This document shows, one piece after another, positions 1 through 32,000 of a DNA stretch of 32,000 bases. The position numbers and the translations under genes are program-made. The stretch is from Ferroglobus placidus DSM 10642 (GTDB lineage: Archaea > Halobacteriota > Archaeoglobi > Archaeoglobales > Archaeoglobaceae): positions 1,320,001 through 1,352,000 of the forward strand of contig NC_013849.1 in assembly GCF_000025505.1 (NCBI RefSeq), given 5' to 3'. The notes beneath the pieces are model-generated. The model made no database searches, had not been told where the DNA came from, and saw only the letters and a list, made by a program, of their open reading frames with translations. How positions within the stretch are numbered: position 1 is the first letter of the stretch; each line of letters opens with the position of its first letter.

Positions 1-220
1 GGAAACTCGATGAAAAGAGGATTGAAAGTGTTGTAGGCTTCGTTAGGCGTTCTTGCCCTAATTTTGGCCTCGATGAAAAGAGGATTGAAAGCTCATCGCC
101 CATCCACCTCCTCATAACCAACTCCGCAATTCCTCGATGAAAAGAGGATTGAAAGCTTCGTGTCCAAGTTGTAGAGCCACAACGCTATCCTGTACCTCTC
201 GATGAAAAGAGGATTGAAAG
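1..220 (+). CRISPR. Partial CRISPR array (trailer end). Four identical 23-nt repeats CTCGATGAAAAGAGGATTGAAAG at 6-28, 69-91, 133-155 and 198-220, with spacers of 40, 41 and 42 nt. The array continues off the left edge.
   Basis: Exact direct repeats recur with a 63-65 nt period and are separated by unrelated spacers. The repeat ends in ATTGAAAG, the 8-nt crRNA 5' handle left by Cas6 processing in many archaeal type I/III systems, so transcription is on the + strand with the leader to the left. Bases immediately 5' of each repeat are not conserved (a/c/c/t). Confidence 0.93.
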
Positions 221-493
221 TCAAATTCGCTCGAGCAAGTCTCCTATGACAACTCCGATGAGGAAAATAACTGCAAAGTACAGTATCACAAAAAGAATCG
301 CAAAAAAGCCGACTCCAGCCAGAAATAGGACTGCCGGGTGAGGGAAGATTAGAAAAGATGCTATCGCCAAAATTATTCCGAGTATTATCGAAAATTTTAA
401 CGCCGCTTTCAAAATACCGAGCAGATCCTCTTTCCCTTTTCTCGAATAACCGTAAATTACGCCGAGGAGGAAGGTTAAAAGTTCCAGAATCAT
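221..493 (-). CDS. Small hydrophobic membrane protein (90 aa, about 3 TM segments), function unknown
   Basis: The ORF is strongly hydrophobic (LLTFLLGVIYG, IILGIILAIASFLIF, FAILFVILYFAVIFLIGVVIG). Its ATG lies 1 nt after the stop of the upstream KaiC-like gene, which suggests an operon. Its stop codon directly abuts the last CRISPR repeat. Confidence 0.6.
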   Translation of the reverse strand: MILELLTFLLGVIYGYSRKGKEDLLGILKAALKFSIILGIILAIASFLIFPHPAVLFLAGVGFFAILFVILYFAVIFLIGVVIGDLLERI

Positions 494-494
494 T

Positions 495-1241
495 TTAGAA
501 TCCCGCGTAAACTTCTTCCCTCGAATGAACGACTATTCCTTCGTCGGTTATGTCGTAGGGGTGAATCTTCTTGCTGTGGTTCGTTCCTCTTAACTTGTAG
601 ATTTCCAAGCTCCTGATTCTAACGTTCTCGCTTCTCGTGTAGTAGAGAACTATCGTTCCCTCCGTAACGAAGTTCTCAACGCCGAATCTACTTATAGCTC
701 CTGATTCGATCACTTCAGCCGTTAAAATCGAAGTCAAACCGAGAACTTCGAGTGTCGTGCTGATTTTGAGAAGTTCTACTCTGAATTTCGCGGGATCGTT
801 TATTGCAAATCCGATGGCTGTTGTCGAATCTAAGGCAGCTCTTCTCGCTCCGATTTCGTCCTGAATCGTGATTATCTGATCTATCAAACTCCTCGTGTCG
901 AAGGGTCTTACGTCTATGTACTTCTCATCGCTCGGCAAACCTATCTTCGTTGATGTAGCGTCGACTATTGCGAGCATGTTTTCGTCTTCGAGCTTTTCCA
1001 AATCCCATCCGAACACTGCAAAGTGCTCTCTCAAGTGCTGCGGTCTTTCTTCGGTTGCAATGAATATCCCGGGCTCGTTGTAAAGAGTGGCGCCGTTTAC
1101 CAAGAATTGCATCGCAAATATCGTCTTTCCCGAGCCTGAAGGTCCGGCTATTAGCACGGTTCGATCTCTTACCAGCCCTCCCTCGCAGAGTTCGTCAAAG
1201 CCCGGAATACCGGTCGGACACCTCTCAAGTTTGATTTTCAT
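495..1241 (-). CDS. KaiC-like / RecA-superfamily ATPase, single domain (about 248 aa from the internal ATG at 1241)
   Basis: MKIKLERCPTGIPGFDELCEGGL is followed by Walker A GPSGSGKT, and a KaiC/RadA-like body follows (LAIVDATS, EIYKLRGTNH). The 14-codon extension in the ORF track is hydrophobic junk. A TATA-like TTTTTATAG (minus sense, about 1263-1272) sits about 27 nt upstream of ATG 1241. Confidence 0.85.
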   Translation of the reverse strand: MKIKLERCPTGIPGFDELCEGGLVRDRTVLIAGPSGSGKTIFAMQFLVNGATLYNEPGIFIATEERPQHLREHFAVFGWDLEKLEDENMLAIVDATSTKIGLPSDEKYIDVRPFDTRSLIDQIITIQDEIGARRAALDSTTAIGFAINDPAKFRVELLKISTTLEVLGLTSILTAEVIESGAISRFGVENFVTEGTIVLYYTRSENVRIRSLEIYKLRGTNHSKKIHPYDITDEGIVVHSREEVYAGF

Positions 1242-1315
1242 ACAGCTGATGATTATCATACTACTATAAAAAGTTAACCTCAAAGCTTAAATTAAATGAG
1301 GATTTATCATAATAC

Positions 1316-2428
1316 ATGAGTAAAATAACCGTCAGCCTGATAAAAGCAGATGTCGGCAGCGTAGCCGGACACACGACTGTTGCTGACGAACTTATTAAAA
1401 TTGCGGAAAACAACCTTTCTGAGGCAAAAGAAAGCGGATTGATAATTGATTTCAGGGTTTTCAAAGCCGGAGACGATTTGGAGCTTTTGATGACCCACAC
1501 GAAGGGCGTGGATAATGAAGAGATCCACAGGCTCGCTTGGGAAACCTTTGAAAAAGCGGCTGAAAAAGCAAAAGAACTAAAGCTTTACGGGGCTGGACAA
1601 GATCTTCTAGCAGACGCATTTAGCGGAAACGTGAGGGGAATGGGTCCCGGAGTGGCGGAAATGGAGTTTACGGAGAGAAAGGCTGAGCCGCTCATAGCGT
1701 TCATGATGGACAAGACTGAGCCGGGAGCGTTCAACCTTCCGATCTTCAGGATTTTCGCAGATCCCTTCAACACCGCTGGATTGGTGATCGATCCGAGCAT
1801 GCATCAGGGCTTCGTCTTCGAAATCTGGGACATAATGGAGCACAAAAGAGTGTTCATGAAAGCTCCGGAAGAGATGTACGACATCCTCGCTTTAATCGGA
1901 GCTAAGAGCAGGTTCGTTATTAAAAGAGTTTATCCCAAGCCCGGCGGAAAACTTCCGGAAGACGAGCCTGTTGCTGTGGTAAGCACGGAGAAGCTTTATC
2001 AAGTAGCCGGAGAGTACGTGGGAAAGGACGACCCGGTAGCTCTCGTCAGAGCTCAAAGCGGTTTACCGGCGGTTGGAGAAGTTCTCGAAGCGTTTGCTTT
2101 CCCACACTTGGTGAGCGGATGGATGCGTGGAAGCCACAACGGTCCGCTAATGCCGGTATCGTTTAAATACGCTAAGTGCACGAGGTTCGACGGTCCGCCG
2201 AGAGTTGTGGCAGCCGGCTTCCAGCTTTCTAATGGAAAGCTTATTGGGCCAGTAGACTTGTTCGACGATCCAGCTTTCGACTACACGAGACAGAAGGCTA
2301 TGGAGATAGCCGAATACATGAGGAGGCACGGACCATTCGAACCGCATAGATTGCCGAGGGAGGAAATGGAGTACACGACTTTGCCGAAAGTCATGGAAAA
2401 ACTCAAAGAAAGATTCGAAGAAATCTAA
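1316..2428 (+). CDS. fbp: Fructose-1,6-bisphosphate aldolase/phosphatase (class V FBPase, bifunctional)
   Basis: The 370-aa protein has the characteristic N-terminus MSKITVSLIKADVGSVAGHT and family-typical length and body (GMGPGVAEMEF, SGWMRGSHNGPLMPV). Confidence 0.93.
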   Translation: MSKITVSLIKADVGSVAGHTTVADELIKIAENNLSEAKESGLIIDFRVFKAGDDLELLMTHTKGVDNEEIHRLAWETFEKAAEKAKELKLYGAGQDLLADAFSGNVRGMGPGVAEMEFTERKAEPLIAFMMDKTEPGAFNLPIFRIFADPFNTAGLVIDPSMHQGFVFEIWDIMEHKRVFMKAPEEMYDILALIGAKSRFVIKRVYPKPGGKLPEDEPVAVVSTEKLYQVAGEYVGKDDPVALVRAQSGLPAVGEVLEAFAFPHLVSGWMRGSHNGPLMPVSFKYAKCTRFDGPPRVVAAGFQLSNGKLIGPVDLFDDPAFDYTRQKAMEIAEYMRRHGPFEPHRLPREEMEYTTLPKVMEKLKERFEEI

Positions 2429-2430
2429 AC

Positions 2431-2440
2431 TTATTTTTTT
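2431..2440 (+). terminator. Oligo-T archaeal terminator after fbp
   Basis: TTATTTTTTT begins 3 nt after the fbp stop codon. Confidence 0.55.
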
Positions 2441-2516
2441 GCAAGAAAAAAGATTATATAACTCTGTTCTCTTAGAATATTGAGCAATACGAAAAAAAGT
2501 AGGAGAGAATAGATGT

Positions 2517-4082
2517 ATGATCTTTGCCGGTAGATATTACTCGCTCCTACAAAAGTACATACCGGAAAGCTGGGAAAATCTTGTAGAAGTTGAGGAAGGG
2601 GAGGAAGAGGCAGTACTCGAAGACTACTGGATTTTCAAACCATTCGTTTACGTGAGAATCGTTGAAGACGAGAGGGGAATTAGGTACAGAATCTTCGAAC
2701 CGAGTTTAACTGCCGAGGAGTACGAACTGCTCGAAGAAATCTATACGAATCTTTACGACATTCTCATTCTGAGGGACTTGAGGATTAGCATTGAGGAAAA
2801 AGCCGAAATTCTGGAAAAAGCTTTTAGAGACGTTCTGGAAATAATCCCCTACGAATTGGATGACGTTTTGATAGCGAAGTACAACTACTATCTCTTCAGG
2901 GACTTTTTGGGATTCGGTCCGATTGATCCTCTCCTCAACGACCCTTACATTGAAGACATAAGCTGCGACGGATACAAAATTCCGGTATACGTCTTTCACA
3001 GAAAGTACGGTCACATTCCGACAGACGTTGTTTTCGCAGAGGCGGAACTTGACAAATACGTCCAGTTTCTCGCTCAAATTTCAGGAAAACACTTGAGTCA
3101 CGGAAACCCGATGATAGACGCTACTCTGCCAGACGGTAGCAGAATTCAGGCAACCTACGGAACGGAAATTACGACGAGAGGGTCTTCCTTCTCGATTAGA
3201 AAGTTCTCAGAAAAACCGCTGATACCCCTCGACTTAATCAGGCTCGGGACGTATTCTGCAGAGCAGATGGCTTACTTCTGGCTATGCGTAGAAAACAAGT
3301 TGAACGTGCTCGTAATCGGAGAGACGGCTGCCGGAAAAACCACGACGCTTAACGCCATTTTGATGTTCCTCCCACCGAACGTCAAGGTGATATCTATAGA
3401 GGACACGAGAGAGATTTCTCTTTATCATGAAAACTGGATTGCCGAAGTGACGAGGGAAGCTGTTACCGAAGATGAGAAAGAAATAACTATGTACGATTTG
3501 TTAAAAGCTGCTCTGAGGCAGCGACCCGATTACATAGTCGTAGGAGAGGTTAGGGGCATCGAAGCTCAAACTCTGTTTCAAGCGATGAGTACCGGACATG
3601 CCGCATATTCGACTCTGCACGCTGGAGACATCCATCAAGCTATTTACAGACTTGAAACCGAGCCGCTTAACGTTCCGAGGAGTTTGATTCAATTCCTCGA
3701 CGTCGTTGCCGTGCAAACCCAGTGGACTAAACAAAAGGTCAGGCTGAGAAGGTGTAAAAAGATGTACGAAATTCTCGGCATAGATCCGAACGATAAAAAC
3801 TTGCTGATAAACGAAATTTTCAGCTGGGATCCGTACTCTGACAAGTTCGTTCAGGTTAATCCGTTGAGAAACCTTGAGAGGATAGCGGTGATTAGAGGGG
3901 AGAGTCCGGAAGACACAATAAGGGAACTTCGTAACAGAGCTGAGTTTTTAAAATACCTCATGAAGAGGGGTGTGGAGGACTACAAAACCTTCACGAGCAT
4001 GATTCATTCTTATTACAAGAGTCCGGAGGAAACTTTCGAAGTCATTTACGAAGAGGGAAAGCTCCATGAGCTCGAAGCTTGA
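2517..4082 (+). CDS. Type II/IV secretion-family ATPase (ArlI/FlaI / PilB / TadA-like), type IV filament assembly ATPase
   Basis: It carries Walker A GETAAGKTTTLNAIL, Walker B/Asp box RQRPDYIVVGEVRG and His box TGHAAYSTLHAG. The 521-aa length fits. An SD-like AGGAGAG lies at 2501-2507 and a TATA-like TTATATA at 2454-2460. Confidence 0.9.
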   Translation: MIFAGRYYSLLQKYIPESWENLVEVEEGEEEAVLEDYWIFKPFVYVRIVEDERGIRYRIFEPSLTAEEYELLEEIYTNLYDILILRDLRISIEEKAEILEKAFRDVLEIIPYELDDVLIAKYNYYLFRDFLGFGPIDPLLNDPYIEDISCDGYKIPVYVFHRKYGHIPTDVVFAEAELDKYVQFLAQISGKHLSHGNPMIDATLPDGSRIQATYGTEITTRGSSFSIRKFSEKPLIPLDLIRLGTYSAEQMAYFWLCVENKLNVLVIGETAAGKTTTLNAILMFLPPNVKVISIEDTREISLYHENWIAEVTREAVTEDEKEITMYDLLKAALRQRPDYIVVGEVRGIEAQTLFQAMSTGHAAYSTLHAGDIHQAIYRLETEPLNVPRSLIQFLDVVAVQTQWTKQKVRLRRCKKMYEILGIDPNDKNLLINEIFSWDPYSDKFVQVNPLRNLERIAVIRGESPEDTIRELRNRAEFLKYLMKRGVEDYKTFTSMIHSYYKSPEETFEVIYEEGKLHELEA

Positions 4083-5970
4083 GCACATATCAATATTTTA
4101 CCCGAAAGTCCTCGCTAAGTACTACTTCAAGAAGTATTTGAAGAATAAAAGCAATTACGAGTGGCTTGAGGGAAGCCTAAGGGCTTCGAGGATTCCGCTG
4201 ACTGTTCCCGAGTTTCTTGCTGTAGTTAATTTCTACACGATCCTCTCAATTCCGTTAGCAATTTTTCTCTCGTACCTATCTTACCTAATTTCCGAAGACG
4301 TTTACGGCTTCGTCGTTAACGTAATTCCCGTTCGCTTAGGAATTCCAAATCCTAAGTTCTTCTTCTCTCTTGGATTAGCGTCTCTCATTGCTTTGCTAAC
4401 GCTGCTCGTTGTGAGGAACATCTTGCTGAGAATACCGTCTTTTATAGCGAGAAGCAGAAAAGCGAAGATCGACGCAACGCTTTATCACGTCGCAAGTTTA
4501 ATGCTCGGAATGGCTAAGGGAGGAACCCCTCTCCTCGAGCTTTTTAGAACTGTAGCAGAGGAAAGGCACGTCACGGGGGAAGTGGGGAAGGAATTTTCGA
4601 TAATAGTCAGGAACGTTACGGTTTTCGGAAAGGACATAATAACTTCGATAAAAGAAGTGGCTGCTACAACTCCCTCTCAAAAATTGAGAGATTTTCTGGA
4701 AGATCTTGCAGGCGTTTTAGAAGGAGGAAGTTCTTTATCTGAATTCTTGGAATTTAAAATAGCTCACCTCGCCGAAGAAAGGGAGAGAGCTTACCAGCTT
4801 TACATAAGCAGTTACGAAATCCTTGCTGAAATATATGTTGCTATGCTCATCGTAGCCCCTCTTTTCTCGCTAATCGTTTTCGTGGTCATGAACATGATAG
4901 GGGAGAGCACGATCAATTTGATGAAGGCGATGGTTTACCTCTACATTCCCATCGGCGGTCTATTCTTCGTATACCTCGTAAAATCGTCAAAACTCTTGGA
5001 AGAGAAAAAATGGAGAGGAGAGAGCGTAGTTGAAGTTTACTTGCACGCCACGGTCAACGGCAAATCTTCGAGGTTAAAGAGGAAGAGCGGAATTGTCGTG
5101 TTCATGAAGAGAGCGTCTAAGTGGTTGGAAAGAGCGATTAAAATGAGGGCTTTTCTGAGGAATCCAAAATTAATTTTCCTTCTTTCGATACCGGCTGCGG
5201 CGGTGTTTGCAGCGGTTTTCTTTAAAGTGATGAAAATGGAAAGCTTGCTTACGTTCTCTTTCGTAATTGCAACTCTTCCTTACGTCCTTCTTTACGAATA
5301 CAGATCCTACAAGCTGAGAAAACTTGAAAAGCACCTTCCGGACTTCTTAAGGGGGTTGGGCAGTTTAAACGAGAGCGGGCTCAATATCGTCACGGCAATA
5401 AAAGTTTTGTCAGCAACTCAGCTCGGAGTTCTTACCGAAGAGGTAAGAAAGATTAGAAAGGATATAGAGTGGGGAAGGCTCGTTACTGAAGCTCTGGAAA
5501 GGTTCGAAGATAGAGTCGGAAGCTCTCTCGTTTCAAAAGTTGTTTCGATAATAAACAAAGCGTTAATGGCTACGAGCAACGTAAAAGCTGCTATATTGGC
5601 TGCCGCAGCGGACGTTGAGTTACTTCTCGACTTCAGAGAGAGGTTGAAGAATGCGATGTTCACGTACATGGTCATAATATACGTTACCTTCGCAGTATTC
5701 CTGTTTACGGTAGTCGTGGTTCTTCAGAACTTCATTTCCGTTTTTTCGAACATCTCTGTGGGGCAAATAACCGGAATATACTTCAACCCTCCAGATCTTG
5801 CGAATCTAACGTCCCTCTTCTATCACGCTTCTCTAATCAACGCCCTCGTTAACGGAATCATAGCTGGAGTTATGAGCGAGGAGAGCGTTTCAGCCGGACT
5901 TAAACATTCAATAATTTTAATGCTTACCAGCCTGCTCGTTTTCGCCTATGTTGTGGGGGTGGGAATATGA
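4066..5970 (+). CDS. FlaJ/ArlJ / TadB-TadC-like polytopic membrane platform protein
   Basis: The 634-aa multi-TM protein overlaps the ATPase gene by 17 nt. It has two cytoplasmic helical T2SS-F-like segments (ATLYHVASLMLGMAKGGTPLLELF and LPDFLRGLGSLNESGLNIVTAIKVL), each followed by TM helices. Confidence 0.85.
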   Translation: MSSKLEHISIFYPKVLAKYYFKKYLKNKSNYEWLEGSLRASRIPLTVPEFLAVVNFYTILSIPLAIFLSYLSYLISEDVYGFVVNVIPVRLGIPNPKFFFSLGLASLIALLTLLVVRNILLRIPSFIARSRKAKIDATLYHVASLMLGMAKGGTPLLELFRTVAEERHVTGEVGKEFSIIVRNVTVFGKDIITSIKEVAATTPSQKLRDFLEDLAGVLEGGSSLSEFLEFKIAHLAEERERAYQLYISSYEILAEIYVAMLIVAPLFSLIVFVVMNMIGESTINLMKAMVYLYIPIGGLFFVYLVKSSKLLEEKKWRGESVVEVYLHATVNGKSSRLKRKSGIVVFMKRASKWLERAIKMRAFLRNPKLIFLLSIPAAAVFAAVFFKVMKMESLLTFSFVIATLPYVLLYEYRSYKLRKLEKHLPDFLRGLGSLNESGLNIVTAIKVLSATQLGVLTEEVRKIRKDIEWGRLVTEALERFEDRVGSSLVSKVVSIINKALMATSNVKAAILAAAADVELLLDFRERLKNAMFTYMVIIYVTFAVFLFTVVVVLQNFISVFSNISVGQITGIYFNPPDLANLTSLFYHASLINALVNGIIAGVMSEESVSAGLKHSIILMLTSLLVFAYVVGVGI

Positions 5971-7274
5971 ACGATAAAGCTCTCTCGCCAGTCTTGGGAT
6001 TCGTGTTAGTTTTCGCGATAATAATTGCCGGAATCGGGATGGTTCAAACGCTTTTCGTTCCGGCATGGATGAAGAGCGAAGAAGCTAAGCATTACTTCAA
6101 ACTCAAGGAAGAGTTTGAAAAATTGGACGATAAAATTATAGAAGCTGGAAACTTCAAATATTCGAGCTTGGACCTTCCCACTACGCTGAGGTACTCGAAA
6201 TATCCGTTTCTCATGACTCCTAATGTCGTTTCAAGCGAAGTGTGGGTTGAGGAAATCGGAAAAATTCGAATATTTGTGAACGGAAGTTCTGAGCCTGTAG
6301 AACTACCTCTAAAACTTATTGGGTTGAGACCGAATTATCTATACTCGCAAATGAACCCGGAAGTTTTCGTTCTGGGCTGTTACTTTTCCCTTGGAGAGAA
6401 AGCATCGTTAATCGAACCTTTCGAAATTGTTTCCGATAACTCAGCTTACATACTCGTTAGCGATTTGGAAAAAGCTGGAGAGCAGATGAGATTCTACGGA
6501 AATCACAGAGCTTATGAAGAAGCTAATTGGGTGAACATTTCCCTTTACCCGGAAAAGCTCGACAAATACGGGGGATTGTTGGAGGAGCTTAAGAAATTGC
6601 TCGATGAACTCAACGTAACATCGAGTGTTGGAAACAACTTCTTAAACTTCAGCACAAAAGATAAAGTTGTTCACCTTTACACAGCTTCAGACTCGGAGGT
6701 TAGGCTTAACGATTTGATAAAGCAAAGTGCCGTTGGAGATGGAGATAGGTTTAAAATAACCCTCGGAAACAGTTCCCACGACTTCTACACTTACAATGAA
6801 ACTGGGCAGCAGCTTAATTATAATGAAACATTCACAGTTAGTAAAAGCAATAACCAAGAATGGCTTGCCGGAGGAACTTTGTACATAACCGGCTACACTC
6901 CTTATTCTAACAGTATAATGAACGTGACGATAGAGTATGTCTATTGTGCTTCTCCAGATAATAATAAAAACGATAAAGAATCTTGTGATGTAGATGAATT
7001 TGATAGAGTAACTGTAAACACTCCGTGGAGAACGTTCAGCGATGGATATTTCCAGTTTCCGGTAACTGTCGCGTTAGCTTACAGAGTTAAAGGAGGGGCG
7101 GATACGCAATTTGGAATGCCTTACTGGATAAACGTGACGATAGAAGACCCTAACGGAGGTAAAACAGTCATTCCGATATTTATCGGAGAAGAAATTCAGC
7201 CCAAGAGTGGCTCTAATAGTAGTAGCTCTAATGAGGAAGAGAGCAAGAAAAAAAAGAGTACGTATAACGACTAA
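5967..7274 (+). CDS. Large pilin-like protein with archaeal class III (type IV prepilin) signal peptide
   Basis: The N-terminus MNDKALSPVLGFVLVFAIIIAGIG fits the K-A/G | L-S-P-V prepilin peptidase site plus a hydrophobic helix. An ATGA overlap links it to the platform gene. About 10 N-X-S/T sequons are present, and the C-terminal tail is low complexity (SGSNSSSSNEEESKKKK). Confidence 0.8.
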   Translation: MNDKALSPVLGFVLVFAIIIAGIGMVQTLFVPAWMKSEEAKHYFKLKEEFEKLDDKIIEAGNFKYSSLDLPTTLRYSKYPFLMTPNVVSSEVWVEEIGKIRIFVNGSSEPVELPLKLIGLRPNYLYSQMNPEVFVLGCYFSLGEKASLIEPFEIVSDNSAYILVSDLEKAGEQMRFYGNHRAYEEANWVNISLYPEKLDKYGGLLEELKKLLDELNVTSSVGNNFLNFSTKDKVVHLYTASDSEVRLNDLIKQSAVGDGDRFKITLGNSSHDFYTYNETGQQLNYNETFTVSKSNNQEWLAGGTLYITGYTPYSNSIMNVTIEYVYCASPDNNKNDKESCDVDEFDRVTVNTPWRTFSDGYFQFPVTVALAYRVKGGADTQFGMPYWINVTIEDPNGGKTVIPIFIGEEIQPKSGSNSSSSNEEESKKKKSTYND

Positions 7275-7293
7275 AATTCTTGTTTAGCAAACC

Positions 7294-7304
7294 TTAAATA
7301 TAAT
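7294..7304 (+). promoter_or_regulatory. TATA-like box upstream of the actin-like gene
   Basis: TTAAATATAAT is centred about 36 nt upstream of ATG 7335, within a 60-nt intergenic gap. This implies a separate transcription start with a short leader. Confidence 0.4.
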
Positions 7305-7334
7305 CCACCAAAAATTTAAACGGGGGTTGCCGTT

Positions 7335-8384
7335 ATGAGCGAGGTGGAAGAGAAGAAGGAAGCCGAAAAAGTGGAAGGTAATGTGGTTCCGATTGGAATG
7401 AAAGTGGGTTCTCAGAGGACCGTTATAGCGAAGGGGGACGAAGTAATCGTTGTGGAGACCTGCATAAAGGAGAAGGAGAATCCGATAACCGGAGAAAAGG
7501 ATTACGTAGTAGGTAACGAAGCGGCTGAGCTTTACGGAGATGAAGCTGTTTACATGCTTCGCGGTGGCTTGCCGGGGAATGAGGAAGAAGCAGAACTCCT
7601 GAAAATTTTCCTGACGAAAATAGCGAAGGCGTATGAAATTCCGGAGAACTCTTACGTCACCTACGGAATTCCGTCGACTGAAACTGAAGAGGGTGTTAAT
7701 TTATTTAAGAAGGTCATAAGTCAGGTTCCAATTGGCTGGGCTGGAAAGGAAGTTTGGAACGACTCGTTTTTAGCTGCTTTAGCGCTTCCCGAAGGTTTGG
7801 GGATGCTCGAAAAAACGTTCATAGTCGTTAACCTCGGCTCTTCAACCACGGATGTCGTGGCTGTTAGGAAGGGAGAGATAGTTTTCAGTATGGTCACCGG
7901 AGAAGTTTCTGGGGACTTAGTTGACAGGTGGATAAAGAACGAGATAATGAATCTCACGAGAGGTGCCGTAAACGTAGATCTGTCTACTGCGAGGGAGTAC
8001 AAGGAGAAGTACGCGAATTTAAAGGAGTGGAAGAGGGTGGAAGAGAAAGTGCAGCTTTTCGAAAAAGGACAGTTCAGCTTCAGGCTCGATGAAGCTGTCA
8101 ACAAACCGGTGGAAAGGTATTTGGACGCTCTCGTAGACTTCATAACCCTCGAATTCCTGCCTTCGTTAGCTGAATTCAACTTCAAAGCTTACAAAGTCCT
8201 GCTCGAATCTGAGTTCATTCTAACCGGAGGCATGGCTGAAATTCCGGGTTTAAAGGAGAAGTTTGCAGCAAAGCTTTCAGAAGCTCTCGGATTTGGAGTT
8301 AAGGTTAGAAGTCCGGAAAATCCGCTAACAGCTTCAGCGAGGGGTGCTTTACTAATTTCGCAACTCAGGGTGAGGAGAGGGTAA
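7335..8384 (+). CDS. Actin-fold protein, MreB/ParM/PilM-like, with substituted catalytic acidic residues
   Basis: By-eye collinearity with MreB: IGMKVGSQRT (phosphate 1), YVTYGIPSTETEE, FIVVNLGSSTTDVVAV (phosphate 2), FILTGGMAEIPGLKEKF (adenosine motif) and NPLTASARGA. Confidence 0.75.
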   Translation: MSEVEEKKEAEKVEGNVVPIGMKVGSQRTVIAKGDEVIVVETCIKEKENPITGEKDYVVGNEAAELYGDEAVYMLRGGLPGNEEEAELLKIFLTKIAKAYEIPENSYVTYGIPSTETEEGVNLFKKVISQVPIGWAGKEVWNDSFLAALALPEGLGMLEKTFIVVNLGSSTTDVVAVRKGEIVFSMVTGEVSGDLVDRWIKNEIMNLTRGAVNVDLSTAREYKEKYANLKEWKRVEEKVQLFEKGQFSFRLDEAVNKPVERYLDALVDFITLEFLPSLAEFNFKAYKVLLESEFILTGGMAEIPGLKEKFAAKLSEALGFGVKVRSPENPLTASARGALLISQLRVRRG

Positions 8385-8906
8385 ATGACTGAAGAGCTAT
8401 TAAGCCGGGCTGAGAATTTATTAAAAAAATGGGACTCCCTCTTTGAGGAATTGAAGAAATTCGTTGATGAGGACCTTCCTAAAATAGAAACCAGTATAAA
8501 AAAGGTGGTTGAAAGAATGCATTTACTTGAGAATAGAGTCGATAAAATAGAGAAAAAGTTAGAGCGAATTGTTTTCGAAAACGAGAGTTTAAAAAAGACA
8601 TTCAACAATCTTAGGGAGGGGGTATTTACTTTAGAGGCGGAAATAAACGGAAAGATTGAAGGGTTAAAGTGTACATTTGAAACTCTTGAAAACAAGGTGG
8701 AAAATCTTTTGAAATATGAATCAGAAAAAAAAGCTGGTGAAGTTGGGAGCGAGGAACTAGAAAAGTTAAGAGAAGAAATAACAGAATTAAAGAAGAGCGT
8801 TGATCAATTATCTACGGAACTTTCTCAATTGAAAAGTAGTGTTACTGAAAAGTTTTGGTCTGTGAGAGAGAAAAAAGTGGAAAGTAAATCACCAAGAATT
8901 TTGTGA
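8385..8906 (+). CDS. Coiled-coil protein (173 aa, no TM segment), function unknown
   Basis: Its ATG immediately follows the actin-like stop codon. The charged heptad-rich sequence (ENRVDKIEKKLERI, LENKVENLLKYE, LEKLREEITELKKSVDQLSTELSQLK) indicates a coiled coil. Confidence 0.7.
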   Translation: MTEELLSRAENLLKKWDSLFEELKKFVDEDLPKIETSIKKVVERMHLLENRVDKIEKKLERIVFENESLKKTFNNLREGVFTLEAEINGKIEGLKCTFETLENKVENLLKYESEKKAGEVGSEELEKLREEITELKKSVDQLSTELSQLKSSVTEKFWSVREKKVESKSPRIL

Positions 8907-9712
8907 AAAATATGGAAATATATCCAGACTTTCTAGAATTAAAAAAGAAGCTTAAGAAAATTATTGAAGATTTTTATTCACTGAGGACAAAGGGAGCCAA
9001 GGTAATCTCTTTTCCGTCGGGGAAGGGTGGTGTGGGTAAAACAACAATAGTTCTAAATCTTGCGGCAGCTCTTGCGTTAAGTGGAAAGAGAGTAGCAATT
9101 GTTGATTTAAACCTTGCTTTACCTAATGTGTCTTTGTTTCTCCAGAATACTCCTAAAAAAACTGTAACGCACTTTCTTTGTGATGAAGCTGAACTAAGTG
9201 AAATTTTAGTTAAATTAAATATAAAAAAAGCAGAGATAGATGTTTTTCCAGCAGAATCAATTGTTAATTTAGGGAAAAAAGTTAAAATAGAACGAATCAG
9301 GGAGCTTATATTATATTTAAAGCCGAACTACGACTACATCCTTTTCGACCAATCTCCGGGCTTGTCGAAATTTGCGATCTATCCAACCCTTGTTGCGGAT
9401 GTAGTCTTCGTCGTTTCGGCAGATATAAAACCAGCTTATTTGGATGCGATTAAAGTTAGAGACGTTCTCGAGGAGAGCGGAGTTAATTTCAACGGATTCG
9501 TCGTGAACATGACGAAGAGAAATAATCTAAGGTACTTTTACAACGAGAGAGTTTACGCAACGATACCTTACGACTGGAGGTTGAAAAACGCTTTTTCTTC
9601 TGGAAAAACTGTTTTTCAGCTTCGTTTCGGCTTTTTATCTTCAAGCAAGAGAGCTTTTTCGAAATTCGCGGAAAAGCTAATTGAAGATTTTCCCCCAGAA
9701 AGAGTATGGTAA
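8903..9712 (+). CDS. MinD/ParA-family ATPase (deviant Walker A)
   Basis: SFPSGKGGVGKTTIVLNLAAALA is the deviant Walker A KGGxGKT, and the body is MinD-like (VAIVDLN, ILFDQSPG). The start is either GTG 8903, overlapping the upstream stop, or ATG 8912. Confidence 0.88.
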   Translation: MKNMEIYPDFLELKKKLKKIIEDFYSLRTKGAKVISFPSGKGGVGKTTIVLNLAAALALSGKRVAIVDLNLALPNVSLFLQNTPKKTVTHFLCDEAELSEILVKLNIKKAEIDVFPAESIVNLGKKVKIERIRELILYLKPNYDYILFDQSPGLSKFAIYPTLVADVVFVVSADIKPAYLDAIKVRDVLEESGVNFNGFVVNMTKRNNLRYFYNERVYATIPYDWRLKNAFSSGKTVFQLRFGFLSSSKRAFSKFAEKLIEDFPPERVW

Positions 9713-10233
9713 ACAAGTCTGAAGTTTTGAGGAAATCCGTACATCTTCTTGGTCTCCTTTACATTCCAGCCCTCTTTTATCTTGGAAAAGATTTTATGAG
9801 TGCTGCAGTTCTTTTACTGACAGCTTTTGCCTCTTTTTTAGAGATTATAAGAGCTAAAAAGGAGATTTTTCCCGATTCTATCCTTAGAGAATACGAAAAG
9901 AGGGGAGTTGGAGGCTACCTCTACACTGGTTTGGCATTCTCAATAATTACTCCCCTTTTTCCTCTAAAAGCTTGTGTAATAGCTGCCATTTGTGCCTTTG
10001 CTGGGGATGGCTTAGCCGGAATTTTCAAAAAAGTGAACAGAAAGCTGTCTTTTCCGACGTTTTTTACATTCTCTTACATTCTAAGTTTAACGCTCGGCTT
10101 GGACTGGAAGCTCACCTCAGTTACAATAATTATCTCGGCAATGTTCGATGGAAGAAAGTTTTTGAACGACAACTTCACGATTCCGATTTCCGCAGCGATT
10201 ACCTACCACTTTTTGACAACTTTGTTTGGGTAG
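9706..10233 (+). CDS. Small polytopic membrane protein, CTP-dependent polyprenol (dolichol/phytol) kinase-like family
   Basis: The N-terminal RKSVHLLG matches the RKxxHxxxG motif and FAGDGLAGIFKK matches the GDxxAxxxG motif, as recalled from dolichol/phytol kinases (cytidylyltransferase family 1). It has about 5 TM segments and overlaps the MinD-like gene by 7 nt. Confidence 0.5.
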   Translation: MVNKSEVLRKSVHLLGLLYIPALFYLGKDFMSAAVLLLTAFASFLEIIRAKKEIFPDSILREYEKRGVGGYLYTGLAFSIITPLFPLKACVIAAICAFAGDGLAGIFKKVNRKLSFPTFFTFSYILSLTLGLDWKLTSVTIIISAMFDGRKFLNDNFTIPISAAITYHFLTTLFG

Positions 10234-10252
10234 GAGCTGACGGATGATTTTA

Positions 10253-10327
10253 TGCTCCGGCCGGGATTTGAACCCGGGTCACGGGATCGAGAGTCCCGTA
10301 TGATTGGCCGGGCTACACCACCGGAGC
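10253..10327 (-). tRNA. tRNA-Glu: tRNA-Glu (anticodon CUC), no encoded CCA
   Basis: The reverse complement folds as a cloverleaf: GCTCCGG TG GTGTAGCCCGGCCAATCATAC GGGAC-CTCTCGA... The acceptor stem is GCUCCGG/CCGGAGC. The anticodon stem is CGGGA/UCCCG with loop CU-CUC-GA. The T arm is CCGGG-UUCAAAU-CCCGG and the discriminator is A. Confidence 0.93.
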
Positions 10328-10351
10328 TCGTAGCTTCATTTTTCGATTCTG

Positions 10352-10359
10352 ATTTATAA
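10352..10359 (-). promoter_or_regulatory. TATA box for tRNA-Glu
   Basis: TTATAAAT (minus sense) is centred about 28 nt upstream of the mature tRNA 5' end at 10327. Confidence 0.55.
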
Positions 10360-10417
10360 CACTTTTGATGGAAAAGCTTTTCTTTGTGTAATTACAAAAA
10401 TAAATCAGGTGAGTTAG

Positions 10418-10705
10418 ATGGGTATCTACGTTATTTTGTCGAGGTTGACGGACGAAGGGGCTGAGACTCTGAAAGAAAAACCGGAAAGAGTTAAGGAGGT
10501 CAATCAAGAACTCGAAAGAATGGGAGTTAAAGTTCTTCAGCAGTACGTGGTCTTCGGAGAGTACGATTTCGTCAACATCGTCGAAGCTCCGGACAACATT
10601 ACCGTCATGAAAGCCATGGTCGAACTTGCGAGCAGAGGGACTATAAGAACCGTTACAATGCCTGCCGTGCCGGTAGATGAGTTCCTCGAGGCTTTAAAGA
10701 AGTAA
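10418..10705 (+). CDS. GYD-domain protein
   Basis: The 95-aa protein has a typical GYD-family layout (YVILSRLTDEG...FGEYDFVNIVEAPDN...GTIRTVTMPA). An SD-like CAGGTGAG lies at 10406-10413. Confidence 0.8.
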   Translation: MGIYVILSRLTDEGAETLKEKPERVKEVNQELERMGVKVLQQYVVFGEYDFVNIVEAPDNITVMKAMVELASRGTIRTVTMPAVPVDEFLEALKK

Positions 10706-11800
10706 TCATTCGAGAACGAAGACCGAGCAGTTTAACCCGCCGTACATAACGTTTCTTTCCTCTTTTATTTCGAAAAACTTTTCAGCGTAATGCCTCGCTA
10801 TGTTCTTTTCGGCTGTTATCATCACGAGCTTTTTTTCGAGTACTTTCGAAGCGGACTCGAGAAATTTCGAATAAAGATCTTCGATAATCCCCTTTCTTGC
10901 GATTCTCAAGCCGTAAGGAGGGTTGGTTACAATGAAATCTATGCTGTCGAAGTATTCGTCGAGCTTTCTTGCGTCTCCTTGAATGTAAGTTACCGGAATT
11001 CCGACGTATTCAGCTATTTTTCTCGCTCCTTCTACGTGCTTTTTGAACTTTTCCATTCCGTAAAGCTTCAACTCGACGTCCTTCTCTTCCCATTCCGGTT
11101 CTGGAAGTTTGAACAGCTTTTTGTAAGCGTAATTCTCTCTGAACTTGCAAACGGGAATGTTCTTAGCGATCATTCCGGCTTCTATCAAGATCGTTCCGCT
11201 CCCGCACATCGGATCGAGTAGGCTGTAGTTGTGACTCCACCCGGAAAGCCTGACAAGAGAGGAGGCGATAGTGGGATTCAGAGGGGCTGGATGCTGGTAG
11301 ATTCTGTAGTTTCTTTTGTGCAAGGCTTCGTCTCCAGTGGTGTCGACTCCCACAACGAAATCGTCATCCACCAAATCGCATCTTATTATAACGTCCGGCT
11401 CGTCCAGATTAACTCTCAGCCTGACTCCGAAATCCTCTTTGTATCTGTCTATCACAGCCTGTCCGGCTTCCCTCGCTATGTCGATGGAGGTGAAGCCGTG
11501 TTCTCCAACTCTGTTTGCCCTTATGGCAAAGCTCTGCTCCGGCTTTATAAAAGAAAAGTCGATACTTTTCACCGCTTTATACACATCCTCAAGCTTTTCA
11601 ACTTTAAACCTTCCGAGGAGGAGGACTATCCTTTCCGAGCAGCGGGAAAAGCAGTTTAGTTTTGGAATGTCTTCTATTTCAGCCTCAAAAAATACTCTAC
11701 CTTTGCCTTTTCTCTCCTCTTTTATTCTGCAGCCTAACTCTTTAAGCTCTTCAGCCGCAACGTCCTCTAACCCGGGAGCGGTTGTAGAGTAAAAGATCAT
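10706..11800 (-). CDS. THUMP-domain N2-guanine/N6-adenine-type RNA methyltransferase (Trm14/TrmN/RlmL-like)
   Basis: SAM motif [14 protein letters not shown] and motif IV VTNPPYG are present. The N-terminal ferredoxin-like/THUMP region has the expected length. The gene overlaps the hmgA stop by 4 nt. Confidence 0.82.
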
Positions 11801-13056
11801 TTTTTCCTTATTTCTTCGAGAACTTCCTTGGCTCTATCGAGCCTTACCTTCCTCTCCCTCACGAGAATCTCGACGACTTTGTCTATCTCCTCTCCAACGG
11901 CTCCAGCCATTATCGCGACGTTTCTCGCGTGCAATTCCATGTGCCCTCTCTGAATTCCTTCGGTGGCGAGAGCTCTTAGAGCAGCAAAGTTCTGGGCTAA
12001 ACCGACTGCTGCGAGAACCCTTGCGAGTTCTTCGGCTGAGTTAACTCCGAGTATTTTCAAACAGATTTTTGCGAGAGGATTTACCTTCGTTGCTCCTCCT
12101 ATAACTCCAACAGCCATCGGCAGCTCTATCGTACCAACGAGGTCTCCGTCCTCGTTAACTTCATACCTCGTTAGAGGTTTGTAGCCGTGAATAGCAGCGT
12201 AAGCATGAGCTCCAGCTTCAACAGCCCTGAAATCGTTTCCGGTGGCTATGACAACGGCAGATATACCGTTCATTATTCCTTTATTGTGGGTGGCACACCT
12301 AAACGGGTCTGCTTCTGCAAAAGCGTAAGCCTGCATTATTCCTTCTACGACTTCCTCTCCACCAATAACGTTTTTGTCGAAGATCGCCTTAGCTCTTGCA
12401 AGCCTGTAAACGGCTAAGTTCGAAATTATTCTGAGATAAACTTTTCCTCCGGTTATTCTCTCTATCAGCGGAGCTACGGCTTCAGCCATCGTATTTACGG
12501 CATTAGCACCCATCGCATCTTTCACGTCAACGAGCAAGTGAACTATTAGCATTTCTCCAAATCTCGTGTTTATAACTCGGGCTTCAACGTCCTTACACCC
12601 TCCACCAAGATTTACGAGAATCGGGTCTTGCTCGTTAGCCTTCTCGATTATTTCTTCCTTATGCCTTAAAACTTCAAATTTTGCCGAATTCGGGTCTTTA
12701 AGCTTCGTCACCTGTATCTGTCCGATCATTATGTTGCCGGAGTAGTCCGTGAAAAATCCTCCTTTTGCCCTCGCCATCTTCGCAGCGTTGCTTGCTGCAG
12801 CTACAACGCTCGGCTCTTCAATAGCCATGGGAATTAAGTACTCCTTTCCGTCGATGAGGAAGTTCGTGGCTATGCCGAGGGGAAGCTCGAAAGTTCCTAT
12901 GACGTTTTCTATCATTCTATCAGCTATATCGTTCGGCAAACCCTTTTCGAGAAGAGCGTTCATTTCTTCTTCGCTCAAATTAGCGAATTCGGCAACTTTT
13001 CTCAATCTTTCTTTAACGCTCAGCTTGTAAAAACCCGGGATTCTGGAAGTTTTCAT
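11797..13056 (-). CDS. hmgA: HMG-CoA reductase, class II (bacterial type)
   Basis: The 419-aa protein is near-collinear with the Pseudomonas mevalonii class II enzyme as I recall it: [85 protein letters not shown]. Confidence 0.93.
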
Positions 13057-13076
13057 GGGGTGAAGTTGAATAAGAG

Positions 13077-13087
13077 TTATTTATTAA
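13077..13087. promoter_or_regulatory. Single AT-rich TATA-like element shared by divergent hmgA and the UbiD-like gene
   Basis: TTATTTATTAA is the only AT-rich box in the 48-nt gap. It is centred 26 nt from the hmgA ATG (13056) and 23 nt from ATG 13105, which is compatible with two divergent leaderless transcripts. Confidence 0.45.
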
Positions 13088-13104
13088 GCTTTCCTACGAG
13101 AGCT

Positions 13105-14331
13105 ATGAATTTCAGAGACGCTATGAATGTAGTGGAATACGAGGTTGTGGAAGAGGAAATAAAGCACGATGAGGTGGTGGATTTTCTTAAAAAGAGAAAG
13201 CTCCTCGACAAACCCTGCCTTCTGAACGTTGAAGGAAAAAGGGTTGCCACGAACTTCGTTTCCAGCAGAGAACTTGTGGCTAAGTATCTGGGAGTTAAAA
13301 AGGAGGAGCTCGTCAAAGTTCTTGCTAAAGTTGAAAGCGGAGACGTTTCAGTTCGCGAGATGAATTATGATGAGCTGAGAGATTTGAACGATTTGCCGAT
13401 AATTAAGTATTTCGAGGGGGATGGGGGAAGATACATAACAGCCGGAGTTGTTATCGCTTGCAAAGATCCCGAGAATTTCAGCACTTACAACGCGAGCATC
13501 CACCGCCTCATGGTTGTCGATGAGAAAAAGCTTGCCGCAAGGTTAGTTCCTCCGAGACACACTTACCTTCTCTGGAGGGATGCGGTGGAGAAGGGAGAAG
13601 AGCTTGAGATTGCCGTATGCATAGGAGTTCATCCTCTTTTCATGCTCGCCTCTTCTACAAGGCTTCCAGAAGGAAAGGAGTTTTACTACGCTGCCGGGCT
13701 GATGGGGGGATTAGAAGTTTCCGATGTGGATGGAATTTACTGTCCGGAATCTGAGGTGATAATCAGAGGAAGAATCACAGCTGAAACTGTTAAGGAGGGT
13801 CCTTTTGTAGATATAACGGGAACTTACGATCTCGTGAGAGATGAGCCGGTTGTGGAGGTGGATAAAATTTACGCAAAGGAAGATTTCATATACTACTCGA
13901 TAACTCCCGCTTCAAAGGAGCACCAGATTTTGATGGGTCTTCCGGCGGAGCCCGAAATTTATAAAGCTGTTTCAAAGGTTTGCAGAGTGAAAAACGTTGT
14001 TTTAACTCCAGGAGGAAGACACTGGTTGCATGCGGTGGTTCAGATAGAAAAGAGGACTGAAGGAGATGGAAAGAATGCTATATTGGCTGCTTTCGCAGCT
14101 CATCCGAGTTTGAAGCACGTGGTTGTGGTTGACGACGACATCGACGTATACAATTACGAAGATATCGAGTTTGCCATAGCCACGAGGTTTCAGGCTGATA
14201 GAGATCTGGTCGTAGTTAGCGGGGCGAGGGGAAGCAGTTTAGATCCGTCAGCGAAGGACAACATAACGGCCAAGATGGGTATAGATGCGACGATGAAAGG
14301 TGATAGAACGAAATTCAAAAGAGTTCTTTAA
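13105..14331 (+). CDS. UbiD-family (prFMN-dependent) decarboxylase; candidate anhydromevalonate-phosphate decarboxylase of the archaeal mevalonate pathway
   Basis: The body is UbiD-like (GGRYITAGVVI, NASIHRLMVV, GPFVDITGTYD, VVVVDDDIDVYN) and about 408 aa, shorter than bacterial UbiD. ATG 13105 is preferred over the GTG at 13060 in the ORF track, which would leave no promoter space. Confidence 0.8.
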   Translation: MNFRDAMNVVEYEVVEEEIKHDEVVDFLKKRKLLDKPCLLNVEGKRVATNFVSSRELVAKYLGVKKEELVKVLAKVESGDVSVREMNYDELRDLNDLPIIKYFEGDGGRYITAGVVIACKDPENFSTYNASIHRLMVVDEKKLAARLVPPRHTYLLWRDAVEKGEELEIAVCIGVHPLFMLASSTRLPEGKEFYYAAGLMGGLEVSDVDGIYCPESEVIIRGRITAETVKEGPFVDITGTYDLVRDEPVVEVDKIYAKEDFIYYSITPASKEHQILMGLPAEPEIYKAVSKVCRVKNVVLTPGGRHWLHAVVQIEKRTEGDGKNAILAAFAAHPSLKHVVVVDDDIDVYNYEDIEFAIATRFQADRDLVVVSGARGSSLDPSAKDNITAKMGIDATMKGDRTKFKRVL

Positions 14332-14384
14332 ATTTCGAAAAGATTAAATTATGAAATCCTCACCAAGGTTTGGAGGTGTTTTGC

Positions 14385-14555
14385 ATGCCGGCTAAGGTTA
14401 ACCCGGACCTGTGCACAGCCTGCGGAACGTGCGTGGATGAGTGCCCTGTCGGAGCTATAGAGTTGAACGATGTGGCTGTGGTAAATGAAGACGTCTGCAC
14501 CGAATGCGGAACTTGCGTAGACGTTTGCCCGAACGATGCTATAACGATTGAGTGA
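14385..14555 (+). CDS. 2x[4Fe-4S] ferredoxin
   Basis: Two CxxCxxCxxxCP motifs are present ([24 protein letters not shown]). GGAGGTG lies 7 nt upstream of ATG 14385, so the TTG at 14370 in the track is unlikely. Confidence 0.88.
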
Positions 14556-14592
14556 GCGGTAAGTTTTTAACTAACTCAAACTTTCTTTTTTT

Positions 14593-15228
14593 ATGGGCTT
14601 GTTGCTATCACTAAAGAAGAAGTTCGGCTTTATCCTTAAGCTATTCTTCAAAAAAGACAAGATGCGGATAGGAATTTACGGTCCGCCAAATGCGGGCAAA
14701 ACGACTCTCGCGAACAGAATTCTGAGAGACTGGACTGGCGATGTGATGGGAGTAGAAAGCGAAATCCCCCACGAGACGAGGAGGGCTAAGCTTAGAGAAG
14801 GAGTAAAGATAGAGGTGGACGGAAAATCTCTAACCATAGACATCGTCGACACTCCTGGCATAGCTACGAAAATAGACTTTCACGACTTCTTAAAGTACGG
14901 AATGAGCGAGGAGGAAGCTAAAAGGAGGGCGAAAGAGGCTACCGAAGGAGTTATCGAAGCTATAAAGTGGCTCGACGATTTAGACGGAGTGCTTCTCGTT
15001 ATGGATTCAACCGAAGATCCTTACACGCAGGTGAACGTTACTATAGTCGGTAACATAGAGGCGAGGGGTTTGCCTTTGCTCATAGTGGCGAATAAAATAG
15101 ATCTGCCTAACGCTTCTCCGGCGAGAATAAAATCCGCTTTTCCTCAACACACTGTGGTGCCGATTTCGGCTCTTAAGGGAATAAACATAGAAAACCTCTA
15201 CAGAGCGATGGCTGAGAAGTTCGGGTGA
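14593..15228 (+). CDS. Small GTP-binding protein with a basic/hydrophobic N-terminal extension
   Basis: The GTPase motifs are G1 [10 protein letters not shown]3 DTPG and G4 NKID. The N-terminal 23 aa are [23 protein letters not shown]. An AT-rich TTTTTAACTA is centred about 24 nt upstream of ATG 14593. Confidence 0.85.
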
Positions 15229-15584
15229 TGGTTATGGAGGGCGTTCAGCTGAGCCTGATCTCTAAGGAAAAGCTCGAAAAAATGGCTTCAATGGAGAAGC
15301 TCAGAATGATTCTCGACAGCGTGAAAGAGGGAAAGATAGTAGTCCTCGAAAGCGGATTAACACCTGAGGAGGAGGCTAAGCTCATAGAAATGACTATGCT
15401 GGAAATAGATCACGAGAACTTCGTTGGAATCGAAGTAGAAAGCTATCCCTACAAGGAGAGCTTCCTCTCCAAAATATTCGGAAAGAAGAAAGGTAGATTG
15501 ACCGTCATAGGACCTGCTAACAGGCTGAAGACTTTGGAAAAGAAAGAAGATTTGATAACGGCTCTCGTTAAAATAGGGGATTGA
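15225..15584 (+). CDS. Conserved archaeal hypothetical protein (tentatively DUF2073-type)
   Basis: Its start overlaps the GTPase stop (GTG 15225, ATG 15228 or 15234). The sequence is compact and acidic ([38 protein letters not shown]). The family name is recalled from memory, not searched. Confidence 0.65.
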
Positions 15585-15585
15585 A

Positions 15586-15885
15586 ATGCCTCATCAGTGC
15601 ACGAAATGCGGAAAAATCTTCGCCGACGGCGACGTGAATATTTTAAAAGGTTGCGAGTGCGGAAACAACAAATTTCTTTACATCCCTAAGGTTAAGGGAA
15701 GGGAGAAGGAGGAGCTTGAGGAGCAGTTCGAGAAAATCGAGAGCGTTAGGATAATCGCTCCGGGAACTTACGAGATAAACATCGAGAAACTTCTTGAGAG
15801 GGACGAAATCATAATCGCCCTTCAAGAAAACGGAAGATACGCCATTCATCTACCTTCTCTCGTTAAAAAGAAGAAGAGAAAATGA
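15586..15885 (+). CDS. Zn-ribbon protein (tentatively DUF2072-type)
   Basis: The N-terminal segment CTKCGKIF...GCECGNNKF provides a four-Cys ribbon. The gene starts 1 nt after the upstream stop and ends in a basic tail, KKKKRK. Confidence 0.7.
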   Translation: MPHQCTKCGKIFADGDVNILKGCECGNNKFLYIPKVKGREKEELEEQFEKIESVRIIAPGTYEINIEKLLERDEIIIALQENGRYAIHLPSLVKKKKRK

Positions 15886-16748
15886 GGTTAAAACTCCTTC
15901 TCGTCCTGTACGCGTTTTCGATCTCTATAAAGCTTATGGGCTATTTGAAAACGAACTATCTTATTCTTCTCGCCGAATCTCTCCACAACCTAACCGATGT
16001 CGTGATTCTCCTAAACCTCCTCTACGCTTTAAGAGTAGCTTCGAAGCCAGCCGATTACTCCCACCCCCTCGGTCACGGACTGGCTGTTAACATCGGTTCG
16101 CTGATTGCCGGAGTCGCTTTCATAACGATAATCTCCTACGAGCTCGTTAAGGAAGGTATAAGCAGAATTTTTTACGAAGCAGAATACGGCGAAGGAGCTT
16201 ATCTTTACATGCTCGCAAGTATGCTCCCGATAGTTCTCGCTTTTTTCGTAATGGAAAAGAGGGGTGTGGCTGAAAAAACTGCCAAAATGGAACTTAGGAA
16301 CGACATTCTCTCCGGGTTTTCCGCCACTTTCGGAGTTCTTGCTGCCGAAAGGTTTGCGATAATCGACTCAGCTTTTACCATCTTCATCGCAGCTATTATC
16401 GGCTACAGTGGTTACATGCTCGTGAAGGAAAATTCGAGAATTTTAATGGGAGCGAGTCCAGACGAAGAGTTCTACGATAAAGTTAAGAAAATTGCCGAGT
16501 CTTTTGAAGAAGTTCGCAGCGTTCACGATGTAATTGCCACCTACATGGGGGAAAACAAGATTCACGTTGACATGCACGTGGTCGTTGACGGGGAAATGAC
16601 CGTAAGAGAAGCTGATAGGCTTACGGAAAAAATAGCGAAGAAGATGATGGAGAACATTCCGGAGCTCGGCTACGTTACGATTCACGTTTGTGCTGAGGAG
16701 AAGGACAGGCTGAAATCTACCTACGAGAAAATAATGGGGGAAATATGA
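15882..16748 (+). CDS. Cation diffusion facilitator (CDF) family metal efflux transporter
   Basis: It has six TM segments with HNLTDVV and DSAFTI metal-site-like motifs. The C-terminal cytoplasmic domain reads VHDVIATYMGENKIHVDMHVVVDGEMTVREADRLTEKI. Confidence 0.85.
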   Translation: MRLKLLLVLYAFSISIKLMGYLKTNYLILLAESLHNLTDVVILLNLLYALRVASKPADYSHPLGHGLAVNIGSLIAGVAFITIISYELVKEGISRIFYEAEYGEGAYLYMLASMLPIVLAFFVMEKRGVAEKTAKMELRNDILSGFSATFGVLAAERFAIIDSAFTIFIAAIIGYSGYMLVKENSRILMGASPDEEFYDKVKKIAESFEEVRSVHDVIATYMGENKIHVDMHVVVDGEMTVREADRLTEKIAKKMMENIPELGYVTIHVCAEEKDRLKSTYEKIMGEI

Positions 16749-18158
16749 TTACTCAGCCTCTATCCCAACCGCCATTAAGAACCTCCTCTTTATAGCTTCC
16801 GTCACGAGCTTAGCGAGAGTCTGCTTGTCGGTAACGTCTCCGAATATTCCCAAGGGAATTTTTCCTCCAGCTGCGTGAGCGTGTCCGCCGGCACTTCCCA
16901 CATCTCCGAAAGCCTTTTTCAGAACCTCTCCGATGTTTATCCTCACGTCTTTGTTTCTCGCCGAAATGTAAACGGCATCCTTCATAATTCCGAAGACGAG
17001 CACGGTAGAAATTCCCTCCAGCTTTAGGAGAAAATCGGCTGCCTGCGGAAGGGTGTCTCTGTCGTTTATGAATCCCGCAAAGGAGATCAGGAAGGATGAG
17101 AAAATCTCCCTGTTCTTTATCGCAGTTCCTATGACATCGAGGGTTTCAGTGGACAAAGCCGGACCTTCCATCTTCTCTATCAGCTCGTTGTCTACGAAGG
17201 GGTAGAGGAAAGCTGCCGCAAGGAAATCGGCTGTCCTCGTGTTCTTCTTGAATTCCTCAGTTTCGGTTTGAATTCCGAAGAAGAGAGCTGTGGCGAGCAT
17301 TCTCGTCGGGACTATCTTCAAATCCTGAATGTACTGGGTGAGGATCGTCGCTGTTGCACCAACGTCGTTTCTTAAGTCGTAGTATTCAGCTTCGACGTTC
17401 TCAGCTGGATGATGATCGATAATTATCGAAAGTGTGATATCTTCGGGGATCGAGTTGTTTACTCCGACTCCGGAAGAGTCGACCAAAGCGAATTTATCGT
17501 AAATGCTTAAATCAACCTCCGAAGCTTTCAGCATTTCCACGTTTAAAAGATTAACCATCGCACGATTCTGCTGGTGGGCTATTTCTCCGTAATAAAGAAT
17601 GTCGGCAGCAACACCAAAATGCTTCGCAATCTCCCTCAAAGCCATTGCCGAGGATATCGCATCTGGATCAGGATTGTCGTGGGTGAAGATAGCAAGTCTC
17701 TTACAATCTTTCAAAACGTTCTTCAGCTTCTTCAGCTTTCTAAGATTTTCCGCCCTTTTAAGCTGATTAAGCAAACTCGTTTTCATCGCATCGTACGGGG
17801 TTATGACGATGTCCGCTCCAGCTGCCTCAAGCTCCTCCCTTGCTTTGAAACTTGAAGCTCTCGTTACGATTAAAACCTCAGGAGCGAGAGACCTTATTTT
17901 TTTCACGACGTTGAGGTTCGTTTGATCGCTTGCCGTAAGAACTAAAACAGCGTCAGCATCTTTTAAGTTCAATTTCTTCAGAGTCTCGTCCTTTTCTATG
18001 TCTCCTATCAAAGCTTCGATTTCCTGATCTTTTAAAACCTCTACTTTTTCGGGATTTTTATCGACTGCGATAACCTTTTTGCCAGCTTGAATGAGGTCCA
18101 TTATCACTTGAGAGCCGAAGCTACCGCAACCCAGTATTATGTAGTCGTAACTTTCCAT
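16749..18158 (-). CDS. TrkA-N (NAD-binding Rossmann) domain fused to a DHH/DHHA1 phosphoesterase
   Basis: The features are the N-terminal YIILGCGSFGSQV Rossmann motif, DHH motifs (FTHDNPDPDAISS, IIDHHP) and the DHHA1 motif GGHAHAAGG. The start is set at MESYDY (18158), because the 18-codon extension in the track is hydrophobic junk overlapping the promoter. Confidence 0.85.
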   Translation of the reverse strand: MESYDYIILGCGSFGSQVIMDLIQAGKKVIAVDKNPEKVEVLKDQEIEALIGDIEKDETLKKLNLKDADAVLVLTASDQTNLNVVKKIRSLAPEVLIVTRASSFKAREELEAAGADIVITPYDAMKTSLLNQLKRAENLRKLKKLKNVLKDCKRLAIFTHDNPDPDAISSAMALREIAKHFGVAADILYYGEIAHQQNRAMVNLLNVEMLKASEVDLSIYDKFALVDSSGVGVNNSIPEDITLSIIIDHHPAENVEAEYYDLRNDVGATATILTQYIQDLKIVPTRMLATALFFGIQTETEEFKKNTRTADFLAAAFLYPFVDNELIEKMEGPALSTETLDVIGTAIKNREIFSSFLISFAGFINDRDTLPQAADFLLKLEGISTVLVFGIMKDAVYISARNKDVRINIGEVLKKAFGDVGSAGGHAHAAGGKIPLGIFGDVTDKQTLAKLVTEAIKRRFLMAVGIEAE

Positions 18159-18182
18159 TGTCGAGAAATGTAGAAAGAAAGA

Positions 18183-18190
18183 TATATAAA
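18183..18190. promoter_or_regulatory. Single TATATAAA element shared by the divergent DHH and MazG genes
   Basis: It is centred about 25 nt from ATG 18211 (+) and about 28 nt from ATG 18158 (-), and it is the only TATA-like box in the 52-nt gap. Confidence 0.45.
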
Positions 18191-18210
18191 GGTTTTTCAT
18201 TAGGTTCGGC

Positions 18211-18486
18211 ATGGAACTGGAGGAGATAAGGAAGAAAATAGCCGAGAAATACCTCGAAATTGATAAAAAGTCGGGAGAACTCTTTTTGCTTGCGGTACTT
18301 TTCGAGGAAGTTGGGGAACTTGCCGAGGTCGTTAGGAAAAGGGACGTGGAAAAAATAGAAGAGGAGCTTTGCGACGTTCTCTTTATGATTTTAAGTCTGG
18401 CGAACTACTTCGGAGTAAATCCGGAGAAGAGGCTCGTTGAGAAGTATATCAAAGACGATCCTTCCTCAAGATGGGACCTTCCTTAG
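18211..18486 (+). CDS. MazG-like nucleotide pyrophosphohydrolase
   Basis: The 91-aa single MazG domain has EEVGELAEVV and EELCDVLFMILSLANYFGV (an EExxE/D metal-site pattern). Confidence 0.8.
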   Translation: MELEEIRKKIAEKYLEIDKKSGELFLLAVLFEEVGELAEVVRKRDVEKIEEELCDVLFMILSLANYFGVNPEKRLVEKYIKDDPSSRWDLP

Positions 18487-19758
18487 CTTTTTTAGCACGA
18501 GTTCCTTTTTCCTCAAAGCAGCTTCGAAAGCTTTGTCAACTCTTTTCTTCAACTCCTCGAAGTTTTCCGGTCTTTCTTCGCCGACGAGCTTCTTGATTGG
18601 CGTATATGCGCTCTCTCTAAACCTCGGTTTTAGCTCTTTTTCTTCCCCATCTTCAATTAAATAAGCTCCCTCTCCTTCTTCAACCCATCCAACTTCTTCG
18701 ACTCTCACTCCCGCTTTTTCGATCTCCTCAGCGATCTCTTCAGAGTCATTTTCCGGGCAGATTATCATGAGGGAGTCTATGGAAACGCCGAGGAAGTCTA
18801 TCTCCAGCTCTTCAAGCATGTTCAGAACTTTTTTGTTTACCACACCCCTCAGCTTCTCGTATTCGAAAACGAGCTTGGTCTTCGAAACCCTCGATATTTC
18901 CATCGCATCTCCCCTCACTCCTCCGTTCGTAACGTCGGTCATCGCGTGTATTTTTTCTACATGCTTCAAAGCAGCTTCAGCAGCTTTGATGAAGTCTACG
19001 TTTATCGTCTCGTCGACGATTTCGTGTCTTCCGTAGTAGATGGCTGTTGTGGCTATCGTTCCTCCTCCGGCACCCTCGGTCATGAGAATTACGTCTCCCT
19101 TCTTAGCATCCCTCCTCCTCGTCACCTTCTTTCCAACTCCTACGCAGCCAACAGCTCCGGTCATTCTCTCTCCTATAACCATGTCCCCTCCTATTCTCAA
19201 CGTGCTTCCGGAAACGAGAGGCACGTTCGTTGCCTCGCTTATAGCCATAATTCCGGCGAGGTGGTCGAATATCTTGGAAACGTCTCCGTCGTCGGCTACG
19301 TGAATATCGGAAAACAAAGCTAAAGGCTTGGCACCCATTACGTAGACGTCTCTCATAGCCGCTCTCGCAGCGTGAAAACCGGCTATGAAAGGAAACTCGC
19401 TGAGTCTCGAGTGAATTCCGTCGACGGAAATAGCCAAGTAATACTCTCCGATTCTAACGACTCCCGCATCGTCGAGCTCGCTTCTGCACATCTCCCCTAT
19501 TTTCGAGTGAACGTAGAAGTCTCCCTCTCCTCTGCTCCCCACTCCGAATTCTCCCATCTTCACGCCACTTTTGAAGTAGTCGAGTATTGGAGTAGTTTTT
19601 GAATAAGCGTTTTTGACTTCTAAGAAAACGGCTTCAGCAATTTTTTCAGCTTTTTCGATAGGAATATCCTTCACTTCGGCTATTAGCTCGGCAAGCTTCT
19701 CCTCTTTGCCTTTTTTTAAGAGTATTCTCGCGTATCCCTCTAAATCCATTCTTCTCAC
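18466..19758 (-). CDS. AIR synthase-related protein (PurM/ThiL/HypE superfamily)
   Basis: The N-domain motif is LDDAGVVRIGEYYLAISVDGIHS and the body is PurM-like (MGAKPLALFSDI, GGDMVIGER, TDVTNGGVRGD). Its 3' end overlaps the MazG 3' end by 21 nt in convergent orientation. Confidence 0.75.
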   Translation of the reverse strand: MRRMDLEGYARILLKKGKEEKLAELIAEVKDIPIEKAEKIAEAVFLEVKNAYSKTTPILDYFKSGVKMGEFGVGSRGEGDFYVHSKIGEMCRSELDDAGVVRIGEYYLAISVDGIHSRLSEFPFIAGFHAARAAMRDVYVMGAKPLALFSDIHVADDGDVSKIFDHLAGIMAISEATNVPLVSGSTLRIGGDMVIGERMTGAVGCVGVGKKVTRRRDAKKGDVILMTEGAGGGTIATTAIYYGRHEIVDETINVDFIKAAEAALKHVEKIHAMTDVTNGGVRGDAMEISRVSKTKLVFEYEKLRGVVNKKVLNMLEELEIDFLGVSIDSLMIICPENDSEEIAEEIEKAGVRVEEVGWVEEGEGAYLIEDGEEKELKPRFRESAYTPIKKLVGEERPENFEELKKRVDKAFEAALRKKELVLKKLRKVPS

Positions 19759-20177
19759 CTGCTAACGAGTATTATTCCTACGACAATTAAAGCCGTGCCG
19801 AGAAGAACTCTCAGCAAATCGAAGCTCTCGCGGAGAATTATAGCTGAGAAGATGACGGTGAAGAGGGGGTAAATAGATGTTATCGGAACCGCTTTGGAAG
19901 CCCCTATCGACTTGAGCGCCATGTAGTAGATTACCATTGCAAGTCCACCGGCGATAGCTCCGGCTGAGAGTAAGAGCGAAACCCTCTTCGCATCGAAAAC
20001 TTCTAAGTCGAAATCTCGCAGAGCGAGAACGACTATGGAGAGAAATATCAACGCTCCGAGGGATCTAATTAAGTTGGCGAGATAAGGAGAGACGTTGCCG
20101 ATTAAGGCAGTCTTATCTAATATTGGCACGAAACCCCAGAGTACAGCTGCGATGAAAGCTAAAACTTCTCCCATCAT
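19755..20177 (-). CDS. EamA-like (DMT superfamily) small membrane transporter, single EamA domain
   Basis: The 140-aa protein from MMGEVLAFIAAVLWGF has 4-5 TM segments. Its ATGA start overlaps the SpoU-family stop. The upstream 33 codons in the track lie inside the SpoU gene. Confidence 0.7.
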   Translation of the reverse strand: MMGEVLAFIAAVLWGFVPILDKTALIGNVSPYLANLIRSLGALIFLSIVVLALRDFDLEVFDAKRVSLLLSAGAIAGGLAMVIYYMALKSIGASKAVPITSIYPLFTVIFSAIILRESFDLLRVLLGTALIVVGIILVSR

Positions 20178-20848
20178 AGATGTCTCCTCACCTCGTAAAG
20201 CAAAATTCCAGCAGCTACCGACAGATTTAGAGAGGGAGTTTTTCCAACACCTTTTATCTCCACGAGGAAGTCGCACATCTTCTTCACCGGCTGGGAAATA
20301 CCTCTATCCTCTCCTCCAACAACCAAGGCGAGAGGTGGAGTAAATTTAACGCTCCTCAAATCCTTCCCTCCTATTTCTGCTCCCACTACAAGGAAACCGT
20401 ACTTCTTAATCTTTTTGATGCTGTTCGCAAGGTTTTCAACTCTGGAGATTTTTAAGTGAAAAGCTGCTCCTTGAGAAACTTCTACGACGGTCTCCGTAAC
20501 TTGTGCAGCTCTCCTCTTCGGAATAACGACTCCCGAACAGCCGAAAAATTCGGCAGTTCTCAAAACGGCTCCGAGGTTTTGAGGATCTTGAACCGAATCG
20601 AGGAAGAGGATAAAGCCGTTCTCCCTCAAAGCTTTTTCTACGACGAAGTCGAAGTCGTAGTATTTTACCGGAGAAACATCAGCCTCTATTTTTTTGAGAT
20701 TCTTAACCTTGACTATCGGGACCTTCTGCTTCTTAGCTTCGGCGAGAATTTTCGCAACCCTCGGATTGATATGCTCGCCTACGTAGATTTTGTTGACGAC
20801 TCCGGCTTTCAAAGCTTCGGCGATGCTGTTAACTCCGGTCACTCTCAT
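20174..20848 (-). CDS. SpoU/TrmH-family RNA 2'-O-ribose methyltransferase with an N-terminal L30e-like domain
   Basis: The three SpoU motifs are LDSVQDPQNLGAVLRTAEFFG, LVVGGEDRGIS and SLNLSVAAGILLYE. Confidence 0.85.
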   Translation of the reverse strand: MRVTGVNSIAEALKAGVVNKIYVGEHINPRVAKILAEAKKQKVPIVKVKNLKKIEADVSPVKYYDFDFVVEKALRENGFILFLDSVQDPQNLGAVLRTAEFFGCSGVVIPKRRAAQVTETVVEVSQGAAFHLKISRVENLANSIKKIKKYGFLVVGAEIGGKDLRSVKFTPPLALVVGGEDRGISQPVKKMCDFLVEIKGVGKTPSLNLSVAAGILLYEVRRHL

Positions 20849-21216
20849 AAAAGCAAGGTTGACATTGCGGTTAAAATTTATTTCATTGGGGAAACGCTAT
20901 AAAATCTGGCAGGGATTCTGCTTGCATAACTCAATCGGAAAATTTAAAACTTCGTGCTCATCAATGTAGCAGTTTAGCTCTTTTTTACGCTTTTTTCGAT
21001 ACTGTTTCAATGGGATTGGTAATTCCTTCGCGATTGATAACTGGAACTGCACGAATTCTTAAATGCTGTAAACTCTCCCAGATCTGTCTTTTTTGCTATT
21101 ATTCAGTTTTTGCTAAATAGCCAGTTAACTTAATATTTTGATTTTTAACTATTCTACAGTGGAATAGCAAACTATTTATAGTGATTATGAGCATTATCTT
21201 ATGAGGTGATGTGTGA

Positions 21217-21741
21217 ATGTGGAGAGATGAGAAGGCAGTATCGCCAGTGATTGGTGTTATTTTGATGGTGGCAATAACCGTCATACTGGCGGCAGTGATT
21301 GCCAGCTTCGTCTTTGGACTGGGAAGCAAGGCTCCAAAGGCTGCTCCGCAGGCTAGTTTAGTAGCTAGTGCTTACGATAATGAAACGAAATACAATACAA
21401 TAGATCTTAAGGGAAAGACAGACTTGGTCATAATAGAGCATCAGGGTGGAGAAAATATTCCGTGGGCAGATGTAAAGGTGATTGTTGAAGGTACGAAAAA
21501 CAAATCGAGTTTAACTACAGCTGATGCGGAAAATATAAAATATGTGGACAATAGTAACAAATCGGCTTGGTATCAAGACGAGATATCATCCAACGAATTC
21601 TTTGAGCCGGGTGAGAAACTTGTAATCGCCTTCAACAACAGTGCTTACAACCACTTTGGAGCAGGCGATTCGGTTACAATAAAAGTCCTGCACACTCCAA
21701 GCAACCAGATGATATTGTCAGCAAAAGTGGCAGCTCAGTGA
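21217..21741 (+). CDS. Archaeal type IV pilin-like protein (class III signal peptide, DUF1628-like N-terminus)
   Basis: The N-terminus is MWRDEKAVSPVIGVILMVAITVILAAVIASFVFGLG. GAGGTGAT lies at 21203-21210 and a TATA-like TATTTATA at about 21173-21180. Four N-X-S/T sequons are present. Confidence 0.85.
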   Translation: MWRDEKAVSPVIGVILMVAITVILAAVIASFVFGLGSKAPKAAPQASLVASAYDNETKYNTIDLKGKTDLVIIEHQGGENIPWADVKVIVEGTKNKSSLTTADAENIKYVDNSNKSAWYQDEISSNEFFEPGEKLVIAFNNSAYNHFGAGDSVTIKVLHTPSNQMILSAKVAAQ

Positions 21742-21749
21742 ACTTGAAC

Positions 21750-21775
21750 TTTTTCTTCTTTTTGTTTTCTTTTTT
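21750..21775 (+). terminator. Extended T-rich terminator after the pilin gene
   Basis: CTTTTTCTTCTTTTTGTTTTCTTTTTT starts 9 nt after the stop codon. Confidence 0.6.
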
Positions 21776-21954
21776 AAATAACCTGGCTGTTTTGGTTTGG
21801 CTAAAGTTGTGATTCTCTTCTTAATTTAAGCAGACCGCTGCTCTTAATTCAACGCTCTCAGCCAACCCAACCACTCGCATTTTTACTTCAATTCCGCAGC
21901 TCAGCGAAGCGAATTTTAGAATCCAAACGATAAACCTGCTTCGTGAGGTGAGAC

Positions 21955-22614
21955 TTAGGTGAAAACCTTATTTTCGAGCTTTCTGACGCGGTCAATTAGA
22001 TCCTCGATGATCTTATCTTTGGCTTTTAATTCTTTGAGCTCTACGGTGTTCTGCTCTACTCTCTCCACAAGCTTGTCTATTCTCGTCGATAGAGCGAGAA
22101 TAACTTCTGTAAGGTGATCTACCCTTTTGTTAAGTTCTTGGTTCATCGTGTCCACTTTTGAGCTTAGTGCATCCACTCTTTTGTTTGTTTCGTCTATTCT
22201 TTTGCTTAGCTCTTGATTTATCGAGTCAATCCTCCTGTTAGTTTCATCTATCCTTTTGCTTAATTCCTGATTTATCGAATCAACTTTCAAGCTTAATGAA
22301 TCTATCCTCTTGTTTAACTCTTGATTTATAGAATCAATTCTCTTATTCGTTTCATCAATTCTCCTACTCAGCTCTTCGTTAATTTTGTCGATTCTTTTAT
22401 TCGCTTCGTCCATCCTTCTTTCCAGTCCATCCATTCTCTTCTCTATGGAATCCATTCTTTGCTCAATACCATCTATTCTCTTGTTCATCGTCTCGACTGC
22501 TATCCTGAAGCCTTCGAGCTGTCCTCTGACCTCGGCTTTAAATTCTTTGAACTCTTCTCTTATTTCACCAATTATCGCATCCCTGAACTTTTCAAGAACC
22601 TTCTCAATATCCAT
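21955..22614 (-). CDS. Repetitive coiled-coil protein (219 aa) built from [KR]-[IVM]-D-initiated 7- and 11-residue units
   Basis: About 16 consecutive units are visible, for example RIDETNK / RIDSINQELSK. There is no TM segment or signal peptide. A TATA-like TTTTAAATTT (minus sense) lies about 30 nt upstream of the ATG. Confidence 0.8.
   Translation of the reverse strand: MDIEKVLEKFRDAIIGEIREEFKEFKAEVRGQLEGFRIAVETMNKRIDGIEQRMDSIEKRMDGLERRMDEANKRIDKINEELSRRIDETNKRIDSINQELNKRIDSLSLKVDSINQELSKRIDETNRRIDSINQELSKRIDETNKRVDALSSKVDTMNQELNKRVDHLTEVILALSTRIDKLVERVEQNTVELKELKAKDKIIEDLIDRVRKLENKVFT
22080..22479 (-). repeat. In-frame degenerate tandem repeats (21/33-nt units, 54-nt super-repeat) inside the coiled-coil gene
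   Basis: The DNA units are recognisably related but carry many synonymous differences (ttgatttatcgagtcaatcctcct / ctgatttatcgaatcaactttcaa / ttgatttatagaatcaattctctt). The protein periodicity is conserved. Confidence 0.75.
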
Positions 22615-23067
22615 TAAAAAATTTATCAGCTACGGAAATTTAAAAGTTTATCGAAACGTCTGAAAATTTGATTGAACGAATGAAGGCACAGCAAAGCCGA
22701 CAAACTCCCTTCTAATAACCAACGACAAAATTACGTCTAGATATATCAGTAGCGATGCAGCACTCACTCGACGGGTTTTCTTGTGATATCCCAACTCTTA
22801 AACCGAGAACTTGGAGAACGGTAACTCCTATGAGCACTTTTTGATCACGTCGGAGATAAGTACGGGGACGATTTCTCTTTTGTCCATTATTTTTGTCATA
22901 TCTTCGCTTTAACCTTGATGTGTCCCATGGTTTTTATCACTGTTGCAAAAAGTATGTTTGAAGAAGAGGTAAGTCAAGTTTTGGAGAGAAGTATACGGGC
23001 ATCGTTGAGCTCGATTTTTCGAAATAGTTTGTTGAAGACGGTTATAATTCTATATCAAAATTCTACT

Positions 23068-23217
23068 ATGAGAGTCAAAGTAACAAGGAACTACCAGATA
23101 ACGATACCAGCGGAAATACGGAGAAAAGTCAATCTCAGGCTTGGCGATGTTGTTGACGTAACGTACGACGAAAAAACGGGGGAGATAAGGATAAAAAAGA
23201 TTTTAGACTCGTTATGA
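23068..23217 (+). CDS. vapB: AbrB/SpoVT-type antitoxin (VapB-like), 49 aa
   Basis: MRVKVTRNYQITIPAEIRRKVNLRLGDVVDV is a typical SpoVT/AbrB swapped-hairpin motif. A TATA-like TTATAATTCTATAT lies just upstream. The long N-terminal extension in the track (from 22915) has no support. Confidence 0.85.
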   Translation: MRVKVTRNYQITIPAEIRRKVNLRLGDVVDVTYDEKTGEIRIKKILDSL

Positions 23218-23618
23218 AAGCAGTCATTGATACCAACGTTCTCATCTACGACACGTTCGAGGACAGCATTTACCACTTGCAGGCAAGAAAGCTACTTGAT
23301 GAGCTTGGACAAAGGTATATCCCGGCAATAGTCGTCCACGAGTACGTGTGGGCGTTGAAATCACTCAAAATTTCTCCCGAAGACGTCCTCTACAAGGTGG
23401 AGGAAATTATGAACCACCACAAATCCAAGTTGCTTGCAGATACTGAATACGGCATGATTTCCGCACTTGGTACCGTTGTTAAGGAAAACCTGAGTTTGTC
23501 AAGATACAACGATAAGGTGATTCTCTCAGCAGCAATCAGAAACAGAGCGAGTATTGCCACGTTTGACGAAAAACTGAGAAAACAAGCTCTCTTCTGGAAT
23601 CGACGTTCTACCAGATAA
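23214..23618 (+). CDS. vapC: PIN-domain ribonuclease toxin (VapC)
   Basis: The N-terminus MKAVIDTNVLIY carries the first acidic PIN residue, with later FDEKL. The 4-nt overlap with the antitoxin gene is typical of these pairs. Confidence 0.88.
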   Translation: MKAVIDTNVLIYDTFEDSIYHLQARKLLDELGQRYIPAIVVHEYVWALKSLKISPEDVLYKVEEIMNHHKSKLLADTEYGMISALGTVVKENLSLSRYNDKVILSAAIRNRASIATFDEKLRKQALFWNRRSTR

Positions 23619-23693
23619 TTTGGTTCCTCCCGCTCCCTAAAACCAGTTTTGTACAAATTTGTTCTCGGAAAGCTTAATATTGATTAGGGAGAA

Positions 23694-23871
23694 AAAATAA
23701 TTTCGGATGGAGGAGGAGCTGAAGGTAATCAAAGAAGTCATCCTCGAAACTGCCAGAAAGCACGGGATTGAGGTAGAGAAGATAATTCTCTTCGGTTCAA
23801 GGGCGAGAGGTAATCATAAGGAAGACTCAGATTGGGATATACTGATCGTGACAAAGAAAAAGCTGAACAAA
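23694..23871 (+). repeat. 178-nt near-identical dispersed repeat, copy A (5' flank plus first 55 codons of MNT-1)
   Basis: It matches 25147-25324 at a constant offset of 1453 nt, with 4 mismatches found by eye. Similarity ends abruptly on both sides. Confidence 0.85.
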
Positions 23872-24033
23872 AGCGCAAAGGATCGATTCATCTTCGAGGT
23901 TAGAAGAAAAATAGTTTGGAGGCTGGAAGAACCCATCGATGTCATTGTGGCTGACAAGCGTAAGTATGATGAATACAAACAAGTTTACGGGTCTATAATC
24001 GGGCAGGCTGCAAAAGAAGGAGTCGCTGTATGA
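23707..24033 (+). CDS. Minimal nucleotidyltransferase (MNT) of an MNT-HEPN toxin-antitoxin pair
   Basis: GSRARGNHKEDSDWDILIV is the GSxxRG...DxD nucleotidyltransferase signature. The protein is 108 aa. Confidence 0.88.
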   Translation: MEEELKVIKEVILETARKHGIEVEKIILFGSRARGNHKEDSDWDILIVTKKKLNKSAKDRFIFEVRRKIVWRLEEPIDVIVADKRKYDEYKQVYGSIIGQAAKEGVAV

Positions 24034-24061
24034 AAAAGGAGGTTGTAGAACAAACTAAAAG

Positions 24062-24424
24062 ATGGGTAGAAAAGCGGACAGAGACATAATTGCAGCAGAG
24101 ACTCTCTTTGAAGCGGAAATTTACGACTACTCCTTATTTCATTCTCAGCAAGCAATTGAAAAGTTTTTAAAAGCTTTTCTGACTTATCACAACAAACCTT
24201 TCGGGAAAACACACGATATAACCTTTCTACTCAAGCTCTGCATTGATGTTGATGAAAGTTTCAAGCAACTTCTTGAGGCTGAGGTTGACAAGCTGTATCC
24301 CAGGGCTATAGAGGTAAGATATCCAGAAGTGGAATACGAGGTTTTACCAGAAGAAGCGGAAGAGGCGATAAAGTTAGCCGAAAAAGTTAAAGAGTTCGTT
24401 CTGAAAAAGTTTAATATACGTTAA
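24062..24424 (+). CDS. HEPN-domain protein (partner of the MNT); the N-terminus is apparently displaced by a 1-nt frameshift
   Basis: HEPN-type features are AIEKFLKAFL, GKTHDITFLLKL and EVRYPE. The ancestral start appears to be ATG 24030 (ATGA overlap with the MNT stop). That frame stops after 19 codons, and the HEPN frame resumes at 24062. Confidence 0.8.
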   Translation: MGRKADRDIIAAETLFEAEIYDYSLFHSQQAIEKFLKAFLTYHNKPFGKTHDITFLLKLCIDVDESFKQLLEAEVDKLYPRAIEVRYPEVEYEVLPEEAEEAIKLAEKVKEFVLKKFNIR

Positions 24425-24440
24425 GTGCACACAGTTTATC

Positions 24441-24674
24441 ATGGTCAAAACCATAACCATAGCGGATGACGTTTACAACGAGCTCGTGAAAATTAAAGGT
24501 AGCAGAAGCTTTTCGGAAGTAATAAGAGAACTTTTGAAAGCGAGGAGAGGAAATTCGGAAGTTCTCGTAAAGATGTTCGGAGTTCTCAGCGAGGAGGAAG
24601 CCGATAGAGCAAAGAGAAAAATCGAGGAAATCGAAAAAGAGTTCGAAAAATGGCAGTCCTCGATACGAGCGTAA
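24441..24674 (+). CDS. vapB: VapB-type antitoxin (archaeal putative-antitoxin family, formerly DUF217)
   Basis: MVKTITIADDVYNELVKIKGSRSFSEVIRELL matches the conserved pattern of this small archaeal antitoxin family. It overlaps the downstream PIN gene. Confidence 0.75.
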   Translation: MVKTITIADDVYNELVKIKGSRSFSEVIRELLKARRGNSEVLVKMFGVLSEEEADRAKRKIEEIEKEFEKWQSSIRA

Positions 24675-25021
24675 TAATCGAAATAGCCAGAGGAAACAGA
24701 AAAGCTTTGAATGCGGTCTTGTCTGAGGACAACTACTTTTACATAACCTCGATAACTTGGTTTGAAATAAAGGTCGGCGCGCCTAAACTTGCTGAATTGA
24801 ACCTCGTGGATTCTTTAGAGTGTCTGAGCTTTGACAGAAAATCGGCTGATGTGGCAGCGGAGATTTACATAAAGCTGAAAAAGGACGGTAAGATGGTAAG
24901 TTTGAAAGACTTGTTTATCGGCGCCATCTGCATTAGCAATAAGGAGAAGCTGATTACTATGGATTCGGATTTTGAGATTTTGCGCGACTTTGGGCTTGAA
25001 GTAGTTTTTATTAAACAATAA
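24650..25021 (+). CDS. vapC: PIN-domain ribonuclease toxin (VapC)
   Basis: The N-terminus is MAVLDTSVIIEI, followed by later acidic residues (LITMDSDFE). The protein is 123 aa. Confidence 0.88.
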   Translation: MAVLDTSVIIEIARGNRKALNAVLSEDNYFYITSITWFEIKVGAPKLAELNLVDSLECLSFDRKSADVAAEIYIKLKKDGKMVSLKDLFIGAICISNKEKLITMDSDFEILRDFGLEVVFIKQ

Positions 25022-25146
25022 CCATCCGAGGTGTATGAGGGGATTTTTAGCTATCGAAGAAGTTCCGTAGGGGCATAATACGGAAGTAGCTATGTTAACG
25101 GAACGAAAAAATGTAACCGACAAAATCCTTTAATGTTCCAAATTCT

Positions 25147-25324
25147 AAAATAATTTCGGATGGAGGAGGAGCTGAAGGTCATCAAAGAAGCCATTCTCGA
25201 AACTGCCAGAAAGCACGGGATTGAGGTAGAGAAGATAATTCTCTTCGGTTCAAGGGCGAGAGGTAATCATAAGGAAGACTCAGATTGGGATATACTGATT
25301 GTGACAAAGAAAAAGCTGAACAAA
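25147..25324 (+). repeat. 178-nt near-identical dispersed repeat, copy B (5' flank plus first 55 codons of MNT-2)
   Basis: See copy A. Confidence 0.85.
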
Positions 25325-25486
25325 GATGAGTTCTGGAAGTTCTACTCTCACTTGAACGAAAAACTGATATCCACTCTCGACAGTCCAGTGGATGTGATTT
25401 TGGTTGACACAAAGGAGTTCAGTGAAAAATCACGCTACAGGGGTTTTCTGCATTACTGGGCTGAGAGAGAAGGGGTGGTTGTTTGA
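25160..25486 (+). CDS. Minimal nucleotidyltransferase (MNT), second copy, chimeric
   Basis: The first 54 aa are essentially identical to MNT copy 1 (one V/A difference). The C-terminal half is unrelated in sequence but still MNT-like (VDVILVD). Confidence 0.85.
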   Translation: MEEELKVIKEAILETARKHGIEVEKIILFGSRARGNHKEDSDWDILIVTKKKLNKDEFWKFYSHLNEKLISTLDSPVDVILVDTKEFSEKSRYRGFLHYWAEREGVVV

Positions 25487-25749
25487 AAAAGGGAACTAAA
25501 GAAATGCTTGATCTAGTTGAAGAAAACATTGTCACTGCAAGAAAAAGTGCAGAAATCGGTCTTTATCGAAGTGCCTGTTTCTGGGCTCAGCAAGCAATCG
25601 AACTTGTTTTAAAAGCTTTTTTAGCGGAAAATGACGCATTGGAAAAGAAAAGCACGATCAAAACCCCACCACCCTTAAATATTCTCCTGCAGGCTTACCT
25701 TCGGTGTCTGAAATGCCGTTGCTTAGGGAGGAGGACAGAGAGTATCTGA
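25483..25749 (+). pseudogene. Truncated HEPN-domain remnant
   Basis: It has an ATGA-type overlap with the MNT gene. The N-terminal part resembles HEPN (WAQQAIELVLKAFL vs HSQQAIEKFLKAFL in copy 1), but the THD and RYP regions are missing or unrecognisable. The reading frame runs into the promoter and start of the next gene. Confidence 0.6.
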
Positions 25750-26385
25750 AAAAGGAGTTCGAAAAAGTTTTGAAGGACAAAGTAAGAGTTCTCGGATTCG
25801 TCAGGGGTGAGGACTGCAAGTACTGTAGGGAAACTAAGGAATTGCTTGAAGAGGTCGCTTCGCTTTCGGATAAAATCGAGCTTGTCTTTCCCGAGAGCGG
25901 AGAAGAGTACGGGATAGAGGAAGTTCCGGCTGTGGTCGTTCAGGACGAAAAAGGGGAGCTTGGGACGAGAGTTAGATTCCTCGGAATTCCCTCGGGCTAC
26001 GAATTCACCGCTCTGATAAAAGACATAATGTACGTTTCAACGAGAACTCTCGAGATATCGGAGTCGACGATTGAAGAGCTGCAGAATATCGAGAACAAAA
26101 TTGTAATTGAAGTTTACGTAACTCCGAGCTGTCCCTACTGTCCGAGAGCAGTTTTGCTTGCGCACCAATTTGCAATGGTTAGCGAAAAAAATAACCGGAG
26201 TTATGATTGAATCGTACGAATTTCCTGCAAAGGCTGATGAATGGAACGTTATGAGCGTTCCCCACACCGTGGTGAAGAATGTAGAAAAAGGTAGCGTTGG
26301 AGAGTTCGTAGGGGCGTATCCAGAGAACTACCTACTAAAAGTTGTCAAAGACGTTGATGCCGGAAAGAACGTGAAGCTCAGCTGA
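25713..26385 (+). pseudogene. Protein disulfide oxidoreductase (two thioredoxin folds, glutaredoxin-like PDO), split by a frameshift in an A7 run
   Basis: The first unit has CKYC and the second has CPYC. ORF 25704-26210 ends 20 nt after the A-run at 26185-26191, and the family sequence continues in ORF 26158-26385 (ITGVMIESYEFPAKADEWNVMSVPHTVV). The span is 673 nt (3n+1); removing one A gives a 223-aa protein. Confidence 0.8.
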
Positions 26386-27598
26386 AGGAATAAACTTTCC
26401 TCATTTTCCCAGTTTTTATCAAATACTTTTCATCATCCCTCGCTATCACTCTCGCTGCGTGCTCAGCCAAAGCTTTGTAAAATTCGCAGTAATAGGACTT
26501 GTTAAACATGCTCCCGCCCTCTGAATATATCTCAGCTGGACAGGGGGAGCCGCAGAGATGCTTAGCCCAGCACTCGGTGCATTCGGGAATTCTTTCGACG
26601 ACTCTTTCGAGCATCTCTGGAAACGGATTTTCTGGATCGATCTTCTCAAGATCTTTTCTGAATTCGTTAAATCCGAGAAACTCTCCGCAAGGATAAATTC
26701 CGTCCGGAGCTAAGCAGACAAAGAGCTTTCCTCCCCCGCATGGAGAAATGTCGCACTGTAAAACTCTTGAAGTTGGTGCGATAAATCCTAATACTATGTT
26801 TGCGAAATCACCTATCACTATTCTCTTTCCCTCCTTCGTAAGCTCTATGGATCTCTCAACAGCTTTAATATACTTTTCAGCGAGCTTAATTGGATTCTCC
26901 CTTAGTTCTCTTGCCTTTTCCGTCGTCCCCCTAACGGGATTCATGAGGGCTACGCTAACGTAATCCGAGAGAAACTCAACCATTTCCGCAAGATACGGAG
27001 CGTTAATTTTCGTGATGGTAGTGATAGAGGTTCTCGGGCAATCGTAATCTGATAGAACTTTTAGGGTGTTTACGGCTTTCTCGAAATGCCCTTTTCCTCT
27101 CAAAGCGTCGTTAATTTCCTTTTTCGGAGCATCCAACGATACTCCGACGTTAAATTCTCTTTCAGCAAAGAAATTCAAGTCCTTCTCGGTTACGTCAATG
27201 CAGTTCGTTTGAATACCAAATTCTAAATCGAAGGTTTCAGCCACTTCAAAAATAATCTCCCTCGCCAAAATCGGCTCAGCCCCGTGGAAAATTACGTTTT
27301 CAACATCGCTAAATTTTTCGAGAGCTTCTTCTATCTTCCTAATGCTCAAAACGTTTTTTCTTCTCCTTCTTTCCCTCGGAATGTAGCAGTACGGGCAGTT
27401 TGCATTGCAATCATCGATTACGTTTAGATAGAGGGTTCTCACATCTACAGTAAATCTGAACTCGTTTAGCTTAGCGAGAAGTTTTTCAGCGACTTTTTCT
27501 CTGAGATCTTCAAAATCTTCCCCTTCTTCGTAGACTGCCCAGAAGAGGGAATCTGGATCTAAAACGAAGTTCTTCTCGCCGAACTTCCAGAACTTCAT
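26378..27598 (-). CDS. Radical SAM enzyme with a C-terminal SPASM domain
   Basis: The CX3CX2C motif CNANCPYC begins at residue 64. The full SPASM pattern is present: VCLAPDGIYPC, then CTECWAKHLCGSPC (CX2CX5CX3C), then a distal Cys (YYCEFY). The SD sequence GAGGTGAT lies 4-11 nt upstream of the ATG. Confidence 0.9.
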   Translation of the reverse strand: MKFWKFGEKNFVLDPDSLFWAVYEEGEDFEDLREKVAEKLLAKLNEFRFTVDVRTLYLNVIDDCNANCPYCYIPRERRRRKNVLSIRKIEEALEKFSDVENVIFHGAEPILAREIIFEVAETFDLEFGIQTNCIDVTEKDLNFFAEREFNVGVSLDAPKKEINDALRGKGHFEKAVNTLKVLSDYDCPRTSITTITKINAPYLAEMVEFLSDYVSVALMNPVRGTTEKARELRENPIKLAEKYIKAVERSIELTKEGKRIVIGDFANIVLGFIAPTSRVLQCDISPCGGGKLFVCLAPDGIYPCGEFLGFNEFRKDLEKIDPENPFPEMLERVVERIPECTECWAKHLCGSPCPAEIYSEGGSMFNKSYYCEFYKALAEHAARVIARDDEKYLIKTGKMRKVYSFS

Positions 27599-27614
27599 GT
27601 TATCACCTCAAAAA

Positions 27615-27692
27615 TTAAAAGGGGGAGTTTTTACTGGCGATGTAATGGGTTAGTCCTCCCTCCGCTTTGCACTCGAGCTTGTAAGACTTCAT
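27615..27692 (-). CDS. Unannotated 25-codon ORF (MKSYKLECKAEGGLTHYIASKNSPF) immediately upstream of the rSAM/SPASM gene; candidate peptide substrate
   Basis: I translated it by hand from the 150-nt intergenic gap. Its ATG is 27692-27690 and its TAA 27617-27615, which is 16 nt before the rSAM ATG. A TATA-like TTAAAATA is centred at -28 from its ATG. No homology check was possible. Confidence 0.4.
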   Translation of the reverse strand: MKSYKLECKAEGGLTHYIASKNSPF

Positions 27693-27716
27693 CGAGGATA
27701 GAATTGACTAACGGAG

Positions 27717-27724
27717 TATTTTAA
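27717..27724 (-). promoter_or_regulatory. TATA-like box (TTAAAATA, minus sense) for the small ORF / rSAM transcript
   Basis: It spans -25 to -32 relative to the small-ORF ATG. It is the best promoter-like element between the acyl-CoA dehydrogenase stop (27749) and the rSAM start. Confidence 0.4.
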
Positions 27725-27748
27725 CGGAACGTTTTTATTACATGCGTA

Positions 27749-28936
27749 CTACATCATGGGGTGTTTTCTAACTTTGCTAAGAGTTGAGCCGTACTTTCCT
27801 AAGATCGAGTTGGCTACGATCTCAAGCTCGACTTCCCTCGTTCCTTCGTATATCTCGAGGACTCTCACATCTCTGTACATCCTCGAAATTGCTGAGGAGA
27901 CGAACCCATGCCCACCGAAAATTTGCAAAGCCTCCGTCACGGCTTTCTGAGCAATTTTAGCTGTGTAATATTTAGCCATAGCCGTCAATCCCGGATCTGA
28001 TTTGTGGTTTTTGTCGTAGTAAAGAGCGGCTTGATAAGCTAAAAGTCTTGCAGCCTCGATTTCGGTTCTCATTTTCGCGAGTTTCTCTCTCGTCATTTGA
28101 AAGTCGATAAGCTTTCTTTCGAAGAGTTCTCTATTCTTAGCGTATTCTAAAGCGAGCTCAAAAGCTCCTTGGGCTATGCCGACAGCCTGAAAAGCAACGT
28201 GAATTCTCGTCACGTTGAAGAATTCGACGGCTTGGTAAAACCCTCTCCCCCTCTCGCCAATTAAATTTTCTTTGGGAACCTTCACGTTTTTAAAGAAAAC
28301 TTCGGCTGTGTCGCTCGCTCTAATTCCGAGTTTGTCCTTCATCTTTCTCGCTTCTAAACCTTCAGTTCCCCTTTCAACGACGAAAACGCTCAGTCCGTGA
28401 TGTCTCTTCTCACCTTTATCGGTTCTCGCAAGAACGATGTAAAAGTCTGCTATGCTTCCGTTTGTAATAAATATTTTGTTTCCGTTTATAACGAAGTGTT
28501 CGTTTTCTTCTCTGGCAGTCGTTTTTATTCCAGCCAAATCACTTCCCGATTGAGGTTCTGTAAAGCATGCGCAGCTTATAGCTTCACCTTTCGCTAAAGG
28601 AGGCAAATACTTTTCTTTTTGATCCTCTCTGCCGAAGAGAAGTATCATCTCTGAGCCGAAGGTTGATGATAAAATCAAACCCAATCCGGCGTCGACTCTC
28701 CAGAACTCCTCAACAGCTAAGCAGTATTCTGTTATTCCGTACCCGGCTCCGCCGTACTCTTCGGGAAAGAACAATCCAATAAATCCGAGTTTTGCCGCTT
28801 TTTTCCAAAGCTCGAAAGGAAACTCTTCTTTTTTGTCGAACTCCTCAGCGTACTTCGGAAACTCCTTCTCGGCAAATTCCCTCGCAGCCTCCTTTATCTC
28901 TTTCTGCTCTTCCGTAAGAATTTCCTCAGCCAGCAT
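27749..28936 (-). CDS. Acyl-CoA dehydrogenase
   Basis: CFTEPQSGSDLAGIKTTA, FITNGSIADFYIV, QIFGGHGF and IYEGTREV are hallmark ACAD motifs. The protein is 395 aa. Confidence 0.9.
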   Translation of the reverse strand: MLAEEILTEEQKEIKEAAREFAEKEFPKYAEEFDKKEEFPFELWKKAAKLGFIGLFFPEEYGGAGYGITEYCLAVEEFWRVDAGLGLILSSTFGSEMILLFGREDQKEKYLPPLAKGEAISCACFTEPQSGSDLAGIKTTAREENEHFVINGNKIFITNGSIADFYIVLARTDKGEKRHHGLSVFVVERGTEGLEARKMKDKLGIRASDTAEVFFKNVKVPKENLIGERGRGFYQAVEFFNVTRIHVAFQAVGIAQGAFELALEYAKNRELFERKLIDFQMTREKLAKMRTEIEAARLLAYQAALYYDKNHKSDPGLTAMAKYYTAKIAQKAVTEALQIFGGHGFVSSAISRMYRDVRVLEIYEGTREVELEIVANSILGKYGSTLSKVRKHPMM

Positions 28937-30539
28937 TTTTCCACTCCTTTTCCCTCAAAATCCTCCTCAATATCTTTCCGACGGGAGATTTCGGAAGTTC
29001 GTCAACGAACTCAACTTTTTTAGGGACTTTAAACGGAGCGAGCTTTCTTTTACAATGCTCTATTATGTCTTCAGCGGAAACTCTCCCTTTAAACTCTTCT
29101 TTCAAAACGATGTAAGCTTTCGGAACTTCTCCTTTAATTTCGTCGGGTGAGGAAACGACGGCACATTCCAGAACTGCTGGATGCTCGTAAATAACGTTTT
29201 CAACCTCGTCTGGCCAGACTTTGTATCCGGCGACGTTGATCAAGTCTTTCACTCTGTCCACGTAATAAAATAACCCGTTTTCGTCCATGTATCCCAAATC
29301 GCCGGTGCGAAGCCATCCGTCCCTTAAAGCTTCTTCCGTCTCCTTGGGATTGTTCCAGTAACCTTTCATAATTTGCGGACCCTTTGCTACGAGCTCTCCA
29401 ACTTTTCCCGGAGGTAGATCTTTCCCCGTGTCGAGGTCGACGACCTTGACTACCGTGTCCGGCATCGGAACGCCAATTAGATGATCCCCGCTCATTCCGA
29501 GGGGCGTGCATGTTAAACAAGGGGACGCTTCCGTCAGCCCCCAAGCCTCTATGATTTCCGCTTTAGTAACCTCCTTCCACCTCCTTCTAACCTCCGGCGG
29601 AAGAGGTGCTGCGGCGCTGAAGCAAGTTCTCATTTTTGAGAAATCGGCTTTCTTTATTTCTGGATGGTTGAGTAGAGCTATGTAAACGGTAGGCACTCCG
29701 TAAAATATCGTCGGCTTGTACTTGTTCACGTTTTCAATAACCTCCTTCGGCTCGAACTTCTCCATCAAAACGATCGTTCCGGCTGAGTAAATCATCGTGT
29801 TCATGCACCAGTTCATTCCGTAGATGTGGGAAAGCGGTAGAAAGATTATCGAAACTTCTTTCCCTTCTTCGAACTCGAACCACAGCGATTCCATGACCTG
29901 AATCACGAGGAGGTTGTAGTGGGTAAGCATAGCCCCTTTCGGATTGCCCGTGGTTCCGCCGGTGTACTGCAAAACAGCCAAATCATCCTTCGGATTTATT
30001 CTCACGTTCGGATCCTCTGCTGGCTGCTCTTCAAGCAGTTCCGAAAATTTTCCGGAAGTAAAACCATTGAGAGCTTCGGACCTGCTTGTAGATATTATCT
30101 CTTCCACTTCCGTGCTTTCTTTAACGTTTTCGACAACACCTCTCATTTCATCGAGAGTTACAACAACCTTTGCTTTAGAGTCGGAAAGAATGTATTCTAC
30201 CTCTTTTTCCTTGTACAAAGCGTTACAAGCCACAACAACTCCTCCAGCTGCGAGAGCTCCGTAGTAAGCTATGACGAATTGTGGAAGGTTTGGGAGGTAT
30301 AAAGCCACTCTATCTCCCTTTTTAATTCCGAGGGAAAGCAGAAAATTTGCGAATTTGCTCGAAAGCTCAAGGAGCTTTTCGTAGGTGTAAGGATAATCCT
30401 TGTACACGACGGCGCAATTTCCTGGGAACTTTTTAGCTGAAATCTTTAAGTTCTCGAAAAGGCTTCTCTCCGGATACTCAAGGCTTTTCGGAACATGCTT
30501 CGGATAATGTTTGTACCAAGGAAACTCCATGGGAATCAC
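28926..30539 (-). CDS. Long/medium-chain fatty-acid--CoA ligase (AMP-binding family)
   Basis: The AMP-binding signature is LQYTGGTTGNPKGAMLTH, with GWLRTGDLGYMDENGLFYYVDRVKDLI and PKSPVGKILRR. It overlaps the ACAD start by 11 nt. Confidence 0.9.
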   Translation of the reverse strand: MIPMEFPWYKHYPKHVPKSLEYPERSLFENLKISAKKFPGNCAVVYKDYPYTYEKLLELSSKFANFLLSLGIKKGDRVALYLPNLPQFVIAYYGALAAGGVVVACNALYKEKEVEYILSDSKAKVVVTLDEMRGVVENVKESTEVEEIISTSRSEALNGFTSGKFSELLEEQPAEDPNVRINPKDDLAVLQYTGGTTGNPKGAMLTHYNLLVIQVMESLWFEFEEGKEVSIIFLPLSHIYGMNWCMNTMIYSAGTIVLMEKFEPKEVIENVNKYKPTIFYGVPTVYIALLNHPEIKKADFSKMRTCFSAAAPLPPEVRRRWKEVTKAEIIEAWGLTEASPCLTCTPLGMSGDHLIGVPMPDTVVKVVDLDTGKDLPPGKVGELVAKGPQIMKGYWNNPKETEEALRDGWLRTGDLGYMDENGLFYYVDRVKDLINVAGYKVWPDEVENVIYEHPAVLECAVVSSPDEIKGEVPKAYIVLKEEFKGRVSAEDIIEHCKRKLAPFKVPKKVEFVDELPKSPVGKILRRILREKEWKNAG

Positions 30540-30595
30540 CGCTCTTATCTATAATTTTTAATGATTTAAGATTTGCGAAGGCAAAGTTTTATGAA

Positions 30596-31690
30596 ATGCC
30601 AACCAACCATCGGAAAATGAAAATCGTTCGTGGAATTTCAGAGCACGGCAAGAACGTTTCGAAAGCTGTAGATGAGATTTTAAAGAGCTTTCCGTTCGTA
30701 AAGAAATTCGCCGAAGAAGTTAGGGAAGAGAAGAGGAAAGTTTTGAACGATTTAGATTACTGGATCGATAAAGCTATGAAGAATCTTGAGGAGAAGAACG
30801 CTTACGTTTATCTTGCGAAAAAAGGTGAGGAGGCTAACAAAGTAGTGGGGGAAATCGTAGGCACGAACAAGCTCGTTGTAAAAGCTAAGTCGTCGGTGAG
30901 CGATGAGCTATCTTTGAGGGATTTTTTAGAGAAGAACGGAAATGAGGTGTGGGAGACCGATTTAGGAGAGTTGATAGTTCAACTCGCAGAAGAAAAGCCG
31001 ATGCACATCGTAGCTCCGGCTATTCACTTCTCCGAAGAAGAAGCTAAGAGAATTCTCGGAAAAATCGGGATTAGAGGAAACTCTCCGGAGGAGTTAACTT
31101 ACGCTGTCAGATCCTTTATGAGGAACAAATTTTTGGAGGCTGACATCGGAATTTCCGGCTGTAACGCTTTCTCGGTCGAAAGCTCAAGTATTTTTTTAGT
31201 GGAAAACGAGGGCAACATAAGGCTCGTCTCTTCTCTGCCTAAGAAATACATCGCTATAGTTAGCTTGGAAAAAATCTTGCCGAAAGACGAGCTCTGTCTG
31301 AAATCTATCCTCGTTCAGTCGGCTTTCGCCGGAGTTTTTCCTCCAGCTTACATAAACATCAACAAGCCCAACAAGTATCAGGAGTTCCACGTAATATTCC
31401 TCGACAACGGAAGGACGTCTGATGAGAGGTTTAGAGAAGTTCTCCTCTGCGTAAAATGCGGGAGATGCCAGCTCGAATGTCCGATCTTTCAGCTTTTTGG
31501 CGTGAACTGGGGAGGAGTTTACGGAGGACCTATGGGAAGAATTTTAAGCTACCTGATAACCAGAAGAGCTGAGAGTGACATTTTTCTCTGCACGTCATGC
31601 AAAAAATGCGATTACGTTTGTCCCATGGGTATAGAGCTTTCGAAAATGGTTAGAAGAATAAAAATGGACGTTAAGAGAAGTTGGAGCTAA
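30596..31690 (+). CDS. LUD-domain (LutB/YkgF-like) iron-sulfur protein
   Basis: The C-terminus has two ferredoxin-type motifs, [12 protein letters not shown] and [12 protein letters not shown]. The N-terminal roughly 270 aa resembles the lactate-utilisation LUD/DUF162 region ([23 protein letters not shown]). ATG 30617 is an alternative start. Confidence 0.65.
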
Positions 31691-32000
31691 TTTAAAGAGG
31701 TTGTGGCTCCTTCTTCGGCGGAAGTTACGAGCTTGGAGTACTTAGCTAATAAACCTCTGTGCCTGATCTCCTTCGGCTTCCACTTCTCTCTCCTCTCTCT
31801 TAACTCCTCTTCGCTTATTTTTACGTTGAGCTTTCTGTTTGGAATGTCTATCTCTATGGCGTCTCCATCTTCTACTAATGCAATCGTCCCTCCAGCTAAA
31901 GCTTCCGGAGTTACGTGTCCAACAGCCGGACCTCTCGTCGCTCCGCTGAACCTTCCGTCGGTTATTAAAGCAACTCTCTCCAATCCCATTCCACTAATTG
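31687..32000 (-). CDS. ilvD: Dihydroxy-acid dehydratase, C-terminal fragment (the gene continues beyond the window)
   Basis: [50 protein letters not shown] is the conserved IlvD C-terminal region. The frame stays open to the window edge. Confidence 0.88.

Follow-up and report, generated by a model that had tools for sequence, protein, structure and literature searches.

Salactin of Halobacterium salinarum is one of the very few archaeal actins for which the dynamics in vivo are known. The purified properties and cellular behaviour reported for it include a measured ATPase activity, polymerisation with ATP or AMP-PNP, not with ADP, dynamic instability in vivo and filaments emanating from polar foci (PMC10746226). 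An actin-like filament may be served by a dedicated accessory protein. For instance, MamK of the magnetosome positioning system of Magnetospirillum forms an actin-like filament that is linked by MamJ, a dedicated non-globular adaptor, to a membrane-associated cargo. In the type II plasmid partition system ParMRC, the C-terminal peptide of the adaptor ParR binds to the filament protein ParM.

Deviant-Walker-A ATPases of the ParA/MinD type position surface structures. MinD4 and MinD2 of Haloferax volcanii position archaella and chemosensory arrays, and with FlhG/FleN and TadZ/CpaE of bacteria the structures positioned by this group extend to flagella and Tad pili. An association of MinD with type IV pili had already been proposed for the Euryarchaeota, and the 'clade 2 / system 2' pili are hypothesised to depend on a MinD-like ATPase (Makarova et al. 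2016; 2026 TFF census preprint). Moreover, ArlCE and ArlD remain polar without the motor, which points to an unknown polar factor. Here, we describe a locus of Ferroglobus placidus DSM 10642 in which a salactin gene stands among genes of these types. The features of the locus, with their positions in the window of 32,000 nucleotides, are collected in Table 1.

Table 1 Features of the salactin locus (positions are those of the window)
Feature	Position	Strand	Length	Basis
Single-domain KaiC-like ATPase	495..1283	-		Pfam KaiC PF06745, 7.8e-76; separated from the pilus genes by the FBP aldolase gene upstream of them
PilB3-like assembly ATPase of a type IV filament, distinct from the archaellum motor ArlI	2517..4082	+		T2SSE 8.7e-38, PilB3_C, PilB3_N
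Type IV filament platform, T2SSF/TadC/ArlJ-like	4066..5970	+		T2SSF 1.5e-30 in two stretches; 7 predicted hydrophobic segments
Pilin-like or adhesin-like protein	5967..7274	+	435 aa	Class III signal-type N-terminus MNDKALSPVLGFVLVFAIIIAG
TATA-like box TTAAATATAA, putative promoter/leader of the salactin operon	7294..7303	+		Read directly in the sequence
Salactin, an actin homologue of archaea within the MamK/MreB branch	7335..8384	+	349 aa	Pfam PF25229, NCBIfam NF053533
Family-specific coiled-coil putative adaptor	8385..8906	+	173 aa	Alignment, AF2 model, tail motif
MinD/FleN-type deviant-Walker-A ATPase	8903..9712	+	269 aa (GTG 8903) or 266 aa (ATG 8912)	Pfam AAA_31, ParA, CbiA
Membrane protein, lineage-specific fourth gene	9706..10233	+	175 aa	Two hydrophobic segments; shares 7 nt with the MinD gene

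Salactin and its active site

The actin-like protein of the locus is a full-length member of the salactin family. It scores 318.3 bits against Pfam PF25229 Salactin (7.2e-95; cutoff 27.1 bits; residues 18-343 of 349) and 413.3 bits against the NCBIfam equivalog NF053533 (cutoff 400). When its AF2 model (pLDDT 89.7) was compared with the PDB using Foldseek, the best match was MamK 5ljv (E 7e-21, TM 0.76/0.81), with further matches to MamK 5ljw, MreB, BeeR and actins, and the salactin profile matches MamK at 8e-11. The actin fold proposed by the first-pass annotation is thus confirmed, with MamK and MreB and not sugar kinases or Hsp70 as closest relatives; the match to Pfam PilM_2 (E 0.092, 12 bits) lies below the cutoff of 27. 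By contrast, the opinion that such an actin fits no described archaeal system was outdated, salactin having been described in 2023 with the Archaeoglobi already among its carriers (Zheng et al. 2023, PMC10746226). The Ferroglobus and H. salinarum proteins share equivalog-level HMM scores, a K / acidic / N active site and a MamK-like fold. However, they are only about 36-40% identical, the connect-1 acid is D and not E in Ferroglobus, and in Ferroglobus the gene opens a tightly chained operon, whereas adaptor, MinD and filament genes are all missing from the neighbourhood of the H. salinarum gene.

The signature residues of the Ferroglobus protein are K23 (phosphate-1), D143 (connect-1) and N166 (phosphate-2). 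It had been proposed that all three acidic positions are substituted. Profile alignment to MamK, with its canonical D / E / D active site, bears this out for the two phosphate loops, where K replaces the phosphate-1 Asp and N the phosphate-2 Asp. The connect-1 acid, however, is kept: in the alignment, the D of 'WNDSF' falls on the Glu in the 'SEP' of MamK, and the position is acidic (D or E, with E in haloarchaea) in 84/84 salactins. The other two residues are hallmarks of the whole family, with the phosphate-1 Lys present in 83/83 and the phosphate-2 Asn in 84/84 sequences, including H. salinarum salactin (P0032; 'PLGVKVGSTRT' and 'AINMGSTNLE'). To our knowledge, Lys at phosphate-1 and Asn at phosphate-2 are unusual for actin-fold ATPases, judging from the literature on MreB, ParM, actin and Hsp70. 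These two exchanges would speak for a static scaffold that binds the nucleotide without hydrolysing it, as the first-pass annotation had suggested. We consider this highly improbable, because both residues are invariant in a family that includes the H. salinarum protein with its ATPase activity, ATP-dependent polymerisation and dynamic instability, and the catalytic position in connect-1 is acidic throughout. That an actin with an invariant Lys and Asn in place of both canonical phosphate-loop aspartates nevertheless hydrolyses ATP is a small mechanistic puzzle.

The operon, its putative adaptor and the MinD-type ATPase

The segment from 7335 to 9712 is the Ferroglobus copy of an operon that is conserved across Archaeoglobi. 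The genes for salactin, the coiled-coil protein and the MinD-type ATPase are collinear in 13/13 other loci with room from Ferroglobus, Geoglobus and Archaeoglobaceae, where the MinD-type gene immediately follows that of the coiled-coil protein, and the same order is found on metagenome contigs. In the window, the first two genes are separated by 0 nt and the second and third overlap by 4 nt, or are 5 nt apart if the MinD gene starts at ATG 8912. The TATA-like box lies within the 57 nt before the salactin ATG, a stretch that also holds a run of GGGGG, 8-12 nt ahead of the start codon. This stretch is almost invariant between the window and two Ferroglobus-like loci (L001 and L002), in contrast to the diverging coding sequence on either side. 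The close chaining of the three genes, their co-occurrence and the TATA-like box, all anticipated by the first-pass annotation, were thus recovered. In Ferroglobus, the salactin operon continues to 10233 with the membrane protein gene, the product of which has no family match in Pfam or NCBIfam and homologues only in L001 (78%) and L002 (53%).

The middle protein had been described as a coiled-coil protein devoid of a TM segment, and this holds: no TM segment is present and the AF2 model consists of three long helices. In the alignment of the family, an N-terminal head (L.KWD.LFEEL...P) is conserved, the coiled coil varies in length (149-275 aa) and the C-terminus -SPR(I/L)L, which reads -KSPRIL in Ferroglobus, is invariant. 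A terminal [ST]PR[IL]L is found in 18/18 proteins encoded downstream of salactin (window included), from Archaeoglobi, ANME-1 and one distant MAG, while a chance control gave 2 looser matches among 13,096 six-frame ORFs. The pattern was replicated in metagenome loci, and even a 499-aa protein adjoining a salactin of only 42% identity ends in TPRIL. By sequence, only 6 homologues were detected among 1.84 billion cluster representatives, and Pfam returned only generic coiled-coil matches (for FlaC_arch 24.1 bits, below the cutoff of 27.8). We infer that the coiled-coil protein of the salactin operon is a previously undescribed adaptor.

MamK is both the closest solved structure and a profile match of salactin, and MamK with MamJ provides a functional analogy to the operon. 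However, the locus has no magnetosome genes, the putative adaptor is a coiled coil with a SPRIL tail that is unrelated to MamJ, and a MinD-type ATPase is part of the operon. With ParMRC the locus would share a dynamically unstable actin-like filament and an adaptor, putative in Ferroglobus, and by analogy the invariant C-terminal peptide invites the idea of a ParR-like contact. In the AF2 model of a salactin-adaptor fusion, the tail has a pLDDT below 50 and therefore no docking is predicted. The locus is set apart from ParMRC by having neither an RHH DNA-binding adaptor nor centromere repeats, by its location on the chromosome, with no copy in the plasmid and virus collections searched, and by the extra ParA/MinD ATPase.

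The third protein is a deviant-Walker-A ATPase of the MinD/ParA group, as had been read from its sequence. The motif SGKGGVGKTT with the signature lysine (residues 39-48) is invariant in the alignment examined, and the best solved relatives are the archaeal MinD proteins of A. fulgidus (MinD-1, 1hyq; 1.5e-17) and P. furiosus (1g3q), followed by FleN/FlhG. Yet the protein reaches only 112.2 bits against the archaeal MinD subfamily TIGR01969 (minD_arch; cutoff 201.75), and it is therefore a divergent MinD/FleN-like member. MinD carries an amphipathic membrane-targeting helix at its C-terminus, whereas ParA binds the nucleoid. By eye, the C-terminal RAFSKFAEKLIEDF of the Ferroglobus protein shows an amphipathic pattern, as the last helix of this fold mostly does. 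Thus, the Ferroglobus ATPase shares the deviant Walker A motif with MinD4/MinD2, FlhG/FleN and TadZ/CpaE, but differs from them in falling below the NCBIfam cutoff for archaeal MinD and in having genes for an actin and a putative adaptor as operon partners, an arrangement not described for those systems.

Type IV filament genes beside salactin

Upstream of the operon, the overlapping genes for the assembly ATPase and the platform are followed by the gene for the 435-aa protein, which ends 60 nt before the salactin gene. Its N-terminus, 'DKALSPVLG' followed by a hydrophobic helix (the single hydrophobic segment, residues 2-35), is similar to that of a bona fide Pilin_N protein encoded at 21217-21741 (EKAVSPVIGVILMVAITVILAA). 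With Pfam, Pilin_N gave no score, and the only match is a weak one to DUF7289 (2.4e-4). The earlier observation that the salactin module lies 60 nt downstream of an ATPase, platform and pilin trio is thus upheld, with the third member pilin-like in its N-terminus. The locus resembles the euryarchaeal 'clade 2 / system 2' pilus loci in having an ATPase with PilB3_N and PilB3_C, a single platform gene and a pilin-like gene; unlike those, it contains no prepilin peptidase gene (Makarova et al. 2016; 2026 TFF census preprint). No class III signal peptidase was found among the window ORFs scanned, and the enzyme may be encoded elsewhere. An archaellum operon was considered and rejected: the ATPase scores 422 bits against NCBIfam FlaI (cutoff 550), and the ArlH, ArlFG and ArlDE HMMs have no matches in the window. 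KaiC-family ATPases have been reported to be associated with archaeal type IV pili (PMC4858521); in one Geoglobus locus (L006), the trio is followed at a distance of about 1.6 kb by the gene for a KaiC-like ATPase of the same cluster as that in the window.

Across archaea, salactin genes repeatedly adjoin pilus or archaellum genes. While the pilus ATPase, platform and pilin-like genes precede salactin in Ferroglobus, four Archaeoglobaceae loci (L008, L010, L012 and L013) have a platform gene, the product of which is 42% identical to the Ferroglobus platform, directly downstream of the MinD gene. In Methanocella, the gene directly downstream of salactin encodes an A24 prepilin or preflagellin peptidase (5/7 loci). 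In haloarchaea, an Arch_fla_DE (ArlD/E) paralogue is encoded on the same strand less than 500 nt upstream of the salactin gene in 38/58 cases from genomes and 31/55 from metagenomes, a duplicated salactin lies inside the arl operon of Halovenus, and the salactin gene of Haloferax elongans is located in the arl/che region. A ParA/MinD-family ATPase is linked to salactin in haloarchaea as well: its gene lies divergently, paired with a CheW-domain gene, in 15/58 cases from genomes and 22/55 from metagenomes. This ATPase is not orthologous to the MinD-type ATPase of Archaeoglobi, from which it differs by the context of the Walker A motif and a 35-aa insert. Counts within one lineage are inflated by shared ancestry. 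Geoglobus, the JdFR-42 lineage, ANME-1, the L018 MAG and Halobacterium lack filament genes beside salactin, and therefore the link is an association and not a fixed architecture. Comparison across several lineages independently supports the link with type IV filament machinery that the first-pass annotation had proposed.

The link between salactin and filament genes was not found in the salactin papers or type IV filament surveys searched: 'actin' occurs 0 times in the 2026 TFF census preprint, and in Makarova et al. (2016) two words begin with 'actin', among them 'Actinobacillus' in the reference list. Poor synteny was reported for salactin (PMC10746226), and the loss of the neighbours in Halobacterium explains why no informative synteny emerged from the published work.

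The recurrent neighbours also bear on a general cell-shape or division-site module, in which the envelope or divisome would be the target of salactin, adaptor and MinD and the filament genes would have no functional meaning. In favour of such a module, cell shape is influenced by MinD2 in H. volcanii, the solved structures closest to the ATPase carry annotations as cell-division inhibitors and MreB is among the nearest structural relatives of salactin. However, filament, archaellum and chemotaxis-type genes recur beside salactin, and no recurrent division or envelope genes were found in the 160 loci examined, which makes such a module quite unlikely.

Possible roles of the salactin operon

The best reading of gene content and order, which we hold tentatively and at slightly less than an even chance, is that a dynamic actin, an adaptor and a positioning ATPase act at type IV filament machines. 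We infer every protein-protein contact and cellular role of the module, as follows. Salactin would be a polymerising, ATP-hydrolysing actin that forms dynamic filaments from a fixed membrane-proximal site, comparable to the polar foci of H. salinarum. The adaptor would bridge salactin to this site, its two conserved ends binding two different partners, and the MinD-type ATPase, dimerising on ATP, would decide the place and number of the salactin sites. Type IV filament machines, such as the pilus-like one encoded just upstream in Ferroglobus, may provide this site at their cytoplasmic face, so that the module would serve as a cytoskeletal anchoring and positioning unit for a surface-filament apparatus and possibly also tether the nucleoid to the site. 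Besides the lineages that lack the adjacency and the missing orthology of the haloarchaeal ATPase, two deletion phenotypes count against this reading: loss of salactin caused no soft-agar motility defect in H. salinarum (PMC10746226), and deletion of arlD2 in H. volcanii had no motility phenotype.

Chromosome partitioning is a serious rival, even if we regard it as rather less than probable. Here, salactin filaments would push or pull DNA like ParM or Alp7A, the coiled-coil protein would be a DNA or nucleoid adaptor, the ATPase would act on the nucleoid and the adjacency of pilus genes would be incidental. Indeed, H. salinarum lacking salactin has a perturbed DNA distribution and a lower viability at low phosphate, and a role in segregation has been proposed (PMC10746226). 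The phosphate link is echoed in Archaeoglobaceae by an AbrB-PhoU regulator gene that overlaps the salactin start and adjoins pstSCAB-phoU. Moreover, oapB and oapC ('origin-associated protein' families) lie about 5.5 kb downstream in the window, and the Geoglobus trio stands alone among metabolic genes. However, no DNA-binding domain was found in the trio using Pfam and NCBIfam, the putative adaptor having no RHH, HTH or ParB-like match; the upstream gap comprises just 60 nt, no iterons or centromere-like repeats were found, and there is no Orc1/Cdc6 among the window ORFs scanned. Copies of the module are also absent from the phage and viral collections, whereas their absence from the plasmid collection PLSDB says little because PLSDB is believed to be largely bacterial. 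Partitioning would also leave unexplained why four different type IV filament components lie beside salactin in four lineages. The filament and partitioning readings are not exclusive, and a polar hub could serve both.

Outside Halobacterium, the conserved partners (adaptor and ParA/MinD ATPase) and the archaellum or pilus neighbours of salactin provide candidates for the polar anchor. This touches on a stated problem, namely the polar location of ArlCDE without the motor and the make-up of the polar cap. An extension of the filament reading, unlikely in its full breadth, is that salactin, a lineage-specific adaptor and a ParA/MinD ATPase form a polar organising cytoskeleton of the Methanotecta. 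It would correspond to the 'polar factor' or to a structure associated with the polar cap, anchor or position archaella, pili and chemosensory arrays, and perhaps tether chromosomes to the pole. In Archaeoglobi and ANME-1, the adaptor would be the coiled coil with the SPRIL tail, and in haloarchaea an ArlD paralogue.

Salactin identity and active site

The ORF at 7335-8384 encodes a member of the salactin family, which was described in 2023 in Halobacterium salinarum and has homologues across the Methanotecta, including the Archaeoglobi (Zheng et al. 2023, PMC10746226). The protein is a full-length match to the Pfam Salactin model (7e-95) and scores above the NCBIfam salactin equivalog threshold (413, cutoff 400). 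The first-pass annotation could assign the cassette to no described archaeal system; for its actin, this does not hold. The actin fold itself is supported by an AF2 model (pLDDT 89.7), which most resembles MamK, followed by MreB, BeeR and actin. A phmmer search with the window actin against PDB sequences gave no match; the match to MamK came from a profile search.

The headline of the first-pass annotation was a catalytically dead actin in which three acidic positions appeared to be lost. Profile alignment to MamK confirms the exchange of the phosphate-1 Asp for Lys and of the phosphate-2 Asp for Asn, but connect-1 stays acidic: the Glu of MamK 'SEP' is matched by the D of 'WNDSF', a replacement of E by D; haloarchaeal and Methanocella salactins have Glu here. 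In a set of 84 salactin ORFs, taken from the window and the loci retrieved, phosphate-1 is Lys (83/83), phosphate-2 is Asn (84/84) and connect-1 is acidic (84/84). The corresponding segments of H. salinarum salactin (P0032, named Salactin in UniRef) read PLGVKVGSTRT, SYPESLCGA and AINMGSTNLE. The ATPase activity of this protein has been measured, it polymerises with ATP or AMP-PNP and not with ADP, and in cells it shows dynamic instability (Zheng et al. 2023). Since the Lys and Asn substitutions are invariant in the family and present in an active salactin, they are a hallmark of an active enzyme and no sign of a pseudo-ATPase. The salactin paper does not discuss the chemistry of these residues, and the words 'catalytic' and 'residue' do not occur in it (Zheng et al. 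2023). The earlier observation is largely real, with a wrong headline and a protein family that was already known.

A conserved operon with a putative coiled-coil adaptor

Genes of the pilus core and of the salactin chain in the window
Product	Position	Strand	Remarks
PilB3-like type IV filament ATPase	2517-4082	+	family search
T2SSF platform protein	4066-5970	+	overlaps PilB3-like ATPase gene
435-aa pilin-like protein	between platform gene and salactin	+	N-terminus 'DKALSPVLG' + hydrophobic helix
349-aa salactin	7335-8384	+	first of tight four-gene chain, 60 nt after pilin-like gene
173-aa coiled-coil adaptor	8385-8906	+	second of chain
MinD-type ATPase, 269 or 266 aa	8903/8912-9712	+	third of chain
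175-aa membrane protein	9706-10233	+	fourth of chain

The order salactin, coiled-coil gene, MinD-type gene is found in 13/13 other Ferroglobus, Geoglobus and Archaeoglobaceae loci with enough downstream sequence, as expected from the proposed trio, and again on metagenome contigs. The conserved core is the pair of salactin and adaptor. MinD is the third member in the three groups named and is absent from ANME-1, where a GT2 gene comes next instead, from the Archaeoglobales MAG L017 and from L018. The third gene had been correctly recognised as coding for a deviant-Walker-A ATPase of the MinD/ParA type: the signature lysine is present and the protein is closest to archaeal MinD structures, followed by FleN/FlhG, with a score below the archaeal MinD cutoff. 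The best genome match is a Ferroglobus MAG (95% protein identity). In three Ferroglobus-like genomes, the 57 nt 5' of the salactin ATG, which contain TTAAATATAA at 7294-7303, are nearly invariant while the coding sequence before them diverges, and they would therefore fit a promoter of the salactin operon's own.

In the alignment of the coiled-coil proteins, the head (L.KWD.LFEEL...P) is conserved and the C-terminal KSPR(I/L)L, the SPRIL tail, is invariant; the coiled coil is very variable in length (149-275 aa). The tail terminates 18/18 proteins encoded directly 3' of salactin in the genome set, among them those of ANME-1 and a 499-aa, largely disordered protein that adjoins a salactin of only 42% identity and ends in TPRIL; the chance background was 2 looser matches among 13,096 six-frame ORFs. 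The anatomy is that of a putative adaptor with two binding ends. In an AF2 model of an artificial salactin-adaptor fusion, the tail had a pLDDT <50 and its docking was not predicted with confidence. By sequence the family is very small, an exhaustive phmmer search having yielded only 6 true homologues; a profile search of an index of 5.8 billion proteins, swamped by coiled-coil words, returned the L018 protein alone. An assignment as ArlC/FlaC homologue was dropped, the Pfam score being below the cutoff and amid about 100 generic coiled-coil matches.

In a Logan assembly of the same organism (L081, 11578-12377), the MinD gene is split into calls of 125 and 116 aa, probably by an assembly or sequencing frameshift. 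Moreover, salactin and adaptor genes of the Archaeoglobaceae type (61% identity, KSPRLL tail) occur on contigs assigned to Woesearchaeota and Desulfurobacterium MAGs (L009, L014), probably through binning errors.

Type IV filament genes around salactin

The neighbours of salactin vary by lineage, yet they repeatedly belong to type IV filament machinery. In Ferroglobus, genes for an ATPase, a platform protein and a pilin-like protein, the N-terminus of which resembles class III signals of archaea, lie 5' of salactin; the gene directly after MinD in Archaeoglobaceae codes for a platform protein (42% identical). In Methanocella, a gene for an A24 prepilin or preflagellin peptidase is located directly 3' of salactin in 5/7 loci. 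Genes in the high-GC haloarchaeal loci were called with a GC3-aware caller and by HMM scans of all six frames. A gene with an Arch_fla_DE domain (ArlD/E paralogue, Pfam 1e-14 to 1e-29) is present <500 nt 5' of salactin on the same strand for 38/58 genomic and 31/55 metagenomic salactin genes, and a divergent pair of genes for a ParA-type ATPase and a CheW-domain protein accompanies 15/58 and 22/55, respectively. The archaellum operon of Halovenus contains two salactin paralogues; its genes run ArlCDE, ArlF, ArlG, salactin, ArlCDE, ArlH, salactin, ArlCDE, ArlH, ArlI, ArlJ. Haloferax elongans carries salactin behind an ArlD paralogue in its arl/che region. No type IV filament neighbours were found in the Geoglobus, JdFR-42, ANME-1 and Halobacterium loci. 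The 'poor synteny' reported for salactin is explained by the Halobacterium gene being without such neighbours; archaella are never mentioned in that study (Zheng et al. 2023). The association of MinD with pili by itself has already been proposed (Makarova et al. 2016, PMC4858521; 2026 census preprint), and actin goes unmentioned in the 2026 census, which covers type IV filament systems of archaea. The papers searched yielded no description of the conserved operon of salactin, SPRIL-tailed adaptor and MinD, nor of the tie between salactin and pilus or archaellum genes across lineages.

The haloarchaeal ParA-type ATPase ('NAKGGTGKTT', 35-aa insert; e.g. L052 7270-9164 (-), L057, L065, L076, L115-L161) was ruled out by alignment as an orthologue of the Archaeoglobi MinD. 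Its gene is translationally coupled to that of a 329-aa protein whose CheW domain is C-terminal, and divergent from the pair of ArlD-like gene and salactin. The ParA-CheW pair resembles bacterial ParC/ParP, which position chemoreceptor arrays, and may be the MinD2/HVO_0596 operon of H. volcanii. The ArlD paralogues (alignment A3, e.g. L065 9350-9847) share the N-terminal peptide 'M.INPRDYDLDELR.MAR', followed by a disordered linker and, C-terminally, the Arch_fla_DE domain, a bipartite build that recalls the Archaeoglobi adaptor. Some haloarchaea have two salactin genes, among them Actinarchaeum halophilum (L032, L064) and Halocatena marina (L034, L070); in Actinarchaeum, the second copy is located on the second chromosome (845 kb), without an ArlD-like neighbour. 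In all seven Methanocella loci (L019-L025), a gene at about 7690-9900 directly 5' of salactin encodes a protein of about 740 aa that combines a signal peptide with a CarboxypepD_reg domain and a single TM segment; its cytoplasmic tail is long, and the end of this tail, by eye, is possibly HTH-like.

Proposed filament anchoring and possible DNA partitioning

We prefer a reading, with all contacts inferred, in which salactin would form dynamic filaments that the adaptor would anchor at type IV filament machines, while the MinD-type ATPase would set their placement. This fits the outgrowth of salactin from polar foci (Zheng et al. 2023), the persistence of ArlCE and ArlD at the pole when the motor is missing, which points to a further polar factor, and the positioning of archaella and chemosensory arrays by MinD2 and MinD4.

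The main rival is the published idea that salactin acts in DNA partitioning. It draws some support from Archaeoglobaceae, in which a gene for an AbrB(MazE)-PhoU regulator lies immediately 5' of salactin (L008 1899-6703; L010 5126-9909, overlapping the salactin start by 8 nt; L011) and is transcribed divergently from an operon for a phosphate ABC transporter (PBP_like_2, two permeases, ABC ATPase). Such a neighbourhood echoes the phenotype of H. salinarum without salactin at low phosphate (Zheng et al. 2023). Some support also comes from the window, where genes of the 'origin-associated protein' families OapB (PF09846, 4.7e-43) and OapC (PF09845, 1.4e-32) come after a small GTPase gene (14593-15885 together), about 5 kb 3' of the salactin operon; no Orc1/Cdc6 was detected among the window ORFs scanned. 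However, the adaptor matches no DNA-binding family, a repeat search revealed no centromere-like arrays and no salactin copies were found in plasmid, phage and viral collections, the plasmid result being weak as that collection is, we believe, largely bacterial. Filament anchoring and partitioning could also be combined in one polar hub, for which Vibrio HubP with ParA1, ParC/ParP and FlhG is a precedent.

Elsewhere in the window, about 11.5 kb from the pilus core, the gene at 21217-21741 (+) codes for a bona fide type IV pilin of archaea (Pilin_N, 5.5e-26). The gene convergent to it (21955-22614 (-)) specifies a coiled-coil protein of 219 aa in which 'NKRIDSINQELSKRIDET' repeats occur internally. 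Furthermore, the region 5' of the pilus genes (221-1283 (-)) encodes a KaiC-like ATPase with a single domain (7.8e-76) and a protein of the AF0891 family (90 aa); in Geoglobus L006, another KaiC-like gene from the same cluster is located about 1.6 kb 3' of the trio.

Follow-up and report, generated by a model that had tools for sequence, protein, structure and literature searches.

A CbpA/CbpB precursor peptide and radical SAM/SPASM enzyme pair in Ferroglobus placidus and its proposed thioether chemistry

Results

Gene organization of the cbpA-cbpB locus

The window analyzed here is a 32,000-nucleotide stretch of the Ferroglobus placidus DSM 10642 genome (NC_013849.1, positions 1,320,001 to 1,352,000), and all coordinates are counted from its first letter. 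The gene cbpB (26378..27598, minus strand) encodes a 406-aa radical SAM/SPASM peptide-modifying enzyme, as assigned by TIGR04163, PF04055, an AF2 model, and a match to CteB. A 150-nt gap separates the stop codon of the acyl-CoA dehydrogenase gene (27749-27751) from the cbpB ATG (27598). Within this gap, the small gene cbpA (27615..27692, minus strand) runs from an ATG at 27692 to a TAA at 27615-27617, encodes the 25-aa precursor peptide MKSYKLECKAEGGLTHYIASKNSPF, and stops 16 nt 5' of the cbpB ATG on the same strand. The 16-nt spacer contains a Shine-Dalgarno sequence for cbpB, GAGGTGAT (27602-27609, minus strand), 3 nt before the ATG. On the other side of cbpA, a putative TATA-like box, TTAAAATA (27717-27724, minus strand), is present at -32 to -25 from the cbpA ATG. 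The gap, the small ORF, the box, and the spacer with the enzyme's own strong Shine-Dalgarno sequence had all been described in the initial annotation, and each was borne out.

The assignment of cbpA draws on the ORF, TIGR04164, RefSeq, and conservation upstream of CbpB genes. The peptide matched the NCBIfam model TIGR04164 ("modified peptide precursor CbpA") with 53.6 bits (E 1.1e-14; cutoff 35), and the alignment was full length, with peptide residues 1-24 on profile positions 1-25. RefSeq holds the exact 25-aa peptide as WP_083777759.1, named "modified peptide precursor CbpA [Ferroglobus placidus]". The ORF had been called unannotated, which is correct for the supplied ORF track only and incorrect for RefSeq. 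The CbpA/CbpB pair is already catalogued in NCBIfam/TIGRFAMs and annotated in RefSeq; it is not novel.

In F. placidus CbpA, Cys8 and the G13-L14-T15-H16-Y17 block are invariant, Cys8 is followed by K-A-E-G, and the C-terminus is SPF. Only seven residues lie ahead of the Cys, so the peptide has almost no leader and none that is separate. The GG pair, which the initial annotation had singled out, belongs to the conserved G-L-T-H-Y block and is not a double-glycine leader-cleavage site.

Conservation of the pair and of the peptide core

A genome contig scan with a single CbpB query returned one close locus, and the survey was widened via contigs encoding homologues and a metagenome scan. The metagenome scan was queried with the enzyme only, and the peptides were then found with the peptide HMM. 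A same-strand peptide was located just upstream of the enzyme gene in 84/88 homologous loci. The remaining 4/88 had less than about 235 nt of upstream DNA; among the loci with enough, 84/84 were positive. All 7/7 genome loci carried a small peptide gene on the same strand immediately 5' of the enzyme gene. Elsewhere in the 28,742 six-frame segments, the peptide HMM gave no match below E 0.05. The check that had been named as decisive, whether orthologues are preceded by the small ORF with its frame kept, thus came out positive both in the genome loci and across the loci overall.

The common core of 56 distinct peptides is a single Cys followed, 4-7 residues on, by G-L-(T/S/A)-H-(Y/F). All 56/56 have exactly one Cys in the stretch that begins with the core and ends at the C-terminus, the G-L-x-H-aromatic residues are invariant with Tyr and Phe swapping freely, and a second aromatic is found at C-4 or C-2 in every peptide (56/56). 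The core is near-identical among Archaeoglobi, other archaeal lineages, Nitrospirota, and Thermodesulfobacteriota. The family spans anaerobic archaea and bacteria, and each of two bacterial searches yielded over 2,000 protein clusters with E <= 1e-100. Three subtypes were distinguished: subtype A, archaeal, with the SPF end and including the F. placidus locus; subtype B, from Nitrospirota; and subtype C, from Thermodesulfobacteriota.

Short ORFs are common: the 6.5 kb surrounding cbpA is overlapped by 79 ORFs of 20 aa or more, so a 25-codon ORF is not significant by itself. It might be a chance ORF, or a regulatory upstream ORF, in a 94-nt 5' UTR, the substrate of the radical SAM enzyme being another molecule. 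However, the amino acids are conserved across two domains of life over diverged DNA, and substitutions are biased towards synonymous ones: cbpA and its orthologue in a Ferroglobus MAG are set apart by two conservative changes and six synonymous ones. Codons in the terminal tripeptide vary as well while its residues stay the same: in subtype A cbpA, the last Phe is encoded by TTC in 13 loci and by TTT in 10, which places the conservation of SPF at the protein level. Judged by these substitutions, CbpA is under purifying selection. That cbpA is a real gene follows from the full-length TIGR04164 match, the upstream presence in all loci with sufficient DNA, and the synonymous-biased changes relative to the MAG, and the chance or regulatory ORF, to which we give almost no credence, is effectively refuted by conservation. 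By these comparisons, the 25-codon ORF is a genuine gene, cbpA, and its product is the predicted substrate peptide of the adjacent CbpB.

Candidate expression signals around cbpA

An A/T-rich box is fixed at -32 to -23 from the cbpA ATG in 11 Archaeoglobi-type loci. This fixed position fits a leaderless or near-leaderless cbpA start. In methanogen-type loci, a Shine-Dalgarno sequence precedes cbpA, so leaderless expression is not family-wide. At the position of the cbpB Shine-Dalgarno sequence, GAGGTG or GGTG is conserved in most subtype A loci.

Right after the cbpA stop lies an oligo-T tract, T5 (27610..27614, minus strand; TTTTAATTTTT including the Phe and stop codons). At least five T follow the cbpA stop in 21/24 subtype A loci, whereas such a tract occurs in 11% of the regions upstream of the other genes of these loci. 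The tract is therefore a candidate partial archaeal terminator or attenuator.

Farther upstream, an operator-like tandem palindrome, GTAGTAC-GCAT-GTAATAA, is located at -60 to -43 from the cbpA ATG (27735..27752, minus strand), where its sequence runs across the acyl-CoA dehydrogenase stop codon. With a match defined as at most 2 substitutions from the 18-bp consensus GTAnTAC-N4-GTAnTAC, the palindrome was found just upstream of cbpA in 16/24 subtype A (archaeal) sources and at only three other sites in all archaeal sequence searched. These three are window position 19427 (inside an AIR-synthase-like ORF), L004 6231, and L008 7822, and none had informative neighbours. An archaeal CBL-box for a B12 regulator has previously been proposed.

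The radical SAM/SPASM enzyme CbpB

CbpB of the window and the F. placidus protein P0001 share 100% identity. It matched TIGR04163 ("peptide-modifying radical SAM enzyme CbpB") with 396.6 bits (E 1.2e-118), marginally above the cutoff of 375; bacterial members score 505-655 bits, which places the F. placidus enzyme at the periphery of the family. The NCBI name of the homologous enzymes is CbpB; the first reading did not contain the named-family status (CbpA/CbpB) of the pair. Non-peptide SPASM families scored far below their cutoffs (AhbD TIGR04545, 45.8 against 500; NirJ TIGR04051, 45.9 against 515). The architecture had been read as that of a peptide-modifying maturase, with family classification suggested as a check, and the TIGR04163 result agrees with that reading.

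The CX3CX2C motif of the radical SAM [4Fe-4S] cluster, expected at residue 64, was found as C64-x3-C68-x2-C71 (codons at 27386..27409, minus strand) and is invariant in 116 homologues. The SPASM region (26486..26755, minus strand), delimited by homologue alignments and by profile alignment to CteB and anSME, comprises C282, C287, C304, a C-terminal CX2CX5CX3C (C340/C343/C349/C353), and C371. A SPASM-type Cys region is thus present as described initially, but its conserved Cys number eight rather than seven, and all are kept in the 116 homologues. These eight could suffice to ligate two auxiliary clusters. An additional, non-conserved Cys occurs in the F. placidus SPASM region in an FVC motif at about residue 295, and the sequence alignment to CteB and anSME is ambiguous around the first SPASM Cys pair, which bears on whether auxiliary cluster I would have an open site, as in CteB, or full ligation, as in anSME. 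The Pfam SPASM model (PF13186) did not reach E 0.01 on CbpB of the window and was recorded for many homologues.

The AF2 model of CbpB has a pLDDT of 94.9. Its N-terminal mini-domain (residues 1-50; 27449..27598, minus strand), defined by AF2 secondary structure and conservation, is modeled as three beta-strands and one long helix and carries a conserved DPxxxFW and R48. We take the mini-domain, which does not reach the length of a canonical RRE, as a candidate element for peptide docking.

Genomic context and the cobalamin link

The genomic setting differs among subtypes. Subtype B loci lie in a cobalamin biosynthesis operon setting in 26/27 cases, and all 12/12 subtype C loci carry a cobalamin riboswitch immediately ahead of cbpA. 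Cobalamin neighbours were found in only 2/19 subtype A loci. The 32 kb Ferroglobus window contained no B12 genes, and neither the window nor any of 23 further archaeal loci showed a cobalamin riboswitch. The "cobo" name apparently originates from the cobalamin-linked CbpAB setting. In the case of Ferroglobus, a B12 link is extrapolated from the bacterial relatives only.

The same context bears on whether the product might be an exported, bacteriocin-like antimicrobial RiPP, as most sactipeptides are. Antibiotic pathways of the sactipeptide and ranthipeptide types typically employ enzymes of this class. However, no transporter, leader protease, or immunity gene was adjacent in the window, in agreement with the initial annotation as regards the transporter and protease, and none recurred with subtype A. 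The core is near-identical across lineages, unlike the fast-diverging cores of bacteriocins, the stretch before the Cys is too short for a separate leader, and B12 operons or riboswitches accompany the pair in the bacterial relatives. We therefore regard an exported antimicrobial as very improbable.

Discussion

We consider it quite probable that cbpA and cbpB form a two-gene peptide-modification cassette with the expression, thioether mechanism, and role proposed here. The precursor and maturase reading of the initial annotation is supported: both proteins pass their family cutoffs, their pairing is conserved in archaea and bacteria, and the peptide is under purifying selection. A promoter directly 5' of cbpA, marked by the TATA-like box, would drive both genes, probably from a leaderless mRNA, and the palindromic operator would control this promoter. 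The oligo-T tract after cbpA would stop some transcripts, such that the peptide message would exceed the enzyme message, and cbpB would be translated from its own strong Shine-Dalgarno sequence. The N-terminal beta-strand of CbpA, with its alternating aromatics at C-4 and C-2, may dock on the N-terminal beta-sheet domain of CbpB. CbpB would then cleave SAM reductively to a 5'-deoxyadenosyl radical, which would abstract hydrogen from one of the residues of the invariant G-L-(T/S)-H-(Y/F) block. Capture of the substrate radical by the single invariant Cys would close a single thioether ring within the peptide; the electron would exit via the two auxiliary clusters. The product is probably intracellular, with a conserved housekeeping function that, in the bacterial relatives, would be tied to cobalamin.

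The modification of CbpA by CbpB is predicted, as are the type of cross-link, the residue that accepts it, and the function of the product. A single Cys thioether cross-link appears the most likely chemistry by analogy with the nearest relatives of CbpB. By sequence and fold, these are CteB, followed by PapB and the SCIFF maturase, that is, thioether-forming or other peptide- or protein-modifying enzymes. Similarity to thioether enzymes does not fix the chemistry, because CbpB scores far below the cutoff of each characterised thioether family.

Alternatively, CbpB might make a cyclophane- or triceptide-like C-C or C-N cross-link on the invariant His or aromatic residue, leaving the Cys for a purpose such as metal binding by the product. 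The invariance of the His and the aromatic, together with the second aromatic at C-4 or C-2 in all 56 peptides, would suit such chemistry. The sub-threshold NCBIfam matches of CbpB include DynA, YhhB, GrrM/OscB, AmcB, and FxsB, all of which make cross-links or cyclophanes, with scores similar to those of the thioether enzymes, and the Cys/His/Tyr set would suit metal binding, consistent with a cobalt or B12 context. On the other hand, CteB, a thioether synthase, comes first in both the structural and the profile comparison, and no side chain is conserved more strictly than the Cys, whose distance to G-L-x-H stays within 4-7 residues, as expected of a ring-forming partner. We hold a C-C or C-N cross-link to be an unlikely but serious alternative to the thioether.

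As to the role, a tentative and somewhat less probable suggestion is that the CbpA product serves as a peptide-derived cofactor, metal (cobalt) chaperone, or corrinoid accessory factor that is shared between domains and needs just one radical SAM step. Its synthesis would be repressed by B12 via riboswitches in bacteria, and in archaea a transcription factor acting on the GTATTAC-N4-GTAATAC palindrome would exert this control. On this reading, a cross-link from Cys to Leu, His, or the aromatic residue of the G-L-x-H-Y/F block could be of a type not yet described.

A literature search for experimental work on CbpA/CbpB found none, and no chemistry or function of the family is reported in the literature searched. 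The gene cbpA is one that annotation blind to small ORFs misses, yet locating it reveals nothing new. The family itself matters because it is very large, has an unusually conserved core peptide, and, in bacteria, is linked to vitamin B12. A compact system for enzyme chemistry would be offered by the archaeal version from thermophiles, which consists of two genes, one of them for a 25-aa substrate with almost no leader.

Comparison with known systems

The F. placidus pair shares scores above the curated cutoffs, gene order, strand, and peptide core with the CbpA/CbpB family; the last three agree with those of hundreds of homologous loci. Its subtype differs from bacterial CbpA/CbpB in the SPF end, the near absence of a leader, the lack of cobalamin neighbours and riboswitch, and the upstream palindrome.

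The closest solved structure to CbpB is that of the SCIFF maturase CteB from the thioether (sactionine) system (PDB 5WGG/5WHY; E 3e-20, TM 0.73). CteB, too, combines radical SAM and SPASM domains; it has an N-terminal domain that binds peptide, and its substrate is a short ribosomal peptide encoded alongside. This is a resemblance of fold and not membership, as CbpB scores 81.9 against a cutoff of 425 on the SCIFF maturase model TIGR03974. SCIFF peptides have six Cys; CbpA, in contrast, has one and matches no SCIFF model. The profile alignment of CbpB starts at CteB residue 94, and the N-terminal region of CteB is about 40 residues longer than the ~50 aa of CbpB. CteB has an open auxiliary-cluster site that binds a substrate Cys, whereas the eight conserved Cys of CbpB follow the anSME pattern and could fully ligate both auxiliary clusters.

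The PapB/ranthipeptide and QhpD thioether maturases, also radical SAM/SPASM enzymes, rank second among the NCBIfam relatives of CbpB, which falls below their cutoffs (PapB NF047865, 88.5 against 340; QhpD, 64 against 453). In the products of PapB and QhpD, the Cys thioether is made to the beta or gamma carbon of an acidic residue. Unlike their substrates, CbpA has no conserved Asp/Glu acceptor after the Cys.

The anSME structures (PDB 4K36-4K39) are among those closest to CbpB (TM 0.67-0.68), anSME is also among its profile matches (E 9e-28), and the eight-Cys auxiliary-cluster pattern of CbpB has the anSME spacing. CbpB might accordingly act like anSME and, without making a cross-link, convert the single Cys into formylglycine or some other oxidation product. 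However, TIGR03942 gave only 74.3 against a cutoff of 349.45, and no sulfatase is encoded nearby. The anSME substrate recognition motif is C/S-x-P/A-x-R; it is absent from CbpA, in which the K-A-E-G after the Cys is itself variable in the family. Cys oxidation would also leave the invariant G-L-x-H-aromatic block unexplained, and we judge it distinctly unlikely, though not quite as improbable as an exported antimicrobial. A thioether ring remains the preferred chemistry.

The cofactor systems PqqA/PqqE and MftA/MftC are similar to CbpA/CbpB in having a very short conserved precursor beside a radical SAM/SPASM gene, no export machinery, and a housekeeping-like distribution. CbpB scores 53.6 against a cutoff of 265 on the mycofactocin MftC model TIGR03962, and no PqqB/C/D- or MftB/D/E-like partners are adjacent to cbpAB. 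PqqA contains E-x3-Y, and MftA ends in G-V-Y. CbpA has neither motif and ends in SPF, and the interchange of Tyr and Phe in its core makes a tyrosine-hydroxyl-based cofactor unlikely. Nevertheless, the conservation of the CbpA core and the B12 wiring of the bacterial loci would fit the cofactor logic of PqqA and MftA.

The cbpA–cbpB pair in Ferroglobus placidus

The minus strand was read directly from 26200 to 27950, and its ORFs were listed and translated. A small ORF, cbpA, runs from an ATG at 27692 to a TAA at 27615-27617 (-) and comprises 25 codons, with the product MKSYKLECKAEGGLTHYIASKNSPF. It sits in a 150-nt gap that separates the acyl-CoA dehydrogenase stop codon (27749-27751) from the ATG of the 406-aa radical SAM (rSAM)/SPASM gene cbpB (26378-27598, minus strand). 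Positions -32 to -25 from the cbpA ATG read TTAAAATA, and the cbpA stop is followed by a 16-nt spacer, TTTTTGAGGTGATAAC, up to the cbpB ATG; GAGGTGAT before cbpB fits the archaeal anti-Shine–Dalgarno sequence. CbpB carries the rSAM motif C64-x3-C68-x2-C71, and its C-terminus is rich in Cys, C340-x2-C343-x5-C349-x3-C353 among them. The small ORF, gap, A/T box, spacer, and Cys motifs described in the initial annotation were all confirmed in this sequence. Being a short ORF says little in itself, since 79 ORFs of 20 aa or more overlap the 6.5 kb around it; the case for cbpA is therefore built on homology and conservation.

In an NCBIfam search, CbpB scored 396.6 bits against TIGR04163, "peptide-modifying radical SAM enzyme CbpB" (curated cutoff 375), and the next-ranked families, PapB (88.5), DynA (83.3), SCIFF maturase (81.9), and anSME (74.3), were all far below their cutoffs. 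The non-peptide SPASM families AhbD and NirJ yielded only about 46 bits each, against cutoffs of at least 500. The full length of CbpA aligned to TIGR04164, "modified peptide precursor CbpA", at 53.6 bits against a cutoff of 35 (E 1.1e-14). With both family cutoffs passed and the rSAM enzyme classified as peptide-modifying, the proposed reading of a precursor and its maturase was right. However, the ORF was not unannotated, as had been supposed: an exact-sequence look-up returned RefSeq WP_083777759.1, "modified peptide precursor CbpA [Ferroglobus placidus]". The pair is already known, with peptide and enzyme named in RefSeq and NCBIfam, and is a member of a catalogued, annotated family.

Conservation of the pairing

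The initial annotation had proposed looking for the peptide upstream of orthologous rSAM genes, and there it was found. Seven genome-derived loci were compared (Ferroglobus, Geoglobus, Archaeoglobus, Nezhaarchaeales, Methanoliparum, and one further MAG; enzyme identity 42-90%), and in 7/7 a small ORF ended 5-30 nt before the enzyme gene. All seven peptides share the motif C-x3/4-G-(G/A)-G-L-T-H-(Y/F)...SPF-stop, and the changes that separate cbpA from its Ferroglobus MAG orthologue are six synonymous ones and two conservative substitutions (I18V, A19V). A metagenome scan was queried with an alignment of enzyme sequences only (A1), which made the presence of the peptide an unbiased outcome. A seven-sequence peptide HMM was run against 28,742 six-frame stop-to-stop segments from all 88 source loci, and in 84 of them it hit a segment on the enzyme's strand, just upstream of the gene; the remaining four had less than about 235 nt of upstream DNA. 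Elsewhere among these segments, no match fell below E 0.05.

In each of 56 distinct CbpA cores, the only Cys is followed, 4-7 residues on, by G-L-(T 34 / S 20 / A 2)-H-(Y 32 / F 24), and an aromatic residue occupies C-4 or C-2 (56/56); the alternating pattern ahead of the Cys suggests a β-strand. The peptides sort into three groups. Subtype A, which includes the locus in the window, is archaeal, with a nearly leaderless peptide of 25-30 aa that ends in SPF-stop 5-31 nt from cbpB. In subtype B (source Nitrospirota/Thermodesulfovibrionia) a leader rich in Lys precedes the core ...ISY(R/H)xKCxKTANGL(T/S)HFVMYGDVPKKKMPL, and subtype C (source Thermodesulfobacteriota) carries ...SYRRRC...GTGLSHYILL.... 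Subtype B and C enzymes also pass the CbpB cutoff (505-655 bits), and homologue searches for each yielded over 2,000 clusters (90% identity) with E <= 1e-100, to many of which NCBI applies the name CbpB. The distance from the cbpA stop to the start of the enzyme match is 100-500 nt in subtype B (e.g., L067, L054, and L044; about 500 nt in L080), of which an enzyme N-terminal extension of about 25-30 aa accounts for part only.

Putative regulatory elements at archaeal loci

In 11 Archaeoglobi-type loci, an A/T-rich box keeps a fixed position, -32 to -23 relative to the cbpA ATG, which is consistent with the leaderless start proposed in the initial annotation. Methanogen-type loci have a Shine–Dalgarno sequence and a longer N-terminus in its place, so leaderless expression would be lineage-specific. 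Just upstream of cbpA, archaeal loci of several lineages share an 18-bp palindromic element, GTAnTAC-N4-GTAnTAC (or, more specifically, GTATTAC-N4-GTAATAC). The window's copy, GTAGTAC-GCAT-GTAATAA (27752-27735, minus strand), lies at -60 to -43 from the cbpA ATG and overlaps the stop codon of the upstream gene; further copies are at L023 4761-4778 (a perfect palindrome, GTATTACAATTGTAATAC), L002 3843-3860, L018 4806-4823, and L006 3798-3815. With at most two substitutions, the element occurs upstream of cbpA in 16/24 archaeal sources and at only three other sites across all archaeal sequence searched. It resembles an operator, probably that of a dimeric transcription factor, and may be related to the archaeal "CBL-box" reportedly described by Rodionov and colleagues in 2003.

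In 21/24 subtype A loci, the cbpA stop is followed by five or more consecutive T, compared with 11% of the regions upstream of other genes in the same loci. These loci are not independent of one another phylogenetically, so nominal p-values overstate the significance. As archaeal transcription is terminated by oligo-T tracts, it is reasonable to suppose that partial termination after cbpA leaves peptide mRNA in excess over enzyme mRNA.

Linkage to cobalamin in bacteria

Neighbouring ORFs were clustered, and Pfam was used to annotate the cluster representatives. A gene for one or more of CbiG/CbiH, CbiD, CbiX-CbiC, CobT, CobQ, CbiB, and CobS adjoins 26/27 subtype B loci (counted on loci of at least 6 kb), but only 2/19 subtype A loci and 0/11 subtype C loci, where no cobalamin biosynthesis gene was found near cbpAB. 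Rfam scans placed a cobalamin riboswitch (RF00174, 52-85 bits) directly 5' of cbpA, and in the same orientation, in 12/12 subtype C loci (L059, L063, L069, L070, L072, L073, L075, L079, L081, L083, L084, and L087, of which about 8 are distinct), for example at 4378-4597 in L063 and 4320-4505 in L084. One subtype B locus has the same arrangement, and others have the riboswitch where the operon begins or shortly after cbpB. Subtype C cbpAB appears to be a stand-alone B12-repressed operon, and bacterial cbpAB clearly belongs to a B12 regulon or biosynthesis operon, which is probably why the family is nicknamed "cobo". In the subtype B metagenomic locus L074, convergent Acido-Lenti-1 sRNA matches (2949-2994, plus strand; 3022-3067, minus strand) lie about 1.2 kb upstream of the riboswitch–cbpA unit.

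No cobalamin riboswitch was detected by Rfam in 23 archaeal subtype A loci or in the window. CobT lies directly downstream of cbpB in the Methanoliparum-type subtype A loci L005 (5328-6386) and L020, and CbiX-CbiC adjoins cbpAB in the archaeal locus L013, a sign that the link to B12 may extend beyond bacteria. A metallo-β-lactamase-fold protein is encoded near cbpAB in five subtype A loci (including L017 1204-2151 and L002 1317-1931) and is absent from the F. placidus window.

The neighbours of F. placidus cbpAB are unrelated to cobalamin: acyl-CoA ligase and dehydrogenase genes upstream, and a convergent protein disulfide oxidoreductase (PDO) gene downstream (TIGR02187; 25704-26385, plus strand), whose 3' end overlaps that of cbpB by 8 nt. 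The reading frame of the PDO gene breaks at an A7 homopolymer (26185-26191), leaving one ORF at 25704-26210 and another, in a different frame, at 26158-26385; a one-base shift at this homopolymer would restore the full-length protein. The two-gene call recurs in an independent Logan assembly, and the split could reflect a true pseudogene, slippage during transcription, or a shared sequencing error in the homopolymer.

The rest of the window encodes KaiC-like, FBPase, PilB/PilC-like, salactin, ParA-like, HMG-CoA reductase, UbiD, and CDF transporter proteins. A cluster at 2517-10233 (+) comprises a PilB-like ATPase (T2SSE), a PilC-like membrane protein (T2SSF), a 435-aa protein, a coiled-coil protein, a ParA/MinD-like ATPase, and a salactin-family actin homologue (7335-8384, plus strand; PF25229, 318 bits); an actin homologue inside a type IV pilus-like cluster of an Archaeoglobi genome may deserve attention. 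The only Rfam gathering-threshold match in the window is a tRNA gene (10253-10327, minus strand).

Product and enzyme chemistry

The CbpA core is nearly invariant across two domains of life, and no export, protease, or immunity genes were found at cbpAB. Together with the B12-wired bacterial relatives, these features favour a product that stays inside the cell and is of a housekeeping type over a bacteriocin. The literature searched contained no mention of CbpA/CbpB, their TIGRFAM accessions, or this peptide, and no experimental characterisation of the family, which is defined bioinformatically. The remaining value lies in the chemistry and function of this very large family, to which the three peptide subtypes, the subtype-specific B12 operon/riboswitch linkage, the archaeal palindrome, and the oligo-T tract add comparative detail; given these, the compact Ferroglobus pair is a convenient experimental entry point.

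An AlphaFold2 model of CbpB, built from an alignment of 116 homologues, was confident, with a pLDDT of 94.9 and a pTM of 0.93. Its residues 1-50 form three β-strands and one long helix, with a conserved DPxxxFW motif and R48; this domain falls short of a canonical RiPP recognition element in size, but could bind the peptide by strand addition. Downstream of the core, homologue alignments showed seven invariant Cys and a nearly invariant eighth, C343, with the spacing C282-x4-C287-x16-C304 ... C340-x2-C343-x5-C349-x3-C353 ... C371. This spacing mirrors that of anSME, so two auxiliary clusters are expected. The core has one invariant Cys and an invariant downstream block, and the nearest relatives of the enzyme form thioethers; the reaction that we favour is therefore the formation of a single thioether within the peptide, from the Cys to a residue in G-L-x-H-(Y/F). 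Less likely candidates are a cyclophane-type cross-link on the CbpA His or aromatic residue and an anSME-like oxidation of the CbpA Cys. As Tyr and Phe are interchangeable in the core, chemistry requiring a phenolic oxygen is unlikely. In a Foldseek search of the PDB, the thioether synthase CteB ranked first (E 3e-20, TM 0.73), a ranking borne out by sequence and profile searches, followed by SkfB, anSME, ChlB, TigE, and SuiB.
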